Shown piece after piece: positions 1 to 64,000 of a stretch of 64,000 nucleotides of DNA. The position numbers and the translations under genes are program-made. Each line of letters opens with the position of its first letter. Position 1 is the first letter of the stretch. Below the pieces are notes generated by a model that was given only the letters and a program-made list of their open reading frames with translations, was not told the origin of the DNA and did not search any database. Origin of the DNA: Sphyrna mokarran (Eukaryota); contig JAGIQG010000005.1 of NCBI GenBank assembly GCA_024679065.1, positions 82,336,001 through 82,400,000 of the forward strand, read 5' to 3'.

Positions 1-554
1 AAAGGGATTGTGGGGGCCAACAATGAGGCCAGCAATGTCTGCAGGAGGGTGGGATGTGAAGGCCAGAAATAAGGCCAGCGATGCCTCTGTGGAGTGATTG
101 TGGGGGCCATCAATGAAGCCAGTGATGTCTCTGTGGGGAGATTGTGGGGCCCAGCAATGCCTCTGTGGGGGTCAGCGATGAGGCCAGTGATGTCTCCGTG
201 GGGTGATTGTGGGGGCCAGTAATGACACCAATAGTGTCTGTGGTGGTCGGGGCGGAGGAGGAGGTGTTGTGGGGCACAATGATGAGACCAGTGATATGTG
301 TGGGGGTTTGTTAGCAGTGATCTGGATGCTGGATTCAGCGATATCTCAGAGGTGTGCACACGCAGGGGTTCCTGCGCATCCCACCAATTTCACGCTCTTT
401 GGTGTGAATAACCCTTGGGTTTTAATAATATTCACAATTGTGACCTCTGCATTGCACAGAGTGCGGAGACTCGGGTCTGAAGTTGCAGTGAAAAAACAGT
501 CGTGATTTACACCAGTTTTCTCACCAATTCAGCATTTTTGAGGGAATTGTCCCC
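1..554 (-). mobile_element. Partial GC-rich non-autonomous TIR element (putative PIF/Harbinger-derived), same family as 6071-7163
   Basis: Bases ~300-554 are the reverse complement of the left end of 6071-7163 (e.g. TGCACAGAGTG vs CACTCTGTGCA). It ends in a TIR-like GAGGGAATTGTCCCC. Confidence 0.6.
5..305. repeat. Degenerate ~45-bp minisatellite (GATTGTGGGGGCCAnCAATGAGGCCAG...)
   Basis: About 6 imperfect tandem units visible directly in the sequence. Confidence 0.75.
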
Positions 555-1949
555 TTCGTTCCTCCAATAGGGGAATCTTTGGTATGGAACATATTTAAAA
601 TTACAGGAGGGGGCTCTGGCCTTTATTGGCGGGCAGAAATAAAGAAAGAGATGAAGGATCAAGGAGCCCCAAAATGGCTTTTTCACCTCCTCCACCAATG
701 ATGTAACAGGGATCCCGCCACGCAATCATGGAAATTCCATTTGAGTGCATGTTAATATAAATAGCAGGCATCCCTGCTGTAGCACGTCCCGTGTGGGAAA
801 GCACACCACTATCTCCCTGCCAAGGGCATGATGTTACATTGGTGAGGTTCACAAACGTTTTTTAACAATAGAGAACTGGTAAATAGAAACTGCTGGAGGC
901 ACTTCGACAAGTTCAGCCTCCAGAAGAGTAAGACACATGCTAGAGCAGTGCCCTGGAACTGCCCCCCAGGACAGTGCCATGGAGCAGTACCAGGAGAATG
1001 GTGCTGGGTGTTCTATGACCAAGTACTGAATCCATGTCTATGATGAGATAGGGAGGATTCTGTGTAGAGGGGAGCTTTGTGCTGGGGCTGTATCCAAGGT
1101 GATTGTTAGAGGGGGCATCTGTCATTTCATCCTATCATTACCTTCTGGACATCGAGGCAGCTTATAAAAAGGGTGCCCCCTATCTTCCAAGATTGATGTG
1201 TGTGGTGGGCTCCGACATCATGAGACCTGCCCCTTCGATTTATTTTGACCCTTTATTAAAAAAAAGTGAGGAAAATGTTGGCAGAGTAGCCAACAATTAC
1301 ACCCTGCTGTTCCTGCCCAAGTTGACACACAAGCTTGGATTTTCCGGGTCCGTTCGACATGGGGGCAAATACCATTTTGGCTGGAAATTCTTCCCAGAGG
1401 ATCATAAATGGATTTACACCAGGGAGATCTCAGGATGAGATCTTCTCCGACTCTCCCCACTTGGTGACATAATCAGGGAAATGGCATAATTACCATTAAT
1501 TTAAGTAGATTTAAATAAGCCTAAATAGAATAATGCTGTACCTTCCAAAGCTGTCAGATGTTGCCCCTGCCAGTGTGACATTACACCCACTGGAATTACT
1601 GCTACTTTCCAGCAATTGAGATACTTAGATGGGCACATGAACAGAATGGGTATGGAGGGGTATAGAAAACTGATTTAAAATAGGGATCATGGGCCTTGGG
1701 AGTCCCTGGGAAGTGTGTAAATAGATGATGATATTGATGTACTTGTTTTTATCCTACAGGTGCTTTGGTCCACCTTGTTGTCTAACAAGCGGCATACATG
1801 CAATGGATTGTGAGAGGGCTGCTCTTGGATCTTTTTCGAGAGTATCCTAGTGCTTCACGTCATTAGTGTAAGCTTGACCTGGACCATTTGATGAGCAATA
1901 CGACAGCTCAGTGACTATTACTGTGCTGTGCAGATACATGGATTTGGGC

Positions 1950-2190
1950 CTGTGTCTGTGGGAGTTTGCTCATTCTCCCCGTGCTTGCGTGGGTTTTCTC
2001 CGGGCGCTCCAGTTTCCTCCCACATCCCAAAGATGTGCTCTTAGGCTAATTGGCAAAACAAATTCTCCCTAAATTGTCTCAAATTTGGTTTTTTAATCCA
2101 TAGATCTATAAACAGGGATCGCGGGTAGAGGTGGGAACATCGGGGTGGCGGCCTGGGCTCGTTGGGCCGAAGGGCCTGTTTCCCATGCTG
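1950..2190 (+). mobile_element. HE1/V-SINE-type SINE (degenerate)
   Basis: V-SINE core GGAGTTTGCTCATTCTCCCCGTGCTTGCGTGGGTTTTCTCCGGGCGCTCCAGTTTCCTCCCACATCCCAAAGATGTG, followed by a CR1-like tail GGGCCGAAGGGCCTGTTTCC. Confidence 0.8.
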
Positions 2191-4029
2191 TTTTGTTCTT
2201 TGTTCTTTGTTCTTTGAGATGACTACACCAGAGCTTTGGAAGCTAATGTAGCCCATGGTGGCCAGGGACATGGTAGGACAGTGCCTTGTCACTGCATCCT
2301 GGCACACTGTCAATGCCAAACTGACAGTGCCAACCTAGCACTATCAGATTTGCACAGTCTGATTGGCACTGCTGGAGGAAGGACAAGGAAGTGCAGTTAG
2401 ATGTTGAGGCAACAATGAATAGGTAGTGTGGAGATTGCCAATGGAGGGGGGTGTCCTAATGTCCACTGAGGGGGGTCTCAGTGGACATTAGGACAAATGT
2501 GCCCTCTATGTCTTTTTCAGAAAATGTCAAAAGATCTGGAGAGAAAATCTGGATGTAGGAGAACCTGGAGTTTTCAGTCAGAACTTGACTATTGCCTTTT
2601 TTGGGAACATTATGTCCATAGAGAAAATATGAGAAAATTTCACACTCAGATTCAGTGCATTTAGGACAGAAATCAGAAATAGTCACATAAAGTATGGAAC
2701 TCTTACCACACAAATCTGTAAAAGTTAACTCAATTAGTAATTAGATCTGAGATTGATAGATTTTCGCAAGCCTAGGTTATTAAGGATATAGATCAGCTGT
2801 AGTCTTATTGAAAGGCAGAACAGTCTTGACGAGATGAAAGGCCTACTTCTACTCGTATGCTCCTTCATTCTAGTCAACTTGTTGGGATCTTTTCTTAGCT
2901 ATCTACGTCTGGTGCCAGGCCTCCAGGTTACTAGTTAAGTCAAAAAACAATCTAATTCTCCGTCTCTTTTGGCCAAAACCCATCACATTTACAAGGCAAC
3001 TTCGCAAAAACAAAATTCTTTTGTCTTTCTCAATCTAACTTCCAAATACTTGTCTATTATCATCAGTCTATTAAACGTGTTGGTATGTGTCTTTTTTAAA
3101 TCTTCTCGGTAATTCTGATTATTTGAACATCTACTTTTTTTTCATTTTTAAGGTCAATCATTGCAGGCTTGATTATTGAATAACTATTAGTCTATTTTAA
3201 GTTTGCTAAATGGAATTATAAATATACAACCTGGGAATCACATTAGATGTTTATGTGTCCCTGTCTTACTACCTTTAAGTGCTTTCAATCTGTCATTTTT
3301 TTCCTTCCTCTAATGGATAATCTATTATTAGTCCATTGTGGTTGGCAGTTTGTTCATGGAATGTCTTACTAACCATTGTCTATTTTTGTCCCATATATCC
3401 CAATTTGGTTATGGAATGATTTCCTGATTGATGCATCTTCACAAATGACACTACACAGACATCTGCAAGATGAATTTGAAGTTGGTACAACGGCTAATTA
3501 AATTGCTTGTGTCAATTTAAACAATAGTCACTTAAAATAGTTAGAAAACCATTAACCTAATTGTCTGTGGACCACTGGTGCTTCTACTCATATGTTGGCT
3601 TGCAAAGTAAATATTAACATCAATGGCTTCTCTCTCCATCAGGTGTAAAAATATTGCCTATCACAACAGTATTTCTCTCAGCCTTTCTCTTCAGGCAATT
3701 CCTGAGAGTAGATGGTTCATTTGAGGAGTCTGTTTCTACTAAGCTCACTCCTGTTCATCACACGCAATCAGGATTGGCAAATCTGATTAATTTTCTTCCC
3801 TCTTCTGGACCAGGACATTGATGCCGAATATAATGCTTTTCCCATCGTCCTTTTTGAGTCAATGAATTCACCACAGATCGTGGTTTGAATCTGGGAAATC
3901 AACAGCAGTCATAGCAGCCTCACTTAGCATTGTTGTTGGTCCTGATACCTCTGTTGCTAAACTTACAAGATCAGAAATTGATGGACACATTGTATAATAT
4001 TGCTTCTTTCATAAAAAGTATATATACAT

Positions 4030-4590
4030 ATGTATATAATATTTATAGCATTGTTCACAACTTCAGGATATTCAAAAGTGTTTTGCAGTAAATGAAAAAC
4101 TTTTGAAGTGTACTCCTTGTTTAAATGTAGAACAGAAAGCTGTTGACTATCATCCAGATTACGGCCAAGAAAGGCCAGTTGAGAGATAGGTAAAGTCGGT
4201 AGTATAGGAGGTGCATGGATTCATGGACAAGCTGAACAGGAGAAGGTGAAGGAAGATGAGATACGGAGTTTAGGATGGGATTCAGACTAGAGTGGTGAGG
4301 TGGAGGAGTTGGGAAGGGTGTAAGAGTGGGCCTGAAATAAAGAAGAGATGGGCAAAGTGGAGCTGTATAGGTGATTCTGAAATTGGTGGCAAGCAATCAA
4401 TGACACCACACATTTGCTGTTTGAGGTAAGGTTGAGGGATAGAGACAAGAGGTCAAGGAAGTATGTGCTCAAACTAAAAGGGTTATCTATGTCCTCCAAA
4501 TAATCCTAAAGTAAGTTGCGAACGCTATGGTTTAGCCTCAAAGATTGACTGGAATCAGTGAATTTGGAACATATTCTGAGACGTAATCTA
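4030..4590 (-). mobile_element. Old L2-like LINE fragment
   Basis: Purine-rich degenerate sequence resembling the antisense of shark L2 ORF2 and 3' end; recognised from recall only. Confidence 0.4.
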
Positions 4591-5282
4591 AAGACTACAG
4601 AAAGGCTTTCCCGGTCCCGCTCACTGCAGACCCAGAAACTCATATCCAAAGCCAATGGACCTTTTGCTGGTCCACCAAACTTTCTGTCCTGTCCTGTCCT
4701 CAATAGTTCCTATGCCAGGTAAAATTCTGCCCAATGGTATCAATCCTAATATTCAGTTGAAGAAAATTTATGCTTATTTAGGTGCAACAAGAAAATAGAG
4801 ACAATGGAGGGACCAAAGGAAGTCTTCTCCAGTGATATATGTATATACATATATATAGAAAGCTTATATTTACTGCAATATATTAGTAAACATCTCCCAT
4901 TTGTCCTTTATACTCTTAACAATGTGATCCAAACTATTGGTAACAATCCCTTTTTATTATCCACTGCAAACATAATTTTAAATTGAATCATGTTTTTATT
5001 GTTGTTTTCTTTTATGTATTCTACTTTCTCTCGTGAGTTATGATTATGTGAAGCATTTAATCAAAAATCACCTATAAAATTATGCTTGATGCCTGGCTAT
5101 TTAAATGTAAGTGGTAATAAATTCCAAAATGGGACACTCCCATTTTTCTGCTGTAACTTCAGCAGAAGAATAATGGCAATCCTGGAAAAAAGAATATAGT
5201 TTGATAATCAGAAAGTCCATGTGGATATTCCATCCAAAGGTTATTTTCTTTGATTGTGCCAGACTAATTTTTTTGATATTGA

Positions 5283-5550
5283 TATATGGGACATGGGCAT
5301 CACTGGCTGGCCAACATTTATTGCCAATCTCTAGTTGCCTTTGAGAAGACGGCAGTGAGCTGTCTTCTTAAATCGCTGCAGTTCACATATTATGGGTTTA
5401 CCTAAAATGCCATTAAGGAGACAATTCCAGAATTTTGACCCCCTGACTGCGAAGGAACGGCAACATATCTCTAAGTCAGGATGGCAAGTGGCTTGAAAGG
5501 GAATTTGCAGGTAGTAGTTTCCCCATTTATCGGCTGCCCCTGTCCTTCCA
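5283..5550 (-). mobile_element. LINE 3' end fragment (CR1/L2 superclade)
   Basis: The minus strand reads like an ORF2 C-terminus (GSKFWNCLL, degenerate WNSLP motif) plus a 3' UTR. A second copy lies at 57745-58010. Confidence 0.65.
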
Positions 5551-5828
5551 GAATCATAGAATCCCTACAGTATACAAGGAGGCCATTTGGCCCATCAAGC
5601 CTGACAGAGCATCATACCAGGCTCACCTCCCCCAACCCTATCCCCGAAAGCCCACTAATCACTCTAACCTGCACGTCTTCGGAAAGTGGAAGGAAATCAG
5701 ACCACTCAGAGGAAACCCATACAGACAAAGGGAGAATGTGCACTCCACACAGTCACCCATGGCTGGAATTGAAACTAGGTCTCTGGTACTGTGAGGCAGC
5801 AATGCTAACCATTGTGCCACTATGCCCC
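5551..5828 (-). mobile_element. HE1/V-SINE, near full length
   Basis: The reverse complement gives a tRNA-like head GGGGCATAGTGGCACAATGGTTAGCATTGCTGCCTCACAG, the V core, and a TTCTATGATTC tail. Confidence 0.85.
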
Positions 5829-6070
5829 CAAATGTTTGTTGCACAGTATACGGTTTTCCCGCTAATGAGGAATGAGTAGACAACCAACAGCCCTCGCATT
5901 CCACAAGTGTGTCCCAGATTCTTTAAATCTGCCAGTTCTCCTCCTCTCTGAACTTGCACTCTTTATTTTATGTTCATAGAAACATAGAAACGAGAAGCAA
6001 GAGTAGGCCATTCAGCTTTTTGAGCCTGCTCCGCCATTCACTTTGATCATGGCTGATCCTCAAATTCAAT

Positions 6071-7163
6071 GGGGGCGGGCGGTTATTCTCCCAAAAGAAT
6101 TCTAAGTGTCGAATTCATGTAAAAACTGGAGTAAATCCCATTGGTTTGTTCAGCGGGAGTTTCCAAATGAATCTCCCACACTCTGTGCACTGCAGAGTAA
6201 ATTAGTGTGAATCACGTGAATAATCAGAGGAGGCATTTATTCCCATTGAAAGGCTGGCAGCACAGCGCTGAGTGGGTCACTGCACGTGCACTGATCTGAC
6301 AGCACCGAGATCAGTGCATGAACAGTGGCCCCCCCAGTGCCGGATTCTCAACCACTGGCCAGATCGATCGCTGGCCAGCCCCATGACCCCCACATCGCTG
6401 GCCCTCTGGTTCCCTACAGCCCAATCGCTGGTCCTCTGGATATGTTCAGCCAGCCTCAAACACCCTGCCATCCCTAGCCCACCCAGCTCGATCTCCTCCC
6501 TGCCCTTGGCAGCCCAGATCTCCTCTTCCACCTGCAGTCCCAACCTTTCCTCACACCAAAGCCCACCCACTATCACTGGCCTCTCTCTCTCTGTCATTCA
6601 GCCCCACTGTAGAATGGCAACTGGACATCCCAACCCCACCAAACTGTGTCCCCCCTTATCAGGCCTCATCATCATCAGGCCTCACACCCTTAGCACTTCC
6701 TACATCCAGTGGGCAGTGCTAAGGTGCCCCAGGGACATTGACACTTTGCCCCTTGGGCAGTGCCAGTGGGCCCAGGTTAGTACTGCCAATGTGTCAATGC
6801 TCAGGAGGCAAACACCGCCCCCCCCAACTGCACCCCCCAGCTCCCAACCGATGCCCAACCCTCTGGGGGGCTTCAATGGCCTCCCTTCATTCCAGCAGGA
6901 ATCTGTTGTAAATCCTGCTGGAGTGAACCACTCTTGTTGGAGTAGGAGGGAGATTTCAGTCCCTTGCCCACTAATGATTGTTAAATTGTATGGAAATTAG
7001 AATTTAAGTAAATTATGCATCTCCATATCAAAACTAGAAATCTGGCTGCCGAAGACTTGCAGAGAATGTGGCACCTGGAGGAAAACCCACAAAACGGCCT
7101 CTGCTTGAGACTCCCGGCTCACTGCATGACAAAAGCAACACAGCGGGCTGGAAGAATCACCCC
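6071..7163 (+). mobile_element. GC-rich non-autonomous TIR element (putative PIF/Harbinger-derived)
   Basis: Termini GGGCGGTTATTCTCCC and GGAAGAATCACCCC are imperfect inverted repeats. It interrupts a CR1 and is homologous to 62439-63580. Confidence 0.65.
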
Positions 7164-7417
7164 TAATATTCCGATCCTCCCTTCCTCCCTAATCCTTGAT
7201 AATCCCTAGCCCCAAGAGGTATATCTAATTTCTTCTTGAAATCAGCAATGTTTTGGCCAACTACAATTTGTGGTAATGAATTCCATGGATTCACCACCTT
7301 CTGGGTGAAGAAATTTCTCCTCACCTCAATTCTATAAAAGGTTTCCCCTTTATCCTCAAACTGTGACCCCTAGTTCTGGATCCCCCACCATTAAGAACAT
7401 TCTTTCTGAATTTACCC

Positions 7418-7923
7418 TGAAGGTTCACCAGTTTGATACCGAAGATGAGGGGGTTAGCTTATGAGGGAAGGTCGAGTAGATTGGGCCTGTACTAGCTGAA
7501 TTTAGAAGGCTGAGAGAAGACGTTATAGAAACATATAAGATATTGAAAGGTCTAGACAGGGTAAAGGCAGAGAGATTATTTCCACTTAGAAAGGAAACAA
7601 AAACTAGAGGGCACAGCCTTAAAATAAGGGGGAATCAATTTAGAACAGTGTTGCGGAGGAACTTCTTCTCTCAGAGAATAATGAATCTTTGGAATTCCCT
7701 GTCCATTGAATCAGTGGAGGCTACCTCATTAAATATGTTTAAGTCATAGGTAGATAGATTCCTGATCAATAAGGGAATTAAGGGTTATGGAGAGCAGGCA
7801 GGTAAGTGGAACTGAACCACTATCAGATCTATCACTATCAGATCTTATTGAATGGCTGGGCAAGCTCGAGGGGCTCGATGGCCTATTCCTGTCCTATTTC
7901 TTATGTTCTTATGTTATGTTCTT
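7418..7923 (+). mobile_element. CR1 LINE ORF2 3' end and tail
   Basis: Encodes KGLDRVKAERLFPL...TRGHSLKIRG...RRNFFSQRIMNLWNSL, the CR1 C-terminal motif, and ends in a (TTATGTTC)n tail. Confidence 0.9.
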
Positions 7924-8430
7924 ACATCTAACTCTGTTAGAATTTCATAAGTTTCTATGAGATCCCCTCTCACTCTTCTAAACTCTAGTGAATATAATCC
8001 CAGCCAATTTAATCTCTCATATTGCCATCCCAGGAATCAGCCTGGCAAATCTTCACTGTACTCCCTCTCATGCTGGTAATTAATCTTTCCTTTGAGGTAT
8101 TTTTCAGTCCTTTGGCATTAATATCCATATTTGTTTAATTTCCAAACCCACTATTAACTTTGCTTTTGAGCATCACATGTAGTTCTGGATAGTTCCCAGG
8201 AAATACAAAAGCATATCTTTTGTGGTTAAAAGCTTTTCATTTCTGATTTGTGGCAGTTGCCAACAGGTTTGGTCTGAAAGTTTGGATGTCAGCTGGTACT
8301 TTTTGAATCAGTTTTATCCTTGGCGAACTTAAAAGCACAAAACAGGAACTGCATTTCCTTCCTAAGCAGCCAATTATAGTTGAACATTATTTTAATTTTC
8401 AAACCTCTTCAAGAGTTTGTCCTTCTCTAT

Positions 8431-8907
8431 CTCTACAACCTCATCTATCCGTACAACCCTGTCCAACTCTCAGCCTTATCCAACCCTAATACTTCATCCA
8501 ACTCTGCAACCTCTTCCAGCCCTGCAACCTTGTTCAAACCTGCAGCCTTATCCAACCCTATAACCTTATCCAGCCCTAAAACCTCATGCAAATCTACAAC
8601 CTCATCCAATCCTAAAACCTCTTTCAAACCTGCAACCTCATCCAATCCTACAACGTTGCTCAGTCCGATCCTTGCTCAAAGCTACAACTTCATCCAAATC
8701 TACAACCTCATCCAAACCCTACAACCTCATCCAGCCCTGCAACCTTGTCCAAACTTGCAAACTCATCCAAATCTGCAACCTCATCCAACCCTACAGTCTT
8801 GTCCAAATGTACAATCTCATCCAAACTTACAACCTCGTCCAAACCTACAATCTCATCCAAACTTACAACCTCGTCCAAACCTACAATCTCATCCAACCCT
8901 GCAACCT
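8431..8907. repeat. 18-bp minisatellite (consensus about TACAACCTCATCCAAACC), ~26 units, inside an L2-like fragment
   Basis: The tandem periodicity is directly visible and explains the repetitive ORFs at 8380-9039 in several frames. Confidence 0.9.
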
Positions 8908-10724
8908 CGGTGTTCCTTCAATTCCAGCCTCTTGCCCATCCCCAGCTTCCATCATTCTTTATTGCAAGGGGATGGGAATGGAAGAGGTCACGGGTTTCGA
9001 AGGTGCTTCAGTGAATTAACCACCTTCAATGATGTATGAATTGTGAGTGTGAATGCCAATATTGAATCCACAAAAGCAATTATTCCACATTTGAAAATGC
9101 TTAGTTTAACTAGAGATCAGTTGCCAGATTATTTTCAAATAAGAATATAAAACAAGAAATTGATTACTCTAATTTATCCATTTTCTTGCTTTCTTATTCC
9201 ATTTAGTTGTTCCTGCAGAAATCATAGATCCATATGTTACCCAGAAATGTATGTCATTCCTCTTGAGGGAGGGACTTTCAGTTTCCTCATATTCTGTGCA
9301 TGTGCAGGTTCCTGAAGCTATTGTCCCCATCAGTAGAATGATGAGAATTAATGCTGATAGTTTCAGAAACATTACCACTGGAAATCCAGGTCATTGATAT
9401 ATATGGTGATATAATGAGGCTTCAATAATGATAATTGGAAATGCCACCATCACATGTTATGAATTGAAGGATATTTCCTTTATCCATAATTGTTTTCTCC
9501 AAACTTCCAACTCGTTGCAATGTTACCGCACAAGATTTTTCTCCTTATGCCTAAATAATGAAAAGAAAAATCTTTCACAGTTTTTAGTTCTACACCAAGG
9601 CCAAGTGTAGAACCACATCTAAGCAAAAACCACAGGTTAAATTTGGGATCTCCCAGGCTTGGATCGTGCGATATCATACAAATATCTGCATTTATTCACT
9701 GACCCATTACAAATACTCTAATAGATGTAGAATAGAAGCATAATCATACGTTTCCCTTTCCAAGATTTGGAGCCCAAAATATCCTTTTAAGGAATGTTTT
9801 GTGGAACTTACCCATTAAAAGTTGAAAAAATTGGCTGGAACAGACTATGAAGCAGCCAGCACTTTTATATGATTTGAAAGTGCTGGGTTAGGTGGCAGAA
9901 AACATTTAAACTCTAACTAATTATTATAAAGTTAGGTACAGATTTCTAATTCATCTACTGAACGTGATATGTTGAAAGAGCCAAGGAATTTAGTGAGAAC
10001 ACGTCTCTGCATAACAGAAATTTAATGATATCACATTGGGGAATCTCTGCAAGCCATAATGTGAGTTGAAAGGATTGTTTTGGCAGTGGTCACTACTTAG
10101 TGCAAGGGGTCTGGTTTCATATTAGGAAATCATAACATATGTTTGGAATAATTTAAAATCCCTCTCTTACCAGGATTTTTAACTCAAAACATAAAGCAAA
10201 TAAATAAGTAAATAATTCAACTGGAAAATTACAGATGATCTACAGCCAGGTTACACTGTGCTACCAACTAACTTGAACAATGCTGCCTATTTTGTCAGTT
10301 GTGACATTCCTGAGTGGCTCTTAATCAATATTGATCCTACCCCTGTGTTGTGGATTATTGATTCCTTCCTTTTTCTCTTAGATAGTCTCTTTGGGTGGGG
10401 CAGGTGGTTTTTGAAGAGTTAGGTCAAGGGATTGTTTGGAGCTTTTTGAGCTCCTCCAATACTTCAACTTTGCCTCTGCAAGTTCCCAAGTCTCTCAGTA
10501 CGTTCAGTATTGTTCTAAAGGAGCCTTCTCCATTTTGGTCAATCTCCCATGAGTTGGCATGCATGTTTGATCTCTTCTGGATGTTTGGAAGTCATCTCCA
10601 AAGTGCTTCCACTGTTCTCCTGGGAATCCTCTGCCATGATCAAGTACTATGTAGAACGGTTGCTTTGGTGGCCTAATGTAGATACATTATTGATGAAACT
10701 ATTTCAATTAAACACACATTTGCT

Positions 10725-10865
10725 TATAAAAGCAAAGTATTGTGAATGGTGGAAATCTTAAATAAACTGAACAGAAAATATTAAAAATATTTAGCATGTC
10801 AGGCAGCAATTATGAAGACAGAAATCAGTTTAATGTTTCAGGTCAATGATCTTTCATCAGAACTC
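10725..10865 (-). mobile_element. Penelope-like element terminal (pLTR) fragment
   Basis: The minus strand reads AGTTCTGATGAAAGATCATTGACCTGAAACATTAAACT...TGCTGCCTGACATGCT, similar to the end of the Penelope relic at 17211-17700. Confidence 0.55.
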
Positions 10866-11339
10866 CTTATTATATTTCTCAATAGCTTCTGTTATATTTA
10901 TAAAATATGGAGACTGATTTTTGACGCATTACTAATGTGCAAATGGTGCAGGAATTTTGGTTTTGGGCAAAGGAGAATGTTTCCACCATGAGCACTTAAT
11001 AGATATGACCCCAAGTTTTCTTCTTCTTCAAGAATTCTCTGCCCAAAAGATAGGTTTGACCCACAGCACCACGATCTCCACCACAAGCAAGGAAAGGAGG
11101 CAAGTTCCAAATCCATCCCAGCTGGAACTGGCACCAATCTGATCCACAGTGGCCATCCAGCCAACTGAGCCACAGAGCCTGAGTTGCTGTGGTAACGGTA
11201 CTTCTCCAAGCATGTTGTAGTCCTGGAGCTATGAATAGTGATGGTTGAGATCCAATTTTCTTTCCATCACAGAGCTGACTGGGAATCTCTCCTGCTTTTA
11301 CTGTTTGCTGTTGGAATGTCTATCATCCCTGAAGGCAAC

Positions 11340-12965
11340 AGAATGGGTAGATGAGGTAATTAAAGTACATGTGGGATACTTACCTTTATTAGCTGAGGCA
11401 TAGAATATCAGAGCAAGGAAGTTAAAGTTGTATAAACTGCTCATTTGGTCACAGCTAGAGCACTCTGCACAGTTCTAGGCTTTAAATAGTGCAGCAGGCA
11501 GAGAGAATCATACACTGGCTGATTTGAGGGATTCCTGCAAGTGTTCATACTGCGTTTGTCCAGATCAGAATTCCCGATGGCATCTATGCAGTACTGGAAA
11601 GGCAGGGCTACCATTTAAATAGTTTTTAACAAACTATTTCAATGTTATTAGTGGGCCCAGAGACTGAATTTCCTTGACCCATTGGTGAGTTACACTCCGC
11701 CAAAGTATTTCACTCCTGTGGGCATTAAAATAGCTCCCCATGTTCAAGAGCTAGTGGCCTTAACACACTGGAGTGAATGGGGGCAATCAGGCCCTCCCTA
11801 GGGGAGTCAGGTAGTGGGGGAGTGCCCCCAAGGCATGGGCACCCTGGCAGTGCAAGGGATCCCCTAGGCACTGCCAATCAGACATGTGATGGTGCCAAAG
11901 GGCAGGGCCTAGAGAGTGCAGTTTAGAGAGTGATTTATGAGGGTGGGGGCTCCCATTGCCACTCTGCCATTGCAATCGATGGGGGCTGAAGGGAGGCCAG
12001 TGATCAGGATGTGTGGGGGTCAGCCGAGGGTGGTGGGGGGTTGCCACGAGGGTCTGCCTGCAGGAAGGTGAGGGGATCGCCACTATTGGGGGAGAGGGGG
12101 GAGCTGAGATCAAGGCGGCTCTGGATGGTGGGACAGAGGGGGGAGGCGTCATGGACTGGGCTGCAAATGGACGGGTAGCTGTGATCGGGCCATGGGGGTG
12201 GCTGGGGGGGCAGCACTGTGGGGGTGCTGGGTTGGACAGCAATCAGGAGATTGAGAGTGTGACCCGCTGGTTTCAGCCTCTCCAGCGTGAATAGGCTCTG
12301 GTCCTGAAATTTAATAATACTCATGCTGGGTGATCTCTGCTGTGCACAGAGTGTGAGAGTGTGAGCTGATTGATAAAAAATGGTGTGAATGACTCCCATT
12401 TTCCCGCGAGTTTGATACTTGAGATTATTTTGGGAGGATCATCCCCCCCACCTTGTCCTCATACTTTCAGAAGGATGTGATTTTACTAAAAGGGCTGCAG
12501 AGGAAATTCACCAAGATGTTGCCAGAGCTGAAGTGTTTTAGCTATGGTAAGATGCTGTCCAGGTTGCAGTTGTTTTCCTTACAGAAGAGAAGGCTGAGAG
12601 GGGACATGATCAAAGTATAGAAAATATGATGGGCAGAGGGAGGGTAGATAGAAGAGAACATCTCCCTTTAGCAGAGGAGATAATAACTGGGGGGGCCATA
12701 AATTTAAGGTAAGGAGATTTAGAAGGGATTGGGCTAAAAACATATTCACGAAGAGCCTGGTGGGAATCTGGAATTCCCTGTGTGAAAAGATGATAGACGT
12801 GAGAACCTTCCCAGAATTTAAAAAATATTTAGATGAGTGCTTGAAATACCATAGCATACAGACTAAACACTGGAAAATGGGATTAGAATAGATAGGTGCT
12901 TGATGGTCAGCATGGACATAATGGGCTGAAGGGCATCCTTGTGTGCTGCAAATTTCTATGACTCA
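11340..12965 (+). mobile_element. CR1 LINE 3' fragment interrupted at ~11480-12447
   Basis: Degenerate ORF2 sequence (RLRGDMIKV; GIWNSL) and a GGGCTGAAGGGC...TTTCTATGACT tail. Confidence 0.75.
11480..12447 (-). mobile_element. GC-rich non-autonomous TIR element, family of 6071-7163
   Basis: Contains GTGCACAGAGTGTGAGA and a terminal TTTGGGAGGATCATCCCC, the reverse complement of the family's left end. Confidence 0.6.
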
Positions 12966-13009
12966 TGTGCTGGAAGGATTTGTAGGCAGATACTCAAACT
13001 GTTTGGTAA

Positions 13010-13292
13010 ACATAGAATCATAGAAATCATTGAATAATAGAAATCATAGAGGCCACCTGGCTCACTAAGTCTGCACTGACTACAACCCCAGCCAGACCCA
13101 GCCCCATATCCCTACATATTTACCTGCTAATCCCTCAAACCTATGCATCTCAGGACACTGCGGGGCAATTTAGCATGACCAATCAATCTAACCCACACAT
13201 CTTTGGACTGTGGGAGGAAACTGGAGCACCTGGAGGAAACCCACACGGATACGAGGAGAATGTGCAATCTCCACAGAGGCAGTAACCCAAGT
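13010..13292 (-). mobile_element. HE1/V-SINE fragment
   Basis: CACATCTTTGGACTGTGGGAGGAAACTGGAGCACCTGGAGGAAACCCAC is the antisense V core; a (CATAGAAAT)n tail is present. Confidence 0.85.
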
Positions 13293-13586
13293 AACTTTAT
13301 GAAAACACTTTCCTTGGCCATCAAGTCTTGGAGTTGGACTTGAAGCTGAAGTTCTATCCACTGCATCAAAAGACCATATCACTTCCCTTCTTAACCACCT
13401 CCCCACTCGATACCACCTTCCGCCACCCCTGGCCAAGCTTATTTAAATCCTTCCAAAATTTAAATCCTTCCAAAATCCACTCTGCCTGTCTCCACTGACC
13501 TGCTGGCTGTATTTAAAATTGATAAGTCACCAAGGCTAAACATGATGCATCCAAGGATACTGAGAAAATTATGGATGGAAATTAAT

Positions 13587-15350
13587 AACATAAGAACTAG
13601 GAGCAGAGGGCGGCCATTTGGCCCTCAAGACTGCTCTACCATTCAATAAGATCATGGCTGATCTTTTCGTGGACTCAGCTCCACTCACCTACCTGCACAC
13701 TATAACCCTTAATTCCTTCACTGTTCAAAAATTTTCTATCTTTGCCTTAAAAACATTCAATGAGGTAGCCTCAACTGCTTCAGTGGGCAGGGAATTCCAC
13801 AGATTCACAACCCTTTGTGTGAAGAAGTTCCTCCTCAACTTAGTCCTAAATCTGTTTCCTCTTATTTTGAAGCGACGCCCCATAGCTCTAGTTTCACTGC
13901 CAGTGGAAACAACTTCCCTGCTTCTATGTTATCTATTCCCTTCATAATCTTAAATGTTTCTATAAACTCTCCCCTCATTCTCCGAATTCCAATGTATAGC
14001 CCCAGTCTACTCAATTTCTCCTCATAAGCCAACTCTCAACTCTGGAATCAACCTAGTGAATTTCCTCCAGTGCCAATATACCCTTTCTCCCAAAACTGTA
14101 CACAGTACTCCAGTGTGGCCTCACCAGCACCTTGTATAACTGCAACATAATCTCGTTGTTTTAAACTCCATCCCTCTAGCAATCCCATTTGCCTTCTTAA
14201 TTAGCTGCTGCACCTGCAAACCAACTCCTTGAGATCCCTAACAAGGACACCCAGATCCCTCTGCACAGCAGCATGCTGCAATTTTTTATCATCTAAATAA
14301 TAATCCACTTTGCTGCGATCCCTACCAAAATGGATGACCCCACATTTACTAACATTGTACTCCATCTGCCAGACCTCCATCCACTCGCTTAGGCTATCTA
14401 TTCCTTTGCAAACTTTCAGCGCCCTCTGTGCACTTTGCTCTGCCACCCATTTTATCATCATCAGTGAATTTTGATACACCCCACTTGGTCCTCAACTCCA
14501 AATCACCTATGCAAATCGTAAACAATTGCAGTCCCAACACTGATCCCTGAGGCACACCACTAGTCACTGATTGTCAACCAGAAAAATATCCATTTACCCC
14601 CACTCTTTGCTTTCTGTTAGTTAACCAACCCTCTATATATGCTAATACGGTATCAGTAACACTCTGCACCTTTATCTTATGCAGCAGTCTTTGGTGTGCA
14701 CCTTATCAAATGCTTCTGGAAATCCAGATACACCACAAGTTCCCCATTGTCCACTGTGCATGTAAAGTTTGCAAAACATTCCACCAAATTAGTCAAACAT
14801 GACCTGGCCTTTGTGAAACCATGCTACGTCGTACCAATGGGACAATTTATATCCAGATGTCTCGTTATTTTTTTCTTGATGATAGATTTAAGTACTTTCC
14901 CTACTGCAGAAGCTAAGCTATAGTTATAGTTACCTGTTTTTTCTCTCCCTCCTTTTTCAAACAGTGGCATCACATTTTCTGTTTTCCACTGTGCAGGAAC
15001 CATTTCAGAGTCCAGTGAATTTGGTAAATTACCATTAATGTATTTGCTATTTCCCCACCATTTCTTTTAGTACCGTGGGCTGCATTCCATTGGGGTCAGG
15101 AGACTTATCTACCTTTAGCCCCATTAGCTTGCCCAACACTACTTCTTTAATGATCATTTCTAGGTCTCACTAGCCATAGGCTTCCCGTCGTCAATTTTTG
15201 GCATGTTATTTGTGTCTTCCATTGGGAAGAACAACACAAAATACCTGTGCAATGCCTCAGCCATTTTCTCATTTTCAGTTATTACTTCCCCCTTCTCATT
15301 CTCTAAAGGACCAATGTTTACATTAGCCACTCTTTTTCCTTTTGTATATT
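13587..15350 (-). mobile_element. CR1 LINE ORF2 fragment (RT and 3' end), degenerate
   Basis: Minus-strand remnants include WQMEYNVSKCGVIHFGR...QRDLGVLV and NIGPLENEKGEVITENEKMAEALHRYF. The tail TAACATAAGAAC is at 13587. It interrupts an older + strand CR1 (13505-13585 resuming at ~15410). Confidence 0.9.
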
Positions 15351-16179
15351 TGTTTTTATATTCTGAGCTGGTAAATTGCAGAGCTGGCACCATTAATTTT
15401 TCATTCCTCCTTAGTTACAGAGCTAGTGTCAGAGGACTGGAGAATTGTTAAGATTGCACAGTTGCTCAGAACAGAGTGTAAAAATAAACCCCTACACAGA
15501 ATGTAAGGATAAAATCTACTTGCTAATCAGTTAAACTTCAGTGGTGGGGAAGCTCCTAGAAATAATCATCCAGGACATAATTAACAGCTACTGGACAAGT
15601 AAGGATTAATTATGCAAAACCAGCATGGATTTGTTAAAAGAAAATTGTATTTAACTAATTTAGTTGAGTTTTTGTTGAGGCAACAGTTGATGTGTATATG
15701 GATCTAATAAACTGCTGCTTGAAAGTCTTGCCAGCAAAATGGAAGATCATAGAATAATCAGAACAATGACAGTGAGGTTATGAATCTGCTGTGTGACAGA
15801 AAACACAGGAATTTGTGATGAGGTGTTGACTTTTGTGTTGAATAAAGCTATATGTTAGTGTTGGTATTAAGATCAGTGTTTTTGACATCTGTTAATGACT
15901 TGGAAAGTGGTGAACAGGAAACAATTTTAAAATTTGCAGATGGCACAAAATTTGAAATGTTATGAACTGTGAGGAGGATAGTGAAACTTCAAGGGGATGT
16001 GACACATGAAATTTAATGCAGAAAAGTGTGAAACAGTACATTTTATGAGATGAACAAAGAGAGGAAATTTAATGTAAAGGGTACAATTCTAAAGAGGATG
16101 CAGGAACAGAGAGAACTGTGGGAGTATGTCCACAAGTATACAATTCCATAAAACACTGAGAGAATATTACACCCTTAGA

Positions 16180-16430
16180 CGTGACACCTTTGACATGAGA
16201 TTTAAACCCAGGCCTCACCTCTTTGCTCAGGTGGATGCAGGAGTTCCCTGGGCACTACTTTGAAGAAGATAGGATGGTGTTTGCATCAACATTTATCCCT
16301 CTAAAACATCTAGTCATTCTCAAGCTACTGTGTTTCCTACACTGACTAGAAGTCTTCACTTTCTGCTAAGTGCTTTAAGATGCTGGGTGATTGTTAAAAG
16401 CATCATAAATGCAAGTCTTTGTTTTTCTTT
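16180..16430 (+). mobile_element. SacSINE1/Deu-SINE-like fragment
   Basis: CTCAGGTGGATG...GGCACTACTTTGAAGAAG...ACATTTATCCCTC...TAAATGCAAGTCTTT matches the recalled Deu-SINE core and tail. Confidence 0.65.
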
Positions 16431-16761
16431 CAAACTGTTGGAGGCGATAGAGAAAGTTGAGAAAGCAGTTACAGGATCCTGAGCTTTCTGCATCGAGGCA
16501 GAGTTCAAAATCAAGGACCTTTATCATAAACCTTTATAAAGCATTGGTTCAGCATTGCACTTTTGGAAATGATGTATAGGTTTCAGGGAGAGTACAGAAA
16601 AAAAGTTACGAGAATCGTTCCAGGGATGAAAGAAGTCAGTTACATGGGTCAACTGGAGAAGCTGGGGTTATTCTTCTAAAAGGAGAGAAGATAAAGCAGA
16701 GTTTGATAAGGTTGTTCAAAATCGTGAGCTGTCTGGATGGAATAGAGACTATTTCCATATG

Positions 16762-16860
16762 TCACCGAACAGGCACCGGGGTGTGGTGACTCGCGAATTT
16801 TCACAGTAACTTTATTGCAGTGTTAATGTAAACCTGCTTGTGACACTGATAAATAAATAA
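16762..16860 (+). repeat. Short interspersed SINE-tail repeat (TTTCACAGTAACTTCATTGCAGTGTTAATGTAAGCCTACTTGTGACACTAATAAA)
   Basis: Three copies in the window: 16762-16860, ~41765-41905 and ~52910-52985. Confidence 0.75.
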
Positions 16861-17210
16861 AGTCAATCAAATAAAATTTAAACAAAATGTGTGCAAGGGT
16901 CAAGAGCTAGAGGGCAAATGAAGAACAAGAGCAACATGAGGGAAAACCATTCATCACAGCAAAAGGATTGGACCTAGTATGCATTGAGAATGTACTGGGG
17001 ACAGATTCTCTTGTGACTTTCAAAAGGGCATTAAATAAGCATCTGGGAGAAGGATTTAGAGGGATATGGAGAAAGACATGGTGAGTGGAACTAGCTAAAT
17101 TGTGCTTGTAGAGAGTTAGCATTGACTTGATGGGCTGAACATCCTCTTCTTTGCTGTAGTTATTCTATGATTCTATTCTCTTTCCTTGGACTTTTATACC
17201 AATGTTAGTC

Positions 17211-17700
17211 TGAAGAACAACACCTCATCTTTCAATTCTGCACTCAGCCACTTCCTGGACTCAAATTGAGTTTACCAATTTCAGATCATAATTTCATAAC
17301 CTCATAATCTCCAATTTTATTCAGCCATCAGCTGTTAGAAATGATTCTCCTATTGCCACTTATACTTCCTCTGGATCAATCTTTTGTCTCTTTATTTCCC
17401 CCATTGCCATCTACTTCTGCCTTATGCTATTATCCTTTTTGTTGTTTAATCTCTCCTGTCTCCACCTTACCTTTTGTTCTTGTCTCTGCTCCTGCATTTT
17501 CCTGCCTTTGTACTTGCATAAAGCCTGTGACCTCTCTAAATTTTTCTAATAGGAGGCAGCCAATTTAGAGCTACCGATGCCAAAGCGGGTTATTGAAAAG
17601 GCCCACATTGCTTCTTCAGGACTGTGTCTCAGTTGTTTGCTGAAATGTGTTTCTCCCTCCCAAGATGCTGCCTGATCTGCTGACTATTTTCTATTTTTAT
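17211..17700 (+). mobile_element. Penelope-like retroelement 3' relic
   Basis: GAAGAACAACACCTCATCTTT encodes EEQHLIF (end of the GIY-YIG domain), followed by a pyrimidine-rich UTR and a GATGCTGCCTGATCTGCTGA terminus. Confidence 0.55.
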
Positions 17701-18672
17701 TACACATCAGAATGGCAAGACAGTCAACAGTCTTGGGAAAGGAAAAGGTTGAAAAGAGACATTACATTGTTCAGTTTAGAATGTACATTCTCCACCTTTC
17801 TCTTATAGTTAGTTTGTAGTGAAGGGCTTACTCTGCAATAAGAACTTAGCATGTTCAGCCAAATATCACAATGAGAGAGGGAGCCAATGCTACATTTCTT
17901 CCCTTGATTTATTTCGCACATATGTCTAGGAAAGATTTAGTGTGGTGCTTCTCTTATTCTTTGGATGGGTATGAAATCTTTTCAAGGATGTGTGGGATGA
18001 CAAATGATCTGTTCTATGATCCGGTTATGTCAAAGTGAGGTTAAACTTGTCAGACCTTGTTCTGCAACACTGTTGGTAGCCATATGTATGAAGCCATTTT
18101 TGTGTAGTTGCACGAAAACTCGATTGCATCCAACTTGTTGTCAACCTCTCCTACCAGAAAAAGGCAAACTGTTTTTTATTTTGACCAAATGTTTTACATT
18201 ATGTTGAAAGAAACAAAATTCCAAGAAGGAAAGAGTAAAAAAAATTTTCATCTATTTGAAGATTCACTCATTATGCATTAAGTCGATCTTTGCCACAAAA
18301 GCAGGGATCAGGACAATTCTCTGTTGCAGCGCCTGCCTCAGGAAAAAGTGCCCCATCAGATTCAATTTCTTTTCGATTTGGGGGTGAGTGGACAGCATTC
18401 AGAGTTGGGCCAGACCCACCCACCTTGGATACAGGTAGGAGGTGGTTGCAGGGCTGCCAAATGCAAAGCTGAACAGTTTAAATGGTCTGACTCACCTCTG
18501 TGGGACTTGGTCTCAGTTGTTTCCTGAAAGTTTAGGCACTCTGGCCCTCAACCCTTCAAATCTCATCTCCCTTCCCCCCATCCATTTTCTCTGTCACCTT
18601 CATTGTTAAAGGGATAAGGATTTAAATAACACCACCGCTTGATGAATCTACAGGCCTTATCCGCCTTCCACG

Positions 18673-19849
18673 AGCATTTATGCTAACTCTAAAAATTAGT
18701 GATTTTTTAACATTGCAGGTTAAAGTCCTTGCTACATTGAAAATGAGGCATGTTTGAACTGAGTTCAAATGGTTCTGCATAATTTGGATTTCCCTTGTGT
18801 GTGAATCATACTCTATATCCTTTCACCTACAAATGAAAATGGCCCAATGTTGTGAATGTGAATAGATCTCCTGAAACCAGGCCCTGTCACTGATTTTTAA
18901 AGGTCCATGTACTCTCTGTGACTTTGCGATGATGCAACCCATCATGTTCACATAGGCAGAACATCACATTGGGGAAAATCATCAGTGGCTTGGGAAATCT
19001 GGAACAGGCGTTGCTATGGATTTTTAACACAGCCAAAGTTTTAGCATTCTGCTTCAACTAATGGGAACAGGAGGATATGATAAGGATGCGAACCTGACAA
19101 TTAAAGGCTCCTTATTCAAAGGATCACTGGTGTGCTTCAGAATGGTCCCATTAGAGAACTGAGAGGAAAGAGGATAAGCATAATGATGGAGGGTCAACAT
19201 AACAAGGCTATTTAGTCTACCTCACACTGCTTTTGTCCTCTGAGACATCTCTGGAGGTAATGCTGCAAGTTGTAAGAGACAAGGGATAACATTGTTCCAT
19301 CAGATAGGAGAGAGATACCAGCCTTGAAATAGAAGAAAGTATGTTTGGAAATAACCAAGGATGTGAATAGCTGGAGTGTGTCAAGTCCCACTTGAATGCT
19401 GGAATATGGTACTTCATATATGGATATTGTGTCAAAATAGAATAGAAAAGATGAGTGGCATCCCACATTAACATACCTAACCTAGCCTTCTCCTCTCTTT
19501 GTTTGCAGAAGAAGAAAAAAGCAGAGCATCAGGGAGAAATGAGAATCAGAGGTGTCCTTCTAGTCATTGTCATTCTGATAATGGGTTGCATCATCGCAAA
19601 GTCACAGAGAGTCCATGGACTTTAAAAATCAGTGACAGGGCCTGGTCTCAGGAGATTTATGCACATTCACAACATTGGGCCATTCCCATTTGTAGGTGAA
19701 AGGATGTAGGATATGTTTCACACACACAAAGGAAATCCAAATTATGCAGAACTATATGAACTCAGTTCAAACATGCCTCATTTTCAATGTAGCAAGGACT
19801 TTAACCTGCAGTGTGAGAATCACAAATTTTTAGAGTTGGCATAAATGCT
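18673..19849. repeat. Long inverted repeat, arms 18673-18942 and 19581-19849
   Basis: The arms are reverse complements over ~270 bp with scattered mismatches (e.g. GCAGGTTAAAGTCCTTGCTACATTGAAAATGAGGCATGTTTGAACTGAGTTCA in both). Confidence 0.95.
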
Positions 19850-21099
19850 AAAATAATTAGCTAGCTCTGCACTCACCACACCTATAAGCAATAGGCATTT
19901 CTACTCATGTTCTGCAATTAAGTTGCATCCCCCAAGTTCCCTAGTATTTTCTGAACTTTTCTAAGGAGTGTCCCCTCATTTAAATATATGATAATAAGAG
20001 TCAATGGCATTTAAGATACATATTGCCTGCTTCAATATGTGGGAGGGTGTAATTTGGCTTATGAAAAAGATTGTGAGTAAGTCAGAAGTTGATTCTCGCA
20101 TCCAATTTTCTTTCCGCTGAGTTTACAGAACAATAGTTCAAACTTTTATTGAAGATTCGTTTACTAGTCTCACTGTCACTTTTAATTGGCTTGAAATTAA
20201 AAATCTTGGCAATATTTTCCAAGGCAATGTAAAATAAAAACTTGTGCAAGGAAAATTCATCTGCCAATTTGCTTCAAATTCATCTCATACCACTGGTGTA
20301 GACCAATTTCATCTCCTCTGAAAAATACTCATGGCAGCTTTGGCTGGGAATTATAAACTGCAGCTGTTTCCAGGATTAGCTGAGATTGATAGGAGTGTCT
20401 CTGAGACTGAAGATCGATTAGCAATTCTACAGCTGGAAAATATTTTTACCAGTAATTCTATTGCCTACAGACAGCTGGTCATTCTTCTCACTGCCTCTGA
20501 CAGGATCAGAGCTCCAGAAGATATTGTGGCATCCCAAGCCCCCTCCAACTCCTGCCCCTACTGAGAACTTTGCTGGAGTACATATACTAGTAAATCCATT
20601 CATAAATAGCCATAGATGATGAGAGAGCATAGGTATCTCTGGTAAAAGGCAGACAAGTTTGATTTTATATCAAGCATGGATGATCACAAATCTCCCCCAT
20701 TCTTACTGCTTGCCATAGAGACATTAAAAGGATTAACAGGTTGATTATCACACTAGTTTGACCACATCTTGAATGCTCCTTCCATAGCCATCAAGTCCTG
20801 GAGTAAGACTTGAACCTGGAACTTCTGACTCAATGCAGTGCCACAGAGAGACCAATGCAAGACGTTCATTGGCTATGAGCTTACAGCTTGACCGATATCT
20901 GTTCCTGGATGAACTGCAGTTTTCTCCACTTAAACATTAGGAAGAACAAAGCTATCTTCTCTGGATCCCGCCACAAACTCTGTTTCCTTGTCCCAGTTTC
21001 ATACTCTTCAACATTTTCCCACATTGAACCAGACTAATTGCACTTTGTTTATCCAATTAGACAATTAACTGAACTTCTGACCTCATATTCTATTTATCA

Positions 21100-21560
21100 C
21101 AAAGACTGACTTTTTCCAACTATGTAACATTGACTACCTCAACCTACCCACTCCTGAAATTCTCATCCATGCCTCCGTCAGCTCCAGATTCAATTATCCA
21201 AGTGAGCTCTTGTTTGATTACCCATTTTCATCCCTCATTAACTTAAGCTAATCCATAATTCTACTTCTTGTATTTTATCCTACATCAAGTCCCATTCACT
21301 CATCACTCCATGTTCACTCAATGATATTGGTTCTTAGACACCCAGAACATTAAAGTTAAGTTTCTCAATCTCAAGTTTAAATCTCTTCATGGCTTCAGTG
21401 ATCCCTGTCTCCACATCCTTTTCTTGCTTTATGGTCCTGTGTGACAAAATGTTTGGTTATTCTTGCTAATACTTTTCTTCTTTCATTCTGCATTGACTTC
21501 TATGTGACGAAACTTCATTTAAGCTCCTCGAGACATTTTTGCTGTGTTGAAGGCAATTTT
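21100..21560 (+). mobile_element. L2 LINE ORF2 C-terminal fragment
   Basis: GAAATTCTCATCCATGCCTCCGTCAGCTCCAGATTCAATTAT encodes EILIHASVSSRFNY (L2 motif LIHAFVxSRLDY); ITP-like remnants follow. Confidence 0.7.
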
Positions 21561-21949
21561 GAAGTTGATGTTATTTTTCATGTTATGTTAGAATGGTGAC
21601 TGCTGCATTCATCCATCATGGCATTTCCAGCAGTCACAACCAATCTCTGTATTATCAGCCAGGCTGCAGTAATTCATCAGATAATTAATGTTCTTTACGG
21701 GTGAATTGGTTCATTTATCACCTTTGGTAACACACCAAGGTAACAGTGAATTAGAGCCACGGAGTGACACTGGGTTGTTGGGTTTCTCAGTGGTAAGGGT
21801 GCGATTGATAATACACACATTGCTTTTATGTTCCCACAAAACACAGCATACATTACATCAATAGAAAAGGATTCCACTTCTCTTGTGCACACATTGGGCT
21901 GGATTTTACAGCCCTTTGCGCTGTAATGTTCTATGTTCTATGTTCTATG

Positions 21950-22075
21950 TTTACCTGGAGGAAACCCATGTAGACATGGAGGGATGTGCAGACTCCACAC
22001 AGAGACCCAAGCCAGGAATCAAACCTGAGTCTCATGCTACGAGACAGCATTGTTAATCACCAGGCTGCTCTGCAA
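21950..22075 (-). mobile_element. HE1/V-SINE 5' fragment
   Basis: CCTGGAGGAAACCCATGTAGACATGG...CTCCACACAG...CCAGGAATCAAACC is the antisense head and core. Confidence 0.7.
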
Positions 22076-22159
22076 TAGAATTGCAATGATTTGATCAGTT
22101 CAGATGTGTCTAACTCCTTCCTATTGTAAAATGGGAGTGAATGTCAATGAACGCATCAA

Positions 22160-22283
22160 TGGGGCAAATTTTCCCAATCCACTCTTCACAGGAATCAGAG
22201 GGGGTGAGGGGCGCATCATGGAAAGATCTATTGACCACGGTGAGACTTTATGGTTTCCAAATAAGCACAGCTGTAAAATCCCC
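22160..22283. mobile_element. ~125-bp MITE-like element
   Basis: Ends are GGGGCAAATTTTC and GTAAAATCCCC. Related copies lie at ~4595-4732, ~33335-33460 and ~59480-59602. Confidence 0.55.
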
Positions 22284-23119
22284 TAAAGGAAGGTTGTTTG
22301 AATTTTAGCGTCAGGAAGAGTGCCTGGATTTTGCAGTCAGCACCAAAGTCAGGCCATTTATCATCGACCTTGAAGCTTGAAGAAAACTGTCCACAAAGAC
22401 CTAGCAATCTCTGTGCTATGGATTTCATCTGTTCCATTTTGAATCCAATGCTAAGGTGATCTCCAGTAATAGTGGTGTCATCAAACCAAAGAAGCAACTA
22501 ACCACATTGAAGTCTATTCCTCGACTGCAAACCTGCCTGATCTTTTCCAAGAATGTGAGTCTTAGGGCCTGATTTTATCATCAAGTTGCGCCCATTTATG
22601 AGTGCAAAAACTTGGTAAAGTCGGGCATGAGGCAAGGCGATCCATGTCTGCCTCCGTGCTGGTTTTCCTTCTACAAAGGCCCAAAACTGGCTGTGATCGG
22701 GATTGCACCCGAAATGGGCATGATGGCCATTTAAATTGAATGCCTTCAATCCCTCCTGCATTCTCTGGCTCTGTTGCTGCATCTCCACCAGCTGAGAGAG
22801 AAGCGATCTCTGAGGCCCAGCATGTAGCCTGGGGCCAGCGGAGTCCTCAGCTCCGGCAGGCCCGCACCACCCAGAGGCCTCAGATACTCCGGCCTGTACC
22901 TGATGTACATCAGCAGTTGTGTTGTGCTCATCAGTGAGTCAACCAGGAGTTTCACCACTAACTGAACCCATCAACATGTCAGTATCTGGGTTGGTAAATT
23001 ATGAGGTGGTAGGCATTCAAGAAGCCTTTTTTCTATATTCTGCATTACTCTTTAAAAACATTGCATTGCAAGATAATATCTAAGCACACTTCTGGGGAGA
23101 GCACCTTGAATTTACCATA

Positions 23120-23765
23120 GCTTTGGCTCAGATGTAACTGTCTCACATCTGAGTCAGAAGACTATCGTTTCAAGCCACATTCCAAAGAATTGATCACATA
23201 ATCCAGGCTAACACTTCATTGCAGCACTAAGCTAGTTTAGCCTCATTTGCTCCTTCTAGTAGATGTTAAAGAAATGGCAGTATTTGAAGAAGGAAAATAT
23301 GGATTGTGAGTGTTTTTTTTAAAGTCAAAACATATGACTAAAAGTCTCCACAAGCACTCTTAGTTAAGTAACCTTAAACAAGTTCTTTATGAACTGCTAC
23401 TGGCAAAACTGCACCTTTTTAAATAATGACGCACATCCTTCAGGACAGATGGGAAAATTGAAGTTTTGGAATTTAAAACAGGAGACTGCATCCTATAATG
23501 CATCCATTATGTGGCTGATATGGGAGGGCAAATAATTTTTCACCATTGAATTATCCTGGCCAGCATTATTCTTCAATAATAGTTCTATAAGGAATGTCCC
23601 GGCCAATATTTATCCCTGAACCAATCTAACTAAAACTTATTTTATGATTAACCCCATGACTGTTTGTACGACCTCACTGTGTATAAATTGGCTGCCATCA
23701 TTATCAACTTTACAACATGGTCCTTGAAATGCTTTGAGAGATACTGTATTTCTTTCTTTCCCTTC
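23120..23765 (+). mobile_element. SacSINE1/Deu-SINE-like element, split
   Basis: tRNA-like head TCTGAGTCAGAAG...TTCAAGCCAC at ~23150 and Deu core CCGGCCAATATTTATCCCTG...AAATTGGCTGCC at 23595-23700. Confidence 0.6.
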
Positions 23766-25604
23766 TTTCTGCCTTTTTTGCTGCCTTTTCTTTAGTTCAC
23801 ATGCCAATATTTTATGATGTACATACTGGAGCAAGAGGAACAGCAGAATATTTTAGGGGAACCGAATAACCAGGCAACACCAAAGATAAGCTCCAGTGCG
23901 GAGGATCAATAGATTCAGATATAAGACCATACCGGGAAGCTTTGATTCATGAGACTATGCTTCAGTCACAAAACTTTAGAGGAGCTGATTTTTGCTGCAG
24001 CCAGATCTGTAACCAGCATTCATAGCTGTGAACCAGAAATGTAAAGATGGAGTCCTCACCTCAGCCGCCTGAATTTCTTATTACCATTTCTTTTTAAGTT
24101 CCATCAGGGGTGAGGGCACCATATGACAGGTCATGAGTAGATTATTCAACTCCTCCATCAGTGTTGGCATCATATCCAAGCAACAGAGAGAGGGAAAAAG
24201 AGCGAACCAAGGATTTGTTCTACATTGCTGGATTCTCCAGGGTGCATGAAGCCATCGCTACTTTAATTGTGTACAACCATGTCCAAAAATGAATCCTCAG
24301 AAACAAGGCTTACCTCGGAAAAAAAGCCTAATTGCTATAGTCATTGTTCATGACTTCAAAGGGGCAGACAACAACAAAGGCAGAGAATGCATAAAAGCAG
24401 GTCCAGGTAGCAACCAGGGTTGTGGTTGAGGAGAATACAGGACAGTTAAAGAGAAACTTTGGTATCTTGTCAATTCCAGCAGAATTATTCATTCATGCAC
24501 AGAGATCACAAGAAATGTTATATAGCATATTGCACCCTGCAAATGTTACAATGCAGCAAGGTCAAGAATGCAGCAAACAACAGCAGCTTACATTCCTATA
24601 TCACATTTACCATAATGAAACAACAGTTCAGCTTAAGTGACCAGGATTTGTTCCTGCAAACACATTTGGAGAGATGACTGTTGCTACAAAAAGCATCAAC
24701 ATTAGAGATAAAATCTGATCAACTCCAGCAGTCGACTGCACCTTGGCCTTCTGATGTATCATTTGCCTAAAAAATCACTCCCAATATTAGCAAATGATCA
24801 TTGAACAGTGCTAAGAGCCCCAATTGTGCTGTAGAAATATAGAGGCCTACACAACCAAATGTACCTTTTAGTGAATTACTACAAATTTTATGAACAACAA
24901 AACACATAATCACTTTAAAAGATCCAGTAATAAAAGCATGTCTTTAGTTGAAACAAACATCATGACTGCAATTTAATGGTTGTATTAGCTGTAATGGTCA
25001 CTAAATCTTGTGAGTAGCAGAAAACGGGATTTGCACTGGCGAGATCTCAGAATGACATAATCAGGTCCATGCCTGAGAAAGGGTGTGAGCCTGATTGGCA
25101 CGAATTAACATCACAGGCACTACTTCACCCTCTTTGTAACAATCCACTCTGCCAGTGAGACGTCATGTGGAGCAAATCACTGTGGAAACCTGTCAAGATG
25201 ACAATGCCGGATGTGCATAGATAAGTATAGTCTCCAGGTTGTGAGGGATATACCCAGGCATTATCCCCGACACTCTGGCAATGCCCCCCTGTACTGAGCT
25301 GGTATTGCCCAGAGAGGCCAATCCCCAGGTTCCAAATGTCCATATAGAGTCACTATGTCCATGGGGTGAGGTTGCACATGTCTGTGTGAAGTATTTTGTT
25401 GACCGTGGGGCTGGGGGGGAGGGAAGGCATGGCGGTGGTGGTTCCTTTTATTTAAATTGCAGATTGGGGCACACTTTGAAGAGGGAGCCCTGATCTTGGA
25501 GTTCCCAACAATGCAATGGCTTTCTTAGGCTTCACCTCTCCAGCCGTATGTATGAACCTCACTTCCCCTTTCATACAGAACTGTTTAATAGAAGGAGAGA
25601 AGCA

Positions 25605-26020
25605 AGAACAAAGAATAAAGAACAGTCTAGCACAGGAACAGATCCCTCAGCCCACCATGCCTGTATCAATCACATTGTCTTTTCAAGACGAACTGCCTGT
25701 ATCCCTCTAATTCTCACCTGTTCATGTGTCTATTCAGATAAATCTTAGGTGTCACAAATCTTAGTCTGCCTCAACCATCTAACCTGGCAGTACATTCCAG
25801 ATCCCCACCATCCTCTGTGTAACAATCTTCCCCTGTAAATCCCTATCTTTCCCTCTTACTTTGAACTTGTGCCCTCTTGTAATTGCCATTTCTGCCTTGG
25901 GAAAAAGCTTCCAACTGTTCATTTTATCTATGCCCCTCATAATTTTATAAACTTCTATCAGGTTGCCTCTCAACTTCCGTCCTTCCAGGAAGAACAATCC
26001 CAGTTTATTCAACCTGTGCA
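25605..26020 (-). mobile_element. CR1 LINE 3' end
   Basis: The minus-strand ORF RLNKLGLFFLEGRKLRGNLIEVYKIMRGIDK...TRGHKFKVRG...GIWNVLP is the CR1 ORF2 C-terminus. Confidence 0.9.
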
Positions 26021-27881
26021 TCCTACAAACTTTTTGTCTGAGCTAACTCTCTTTGGGAATCTTTGAGAAGATCCTGGCCCATATTTTTTTAATTTGCACC
26101 TTGATTCCACATTGTGAATAGGAGTGACATCAGATCCCTCATCTGGTATAAGCTCCAGGTACCACCTAAAGGCCAGGCGGACAGATAAGTTCTTCGACAT
26201 GTTTTATAGAAGGGAACTTGACTGAGATGGCCCTTCGCTTATGGAAGCTGATTCTTGACAGGAAGAAAATGCAGATTACATTTCTGGAAAGAGCTCTAGA
26301 AGGCCTGGACCAATCTGCCACGAATTGTGCTTTGAGTTGGCTTCCAGATTCCTGCAGCTGTTCTCTCCTGAGAGATGACAGGATTAAGCAGATGGAATTT
26401 AGCTGCTATCATCCCCTACACTTCTGGACTCAATGGTTAGGCTGATGATTGATTTCATGACACCAGAGATCCTTCAATCTATGAGATGCATTATTGATAA
26501 CTGTATGGAAACCATGATCTATCATGTTGTTCTGTTAATCTGTATGATCTGGGAGCTGTTGCAGTGTTTCCATGGAGGCGGAGATTCTCTCAAGCTGGCT
26601 ATCATCTGCAGAACTGCTGGAAATCAATGCCACTTACTGAATTACCTCCTGGAAGGAAATAAAGGATTCTGTTGGTAAATGAGAGGTTTGGACCCGATAA
26701 TCACCTCTGTCAATTTGATCCTAGTGGATTATCTCTTGATCCTGTGTGATGCTCATTTGGCATTCTTTTAAAAGGAAGAGTCTTATTGTCAACTTTCTCT
26801 TTCGCCTCTCCTGAGGAATAGACAAATCCTTTCCTTGCTCCCATGTTTTATATATTAGGAGAGATGTTGATGGGGTTAGTAAAGGCTGCTGAATATTGTT
26901 GTAAATGAGAGTGTAGGTTTCCTCAGGAGAGGTAGATAGGGTGAAATCTCTATGCTGGTTCAATGCTCTGACTGTTCACCACTCTACCCCTCCTCCGAAA
27001 CTTTGGTTTCCAATGTGGGTTATTATTCATTCTTTCCTCTCCCTTTTACTCCTCTGGAAAGTCCCCTTGGCTATGGAATTCTGCAGGGAAGAATGACAGA
27101 AGGAGGGAGAAGTGAATGTGACCACCTGGTTTGAACGGGTGATGGAGAAGAGAATAGATGTTGACATGGTTGCAATTATGCCATGGGGTGCTAGGGTATG
27201 GTGATAAGTGTTGACATATTCACCTGGGCCTGAAGATCCTGGGCCAGAACTTCCTTGGAATGGCTGTCCATGTCAGATTGCCACTCTATGCCAAATTACT
27301 GATGTGAGATTTCTTCCATTCCTGCCTCTCCTGACCTTCCAATACTGGCTGAGTGAATTCCAAGCAACACAGCTGTCCTTAAAGCTCAGTGTCGCAATCC
27401 AGCTCCATCACAGTGAAACAGGTCACATGCCTTTTTACCACACTCACTGCTGTAAGTCAATGAGTTGCAAGTCCCATTAAAATTCACAGACCAGGGAGAA
27501 TGTGAGTGTCTAAGGTAAATGAATAGGATATGGAGGGAATGAAGGCCAGGACTTTTGAAATGGGCAGGTTGGACATTGGGGGTTTAGACAACCAGAAGGT
27601 TCAGACGTTGGGATGAGTCAGACTTTGGGTGTGTTGGTGGGAATTTGGAGTGGATTCAGTTTGGGTCAGATCACTGCTGCAATGGGGGAAGTGGTGACGG
27701 CTGGTGTCAGAGACAGGGGGCTGTTGGATCAGCCCCTCTGGAGTGGCGGGGAGGTGTGTGGCGTTGGACCTATAAGTTGGAGGGGGAATGGTTAGTCCCA
27801 GGGATGTTGTGGGAGTCCTCTGGGCTATCAGGGATGTTGTGGGGGGTCCTTTGGGGTGGTTGGTCTGTGTCTTTCCAATAT

Positions 27882-28230
27882 GGGAAGGCAGTGGTGTAAT
27901 AGTATTGCTAGTGGACTAGTAATCCAGAGACCCAGGGTAATGCTGTGGGGACTTGGGTTTGAATCCTAGCGCAGGAGATGGTGAAATTTAAATTCAATAA
28001 AAATCTGGAATAAAAATCTAATGATGACCATGAAACCGTTGTTGAGTATTATAAAAACTTGCCTGATTCAGTAATGTCTTTTTGGGGAAGGAAATCTGCC
28101 ACTCTTACTTGGTCTGGCCCACATGTGATTTCAAATCCACAGCATCTGGATTGATGCTTCATTGCCCTCAGGATGAGCAATAAATATTGGTCCAGTCAAC
28201 CAGCCAGCGATATCACATCCCAAGAATTAA
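27882..28230 (+). mobile_element. tRNA-derived SINE with LINE-derived 3' tail
   Basis: A-box-like TGGTGTAATAGT and B-box-like GGGTTTGAATCC; the 3' end matches the LINE tails at 5283-5345 and 57745-57810. Confidence 0.7.
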
Positions 28231-30884
28231 TTTTTAAAAATTAACCCAGAGATCAGAAGTGGTTTTTCACTTCTGCAAACTTCCCCTGGCAATTGTCCAG
28301 GGGAAGTTTGCACTTCTGAGAGGGATTCCCCTTTGCATCTTTGGCGTAACCCCCAAATCAATATGAGCTGAAAAAAAATGGAACTGTGCATTTGCCATGA
28401 TCTTTCTTCTTGTGAGAGGCCAGGAACCTAGAGACAGAGTGCACCCATTGGTGGTGAATTTTGCAAAGTGCCTCATGCCAAATTCTTCTGCAACAATATA
28501 GGTAAATGAAGATTAGGCTTGCAAAGAGTGAAGGGGGAAATTAAATTAAAAAGAAGAGTAAGTTTGAGCATGTAGAGTGGTTATGTGTTAGAGAAGGTGC
28601 ATGACCGTAGGGAAAAGGTAAAGGTGCAGTTGCTTTCCGTAGAATGTGAAAGGTTAACAGTGCCACTGTTACTTCTAAAGGGTTTGAGATTGTGGGTGCT
28701 CAAAGGGAGCAAGAGAAAAGGAAACCTACTTACTCTGGTTGAATTATTGAGCTACTTTCAGCTTGTTATGCAATTCTTGATATTAGGAAACTGGCAGAGA
28801 GTGCCAGGGCCATCCCTCTCCATGCAGTAAGGTAGAGGGAGATTCCTAAATAACTTGCTGCCTAGCAAACCATGGAATCTGTGCCTCCTGCCTTCCACTC
28901 ATGTGCAAAGAGTTTGTAAATCTTCTTGTTAGAAATTAACAGCCTATTGTCAAGTTGCTGGCTTGTCATCCTGTCCCAAAGGAAGACTTGGTTTTGATCA
29001 CTCATGGTTCTGGCAAAAGGCAATTCAGAAAATAATGGGAAATGCACTGAGTGGATGATACATAATGGAGTTGAAAAAATAATTTTTAAAAGACTGTCTT
29101 CACTGTTCATAAATGCATTTAGGAAAGTTGGTACAGAGATTTCAGTAAAGTTTCCTGCACTTAAGTAACAGACTGTACTTTTAGGACATTTACACCAAAA
29201 CATGCACCTCTTTCAATGCAAACTTACTTATCCAGTACTCCCTCTGCTGATGAATTGTCTAATTTTTGTATAACAGGAAATTCAGGGCCATGTTTTCTGT
29301 TCGACTATCATTTTATACTACATCCCATCCTGATTGCATCCTTGTAAAGCTAAAATGTCCAGAGGCTTCTTCATTCTTTCCTCATATCTTAGTATGGGTG
29401 TTTAAAATTGCTAGCTTCTTAAACTTCCTTCAGGGCCTCATGTTCTGATAACCATAATCACATGGAGAACTGAGCAGAAGTTCCTCTGGCTTGTCCTTGT
29501 GAATTCCTCTGGAAATTCTGCGCATTAGTGGATAGCTGCAGCAGCAGCAGTATAAAGCACCTCTTATACACATTGTTCAATTTGCCTGACTTCACAGCCC
29601 CCACTAATGTTAGAATTTCACCCAACATATGTATCTTTGTGTGTACTGAAGGCTGAATTGGCATGACTGTGTCCAATGTTTAACAGGCTGCTGATATCCA
29701 TTACTGCACTCACATGGGACGAAAGACCACTTTGACAAGTCACTGTAAGTGACCAGCGTTCTCAGCATGCATTGTGTGACTTCAGGAAAGGACTGAAACT
29801 ACTACAGAATGAAAACCTTCTAAATTAAGTCACTGGGAAATCACTGTGCACTAATGAAGAGTGCCTGACATTTTCCACCCAATTAACAAAAGTATTTTAT
29901 ATCACCTTTCTAGTTCCTCGCTCTCAGAATTACTGCAAAATTAGTGTGAAGTAAACATTTTATTTTGTCACCAACTGATTATAATGCAGTACATGATTAT
30001 TGAAAATAACTATGAAACTCACAAAACAAACTCACAAATTTTCACTGGCTTATTTTGTTAACTCCTTGCACTAAAGATTTGTATCTTTTTTCAATTTATA
30101 ACTTTTCCTCCCCCTCTCTATCCCATCAACACTAATAAACAGAATGGCAGTGAAAAATAGTCCTCTTTCAAAACACTTGTACATATGGTTCAAAGCCAGA
30201 AAACAACATTGGAGAAAGAATATTAGGTGCAGAGTCAAGCTCATGCAACCCAAAACTATCCAAATGATTTTACAGCTAACTTCAGAAATGACAAGCACAG
30301 GAGATAAATAGTAGCATTAAATAGATTCGCTCTCTGTTTTATGGAGCGTCCAGAACAAACAGTTCCGTGTTGGAATGAACTTGGCGCAAGCTGAAGATCT
30401 ATGCAATGCAAAAGCATGCCATTCACAGTGCGGAGATTACTCATGCTGACAAGGGGAAATCTCCTCCATATCCTTATGTTTCATTTCAGTATTCATTTCT
30501 TTATTAAAAATAACCTCTTGACAGGTTAATTTTCGATCACTGCAAAACCTAATTGACTGCAAATGATAAAGTAATTTCTTCTATTTGAAGAACTCCAGAG
30601 CAAATGACATTGCTCAGTGCATGAAGGACAGCAGTGAAGTTGATCCAAGGCAGAGTGGTGAATGAGCTTTGGTTAAATTAAATGAAGTACTATGTGCAGC
30701 GTTTAATTTTTTAGAAGGTTCATCTTGTGTTAGAGAGGAGTTAACTTTTCTTTTCTTGTGTTCTCTCCTGAAAGTTTGCCATCAAATTACCTGCTATAAG
30801 AACAAATATTTAATTATTATGAACGCAATAAGAGCAGTGAAAAATCTGAAGGCTGCATTTGCACAGGCAAATTCAATGTTGTTA

Positions 30885-31455
30885 TCCCAGTAAAGTACTG
30901 AGAAAGCATTGCGCCGTCTTTTAAATGAGACAACTAAATTGAGACTCTGATCCATCTGTTTGGATCATTATAAAAGATCCCATAGCACTATTTTGAAGCC
31001 CTGATGTAGAGTTGCCTGCATTGAACTGCGGTGGGGACAGCAAGAAGCCTCACAACACCAGGTTAAAGTCCAACAGGCTTATTTGGAATCATGAGCATTC
31101 GGACTGCTATTCTTTTATCAGGTGAGGTCTCACACAATGTAGGGGCAGCAGTCCGAAAGCTCGTGATTCCAAATAAACCTGTTGGGCTTTAACCTCGTGT
31201 TGTGAGACTTCTTACTATTTCGAAGAACAGGGGACTATTCCCAGTCTCCTGACCAATATTTATCCTTCTGTCAGCATCATAAAACACAGATTATCTGGTC
31301 ATTTTCACATTGCGCTTCATGTGAGTTTGCTCAGTGCAAATTACTTGCCATGTTTCTTATGTTACAATAGTGATTATACCTCATCAGCCATAAAGCATTT
31401 TGAGCCATCCAGTAATTGTGACCAGCACTGCATAAATGCAAGTTGTTCTTTTTGG
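30885..31455 (+). mobile_element. SacSINE1/Deu-SINE-like element interrupted by a Penelope-derived palindrome
   Basis: TAAAAGATCCCATAGCACTATTTTGAAG ... GAAGAACAGGGG...CCAATATTTATCC...CAGATTATCTGGTCATT...ATAAATGCAAGTT. Confidence 0.8.
31001..31213. mobile_element. Penelope pLTR-derived inverted (palindromic) insertion
   Basis: 31042-31126 and 31129-31213 are reverse complements; the sequence matches the terminus of the Penelope element at 40285-40420. Confidence 0.8.
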
Positions 31456-34400
31456 AATTCAAATACCCAACATTTATTACATGCTGTTTCAGCCAATGGT
31501 GGTTAAGTTTGCATTGCAACTGCAGTGCATTCAAATGTATGACTTATGTTCGCTTTTCCCTTCACTTATTTATGCAAAGAGGTTTATTCAAAGTTTCCTC
31601 TGCTGATTCTTTTAGGCTATAAAAAATGTAATGGAAACACTCAGTAAGCTCATCATTCTCATTATGCTTACCATGACAGCTTTGTATTAGTTGCAGATGC
31701 TGGGCTATGCAAAATCAGATCTTCCACAGGAGGCCTGCTTACAACTGGCCGCTTGTACTCGGATGGACTAGGGCAAGAAAGTCAACAAGAGCTCTGCAAA
31801 TATGTGAAGTTTGTCACCTCCCCTGTTGTTTTGAGTTGCAAAACCTGCACACAAAGAATAAGAATTGTTAACTCATTTTGTAAGTTTCTTTTGTAAGTTT
31901 TCAATTGGACACAATTCAATATGGAAGAGGGTTGAAGATGCCTATTTGTCATACTCCAATTGGTATGATGCATTTCTACTGCAAGGATATCACTTGAAAT
32001 GACATTTTGAGGATATGAAAGGAACTCTAAACAATTATAATTTCACAAAGCAACAGTGGAACATGAAGGTATTTGGCATTACAATGTTGTACTTATTGAA
32101 GCAGGTTTTTATTTTCACTGGCCTTTCTCCACATAAGCATGATCAATTTGAACAGACTAATTCATTACAGGAGTACTGAAGACAGCAGAAGCCATGTCAA
32201 TCTAGTATAACAGAGGACTTCCACAAGAACTATAGTGATGACAGCTGATGGAGCTACAGATGAAAATAATTGCAAACGATTCAAATATAGCCTTAGAATG
32301 AGATTTTCTTTGACAATTCTGAACCAAGAAATGTGACTCACTCTCTTCCATTTTTTCTGTTGCTCTCTCAGTATCTGACCTTTTGTGATGAACGTCATGA
32401 GTTGAAATTGCAGATGCCAGGAATACAATTCAACCAGGGGATGAAAAAGATAGTTTGGAAATGCCAGTGAATTGAAGTACATGTATTTTAACAGCTCAAA
32501 GTGCTAATGGAACTTGTGAGTACTTAACAACGCAAGTAACTGCCAGGAAATAAGAAATTTCTGAAAGGAATATAGGGTGGAAATTTTACATTAGGTTTTA
32601 AAAAGAATCTGAATGATGATTTCTATTACTTATCAACAGTTGGATTTAATTTTCTATATCCACTATTGCAATCAGTCCTTTTTACAAATGTGGTTAGGAG
32701 CTGACTTGACTAAATATTCACAATAAATGTAATCATTTATTTGAATTTTGCTGTGCCAACATTCCTCCCTCAATCAACACAACCTCAAAATAGACCGATT
32801 CATCATTCAACTTATTCCTGTTTTGGGGACGTTTGTGGTGAAGATTGCCTGCCACATTTATCTTCCGAAGAAGTGGTCTTAAAAGTAATTCATTTCTGAA
32901 AATTTTTCAGACATTTATATGAGAAGAAATGAAATTGTATCTAAGTGGAAAACATTTTTTACAAATAAGTGAAGTAGCAATCCTGAATATTGCAAAATTT
33001 TGCATATCGCGGGCAGAAAGATTCTCATTACAAAATTGCTTCCTATACTGACAGGATTTGGTTGTGTAAAGATGATACAATAACCTGGGGTGAAATAGAT
33101 TATTATAACACATTATTATAAATATTTGATTTGATTATTCATCTGTTTTAGGAAGATAACTTTTATTTCTGGGATTGATTTTTAAAAATAAGATCGATAA
33201 AACCTAGGTTGAGAAGTTGGTAAACAATGCAATTGCAAATCAAAAGACAGCCTGTATTTGTTTTAATAAGGTCAGGAGTGGAAGTGGGAAAACATTAAAT
33301 AATGGATTATATTCTCTGGGCTTGATGAGACAGTGGGGTGAATTTTCCTGATCTGCCAGATTCAGGCATCATAGTGGGTGCGGGACAGACTATGAAAAAG
33401 TCTGTTGATCTTGGGTGCGAACTTCCAGTTTCAGGATGAACGCGGCTGGAAAATCCCAGTCAGAGAGTCTTCAACTGCTTCATTAAGTAGTTTAAATTAT
33501 TCATATGGTTTTCCAGAACAAAGGAAGGCTTTGAGAATTGATGGTAATTTGTTTAAATCTCTATCTGCAACATTCCTGCTGTGCCTCTTTACCTTGAGGG
33601 TGGATTGGTGGGAGTATTTTTTCTGTTTCTTTGTTTGGGGTAATTTTCACAAAATCAGGGTCTCCAGTTAGAAGCAGCTTTGATAAAAGCAGCAAGATCT
33701 TTCTTGCTGAGAGCTGTCAGAACTCAATGGTATTTTATGATTTGAAGTCACTAAGCAAGGATGTAGGAAGATCAATGCTAGAACTTGGCAAGCCACAACT
33801 GTGAGGTGTTGAAGGGGAGTTGGAGGGCTTGGCCAATGCTTGTAGAAATTAATATTAATATCAAACATCAGGTAACTGTAGCACACTGAGGAGAATCAAA
33901 ATAAATTCCAAAGAGCTGTGGTACATCTTGATTTGGTCACAGGGAAAGTGAAGGAACCCTCAGTAGAAGGGAACTCTGAGGTGAAAATAAAAGTAGAATG
34001 GTTAGTGATTATTTGAGAATTGCTCTTACAAAGTAAAGGCTTTTGTTTAAAACATGAAATGTTGTAATGTAATTCTTTCATTTAATAACAGTACTTGAAT
34101 TTCTTTTTGAAATTTAATGATTTCTACTGAGATCATAAACTTTGCAAATTATATATCAGTGGCTCTCTTTTCAAAGAATCCTACAGAAAGTTATTCTGTA
34201 AGACCTGAAGCAGACAACAAGAAAGCAAAGATTCATTTTCATATATTAAAAAGAGACAGAAGAGGGATTTGGCTGCAAATTATGAAAAAGGTTAGGCAGA
34301 GGCTATCAATGATAGAGCTGTTAAGAAATGGATGTAGAGAGTTTTAGCTGTGAAACAGAAAAACAGAATATACTGTTGATATTTTAAAGGACAAACAAGC

Positions 34401-35799
34401 AAGAATTCAGTCATGGGACATAAAAACAAAGGATTCAGAGGAAATGAAAGGAGAAAGAATGCAAAGAGTTAAAATCTGGTAAGTGAGACTGGAAGGGATC
34501 AATTGTTTCAGGCCTGGATCAGTATACAAAGGGATTCTGACACAGTGAGTAAAAGGAGTCAAGACAGAAAGTATTTACCTGATGATAATCTCGTGATGTG
34601 CATCTAATTAGTTGATTCTTCATATTCTAGAGTAAGATACTGGGGCAGGTTGTATTAAGCATCTTGATGATCCATTTAAACCTCCAGCTCCTAATCTGTT
34701 GAAATTTGTGGTATAGTTGATTTTTTAGTAGTGTGATATTTACACAGATTAACATTCATATTTCTTAATGTGGCCAAAATCATGTTGTCAAACCATTGAG
34801 GTCAGCGCACCATGGGGTGGCATTATCAATATCAAGATCTGAAATTACAGTCCACTCTGGTGGGTTTTGAGGCAGGGCAGTGGGAAGCATGAAATTGCAT
34901 GGATAGGATTTCCTCTGGGATTCTACCCACAGGGCCTTGTGGGGTGGGGAGAAGGCTATCAGTTGTTGCTCCAATTAAGGCCCTTCAGTGGGCATTATTT
35001 TTTTTCCACCTGGCCTCAATTTTAAAGCTGGCAGGTGCTTGACAGATTCAGGAACAGTTGGGGTGGGAATAGAAAAATTTAAAAACCTACATCTCAGGTG
35101 ATAATTTCGGGATTCAGGTGTTGGGCGCCCTCTGCTGAAGGCTCAGAGACTTCAGGCATACCCCTGAACCTCAATGTCCTTCTGGTGACCCTGCAGGTGT
35201 CACTTACCCTCCCTTCAGTGGGATCCTAATCGCTTACCTGGTTTCCATGTCTCGACACTTAGTGCCTCTTCCAATCACTGCAGCACTATGCCTGAAGAGC
35301 AGGCTGGCAGCTCTCCAATGTGGAACTTCCTCCCAAGTGGTGGCCGATCACCTGCCACCTGAGAAATGCAGATCGAAATATGCTAATTAGTGTAGGAATC
35401 AGCTGACCGATAGTTCCTTATTTATGTGCTGCATGCTCTTACGTAGCATTGAAAATAGATTCTCACGACAAAAACAGTTTGTTTCCATATGAAATAATGA
35501 CTGCAAATGAATAATTGTCCAAATTTTTATTACCGACCTTGGAAAAACTAAAGCTGAAGTTCATTTTGACTGTTCGCTATAACAAATAATTTGGGATGAC
35601 ATGGAGCTCAATAATTGATTGTACAGGTTTTGCAATGATTTAGTCAGTAAATGCAGTGATAAACAATCTCTCCTCTAATTTCATTTTTGTTACATATGTT
35701 CTAATCAGTTAAGACTATGGATATTCTAAATCTTTTGTGCAATTGTGCCTATTTGGTGACTTAAAGGGGTGCCTTGTGCACAGCCTGCGCAGAGATTTT

Positions 35800-37726
35800 G
35801 GGTGAAATTTTATGACCATGTTGTGCCCGTTTTGCAGTAAGAAAATGTCGTAAAATCTGGCGTAAAGTGGCGAGTGGAAATGGTGCCCATTTTCACATTG
35901 CTAGTGATTTTAAAACACCAGTATTTCCAGTGCTGTCAGCTTCTCACTGGAAATGGGTGAGATGCTGGTTAATTTATTTAAATACATGGAAATGCTGTTT
36001 TGCATCTATTTAGCGAACCTGATGCCCAATCATCCATGCTTACTGGGAGAGATTCACTCCAGTGAGGAAAACGCCTGCACCTCGTGAGTAAGGAACAGTT
36101 GGCCTTACCAGCGGAACCAGAAGCCATTGAGCCCTCCTAAGGAAGCTGTGTATAAGACAGAGGTGTCTTTCAGACATGACAGACTGGCAGTGCACCTTGG
36201 CACAGCCAGCCTGCACTTGGGTAATGTACACTGGATACCTTGGCAGTATCCACTGGGTAGTGCCAGGGGGCAGAGCCAATGGGATGGTGCCGGAGGTGGG
36301 CCAATGGATGGTCGGGGACTGTGGGGGTGGGCCAATGGGGGTGAGGCCAATGAGAATTGAGGAGGTTCGCTGCTATTCTGCCTGTAATTAGTGTGCAAGG
36401 GAATGGGAGTTGTGATTGGTCTAGATAACGGAAGGTGGTGACAGTAGGAGCTGCATCACTATAGGATCTCATGATAATGGGGGGAGGGGGTAGGTGCTGG
36501 TTGAAGTTGCCTGCAGTGGCAGGGGCTTGACAACTTTCTCTGTATCTCAGATCCCTGCTATTGTTATTGTGCAAGTGCAGCATCAGAAGTCTGCACATAA
36601 CGCAATACGTTCTGCTACATGCTGGCTGGTGACTTAAGTCCATAGCATCTCCTCTCTGTTTAGAAACTTGCTAGAAACTGAGTGCATAAAATTGGATGTA
36701 AAACCCATCTAAAAACACATCAGTAACTCTCCCATTTTTACCCTAGCTGGACACCTAGGGCAGGTTTTATAACCTCTTTATGCCCTTTTTGAGGTGGGAA
36801 AATGCCGTAAGCATAAAGCGACTAACAGTTTCTGTTTTTGTGCATGTCACAATTTTATGACATTTTATGGATTTCCAGTACAAGCAGCTTCTCACCAGAA
36901 ATATGTGAAAGGCTGATTTATTTATTTAAATTTATTTAAATATTGATTACATTGTGTTTAGCAAGCTTGGTACTCAATTGTCATGCTCACTTATCTTTAT
37001 GGCCTCACCGGGAGGAGGTTCCCTTCAGCGAGGGAAATACCTGCTCCCCATGAATAAGGAACAATTATGTTGGCCTCGCCAATGGACCTGGAGGCCACTG
37101 AGGCACCTTGGGGAGGCCAAATGCAAGGCAGTGGGCATTTGGGCAATGTCAGCCTGGCACTTGAGCAATGATCACGGGGCAGTTGGGCAATACCCACTGG
37201 GCAGCTCTAGGAGGTGGGGCCCATGGGGGCAATGCCAGGGCAGGGCCAATGGGGTGGGCTGAAGGTGTGGCCAATGGGGGTGGGGGACCCATTGCCATTC
37301 TGCCTGCAATTGGTGGTGGAGGGAACGACAGTCACTGGGTGGTGGGGGGGGCGGTGCTAGGGGCTGTATCTCAGACCATGGACCCCCACGATTGCAGAAT
37401 GAAGAACACTGGTTGGATTGTCCGCTGTAACAGGGCTTAACTCTCTCTGCCTGACCCCTGCTTCTGTTCATGCACATGTGTAGAATCAGAAGTCTGCACA
37501 TGCGCAATATCTCCCTCTACAGGCTGGCTGGCAAGTTATGCCCCACCCACAGACTCTCTGGCTGGAAACCAACTAGCACATCATTCCATAAACAGAGTAC
37601 ATAAGATTGGACATAAAAACTCACTCAAAGAGGGATCTGGAACTCTTCCATTTTCAAACCAGCTGGACATTTTGAAAAAATCTTGTAAAATCCCACCCTT
37701 AGAATCAATCTTCTAAAATTCCGCCC
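35800..37726. mobile_element. Non-autonomous TIR element (PIF/Harbinger-like) with a related element nested near its right end
   Basis: Outer TIRs are GGGTGAAATTTTATGA and TTCTAAAATTCCGCCC. The inner element 36758-37698 has TIRs GGGCAGGTTTTATAA and TTGTAAAATCCCACCC, flanked by CTA and TTA. Confidence 0.75.
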
Positions 37727-39625
37727 TTCTAGTTTGCAACTGCACAGCTCGGAAGGGACATCAGTAGGTGATGCTGAACTATACGGTTCAAAAATACAGC
37801 ATGTTCCATCTCTAACATGTACTGCGTTAATCATATCGTTGTATTAATTTCCAAGCACTGGAATTACCAATCTTTGGTAATTTTCCTTCTTTTAGAGGCT
37901 CCGAAAAGCACACCTCTTACACCAAGCTTTTGGCTTTTGTCTTGTTGGGCCAGAACTTCCTTGGAGTGGCAATTGCAGACATATTGCCACTCCACTTTTA
38001 CTCACTTGCACCGAAATGCAACTGTGCCTTCCTCCCCTAACCTTCCAGGCCAGGTGAGAAAAGTTCAGTGCAGCTGTTCAGAAACCCTCCTTTTTTTTAC
38101 AGTACCAGTTGCCATTGAAACCTTTTATTCTACATTGATGTTATCTTCCATGGCAGTGTTTATCAAGCCAGTGCGCAGACTGAGTTATTTTCCTTCAGTG
38201 AAATGTACTCAACTCCTTTCCTGTCTTCCCAGTCCTGTCACTGTGTGTATTCTTGCTCTCAATCTGTCCTTTTTTCTGCTTTAACGGCACCATCACTATG
38301 ACAGGCTGCACCCCGATACTGAGGGCCAAGGCTTTTCATATTAAGATCAGTAATAAAACAGCAACTTAAATCAAGTGGATACAATGAGTTTTGGACTTAC
38401 AAATATTTGCACTAATTATTTGTATCACTATATATAAATGAAACATGCACATCGCCTATTCTGCCTTTAGTGTATTGGTTTAGAGTTCTATCAAAGAGCA
38501 ATCAGGATGGTTATGTGATTATATTAGTTAATGAGAATGATAGAAACTGACAGTCAAGAGCAGTCATGTGACTATTATAAATTAATATGATTATTAGAAA
38601 GTGGCAATAACTTTTGGAACAGATGATTACTGTTGATTGATAAGCTGGCTCCAAAGTGATACAGAACAATAAAACACATTTAAAAATATATTTTTCAGGT
38701 CTCTTGATAAATGTTCTCAGTACTGATAATGTGTCTAATTCTGTCAACTCAGTAATTTGAACTCAACCCACTTAATTGGTTTGTGCTAAAAGCACACAAT
38801 GGATCAAGTTATTGGATAAAAGGGAAAATGTAAAAGGAAAAGCCAATTGCTCAATGGTTAAAGAAAGGGCTAATTAAGCATTAAAGAATCTCCTCTTATA
38901 ACTGTCATTGGCAAATTAGCAATAATAATAGGGATAGCAAAACTCTCTGTTGTCAGTCACCAGAAAACAAATTGTGCTTCAAAGCTGTAAAGACAGAAGT
39001 TCAATGGGCAGATGTTCAAATTCCCCAATAGTGCAGTATATAATACCCAGTATAGTAGCAAGCCATACATATTCCACCTCTGATTCCCAATCTTTGCTCA
39101 ATTTACAGTCATGGTTCAGGGAGGGCAGCAGAACTGGTGAACGAATGGGAATTTTCTCCTACAAGGATGTGTATATAGTGGACATGAGGTCAGACTCAAC
39201 TGTGGCAGTTTCCACAGTATTTGTATGGTAATACTCAATAACAAAGTTCACAAATGAAAATGGTGGTAAACATGGAACAAGCATAGCAAGACACATCAGG
39301 AAAAAAAAGTGATGCAATGGAGGGAATGGAAAATAAACATAAAATCCTGGAAAAATAATACATTATTTAATGTAAAAAGCCCTATATGTTTTTGCTAATA
39401 TTACAATGAGATGCAGTATGTGTACACAGTATGTGTACACAGGGCTCCCGGAACTGGAGACAAAACTGCAAGGTTACTACTCAAATCTTTGTTTTTACAG
39501 ATGAGTCAGTAAAGAGAAACATTCAAAACTCAGTTCCTAATTCTGTCCAGAGCATCAGGAATGCATAGCATTACAATTTGGTGACAGGACAGGAGATAAA
39601 GGTAATTCCTTTGACAAACTACCAG

Positions 39626-40420
39626 TCTTCAGGAGAACAGTGGCCACAACACCACACAATCTGCCACAGCAACCTCTGCAAGACATGCCGGATCATCAGC
39701 ATGGATGCCATCATGTCACATGAGAACACCATCCACCAGGTACACCGTACATACTCTTGTAACTCGGCCAACATTGTCTATCTGATATGCTGCAGGAAAG
39801 GATGTCCCGAGGCATGGTACACTGGGGAGACCATGCAGATGCTATGACAGTGGATGAATGAACCCTGCTCGACAATCACCAGGCAAGAGTGTTCTCTTCC
39901 TTTTGGGGAACACTTCAGCAGACACGAGCATTCAGCCTCTAATCTTCGAGTAAACATTCTCCAAGGCGGCTTTCATGACACATGACAGTGCAGAGGAATT
40001 GAACAGAGACTCGTAGCCAAGTTCCACACATATGAGGATGGCCTCAACTGGGATCTTGAGTTCATGACACACTATCTCTAACCCTCACGACTTGCCTGGG
40101 CTTGCAAAATCTCACTAACTATCCTGGCTGGAGACATTATACACCTCTTTAACCTATGCTTAATCCTCTCTCCACTCCCATTGTTTGTACCTTTAAGACT
40201 TGATTACCTGTAAAGACTCGCATTCCAACATTATTTTGTAAATTGAGTTTGTGTCTTCATATACTGTGTTTGTGAACTGAAATCCCGCTCACCTGATGAA
40301 GGAACAGTTCTCCAAAAACTAATGGCTTGTGCTACCAAATAAACTGGTTGGATTTTAACCTGATGTTGTGAGACTTCTTACTATGTTTACTCCTGCCCAA
40401 CACTGGCGTCTCCACATCAT
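39626..40420 (+). mobile_element. Penelope-like retroelement 3' fragment (GIY-YIG endonuclease, inactivated)
   Basis: Translates to CKTC...YSCNSANIVYLICCRKGCPEAWYTGET...GEHFS...EQRLVAKFHTYEDGLN with in-frame stops, followed by a pLTR-like terminus. Confidence 0.85.
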
Positions 40421-43400
40421 TCTTTTGTTGCACGCGGGGTTGGTGACTTTGTTCTAGAGAATCCAAGAACTGCTTTAGTAGGTTTGCACCTGACCTTGCT
40501 GTAATACTGCAGGAGAGTAACCGCTATCTTGACAGAGGCAGTACGAAATGTAGGAAACACATTGTTTACTAGAGGAATTGCTGAAAATGGACCTGTTCAA
40601 GTGACCTGGTCACTAAAATGAAGAAGGCAAGTAAAGCTACATCAAAGACTACAATTTCTCCAGTGACAAGAAAAACATTTCTTTCTAATCATTCATAATG
40701 TAAGGTTAAATGGTTAAACTACTGTTTCTAAAATGTAAAGCCATTTCTGTTGACATGTATTAAGCTCAGCAAGTGCAACATTGTCATGGCAATTATAGTT
40801 TTACCAAATACTGTAGACGCTTCTCTATCTGTCACATGGACTGTATACCACATGGCTTGCAGAGGTAAAGAAGTTGTGAGTAAGCAATGATGCTGAATGG
40901 TAGACAGGAACTCCACAGCCTGCGCATGCCAATATTTGTCATAATTCTCTCTCAACTGACCCAATGCTCTTCATAAACAAATATTTTAGATTAGTATCAA
41001 TTGCAAATTTTAGTCTTTTTACTTATTTTACCATGTCCATTACTCATGTTACACATCCCATTATAACAAGCTTGAAGTAGCATTTTAAAGTATATCGAAA
41101 AAATGGTAAATGTTTTTATTTTAGAATTAATTTCCACTCTATTCTATTGCCAGAGAACTATGTTAGGAAAAGAAAAGGCCCATTTTGATTTAGCTTGATG
41201 GTGTTGTCAATATTAGTTATTCAAAACAAATGTTCCCAATGCTGGTCTAAACATAATAGAAAAATATGTTCTTGTTAACTCAAATGTTGATGGAATGTTG
41301 CTTTAATCCGATGGATTAGTACATGTCTTTGGAGTTATTTGCCTGATGTGTACTTCTTAAGTGTTTTAAAGGAAATTTTACTATACAGTGACCATAAGCA
41401 CCCACAGTATTATATCAAGCAGAATTTCGTTCTGCTCCTTATGACTGTTTTAATAAGCTAGGAAGTACTTAATTTATGCTCTTTCTTATGTGTTCTCTGT
41501 TATGCTTTTTAAATGTAAATCAATGCAATGGTACAGACACAGCAAACATTGATCTCTAGACCATAATGTAAACTACTGCCGTTGAGTTGCTAATGCTATT
41601 ACATGTGAAAAAATGCTCTTGATCTTCAAATATAGAAAAACTGTCACCCAAGTAGTGACAGCAAAACAATTGCATTATAAACAACATCTTCTATTTGTAT
41701 AACACCATAAACATAATGAACCATTCCAGGGCACTTCATAGTAGCATTAGTTCCAGAGGAGTGCTGGTTTAGTGTATTAGCCATGCTAAATTCTCTCTCA
41801 ATGTATCCGAACAGGCAGCGGAATATGGTACTTCGGAATTTTTCACAATAACTTCATTGCAGTGTTAACATAAGCTTACTTGTGATACTAATAAATTAAC
41901 TTATAAAACCAAATATGATGCTGAGTGGCATGAAATGCTAAGTCAGAAAACCGAAAGCTTGTTCAAAACAATAGATTTTAAGAAGTGTATTGAAGAAGGA
42001 AAGCAAGGTAGAGATGAAAAGAGCGACGAGGGTAGCGGGGTGGGAGCAATGCTCTAATGTTGTCGTTGTGTTTTATTTAACTTATCGGAAAATTTTATGC
42101 GTTAGATGTTCCTGTGTTTGCAATAAATCGACAAAAATCGGAAATGTGGCCAGAGAAGGCAGCTCAAAACGATTCCACCTGATTGTTGTCTTTAAGTTAA
42201 CGGAGGGCAGAGCATACATGATGAAAGATTCAAATCCAACACAATGTGAAACAGCCTGTATTCAAATCCGCACCAATACACTCGATCAAAATGTTCTGCC
42301 TGAAAGCCAGGCGATCGGATAACTGCTTGCACATCTCACTAAATGTACAAGTTGCGTCTGTTCGGCTTGAATTTTTTGGCTTGGTGTCTGGCCGGCAGAG
42401 TGCGCCGGTTGGTTTTCCATCCTGGTGGTGGCGATGCTAACTAAAGCTGAGCAAGTTACCGAATTGGCAACTCAGCCGATTCAAACTGGCCTGTATTGTC
42501 ACCATTGGCCAGCCACTGTAATAGCTGAGCGACATTTTCAGAATGTTACTATGTGAAAATGATTACTTTGATATTGCTACGGATTACAGGGGCCCGAGAA
42601 ACTGCTATGAAGCTGAATTTATTGTTATCCATAACACAAGAATTTTAAGTGCGTAATTATTGGCCAGCTAGTTGTCGTGACTACTGAGTGCTTGTCACAT
42701 AGGACCTTGATGGAAATTCAGAAATGTGAGGGAGAGCCACGGAATTCCTGGGATAATCGGCCCTGTAAGCTCAGTTTCCTGTTACATTACCCTCGCTGAA
42801 TATTATCATATCTTACTTTCCAATTGAATTTTTTAGTGAGTAACTTCCATTTCACAACTGCAGCTACACCGAATAAGGGCAAGTGTGCCAAAGGATGCCA
42901 AAGGATGCACAAAGCGATGTTTGTGTCTCGCCGTATCTTAATGCAAAGCACATTGTCAATTGAAAACCATTCTTTGAATGCCTGTTACAGTTATTGTATA
43001 TTTTTCACACGCGCGCACTGCAGTCTAGAATCACTCATGATTGGGCCATCTCATCATTTGCAATTAATAAATGCTCTTGCAGGGAGACTAATTCATACAA
43101 ATGTGCGCCAGTACTCAACTGGCCACTTTGGCATGTTATTATCAAGATATTTATTTTTAACAATAATTTAGACAGGCCAAGGGGTGATTAAATGTATTTA
43201 AAAGCCTAATAATGTTATGATGCACTGACGGTTCTGGATATTAAAACTTTCAGGTGAAGGCATTTGATGCTGAAGTAGAGAAATATTGGATGCGATGCTG
43301 TAACCGCTGCTATTTCGCTTGGCCAGAGGGTGGCGCGTTTAGTTCGTGTTCCAGCCGCTTTGGGTGACTTTGCACAGTTTAAGTTCTGCAAGTGATCAAA

Positions 43401-45911
43401 AGACACATTTTTCGGGATCGTTTCAAAAGATTTAGCCGTTGCAAAATATGCAACGAATTCCGTTATTGAGCTCTCACCCATGTTGCATTCGACTGCATGA
43501 GCTGAGAACAGAGAAAGTGTCATTTTAATCTCAAACAAAACGTGTGTTCCACAATAGTGAAAAAGTCCAATGGGCCCAGAGATGTTTGGGAATATTTGGT
43601 CCCGTAGAATAGACAATATTACTGCCTTCGATGCATAATTTATTTATTGTCTTTTTTTTGAAGAAGAAGTGGTTGGTTAGTCTTAACATGAAATTACATT
43701 TTTTGTATTTAAGTTAATTGGTTTTAGTGAATTTTGACAGGATGGCGGGAAAGGAAAGTTGTGGAGTGCTTATTGAAAAGAAACGAATGAGCCATGATAA
43801 CGTGTATATTCCTGTGTTTATCAGGACCCATACATCACTGAGAATCATGTATTAAAAAGTATTGTGTTGGAACCTGCGCTGCTCCGTCAAACGGCCGGGT
43901 TATTGTATTATTCCCTCGCTGCTTATAATTCTAGATTTCATACGCGGCGCAAAACAAATTAATGAAAACATTCCGCGTCCTTGGTGTGACAGCGCGGTCT
44001 GAGTAATAATATTTAAACAAATAAAACCCAACATATAATTGTAGCTGTTTAATTTATCTTAATTCTAACCTGGATGACAAATTGAATAACCGTTAAAGGG
44101 GCTCCAACACCGTGCGGGCTGTTTGCGACGAGTTTCCAACTCGAGGTGACGTTTGTATATTTGCGTTAATTATACAACATTTACCGCATTCTCGAGTGGT
44201 TTGTTTTGTATTATAAGTAAAACAACAGGTTATTATGTTACAGGAAAACAGAATGGGTTCTGATTGTGGAAAAAATGTTTATGTAACGAGCGTTATATCT
44301 TTTTTTCAATTTCCGATGTTTAATAAATGTCAGAATAAAGTGCCCACAAAAGTCTGAACGAATAAGAGCATCTTTCATAAAGGGGAGAGAATGTAGTTCT
44401 CCACGTGATGGTACCTCACGTGAAACTACTAGAAGAGCTCACAATACAGCAAGCGCTCCTCAGCGAAAAGGGTGCATCTCGTAAAAAACAAACGTGTCCC
44501 CTTCACACTAACATACTATTAATACTTGTTACATTTCACCGGCCGCATGCATTTCTCACCATTTCCTCTGCATAACGATGTTTTAAATAACCTCCCTTCT
44601 TTAGCCCCGTCTCTAGGGAGCTTTGGAAAAACAAACTTACATGCATTGGTACACGTTTTCATATTTCCTTTCGTAAATCTTACATATCGGGCTGCAAGCT
44701 GGAAGCCCGATAACTCGGTGCGAGCGAGATCTATTCAGTAAGGAACCTCGCTTGTCTTAGCAAGTGGTGACTTGGGCGATGAGGGAAGTGTGGTTGGGGA
44801 GGTTTGAAAGTGGCGATCCTCCTAAATATAAACTCCGCTCTCTGGATGAGCCAGACACACTCTCCTCAAACCGTCGATTTATTTTGGATGGAAGAGAGCA
44901 CCTATCAAGGAACAAACGCCCTCATTTTATCTCCACGACTGCCATCACTTTATTGATGGTTGCGGTTTAAAACACTTATTTTTAAAGGCACAAAGCAAAG
45001 GTACAAAAAAAGGAATGGAGGTGGGAAAATGGGTGAAAAAGATGAAACGAGGAAATAATAAACGAAAAGGGGAAAAATAGCAGTGATTGTGTCTGAATGG
45101 TTGTGCGGAGACGGGGGAGTCAGCGGGGAAATGTCTCCAAATGTCAGACTGAAAGCAGGACTGTGCTCCTTTAATTGTTGCATTGACCCTAACATTTTAA
45201 ACGAATCTAAACGCATTAAAGAGCTTAGTGTGAAGCTTTCTGATAAGCTGGGTGCATCAATCATTATTAAAGAGCCCATCGTGCCTATAACAATACTCCC
45301 AGCACTCAAAGGACATGTTGTGTGGCTTACATCTCATCAACTGAAATGTTTTATTTCCATTCGGTTTTTTTTTCTAACTGGCACCGACCTTTTTTTTTAT
45401 TACACTTTGTGTCGACCGAAACAAGTTTGGATTTGTTTTTTTTTTGAGGGGCGGGGGGAGGGATTGAAAGTAAACTACCCTATGATCTGTAAAAACGGCG
45501 TTGGACAAGAAATATTTCTGACCCATTCATGGAGTTTTCTTTGGACTGGAACTGAATGTTTTAGGGTTAATTTTACCGAGAAACATGATGTTATCTTTCG
45601 ATGTGTGCTTTTCATGTCTTAACACACTGCTTCCTTGATCTCTTAGGACCCCGTGAGTCTGACCACAATCAAAACAAAACCCAATTTTTTTTTGCATTCA
45701 TTCTTCGCTGATCAAATTGCTTTTAACAAACATGCCAGCCTATTCTGGTGTCTCAAAGTCCTTCTTCTCACATCACTTCTGGCTTGGTGCAAAAGATAAA
45801 CTGCTGGTTTTCGCGGATGCTTAAAATAGCCCAGCTATCTAGCATCTGTGCAACCACCAAGGTCGGAATCTACTGTCTAGTTCATTCCATTGGTGGCCTG
45901 GGCTATTTTCT

Positions 45912-45933
45912 TTCTCTCTCTCTCTCTCTCTCT
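45912..45933. repeat. (TC)n microsatellite
   Basis: Directly visible. Confidence 0.9.
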
Positions 45934-45999
45934 GTGTACAGAAAAAAAATCGCTGCACATTTGCTTTGAATTAAGTTAACCAAAAAAAGGTATGAACGT

Positions 46000-46270
46000 C
46001 CCGTGGTCCAAAGAGTTAGGAAACACGCTGCTCGTGTTTTCCAGAGTTGTCTTTTGGGCTCTGGAGCCTGTAGCGGTTGTTGAGATGCCCCAGCCAGTGC
46101 TCTCCCCCGGCCACGCTGTGAACTCTTCTTGAAAGTTTGTTGACTTTTGCTGTCAAAGAAGTTGGTGGGGCTGGCTGCGCAGTGCGCCTGCGCCGTGCGG
46201 GGATTTCTCGCAGGACTCGGTTGAAATAGGAGGTGGTTCCAGGGGTCTGGAGGAGTCAGTCAGTCTCTGC
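46000..46270 (+). promoter_or_regulatory. Putative osr1 CpG-rich promoter
   Basis: Local GC/CpG peak with an NRF1-like TGCGCCTGCGC at 46183-46193 and Inr-like TCAGTC at ~46256-46266, upstream of a splice donor at 46581. The TSS cannot be fixed from sequence alone. Confidence 0.55.
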
Positions 46271-46580
46271 TCGGCATCTCTCACCCAACAAGCAGGCAAC
46301 GCTGTGCCCGTGCAAGGAGCAGCTGACACGGCACACCCCTCCTCTCCCCCCACAACAATCGCTGTCGCCTGCCACCGCCAACTGCATTCCACCCCCCACC
46401 TCCTCAACTCCACCCCACCCCAAACATTAGCCACCTTCGCCCCGCAGCGCCAACTCCGAGTTCAGAGCATGCCAACTTGGGTATGCGCTTGTGCCACAAC
46501 CGCCGCCTCCACCTCTTCTGCCACTAGCTCCAGCGAGAAAGCGGCGACACTCGCAGCGGCCGCGGAAATCCCCGGCACAG
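46258..46580 (+). other. osr1: Putative osr1 exon 1 (5' leader); start approximate
   Basis: GC-rich segment ending in CAG|GTAACC. Vertebrate OSR1 has an upstream first exon, and a matching acceptor (CTTTTGCTTTTACACCAAG|G) lies at 53508/53509. Confidence 0.55.
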
Positions 46581-49500
46581 GTAACCACACCAACCTTTCT
46601 AACGCTGTCTTTGACACAAAGGGCAAAGGGAGGGAGAGGGAGTGGGAGGTGGTGGCGGTGGGGGGGAAGTACGGGGGAATCAACTTTGTCGGAGTTTCAG
46701 AGGGGGGGAGAAAGTTTTTGTCTCGTTTCGTATTGTTAATTAGACAAAATCTCATCGGGTTTTCTATTTTATATTTTTACACATAATAAACGCGTTAGTT
46801 ACAGTAGCGGTTCCGGGTATGGAAATCGCACTTTTGGTGACATTGTGCATTTTGTGTTAGGAGTTTGTGTGCAGTGAGTTGAATAATTCCAATTGCAAAG
46901 CCGGAGTGACTGTTATTGGTGTGGGAGTGTTACTGTACACGAGCGGTGGGAATGATTATTGGGAAACTGGTTCAACTTGAACTTCGCATAAGCAAACATT
47001 TGTGCTGACACTAGAACTCCTCCCAGCCGCCAGTTGTACAGCACACTGCAGCCCCCTTAGAAGCAGTGTGTTCGGTGTAAACAGCGAGGAAGGTGTTGTA
47101 CTTCCAACTTTTCAGCTTAACGGAATCTCTCCACACAACACCGAATCCAGCTCACCGCCCCTTCCCCTCCATCGGGCTGGTTTAATTGGAAGTTTTCTCA
47201 GCATTTTTGATCAGGATGCGATCGGATTTTGACAGTGCTGGGACCCAACACGTGCAGTAATTCACAGGCAGCAGAGAAACATGTCAACCACCTCCAGTCC
47301 ACCTGAACCCACACTCTCTCTCCATCCCACAGCCTGTGGTGTCGGGTACTATACTCCAGTCGAATTACCAAAACATCCCCACTCTTCCCATTCCCCCACC
47401 CCATCGCTACTTGGAAGCAGTGACTGTTGTTTCTTTTTTTTCACTCGTTCAAATGCAAAGGCGAGTGTACTCCGAACCCACACAGCCTTCAACAGCAGCC
47501 TAGTTTCACTGCAAACTGAGTCAGGCTATTGTGTTGTTCCCAGCTGTTTCCGGCGCAGGCTATAGTTTGCTTCTATTAATTTTAATAGGATGCATTTAAT
47601 AAGAGGCTCCAGGGCGGTTAATGAGACTGTTATTAACGGGGTTAAACACGCGGAGCACGATTTATTCCCAAACTGCCTTTTCTCTTATATCCACAAAGTC
47701 ACGGCATTTCGATCTATGATTTCAGACGACCCGTTAACAAAAAGAATATTTTTTTAAAGAGCAGAGAAGCGAAATATTCTCGAAAATTACAAATGATGTC
47801 CATGTTTTTAAAATTTCGTTTTTAATATACTCCGCTTATATAAGGCAGTGTACAAAAGCTCAGCCATATTCTATTGGTCAAACCGCAAGTGGTGTTTTAT
47901 TATTATACATTTCCAAAGCTAAATGATATTCTAATCCACAGGTGTTAGTACGGATAAGATGATAGATAACCTGCCAAAAATAACTCCCATCTTATGAGGC
48001 TGATGTGATTTTTCACTCTTTTTATGCTGGAGATTAAAGATTGAATTTTATGAAAGGTCCCAAATATTTAATTTCTTGTTTAAAACTGTAAAGTAAACAG
48101 CCGAATGGTGAGTTTGTCGACTCTCAGTGTTCTCACACGCGGCTGATCTTTAAATCAGAAGCAAATTGCAATCCGTGATAAAGGAAATCTGTCTTTGCCC
48201 GACATTTGGACGGAAAACAGCTAACTGTTGAAATCTGGCCAACTTACTCCCCTTGGTCCTGTCCACAGTGGATTAAAACATTTCCCAAACACATTCCCCC
48301 TCACTCTTACTTAAACTCTCAAGTCATCCATACTTTGGATGTTGAGACTGTTTGTTTGTCTTACTTGGTGTATTAATCAACAGTGCCAGGAGAAAAAGGC
48401 TCTGAGCCCCTCTCTTCTCCAAACAGTGTACTGATTGTGATATTGTGATAATCCAATGAATAATGATGCCCTCGAACTATTTAGGAACTTGAGTTAAGAG
48501 CGAATATTGATTGATATCTCGCAGCGTGCCCAATATTCCTGCCTTCAATTGACAAGTGCCTTTCTGGTGAGACTGCCGCTGCGGGGCCGACATTACCCGA
48601 GTCTGATAGAGATCGGCAATATTAGAAAAGCGGGGCGGGCGGAATAAGGTGGGGGGAGGAGATTGTAGCCAGATGCATCTTTTCAAGTTTATGATCCAAT
48701 TTTGTAGAGTAAATTGATCTTGGCAGAATGAAGTTTGTTTCAATAGGATGTCAGGATACAAGTGGTCTGTTCTCAATTACTCAGCAACCAACCTTTTTTT
48801 GAAAAAAGGGAAGAACGGTGGTACTTTATTGCCATCAAGGAGAGATAAAGTGCGCCACTGCCTGTTTTAACATGGAGATAATGATCTCTTTAGGTAAACC
48901 CAGGTCAGTCAGTTGGTGAGGTATAATCTACAGATCTCGCCAACGAATTTTGCACCAGGGAACTCAGACAAGGCACTGCACCGTTTTCAGTTCTCGGGGG
49001 AATGTCTTGCCTATTCCTCGCAGGCCGAACACATTGCAATGTGCCGCTGTAGTTGTTTGTGGGGGGTACAGACAGTAGGGGAGAAATGTGTGAGACGACC
49101 CATCGTTTCGGAGCCATATTTTAACACGCCTGCCTTTTCTTTACCTCGCCCATATCCATGTTTCACCCCATTGATCACTCGGACAGCCATTTCCCCGGAT
49201 TCGTTCAGCTTGCGAATTACAAAGCTCTAGCAGTCTGTGCAGAATCCCTCCTATCACTGTACATGTGTAGCATTCTTGCTAAATTTCTGAAAATTCAAGA
49301 CAAGTTGGATCCTTCATTGCACGACATCGCCTGAATAGAAGTAAAAGTGAAATCAGATATATATAGGATCACGTTGATTAGATTTGCGACAGCTAATAGA
49401 AAATCCCAATGCCTTTTTTTTTGACGAATACATTTATCGGAGCAGGTGCTGAACAAAACCATCCTTCCATCATCTATCGAAAGGCCTAGTTTATTCAGCC

Positions 49501-51089
49501 TCATTGCCCGTACTCTCGCCACCATCTAGCTCTCGGCCTGCTATCTTTCTTTCGAAAACTCAATAAAAGCTATCTCGGCTATCTGAGTTTTCAGGCCCAG
49601 CATTTTTGGAACTCAATTATGTGAGTTATATTTGTTGTGGTTATTGAACCTTCTCAAGTGTATTGGACTGAGTAGCAATTGTTGAAGTTTAAGAAATCCG
49701 TTTTGAAATCTGAACATAGGATGAGAAATAGATCTGCTTTCTCGTGGTTTCAGAGTGCTGGAACTACGCGGATATTTATTTTGTGTGTGTCAGATGCAAT
49801 TAATGTACAAACTCGATTCACCGTCCAGTAAAAAAAGTGCGATTCACCTGAGCTCGCTGAAAGCACATTATTTTGGAGTTTTCCGCCCCCCCCCCAAAAA
49901 AAAATCGTTTTTTTGAAAAAAAAAGCTGTACCTTAATGAGAAATTTCACTGAACGGTTTATTTACAGAATTGTAATGTATTAGGACCTGGATGCCGCTCA
50001 CTAAATAGGCAAGCAGTGCGTTATGATCGTAGTTTCTCTATACAGTATAAATATACAGTATAAGTAATTTCTGGTTCGTTATGATGTGTTTCCCCCCAAG
50101 AGATTTAACTATTGCCTCTGGTGGTTTGGTTGCAAGAATAGTGACAGTCTTTCGGATTGGTCACATTGTTCCTGTCATGAATTCGTGAAATTGACAAGAT
50201 AACTTCGCAGAGGCGCTGATGGAGATCCCATCCTATCTCGGATCTTTGAATTATTTGCATATTTTAAGATTTCCCCTTTCTAATGGACTGAGCTTCACTT
50301 TCCCATTTAATCCCCATCCCTCTGATTCTGCCTCTCCATAGTTTCCCTGATCACCAATTTTCTCATTTAGGCTTTTGTTTTTAAGTTCTGTTTACCCTTA
50401 GGCAAGAAGTACATTTAAGTATATAATATACACGCACACATACATACACACACCGAGTATCTGGTTGCAGTGGGAATTACAGTTCCGATTGTATTTGCTG
50501 ATGCAGGAGATATAAGATGATATTCTTTCCATTGGCCCCCAGAGACCGTACGCAAACGCTATTAAAAGCTAAGCCAATACACAATGTTCCCTGCTGCTTA
50601 TACTGCTACAAGTGCCAGTACATTTAAATGAAGATAAATCAAACAGATTTCAGTTGCTTTGTAAAGAGTCGTCAGAATCTGTATTAAAGTGTAAAAAATC
50701 AGTTTGAAAATGCTCCAATAAATTAAACGGGGCATTTAAAAGGTTGAGACTATTTAGGGGCCTGCGATTCATTTTCATGTCGTTGTACAGACCCGTTTTC
50801 ACACACGGCTGTACTGTAATAGATACATAGAAGCAGTGCATATATATTTTTTAAAATTGTGTTTATATTCCAAGACACGGCAACAGAAAAGCTCTGCATC
50901 ATTCCTTTTCCCCCAAGGCTCTGTTTGAAATGTTATGACACTTTTGAAAGAAATTTAAGAGATAATGATATTCTTTGCCCTAATTACAACAGACGATAGA
51001 TATTTCTCACAATATTAAATTAAAAACCGAGAGCCAAGGTACAGACTCGTATGGTTTACGTTTGTTTTTTTTTAAACTGGCCGTTAGAT

Positions 51090-51265
51090 ATCCACAGCAA
51101 AGACGTGTGGGTCAGGTGGATTGGCCATACTAAACTGACCCTGCTGTCAGGGGGATTAGCAGGGTAAATGAGGGTTACGGGAATAGGGCGTCGGTAGGAT
51201 TGTGGTCGGTACAGACACGATGGGCCGAATAGCCTCCTTCTGCATTGTAGAGATTCTATAATTCT
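51090..51265 (+). mobile_element. HE1/V-SINE 3' half in osr1 intron 1
   Basis: CAAAGACGTGTGGGTCAGGTGGATTGGCCATACTAAA...GATGGGCCGAATAGCCTCCTTCTGCATTGTAGAGATTCTATAATTCTA. Confidence 0.8.
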
Positions 51266-52504
51266 AACAACATTCGATAAAGTTAAATGTTCGTGACATG
51301 CTTTAAATATTTGATTTAGTCCATATAAATGATTGATGTGATAGGCCTCAATCCTGTTAACAATTTCTATGCCAATTGAAATCACCAGCAGAACACCTTC
51401 CTTAGTTTGCAAATGTTGCCATCCAAGTCATGGAATTAAATTAGTTCCTTAATTTTCACCAATTACTATTACTGTAATGTACCAATGACATCGGATTGGT
51501 TGCGAGACTGAAGGCTAGGTTAACATAATAGAACCTAATCAGCAGTTAATATGATTACACTTGCATAACCCGGCACTGGGACTTCTTTCATCGCGCACAC
51601 GCTGACAAATTACCCGTGACTGGTTGCACTGAGCGTTATCTGCCATGACTGCTGAGAGTTAAAGGAGATTTCTGGTGTGACTTTTCTTACCAACGCTAAT
51701 GGAAAGTCTCACTAATTAGCAAAGCCAATCTTAGGGGAATGTCAGTGTGTTTCATTCCGGGTCACTGCAGAGGAATTCCACATGATGTCAGTTCGCTTGG
51801 TTTGTCAATTGGTTCTAAATGATTTATACCCATTTCTCTCCCGCTTCCCTGGCGTGCTTCTTTTCGGTTGTTTATTTCGTGAGGTAAAATCAGAAGTGGT
51901 CGTTAAGTGGGAGAGCAAACTGACCTTAATGGCTCTTTCAGAAATGTCCCGTTTCTTTTATAAAGAAGTGAATGCTAACGGTTACCTCCTGAAAGCAAAT
52001 CTCCAATAACTGACAGGGTCTTTCTAATGATCCGAAGTAAGAGTCAATTCCTTCTGCGCCATGACCATAAACCACTAAATCCCTGTTGATCCCAGGACCA
52101 GAAGATGCTAATTAGTTGCACCGCACCTTATTTTCTCAAATATAACGGGAACCGGTGATCTTTCAAATGTTCATAAACATAAGCAGAGGAATGACATTTT
52201 AGCTTCGGAAACACACTGCAGACCCGTTGATAATTCATACTGGGTATTGGCTATGAATCGCCTCGTCGTTTTTTTATTCGCCCTTTCAAGAATATGAGGG
52301 GTGCATGGATATGGAATCAGGAATTCAGCTCCGTAGTGGATGCGCCTGTTTTACACAAAATTACCCGGTACAAAGCAACGGAATTTCGATAATTGTTGGT
52401 CAAATAGAACCGCAGCGTTAATGTGCCTCCTCCAAGATTATTCCTGTGATGTGTAACCGAGATTGTATCAGAAATAGGCGACCCGATCCCCTCCCATGCG
52501 TTTA

Positions 52505-52710
52505 GAAACAGAAAATAGAAGAAGCAGGCATTCGGTTAATCCCGCCTGCTGTACTATTCATTATGATCATGGCTGATCATCCACTCAAAAGTCTGATCTC
52601 ACCTTTGATTCTCTTCGCTCCAAGAGCTATATCCGACTGCTTTTTTTTTGAAAAATACAATGTTTTTGTCTCAACTCTTTTCTGTGATAACGAATTTCAC
52701 GGGCTTCTCC
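52505..52710 (-). mobile_element. CR1 3' tail fragment in osr1 intron 1
   Basis: AGAAACAGAAAATAGAAG...ATTATGATCATGGCTGATC is similar to 5977-6070 and 7164-7300. Confidence 0.65.
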
Positions 52711-53552
52711 ATCTACTCCTGTTGTAACGTTGCTGGGACTTGGTATAGGGACGGGGGCTGAGTGACTATTAATGTTATAAAAATTATATTTTTTCTGCCC
52801 TTGTACGTGACAAGTTCAGTGCCCTTTATACTTGCAAAATTATTATGTTCCTTTTATAAGACAGACGAGTTTTTTTAAGTACAATCCACACTCTATATCT
52901 CAGTAATTAAGGGACTTTCACTGTAACTTCATTGCAGTGTTAATGTAAGCCTAATTGTGACACTAATAAATGCACTTTAAACTTAAAACATTGGGAGAGA
53001 TCGAGTTATTCCCGCCAATTCTAAACAAGAAATGCATCATTCAATCTCATTGCGGAGAAACTTGCCCCAATCTTTCTAACTGTCGTCACGTTTATTAATA
53101 GCTCTCGTTAAGCTGAAAGTTGTACATTGATTAATTTGATCCAATTTTAAGGTCACAGCGAGCGGAGCATTTAGTTGCCTTCTACAGTTCTCCCACCAAG
53201 GGTTAATAAGCAATGTTGTAGGTGGCGGTGAGTTGAACCACTCTTTATTGGCACGGATGCTTATGCCGTGAGACATGGAAATGATAGCTCAGAAAGAAGG
53301 TACAGGTTTGTGTTTGGAAAATATGTTTACGCTTAATTAATACGACACTAGCTTGCTGAACTGTTGTATTGTGCACGAATGCCATATTCCCGAGGTACAT
53401 GTTTTTGAAGTGAAACTTCTCTTTGCCATATTTGAGAACCGGTTGAATTTTTGCTAAGAATGAACGTGGCGTCGTCACTCACTGCATACCTTTTGCTTTT
53501 ACACCAAGGTTTCTGCAAGTTGGCAAGAGCTCCTGCAACCCAAGTGAGCGCC

Positions 53553-54196
53553 ATGGGCAGTAAGACTATTCCGGCTCCAGTGCCTATCCATCCGTCGCTA
53601 CAGTTAGCAAACTATGCATTCCTCCAAGCTTCCAACGGCATCCCCACTCCTTCCGACCAGCTGCACAACCTCTACGGCTTCAGCACGCTCCACACGGTCC
53701 ATCTGCATCAGTGGACCCTGGGTTATCCTCCGATGCCTTTGCCCCGATCTTCCTTCTCCAAAGTACCCGCTGTTTCCGCACTGGTGGACACTCGCTTCCA
53801 GCTCCCCACAATCCCCATCTTCCCCCATGTTTTCCAGCCCAAACAAGAGTCCAGCGGCATTCCGAACAAGACGAGACCCAGGTTCGACTTCGCCAATTTG
53901 GCCATTGCGGCTACCCAGGAGGACCACCCTAAGCGCGGACAGATAGACGGACAGTGCTCTCCTTCAGCCATCGGTTCCCTGCTCGATGCCACCAAGTTGT
54001 CGCCGGAGAGGAAACCCACAAGGGGAAGACTGCCATCCAAAACCAAAAAAGAATTTGTCTGTAAATTCTGCGGGAGGCACTTTACCAAATCATACAATCT
54101 TTTAATACACGAACGGACCCACACCGACGAACGCCCCTACACGTGTGACATTTGTCATAAAGCATTTAGGAGGCAAGATCATCTTCGTGACCACAG
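53553..54196 (+). CDS. osr1: Odd-skipped related 1, first coding exon (N-terminus, ZF1 and most of ZF2)
   Basis: [18 protein letters not shown]...RFDFANLA...[60 protein letters not shown] closely matches vertebrate OSR1 (EFVC, versus EFIC in OSR2). Strong Kozak GCCATGG; phase-2 donor AG|GTAAGA. Confidence 0.97.
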
Positions 54197-54513
54197 GTAA
54201 GAGGATACTTCTTTACCTCCCAACCCTCTGTACTTACACACTTTGATCTCTTTCATTTCAACTGCGTTGCGTTAATGTTTGCTCATGACAGGATCTGGCT
54301 GTTTACAGTCTCGACTCTAACTGCAGGGAATCTGAATCAAATCCAGGAGAATGACAGTTGGTTCTCATGACTTCCAAAGAGTCGAGACTGATATTTAAAT
54401 CGTGCGAGAAGTTATTCGTGAAAACATTCAGATGAATGGCTTGCCTAGTGAGTTTATGATATTGGTTATAATGGTCCATAGCAACAGCGGCTAAGAAACT
54501 CGGTTGCGTTTGA

Positions 54514-54693
<180 letters not shown>

Positions 54694-55036
54694 ACATGAA
54701 ATCGGCAAATGGGACTCAAAAGTGGAGCATTGAGGAAAGCCGAGAATGCAGACAGACCTTCACATTTAGAAACAGCACAAAACTATATCCATTCCGCTGC
54801 TGTTTTTTTTTTCTGTTATTTTATTCCAATACAGTTTTTTTTTCTGCGGGATTCTGCTTTGGGGGAAGACCTGTGTCGTTTTCTAAGTCTGAGCAACAGC
54901 AAAACAAAAAAAAATCCATGGTTTCGGTAGATTGCCTTTTGACTGGAGGGCGGTTTGAACTGTTGTCACCGTCCCTGATGTCCTCCGCCGTGGACGTGGA
55001 GTTGGAAGATGATGTTCTGTCTTCTGTGTTTAATAG

Positions 55037-55187
55037 GCATCTTCGCAACCCGTGGCAAAATGTTTAATTAGAGGGACAACCTGAAAACTCAGCTCCTCAC
55101 TCACTGACAGGAAACCTCGCTACTGCCCCTCAGCGTGTCAAGCTTCTCCGGAGAAACGGTGACCTGAGGTGCCACAGCCTCACCCAC
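55037..55187 (+). pseudogene. Pseudo-exon: decayed zinc fingers 4 and 5 homologous to the OSR2 terminal exon, within the osr1 3' UTR
   Basis: Across three frames it reads TRGKMFN*RDNLKTQLLTH / TDRKPRYCP / QRVKLLRRNGDLRCHSLTH, versus recalled OSR2 [47 protein letters not shown]. It is preceded by the acceptor TTCTGTCTTCTGTGTTTAATAG. Confidence 0.88.
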
Positions 55188-55821
55188 CATCTCAGAAACA
55201 ACCCTGATCTCCAAAGCGCTGCAGCATGCGGATGGAGACTTTTAGCTGAGTTTATTAGGTCTGTTTTTTCCCCCCAAAACTTTAGAGTATGGGATGGAAT
55301 AATTACCAAATCGCAGCTAAAGACCAAAGAAAGAGAGAGAGAAGAAAATGAAGACTTTTGTGATATTTGAATGAATGAGGAAAATCTCTGACTGAGGATT
55401 GAGGGCAGGTTTCACCTCTTGTGTCTGGGGACTAGAAAGACATGAGTAATGTTACAGTCTGATCGGGAGCTGAGCCCCAACACTTCAGCTTCCTGAGGTG
55501 AAATTTTATCATGGCAAATTAAAAAAAAAGCGCATTAATAAACCGCGGCTAGATGGAAAACTGCACTCCAGCTTGTGAACTGCATCGCTTGAAATACTGC
55601 AGTGGCCTGAACTGAGTGCTAAACCAGAGTGGCAGATTGTCCGTTAAGAAACAAAAGCAGAACAAAGGACAAATACACAGTCATGCAATATAAAAACACT
55701 CGAAACTACATTCCAATCGGCGGGGGTTTTAAACAAATAGTTCTCTGTAAATGTTTTGGCACTTTAAGCTGTTTTTTTTAACTATTTCCATGTATCACTG
55801 GATTTCTAATCTTTTTAAACG

Positions 55822-55827
55822 AATAAA
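55822..55827 (+). terminator. Candidate osr1 polyadenylation signal (AATAAA)
   Basis: AATAAA after an AU-rich UTR-like stretch. Alternatives are at 55537-55542 and 55943-55948. Confidence 0.45.
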
Positions 55828-57744
55828 TTGCCATTTTTAGGCAGTGCGCAGACCATTCCTTTATTGCAATACAAATAAGTTTTCTTTTATTTGAGGCGAG
55901 AGCATGTTCCACTTCTATCTTCATCAGAGGGTCGAGCGATTTAATAAACGCATCAAATACGGCAAATATATTCACAAATCCAAACCTACCCTCTTTACAA
56001 AGAGACCCAATACGACATGTGGACCGCTTTCTGACATCTCCCTCACCCATTTCGCCTATCTTTATATGTACAAAACATGTAAAGATATTTATGGGTACTT
56101 TAAAATATCTCTTAGGCTTTATTGAAGGGTAATTGCTTAGGAGCTGGCCTTTTCTATGTGGGTTCGGCTCACTCGCTGAAGGGGGAAAATATTGTACTTC
56201 ACATGAACGCGTTTGTGTTCTCCCTACAACAAATTTCCGGTCACCGATTTGAACACTGGCTAGACTAGGTGGGTCGGTCCGAATGGCCGTGGAAAGATTA
56301 GGGCGAGGCACTAAAGTCGACACTTAGGAAAGAGCTTTTGAATTCTTTCCTCACATCCATAAATGTAGCTCACAAACAGGCTTTGAACACCGGCTAACTG
56401 GTACTGATCTGAGCTTCAGGAACCTGTAGTGCACATTTGAAAAAAATAATTGCCCCGTTGCTGCAATGTTTTGTACTTTTGTTCTTTAGCTTAGGTTTTA
56501 AAAGCAACTCCTGTCCAACTGTTCTTGTCTCCTTTCCATTCACGTTAAAACAAAACCATTTCCTTTTTTGTTTACTAGAGCAATTCAATGAAAGGAATCC
56601 AGGCGCGATGGATTATGTCTGTCGGAAATGTTTTGAAGTTATTTTCAATGGGAATTTATTTGGTTTCTATATAATGGTGACGATCACATTATCATTGCAA
56701 AGTTACTTTGCTGTTATAAATAAAAAAAAACAATTTTTAACCGCGTGCTCACATTGTAACATTTTGGATAAAGTGGAGTTTGTTCTTCGTTTGTACCTGC
56801 CCACTGCAGTGTCCGAGCGGGATCAATCTCCTCCGACAGGCAACTTCCCGGGAACCAGTTATCCGATTCTTGGGATCAGCGACAAGCCTACTCTGAAGCC
56901 TCCTGACACATTCACAAAAACCACACGAACAAACTATACAGGGTCCTGCACATTTGAAGAAAAAATTGTCCCCCAGTTGCTGCAATGTTTTATTTTGCAG
57001 AGCCTTTGCAGGAGCCCGGAATTATTTTCTTCTGCTCCAACTACTGGACTGCCATAATCAGCTTCGAACCAGTAGCTGGAGTGAAGGTTCCTTGAAGAGT
57101 CTGCGCTCAAAACTCTTGACTTGTCTGGAATTCTTATTTTTTGCACAGGTGTATGTTTCCAGCACATGCTATTTCTGTTTCAGATTTCCAGCATCCACAG
57201 AACTTTCTAAATTTACTATGTAGGTCTTTATTCATACTGTCCGGCTAGAAATCTAGTTCCAAGGCTCTGCAGAGAACACCTCCACTAATAAATCAATATT
57301 TAGAAAAGAATTAAGCACGGTTTTTGTACATTTAGACGACCTGCGGGTGTAGATTGAAAACCAAAGGAGGCGTGGGTATTCCTGTTAATTACAGTTGACA
57401 CGGCATTGCCGATGCCCTCTTACGAAACCTTTTGCAATCAAAGTGATGAGATTATATACTTTAGGGAACCTCGTGTCAGATCACCCCACAATCCAGTCGG
57501 CGCTGCCTCCGGATTTATGGTCGAATGTTAACGAACGTTACCACTGGTACCCAGAGCATGACCCACTTTGACATTAAAGTTGCAGCATAGACATACGCTT
57601 AGTTGAAGAGTCAAGGCTCTTGGGTGCAGGATTACAGATGATTGAAAAGATTAGTCAATTCATAAAGTGGAAATGTGGAAATTAGAGCGTAAATGCTAAA
57701 AGTATATGGGGAAAATAGTCCAGCATTTTGGCATAGTTTTTTTT

Positions 57745-58010
57745 CATTTAGGAGACGTAGGCTTTGTTGGCTAGGCCAGAATTCATTGCCCATCCCTAAG
57801 TGTTCTTGAGAAAGTAGTGGTGAGCTACTTCCTTGAACCACTACATACAGTCCATGGTGTAGGTGTACCCATAGTGCAGGTAGGGAGGGAGCTCCAAGAT
57901 TTAGAGCAATATATTTCTAAATCAGGATGGTGTGTGGCTTGGAGGGAAATTTTCAAGTGGTGGTATTCCCATTTGTCTGCTGCCATTGTCCTTCTAGATG
58001 GTAGTGGCAA
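57745..58010 (-). mobile_element. LINE 3' end fragment (same family as 5283-5550)
   Basis: TTGGCTAGGCCAGAATTCATTGCCCATCCCTAA...GTGAGCTACTTCCTTGAACC aligns with 5300-5550; the minus strand reads SKSWSSLP. Confidence 0.7.
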
Positions 58011-60769
58011 AGACTTTGCCAGAACTGAAATGTTAACTTTCTTAGCTTGTCTCTTTTAACTTGCTGATTGATTTGCTCTGTATATCCAACATTTTTTTCA
58101 GTTTGGGTTCTTAAAGTTTTTAGATTATATAAAGTAATAGCAAAACTGCCTTTAATTAAAGTAATCAAGCTGTGCATTATTTGGACTTATCAAGGTGAAA
58201 AATGTCAGCTGTAGGCAATGATATTTTTATTCCCAAACTGGACACTGGATGCTGACACTGAGCATTCTTTGGAACTATAGTTGAGGCCAGATGCAGCTTA
58301 CTGTGTATTCTCTCCTCTAAGCAATGATTGAAATCCTATAATGAGAAAAAAAATCTTCTGCTACACCCAGTGCAATTTGTTTTTTTATTCCATTAGCAAT
58401 AATCTAAATATTATGTGTGAAATTACTAATTTACCTGGAAGATTACCTGGAAGATGTGTATCAACATCATGCAGTATGTAAAGTATCGTCCCTAAATACT
58501 GCACAATTTTGTTTTATGGACTTTGGCTCATCAGAATTAGTTTGCAACAGAATAAATTGGATTCAAGAAGGAATTTACAGCTAGGAAAAATAAAACTTTC
58601 CACATTTGGATGTGGATATGGATTTGAGTACATAGATTCGTGAGATCAAAGGGCAGCATTCAAACACATTGCACCACTCAACCCCCTTTCAGCCAACTTC
58701 TGATTTTCAACTCACTTAATGATAGCTTATATCACCAATTTATTTATTGAAAACTAGATTCTGATTGTGTGCCTTGGAGTAAATCAAGAGTTTCACCAAC
58801 TAATGGGATGCTATCCCTATTATACCATCATCTCATGAGATGTATTACAAAAGCATCAGTATATTCACACATATATAATTTAAGTTTAAATTGATATCAT
58901 TATATGATGATATGATTATTGTGTGAGTGATGATATTTGTTCTGCACTGTGTGGTATGTCTATGCATTATATTCTGTTCACTATTTGCGTACGTGTTGTG
59001 CCTTCTTTAAGTTGATCTCTATGTTGATTCCTATTTATGACTTATGTGGATTACAGTTCACTCAGGGAATCCAAGTTGCTGTGGCTGCGGGCACTTTTAC
59101 CTGAATGTTGTAGCTTGGAGTTATGGATAATGATGGTACAGGCTCCAAGCTTTTACCATCTCCCATTGGCGTGTTGGAAGATTTGCAGGTTGACACTCGA
59201 CCTTTTTGGCTGCATTATGAACACACCTTCTTTGCTCATCAAGTTCTGAGGTAGTACAAAACTTCATCCATTTACTATTCAGTATGTGTCATATACTGCT
59301 TACCATATACTAACTTCTCTTACTGTGGGTGCTTTATATCATTCAGCATATGCAGACTTGCCTGACTACAAAACTCTGCATTCTGTGTTAGATGGTGGCA
59401 GTTCAATCCTCACAATGAAGTTGACCATTTAACTAGTCTTACACTGAGCATGTATGTGCCATATTGTTAGAAACATAACGGGCAAGATTTTCTGGCCATA
59501 CTCGCCCCAAAACCGGGAAATCCCACCTGAGGTCAATGGACCTTTGCACGATCCTGTCCCGCCCACTATGATTCCTATGGCAGGTGGGACAGGAATATTT
59601 TAGGTGCATTATCTCATTCAATATCCTTTAACCAGCTGCCCCAAAACAAGTTAACTGATCATTAATCTCATTTGCTAATTGTGGAGCCTTGCAATGTGTA
59701 AATTAGTTGGATATTTCTCTACTTAACAACCATAATTATACATCAAAAGAAGCTTCTCCTCATTCTGAGAACATGAAAGTTAGCATATAGTGTGTTCTTT
59801 TCTATTGTAGGTTGTTTGCTGTGCTGTGTACTGTTTGCTATATACATGTTCCTCTGTCATTAGCTGTCTGCTGTGCAGAGTAAACTACACATTTTATTGT
59901 CTATTGTATATTATGTTCTGTGTGGTGTTTGCATCGAATCGCATATGGTTGTCTAACTGCTATATATTCCACGCTGCATGAAGTAAAAAGGACTAAAATG
60001 AATTAATGTCTGAAACAAGGTATTATCCAAGTAGCTATGATATGCCAGAATTAAGAGGACTTTGTGGCCTCATCTACATAAAATTGAACACCATTTGCAA
60101 GATTTCATTTTAATCTTCTCTTTAAAAAGATTTTCAGTTTCTTTGGGTTTTGCTTCAATTTTCCTGATATCATTTTAGAAAGGCTCATGCACCTTTTGCT
60201 TATCCTTGGTGCCTTTCCTAAAGAAGAAAATTATTCAGAGCTGGCTACAGCAGGGAGATTTTACACCTGTACACTCCTGATCCATTCTCAGCATGCAGGC
60301 AGGAAATTGCACCACCTAGCCCAAGATTTTTCATTCATTAATTTTAATAGATAGCAAATCTTTGACCAGAAATATAAAACCTCCCAATGTATTCTGCTCA
60401 AATGCAATAAAACCAAGCAAATAAGATAGACAGATAAAGACCATCTGGTTCATTTCATTCAGATATGTTGCAACAAAGCAATATGACCCTCTCTGTGCTT
60501 CACCCATGAGCAACCAACTATTCTCTTTGGAGAGAAATAAAAACACAATAAAAAATTAGGAAAAGAAAAGATTCCTAATATTTAACATAACTTGTCAACT
60601 AAGAAGTGCTGAGGCATAAAATCTTATTAATCCAATAGCAGCCTTATGTAGAGTCTAGATTTAGTATCATTTATTTGTTTTTGTGCTTATATACATATTT
60701 ATATAACCTGCGATCTTCCCCATTAACTTTAAAATATTTGGGTATCTGAATGACTATGTCCTTCTATTT

Positions 60770-61680
60770 CTATGTTCTTTTTAAAGCCTTGTCATTTAAC
60801 ATATATTTTCAGCAATCACTCTTCATCCCAAAGTATATCACTTCACATTTTCCTCATTTAATTTTGGCGAACAACTATTTGCCCAATCTATTAACCTGCT
60901 TAGCGGTATGTCTTCTTTACAGTTATCCACACTTTCTATTCGCATGGTTATTTGCAAAGTTAGATTTTGTGTTCTTTTCATCTATGTTCACATTGTTTAT
61001 ATATTTATTGAGCAAACCATCATCACTTAATGCTGACTCTTGGGGCACCACTATTTTCATCCTTCGATTCAGTGACACCCAGTAACCACTGGTCTCTGTT
61101 TGCTGCTCATTAGCTAACCTCTTAAAGATTTTTTATGTTTTAATTCTGTGGACCTTATTTTTATAATGAGCTTCTGAAGTGGTATTTTATCAAAGATTTC
61201 TTGAAAATACATTAATTTAGAATGTAAAATAAATTTATTATTGCATTCTGTTATTCCCTCCCATTAACAAAAATTATTTGTTATTAACTTTGTTGGACTT
61301 TTTTTTTCAAATTCACATCAGTGCATAATGATTCAGTTCTGCATTGTGTCATATGCATTCATTTACTAGAAATATTAAGATGGCTGTAGTTTCCTGGCAT
61401 ATCCTTTTCTGCCTTCTAGAATAGAGGGAATACACTGACAATCCTTTAATCATTTGGCCGTTTCACAAAATCATGATGAGAGCCTCAGCTATTTCTTTTC
61501 ACAATTCCTTCAGTATTTTAGGAAACATGCCATCAGAGCCCAGTGCCTGTTCCACATTGAGCTCTATCAATATTTTCAGTAATAATTCTATATTTTCAGT
61601 TATTCTTTTTATGTGTTTCATCATCTCCTCTTGTACCCTTTCATTCTGCCCTATTCAAATCTTATCACAAAGCTGATGTG
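60770..61680 (-). mobile_element. Highly degenerate CR1-like LINE fragment
   Basis: Antisense remnants such as CTCTTGGGGCACCAC (GxPQ) and TTTATCAAAGATTTCTTGAAAAT (DFxKxFDK-like). Confidence 0.55.
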
Positions 61681-62014
61681 ACATGTACTATTCTTGATAT
61701 TATTGCATCCTTTATAAGAAGTTTTATGCAACTGATCAAGCAAATACTTAATTAATTATTTACTTTCTGCATGTACATACTTTTACCTCTTGTTGTAATT
61801 ATTTTATTGATACAGGGAATGTCAAGTTAATTAACTCACCTTCACTTCTTGTATGAATATTCAATATTGTATATTGTATCTTCTTGTATGAATATGAATA
61901 TTCTTGTATGAATATGCATCAGTACCCATCCCCTCAACCACAATGCAAGCACATTCCTCCCACTCACCCCCACCAGGACTGTTGTCCCTACATAACAGGA
62001 ATGCCCCAATGTAC

Positions 62015-64000
62015 CAGAAATGTTGGGAACATTTAGCGAATGGAGGAATTGAAGAAATCAGTATAGAAATTATGTTGGAGAAATTGATGGGATTAAAGTC
62101 TGATAAGCCCTCAGGGCTTGATAATCTATATGCCTGAGTATTTAACAAATAAGTCCTGGTTGGACCTTGAAATAATGGATGCATTGGTGGAATAGTTCCT
62201 TCAGATTGAGGGTAGCTAATGTAAGCCGTTATTTAGAAAGGGTGGTAGAGAGAAAACCGGGAAATGTAGGCCAGTCAGTCTGCCATCAGAATGGGGAAAA
62301 TTCTAGAGTCCATTATTAAACATTTCATAACAGAGCACTTGGAAAGTAATGGCAACATTGGGCAGAGTTAGCATGAATTTAAGAAAGGAAAATCATGCTT
62401 GATAAATTTACTGGAATTCTTTAAGGATATAACCAGTAGGCTGGATTTCTCCTAAAAAAATTCTAAATCCCCAATTCATGTGAAAATGGGAGTAACTCCC
62501 TCTTTTTTTTAAGCAGGACTTTCAGATTGAATCTCCCATATTCTGTGCATCACAGAATTCCCCAGTGGTATTCCTTCTGAAAATCAATGGGTGGGCCCTC
62601 TTCTCACCTGAGAGGCTGGAAGCATAGTGCTGAGCAGACCACTGTACTTGTGCCAATCTGTCAGAGTGGAGATCAGCGCTTGTATAGTGTTAGCCTCCAC
62701 ATCACTGGCCAGCCCTGTAACCCCACCCCCATCGCTGGCCCTCCGGCTCCCCATTAGCTGGCCTCCCAGACTTCCCCATTCCATGACCAGTCCCAATCTC
62801 CTTTACCCCTCACCAGCTCAGGTTCGAACTCTATTCCTCGCCCCCAAGAGTCCTAACCAACCCCACACACCCCCCCCCCCCCCCCCCCCCCCCCCACCTA
62901 CCCACCTCCAGCAATCTCAACCCTCCACCTCCTAGCAGTCCCAACCGCTTGGCAGCCCTCATACCACCCCGTCACTAAGATGGCCAGTCATGATCACCGT
63001 CTTCTGTCTACCACCGAGCCACCAATCCCAAATGTAGAATGGCAGCATGTCCCCCCCACTGATTGCATTCCCCAATAGGCCTCCACCCACTCAATAGACC
63101 AACCCCTCTGACCACACCCCCTTGACACTGTCCAATAACCTGTGGGCAGTACCAGCAGATTAGGCTGGTATTGCCATGCTGGCATGGCCTGGGAACACCC
63201 CACTTATCCCTGACCTTCTGGAGGCCTTTATGACCTCTCTTCACTCCAGTGGGGTTGGACCATCTGTTCCCCTTTTAGTGGGGAACAGTTGTAAACCCTG
63301 CTGGGGTGAACCACTCCTGATGGGGGGTTTGGGGGGGGACAGATGGTAGCAGGCCCAGAGGCCTCAATCCCAGGCCTGCTAATCACATGAAAATCTGGGT
63401 TAGCACATTGTAATCAGCTTCACACTGATGTCTGGTGTTGAGCTGATTAACTGAAAATCTTTGCCATGGAGGCACACAGAGGCTGTGGCACCCAGAGCAA
63501 AGCTGACAAAATGGCGTCTGCTGATGTCTCCTGGCCTGTTGCCCTGTTCAAGCAGAGCAGCGGGCTGGAAGAATAAACCCTGACGAGTTAATGAGGGATA
63601 GCTAGTGGATGTGGTTTATTTGGACATTCAGAAGGCTTTCAATAAAGTCCCACATAAAAGATTAGTGTAAAAATATGGGATTGGGGGTCAGGTACCCTCA
63701 TGATTGGGGATTATGAGATGGATAGAAAACCAGTTGGCAGACAGGAAACAAAGAGCAGGTATAAACTGACCTTTTTCTGAATGGCAAGCAGTGACACGAG
63801 GGGTACTCCAGGGATTGGTGCTAGAACACAAACTATTCTCAGTATATATAAATGATTTAGATGAGGGAACTAGATATAATATCTCCAAAAACACAAAGTT
63901 GGGTGGGAGGGTGAACTTTGAGGAAGATGCTTCAGTGTGATTTGGAAAAGCTGAGTGAGCGAGCATATGCATGGCAGATGCAGTATAATGTGGATAAATG
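62015..64000 (+). mobile_element. CR1 LINE ORF2 (RT) fragment interrupted by 62439-63580
   Basis: Remnants LEKLMGLKSDKPSGLD, KGKSCLINLLEFF, DVVYLDIQKAFNKVPH, GVLQG and YINDLDEG, with stops and frameshifts. Confidence 0.9.
62439..63580 (+). mobile_element. GC-rich non-autonomous TIR element, family of 6071-7163
   Basis: Both ends align with 6071-7163 (TGAATCTCCCA...CTGTGCA at the left; CAGCGGGCTGGAAGAAT...CCC at the right). It contains a poly-C run at ~62870-62896. Confidence 0.7.

Follow-up and report, generated by a model that had tools for sequence, protein, structure and literature searches.

The window analysed here is a 64,000-nucleotide stretch of Sphyrna mokarran DNA (GCA_024679065.1, JAGIQG010000005.1, 82,336,001–82,400,000, forward strand) containing osr1, a gene that regulates how kidneys and limbs develop. 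On sequence comparison the gene is the osr1 orthologue, with an N-terminal half and fingers 1–3 nearer OSR1 than OSR2; its exon 2 product is about 64% identical to OSR2, and the best match in the first protein search was sawshark OSR1, a five-finger protein 99% identical over exon 2. The 311-aa OSR1 differs at one residue from that of Mustelus asterias (P0144), which marks the source as a ground shark (Carcharhiniformes). The features of the locus are listed in Table 1.

Table 1 Features of the osr1 locus, in window coordinates
Feature	Position	Strand	Remarks
osr1 exon 1 coding part, predicted	46469..46580	+	upstream ATG; joined in frame to 53509, giving 311 aa
osr1 exon 2	53509..54196	+	MGSK start 53553; fingers 1-2; donor AG|GT at 54196
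osr1 exon 3 to old splice donor	54558..54657	+	finger 3; donor CAG|GTAAAA
osr1 read-through into former intron 3	54658..54693	+	11-residue tail and stop, three-finger OSR1
osr1 former intron 3, 379 nt	54658..55036	+	retained in mRNA as tail and 3′ UTR
Zinc finger 4 remnant	55037..55104	+	frameshift-aware and DNA alignment
Linker and zinc finger 5 remnant	55105..55187	+	frameshift-aware alignment
OSR1-specific C-terminal tail remnant of five-finger isoform	55188..55232	+	OSR2 is without this tail
Candidate poly(A) signals AATAAA	55537, 55822, 55943 (55537..55948)	+	spliced contigs extend beyond 55600

Intron 2 (361 nt, GT..AG) is removed in contigs from three sequencing runs (X2, X10 and X12). 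The main osr1 transcript keeps intron 3 and encodes three-finger OSR1, as seen in these spliced contigs, which represent the main isoform only. The first 36 bases of the retained intron supply the C-terminal tail and the stop codon (54691–54693; 259 aa from the MGSK start), and the 11-residue tail of OSR1 is a translated intron. The VKELK-type tail recurs in almost every OSR1 record across a range from shark to mammal. The intron 3 donor (54657|54658) falls in the same codon as that of the species’ own osr2, and the 3′ end of the former intron has a pyrimidine-rich acceptor (AG at 55035–55036) that aligns with the osr2 exon 4 acceptor. This osr2, the one further close locus in the genome, is on another contig, C1326, with an intact five-finger exon 4 (G000:C1326:9934243-9934416; L009 5243-5425) that keeps the inner AG for the B form, with a CATACAG acceptor there.

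Read from the upstream ATG, exon 1 and the beginning of exon 2 together would add a 52-aa N-terminal extension ahead of MGSK. Extensions starting with MPT or MPR are also found in OSR1 models of ray, chimaera, lungfish, reedfish and sturgeon and are absent from the salamander models checked; judged from these models, the extension is possibly a second old OSR1 feature lost from most bony vertebrates. On the 3′ side of osr1, positions 56344–56460 and 56940–56990 are two alike stretches (GCACATTTGAA..AAAA..TTG..CCCC..TTGCTGCAATGTTTT), probably shark repeat pieces.

A disabled exon in the 3′ untranslated region

Because intron 3 is retained, a remnant of exon 4 lies in the 3′ untranslated region (UTR). 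Its lesions were mapped by frameshift-aware alignment to intact OSR1 and by DNA alignment to the species’ own osr2 exon 4. A 10-nt deletion after 55047 takes out the first Cys of finger 4, the second Cys of each finger is replaced by Arg (at 55051 in finger 4 and 55134 in finger 5), a TAG stop stands at 55069, and the first His of finger 4 has become Gln at 55090. The frame is further broken by a 2-nt deletion near 55103–55105 and a 1-nt insertion near 55127, and other changes include Cys>Gly at 55158, Arg>Cys at 55170 and Phe>Leu at 55146. Finger 4 is left with one of its four zinc ligands; finger 5 keeps three, including both His, with a frameshift between its Cys positions. Neither finger presents the C2H2 pattern (PF00096; Cys-x2-Cys...His-x3-His) in one open frame, and Pfam recognizes no family in 55131–55232 at E 0.1. 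The remnant is incapable of encoding fingers 4–5. Its stretch 55126–55190 resembles the OSR2B tail in a shifted frame (scores 38 and 32, reached by 0 of 200 shuffles), because that tail is the same exon read in that frame.

A first-pass annotation, made from the letters alone, had described the same ruin: its three translated pieces (55048–55104, 55103–55129 and 55131–55187) lie where it put them, and alignment to both references returned every lesion it listed. It gave the extent as 55037–55187, which is indeed exon remnant but too short, as the exon continues to 55232 and includes an OSR1-specific tail. TGG follows 55232, at the place where the sawshark, horn shark and basking shark models have their stop.

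The remnant aligns to horn shark OSR1 with a score of 176 (maximum of 150 dinucleotide shuffles, 45) and to the species’ own OSR2 exon 4 with a score of 117 and 30 of 47 residues identical (shuffle maximum 43, again of 150 dinucleotide shuffles); in the DNA alignment with that osr2 exon, 104 of 158 columns are equal. When 55037–55240 was compared with the last 110 residues of each of 378 proteins, the best nine matches were all five-finger cartilaginous-fish OSR1, led by the basking shark (score 193, 42/62 residues identical). The OSR2 last exon, to which the first-pass annotation had likened the remnant, is thus a significant match, but intact shark OSR1 is closer. An unrelated zinc-finger retrocopy, which that annotation had named as a finding that would overturn its reading, does not match better, since six zinc-finger loci of the same genome score only 38–49. 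The remnant bears OSR1 marks in the Met of its MFN motif and in an NNP tail. Basking shark and catshark carry the same Ile>Arg change in the linker, consistent with descent, mackerel sharks and ground sharks being sister orders. The stretch is single copy in the genome, where a search with the intact OSR1 exon gave osr2 as the sole strong match and no other intact OSR1-type exon 4 among the matches listed.

Independent contigs and relatives

Four runs (X2, X3, X10 and X12), picked from 23, were aligned to 54100–55600. On the ground of their spliced-out intron 2, X2, X10 and X12 were treated as RNA; X3, from a fourth organism, is unspliced. X2, from the same species in another study, covers 54555–55600 in one contig with no differing letters and no gaps. 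The lesions are therefore real, which answers the doubt about assembly error that the first-pass annotation had wished to see settled from reads, and the disabling mutations are genuine. X10 and X12, from two other organisms, have intron 2 spliced and run on through intron 3 and the remnant, so that the spliced contigs of three organisms span former intron 3 without a joint. A joint starting at 54657 is found in none of the four runs (three spliced contigs); contigs drop rare forms, and this again applies to the main isoform only.

Lesions could be ordered by comparison with these relatives, using 40 of 98 differences and 12 of 20 gaps; rates on this basis are rough, and common frameshifts are sure for X10 only. 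At 55069 the codon is CAG in each of the three relatives, and at 55090 it is CGC. The stop at 55069 is accordingly recent and seen in Sphyrna mokarran only, while the His ligand at 55090 was lost earlier. All 16 gap letters of X10 are outside the remnant exon, so X10 has the same three frameshifts, and X12 has a stop codon of its own at 55112.

Five-finger OSR1 models in other fishes

Our OSR1 survey drew on four clusters of cartilaginous-fish proteins and covered 38 of their 45 members, representing 22 species. Seven of these species have five-finger OSR1 models among the members listed: Callorhinchus milii, Pristiophorus japonicus, Heterodontus francisci, Cetorhinus maximus, Rhincodon typus, Chiloscyllium punctatum and C. 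plagiosum. For four of the seven the VKELK form is listed as well. Pfam counts five finger stretches in chimaera, horn shark and basking shark OSR1, four in whale shark, and three in Mustelus and catshark. The intact five-finger proteins are database models, with no Logan source. The remnant therefore has an intact homologue at the orthologous place, which upholds the core of the first-pass reading, a vestige of the finger 4–5 exon of a five-finger osr1. Its first explanation for the good preservation, long retention of a five-finger Osr1 among cartilaginous fishes, some of which still have it intact, is borne out by the same models.

Compared with horn shark OSR1, fingers 4–5 differ at 1 of 54 residues in chimaera, 3 in sawshark and basking shark, 8–10 in carpet sharks and 15 in the catshark model. 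Chimaeras and sharks split about 400 million years ago. The single residue by which chimaera and horn shark differ suggests that the intact exons are under protein-level selection. The carpet shark proteins (P0125, P0127 and P0128) keep all eight ligands despite their 8–10 changes. Their reading frames continue beyond the stop codon of the saw, horn and basking shark models, and finger 5 of whale shark OSR1 fails the Pfam stretch count. These sequences pose the question of whether relaxed selection may be under way in carpet shark exon 4.

OSR1 models of Scyliorhinus canicula (‘low quality’) and Narcine enter exon 4 but are broken. The catshark model has Cys>Trp in finger 4 and Cys>Tyr in finger 5, unlike the lesions in Sphyrna in this protein-level comparison. 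The other 13 species, including white shark, zebra shark and most rays, have three-finger OSR1 models only, where an annotation gap is possible.

Among bony vertebrates, fingers 4–5 are found in none of the 129 OSR1 records listed of 493 cluster members, and no bony OSR1 is among the best 120 of 656 matches to the sawshark C-terminus. A search of 29 metagenome loci yielded two bony-vertebrate osr1 loci with DNA 3′ of finger 3 (L010 and L016); no remnant was detected in the respective 1357 and 1193 nt, where scores of 31 and 25 fall short of the shuffle maxima (38 and 42). Short OSR1-type exon 4 fragments numbered 0 true cases among the 120 short matches listed, and P0493, the single pattern match for such an exon, was ruled out by its unrelated tail.

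Age of the exon and ancestral state

The remnant is identical to the species’ own osr2 exon 4 at 36/51, 42/50 and 21/49 first, second and third codon positions, and third positions of coding exon 3 are identical to osr2 at 15/33. Since its third positions are as diverged from osr2 as those of exon 3, the remnant dates from the gene duplication, and, as judged from its codon positions, the exon was long under coding constraint after parting from osr2. Both fingers occur, at an identical junction, in lamprey, hagfish and hemichordate proteins, so five fingers are the ancestral state. In a tree of 21 proteins, eight OSR1 rows (91/87) stand apart from seven OSR2 rows (94/94), with the OSR1 support below the starred level and shark orders not separated. 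The first-pass annotation had called the exon a direct fossil of a five-finger osr1 ancestor; a vestige it is, but one of late loss in a single shark lineage, and not of an exon dead since the duplication. In a further odd-skipped-type locus (L013), fingers 4–5 follow finger 3 without an intron between.

We conclude that 55037–55232 is very probably a pseudoexon, osr1’s own exon 4, which is dead in this lineage of ground sharks and a passive passenger of the 3′ UTR.

Drift and alternative explanations

If the dead exon had been retained for a new non-coding role, whether through RNA structure, through 3′ UTR sites for miRNAs or proteins, or as an enhancer, it should diverge more slowly than its surroundings. 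X12 differs from the remnant exon by at least 14/196 substitutions, from the retained intron by 15/343 and from the rest of the UTR by at most 35/711, with 2/139 in coding exon 3 among the differences listed. For any difference between exon and flanking UTR the Fisher P value is 0.17–0.22, and in this one species pair the exon is not slower. Its changes fall on the three codon positions as 6/4/3, with no third-position bias, and in 10 of the 12 codons that differ the residue changes or a stop results (both among the differences listed); divergence is thus neutral for one species pair and 40 of 98 differences. The predicted RNA fold is no better than shuffles (z-score −0.98), Rfam has no family in the window, and L010 and L016 hold no trace of the exon in the 1357 and 1193 nt covered. 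The exon is transcribed within the mRNA of three organisms, and no indel is listed in it in three relatives, with several in the flanking UTR, mostly in simple runs; a retained non-coding role nevertheless seems very unlikely. The second explanation of the first-pass annotation, non-coding constraint, is therefore not supported, and none is needed, since the remnant is well preserved because the loss was late.

A continued role in splicing is unlikely too, if slightly less so. Here the acceptor at 55036, or an AG at 55110, would still serve a minor three-finger isoform with another tail (15 or 18 residues), whose use would preserve the splice sites in the manner of OSR2B; splicing to 55036 would end the protein after 15 residues. 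Donor GT and acceptor AG with its pyrimidine tract do survive, past 55110 the reading frame yields an OSR2B-like tail because it is the same shifted frame, and OSR1 models of electric ray, whale shark, epaulette shark, sevengill shark and some songbirds exit the same donor. However, the three spliced contigs lack the joint, and the donor GT is also fixed by a Val codon in the conserved tail and would persist even without splicing. That the exon is a later import, by gene conversion from osr2 or as an inserted zinc-finger retrocopy, is extremely improbable. Intact OSR1 and OSR2 fingers 4–5 differ at only 2–3 of 54 residues in the slowest species, but the third positions are as diverged as those of exon 3, the acceptor is homologous in position and phase, osr2 sits on a different contig, scores with unrelated finger loci are low, and the OSR1-specific residues and tail are common to chimaera through Sphyrna. 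Neither the missing intron context of a processed retrocopy nor the low synonymous distance of a recent osr2 conversion is observed. We give practically no weight to a functional exon with lesions due to assembly error: two of the lesions are 1–2-nt indels typical of long-read assemblies, but the same-species run is identical, X10 has the same indels and three zinc ligands are changed by substitution.

The models that leave the finger-3 donor continue into short unrelated tails, and such short-tail OSR1 forms probably derive from transcripts. The tail of whale shark isoform X4 (CGILLW) maps to 54845 in the retained intron (window 54833–54862), where the AG at 54833–54834 is a possible cryptic acceptor. 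Songbird OSR1 isoform X2 models (P0288 and P0289) pass from the finger-3 donor to a 9-residue tail, so that the old donor is possibly still active in birds.

A model for the loss of exon 4

We propose that the osr gene before duplication encoded five fingers, with fingers 4–5 after the finger-3 exon, as seen in the lamprey, hagfish and hemichordate proteins and in the exon layout of the species’ own osr2. After duplication, osr1 would have kept exon 4. Splicing at its weak donor (CAG|GTAAAA) would give five fingers, as the annotated proteins of other species suggest, and reading through the same donor would give three fingers and the 11-residue tail seen in the spliced contigs. Species with an intact exon 4 would use the weak donor part of the time, for which the short-tail models that exit the same donor are indirect support, and the chimaera and several sharks would still keep the exon under protein-level selection, to go by their 1/54 difference. 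This lineage of ground sharks would have lost the long isoform after its split from mackerel sharks. Frameshifts would have come first, common to at least one relative, and the stop at 55069 recently, in this organism only. The dead exon would now drift at the UTR rate with no protein product, looking well kept because its loss was late.

Taken as a whole, we consider it somewhat more probable than not that in the first jawed vertebrates Osr1 and Osr2 each had a five- and a three-finger isoform; that chimaeras and several orders of sharks still splice five-finger Osr1 and use it as a transcription factor; that it was lost independently at least three times (bony vertebrates, rays and ground sharks) and drifts in carpet sharks; that living species show every stage in the loss of a DNA-binding module by a central regulator of development; and that the OSR1 tail is a translated intron. 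The present data mark three-finger OSR1 as a derived state, account for its conserved C-terminal tail by read-through into an intron and provide a datable case of repeated isoform loss following gene duplication. Shark developmental models are affected, as the exon 4 model of the small-spotted catshark is broken and bamboo sharks keep all eight ligands.

Comparison with known systems

OSR1 is described with three fingers and OSR2 with five in excerpts of PMC10492040, OSR1 with three in zebrafish, mouse and human in excerpts of PMC9687957, and Osr1/Osr2 redundancy in those of PMC9690401. In the portions covered, the literature treats finger number as a constant that separates OSR1, with three, from OSR2, with five or, through splicing, three. 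Titles and abstract openings gave no report of a five-finger OSR1 or a remnant, with subscription papers largely outside this scope; in the part covered of bioRxiv 10.1101/165837, considered as a candidate report, ‘five zinc finger’ means five factors, and PMC12999481 likewise has no bearing on the question.

The closest relatives of the remnant are the five-finger OSR1 models of cartilaginous fishes, among them Callorhinchus (XP_007898597.1), Heterodontus (XP_067873832.1) and Cetorhinus (XP_078397640.1), automatic annotation named merely ‘odd-skipped-related 1 isoform’. They contain the orthologous exon with the same finger-3 junction, fingers and tail; theirs is intact, whereas the Sphyrna exon has three frameshifts, a stop codon and missing ligands. 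The paralogue OSR2 has the same exon layout and, according to excerpts of PMC3042965, five- and three-finger isoforms (OSR2A and OSR2B), the latter through use of another acceptor within exon 4. In OSR1 the three-finger form results instead from donor read-through into intron 3, so the two genes use separate routes, and the CATACAG of the species’ own osr2 is not matched at that place in osr1. Bony-vertebrate three-finger OSR1 is the same protein as the shark’s, VKELK tail included (PMC9687957 and PMC10492040, as excerpted). In bony-vertebrate osr1 no fingers 4–5 appear in the 129 records listed and no remnant in two loci, whereas the Sphyrna remnant can still be read.

The kind of element is not new, as pseudoexons are known and intact five-finger proteins stand in public automatic annotation. 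Pseudoexons, or vestigial coding exons, in 3′ UTRs are former coding exons that were disabled and kept through lost splicing. Compared with such cases in general, osr1 exon 4 has intact, drifting and dead states in living relatives.
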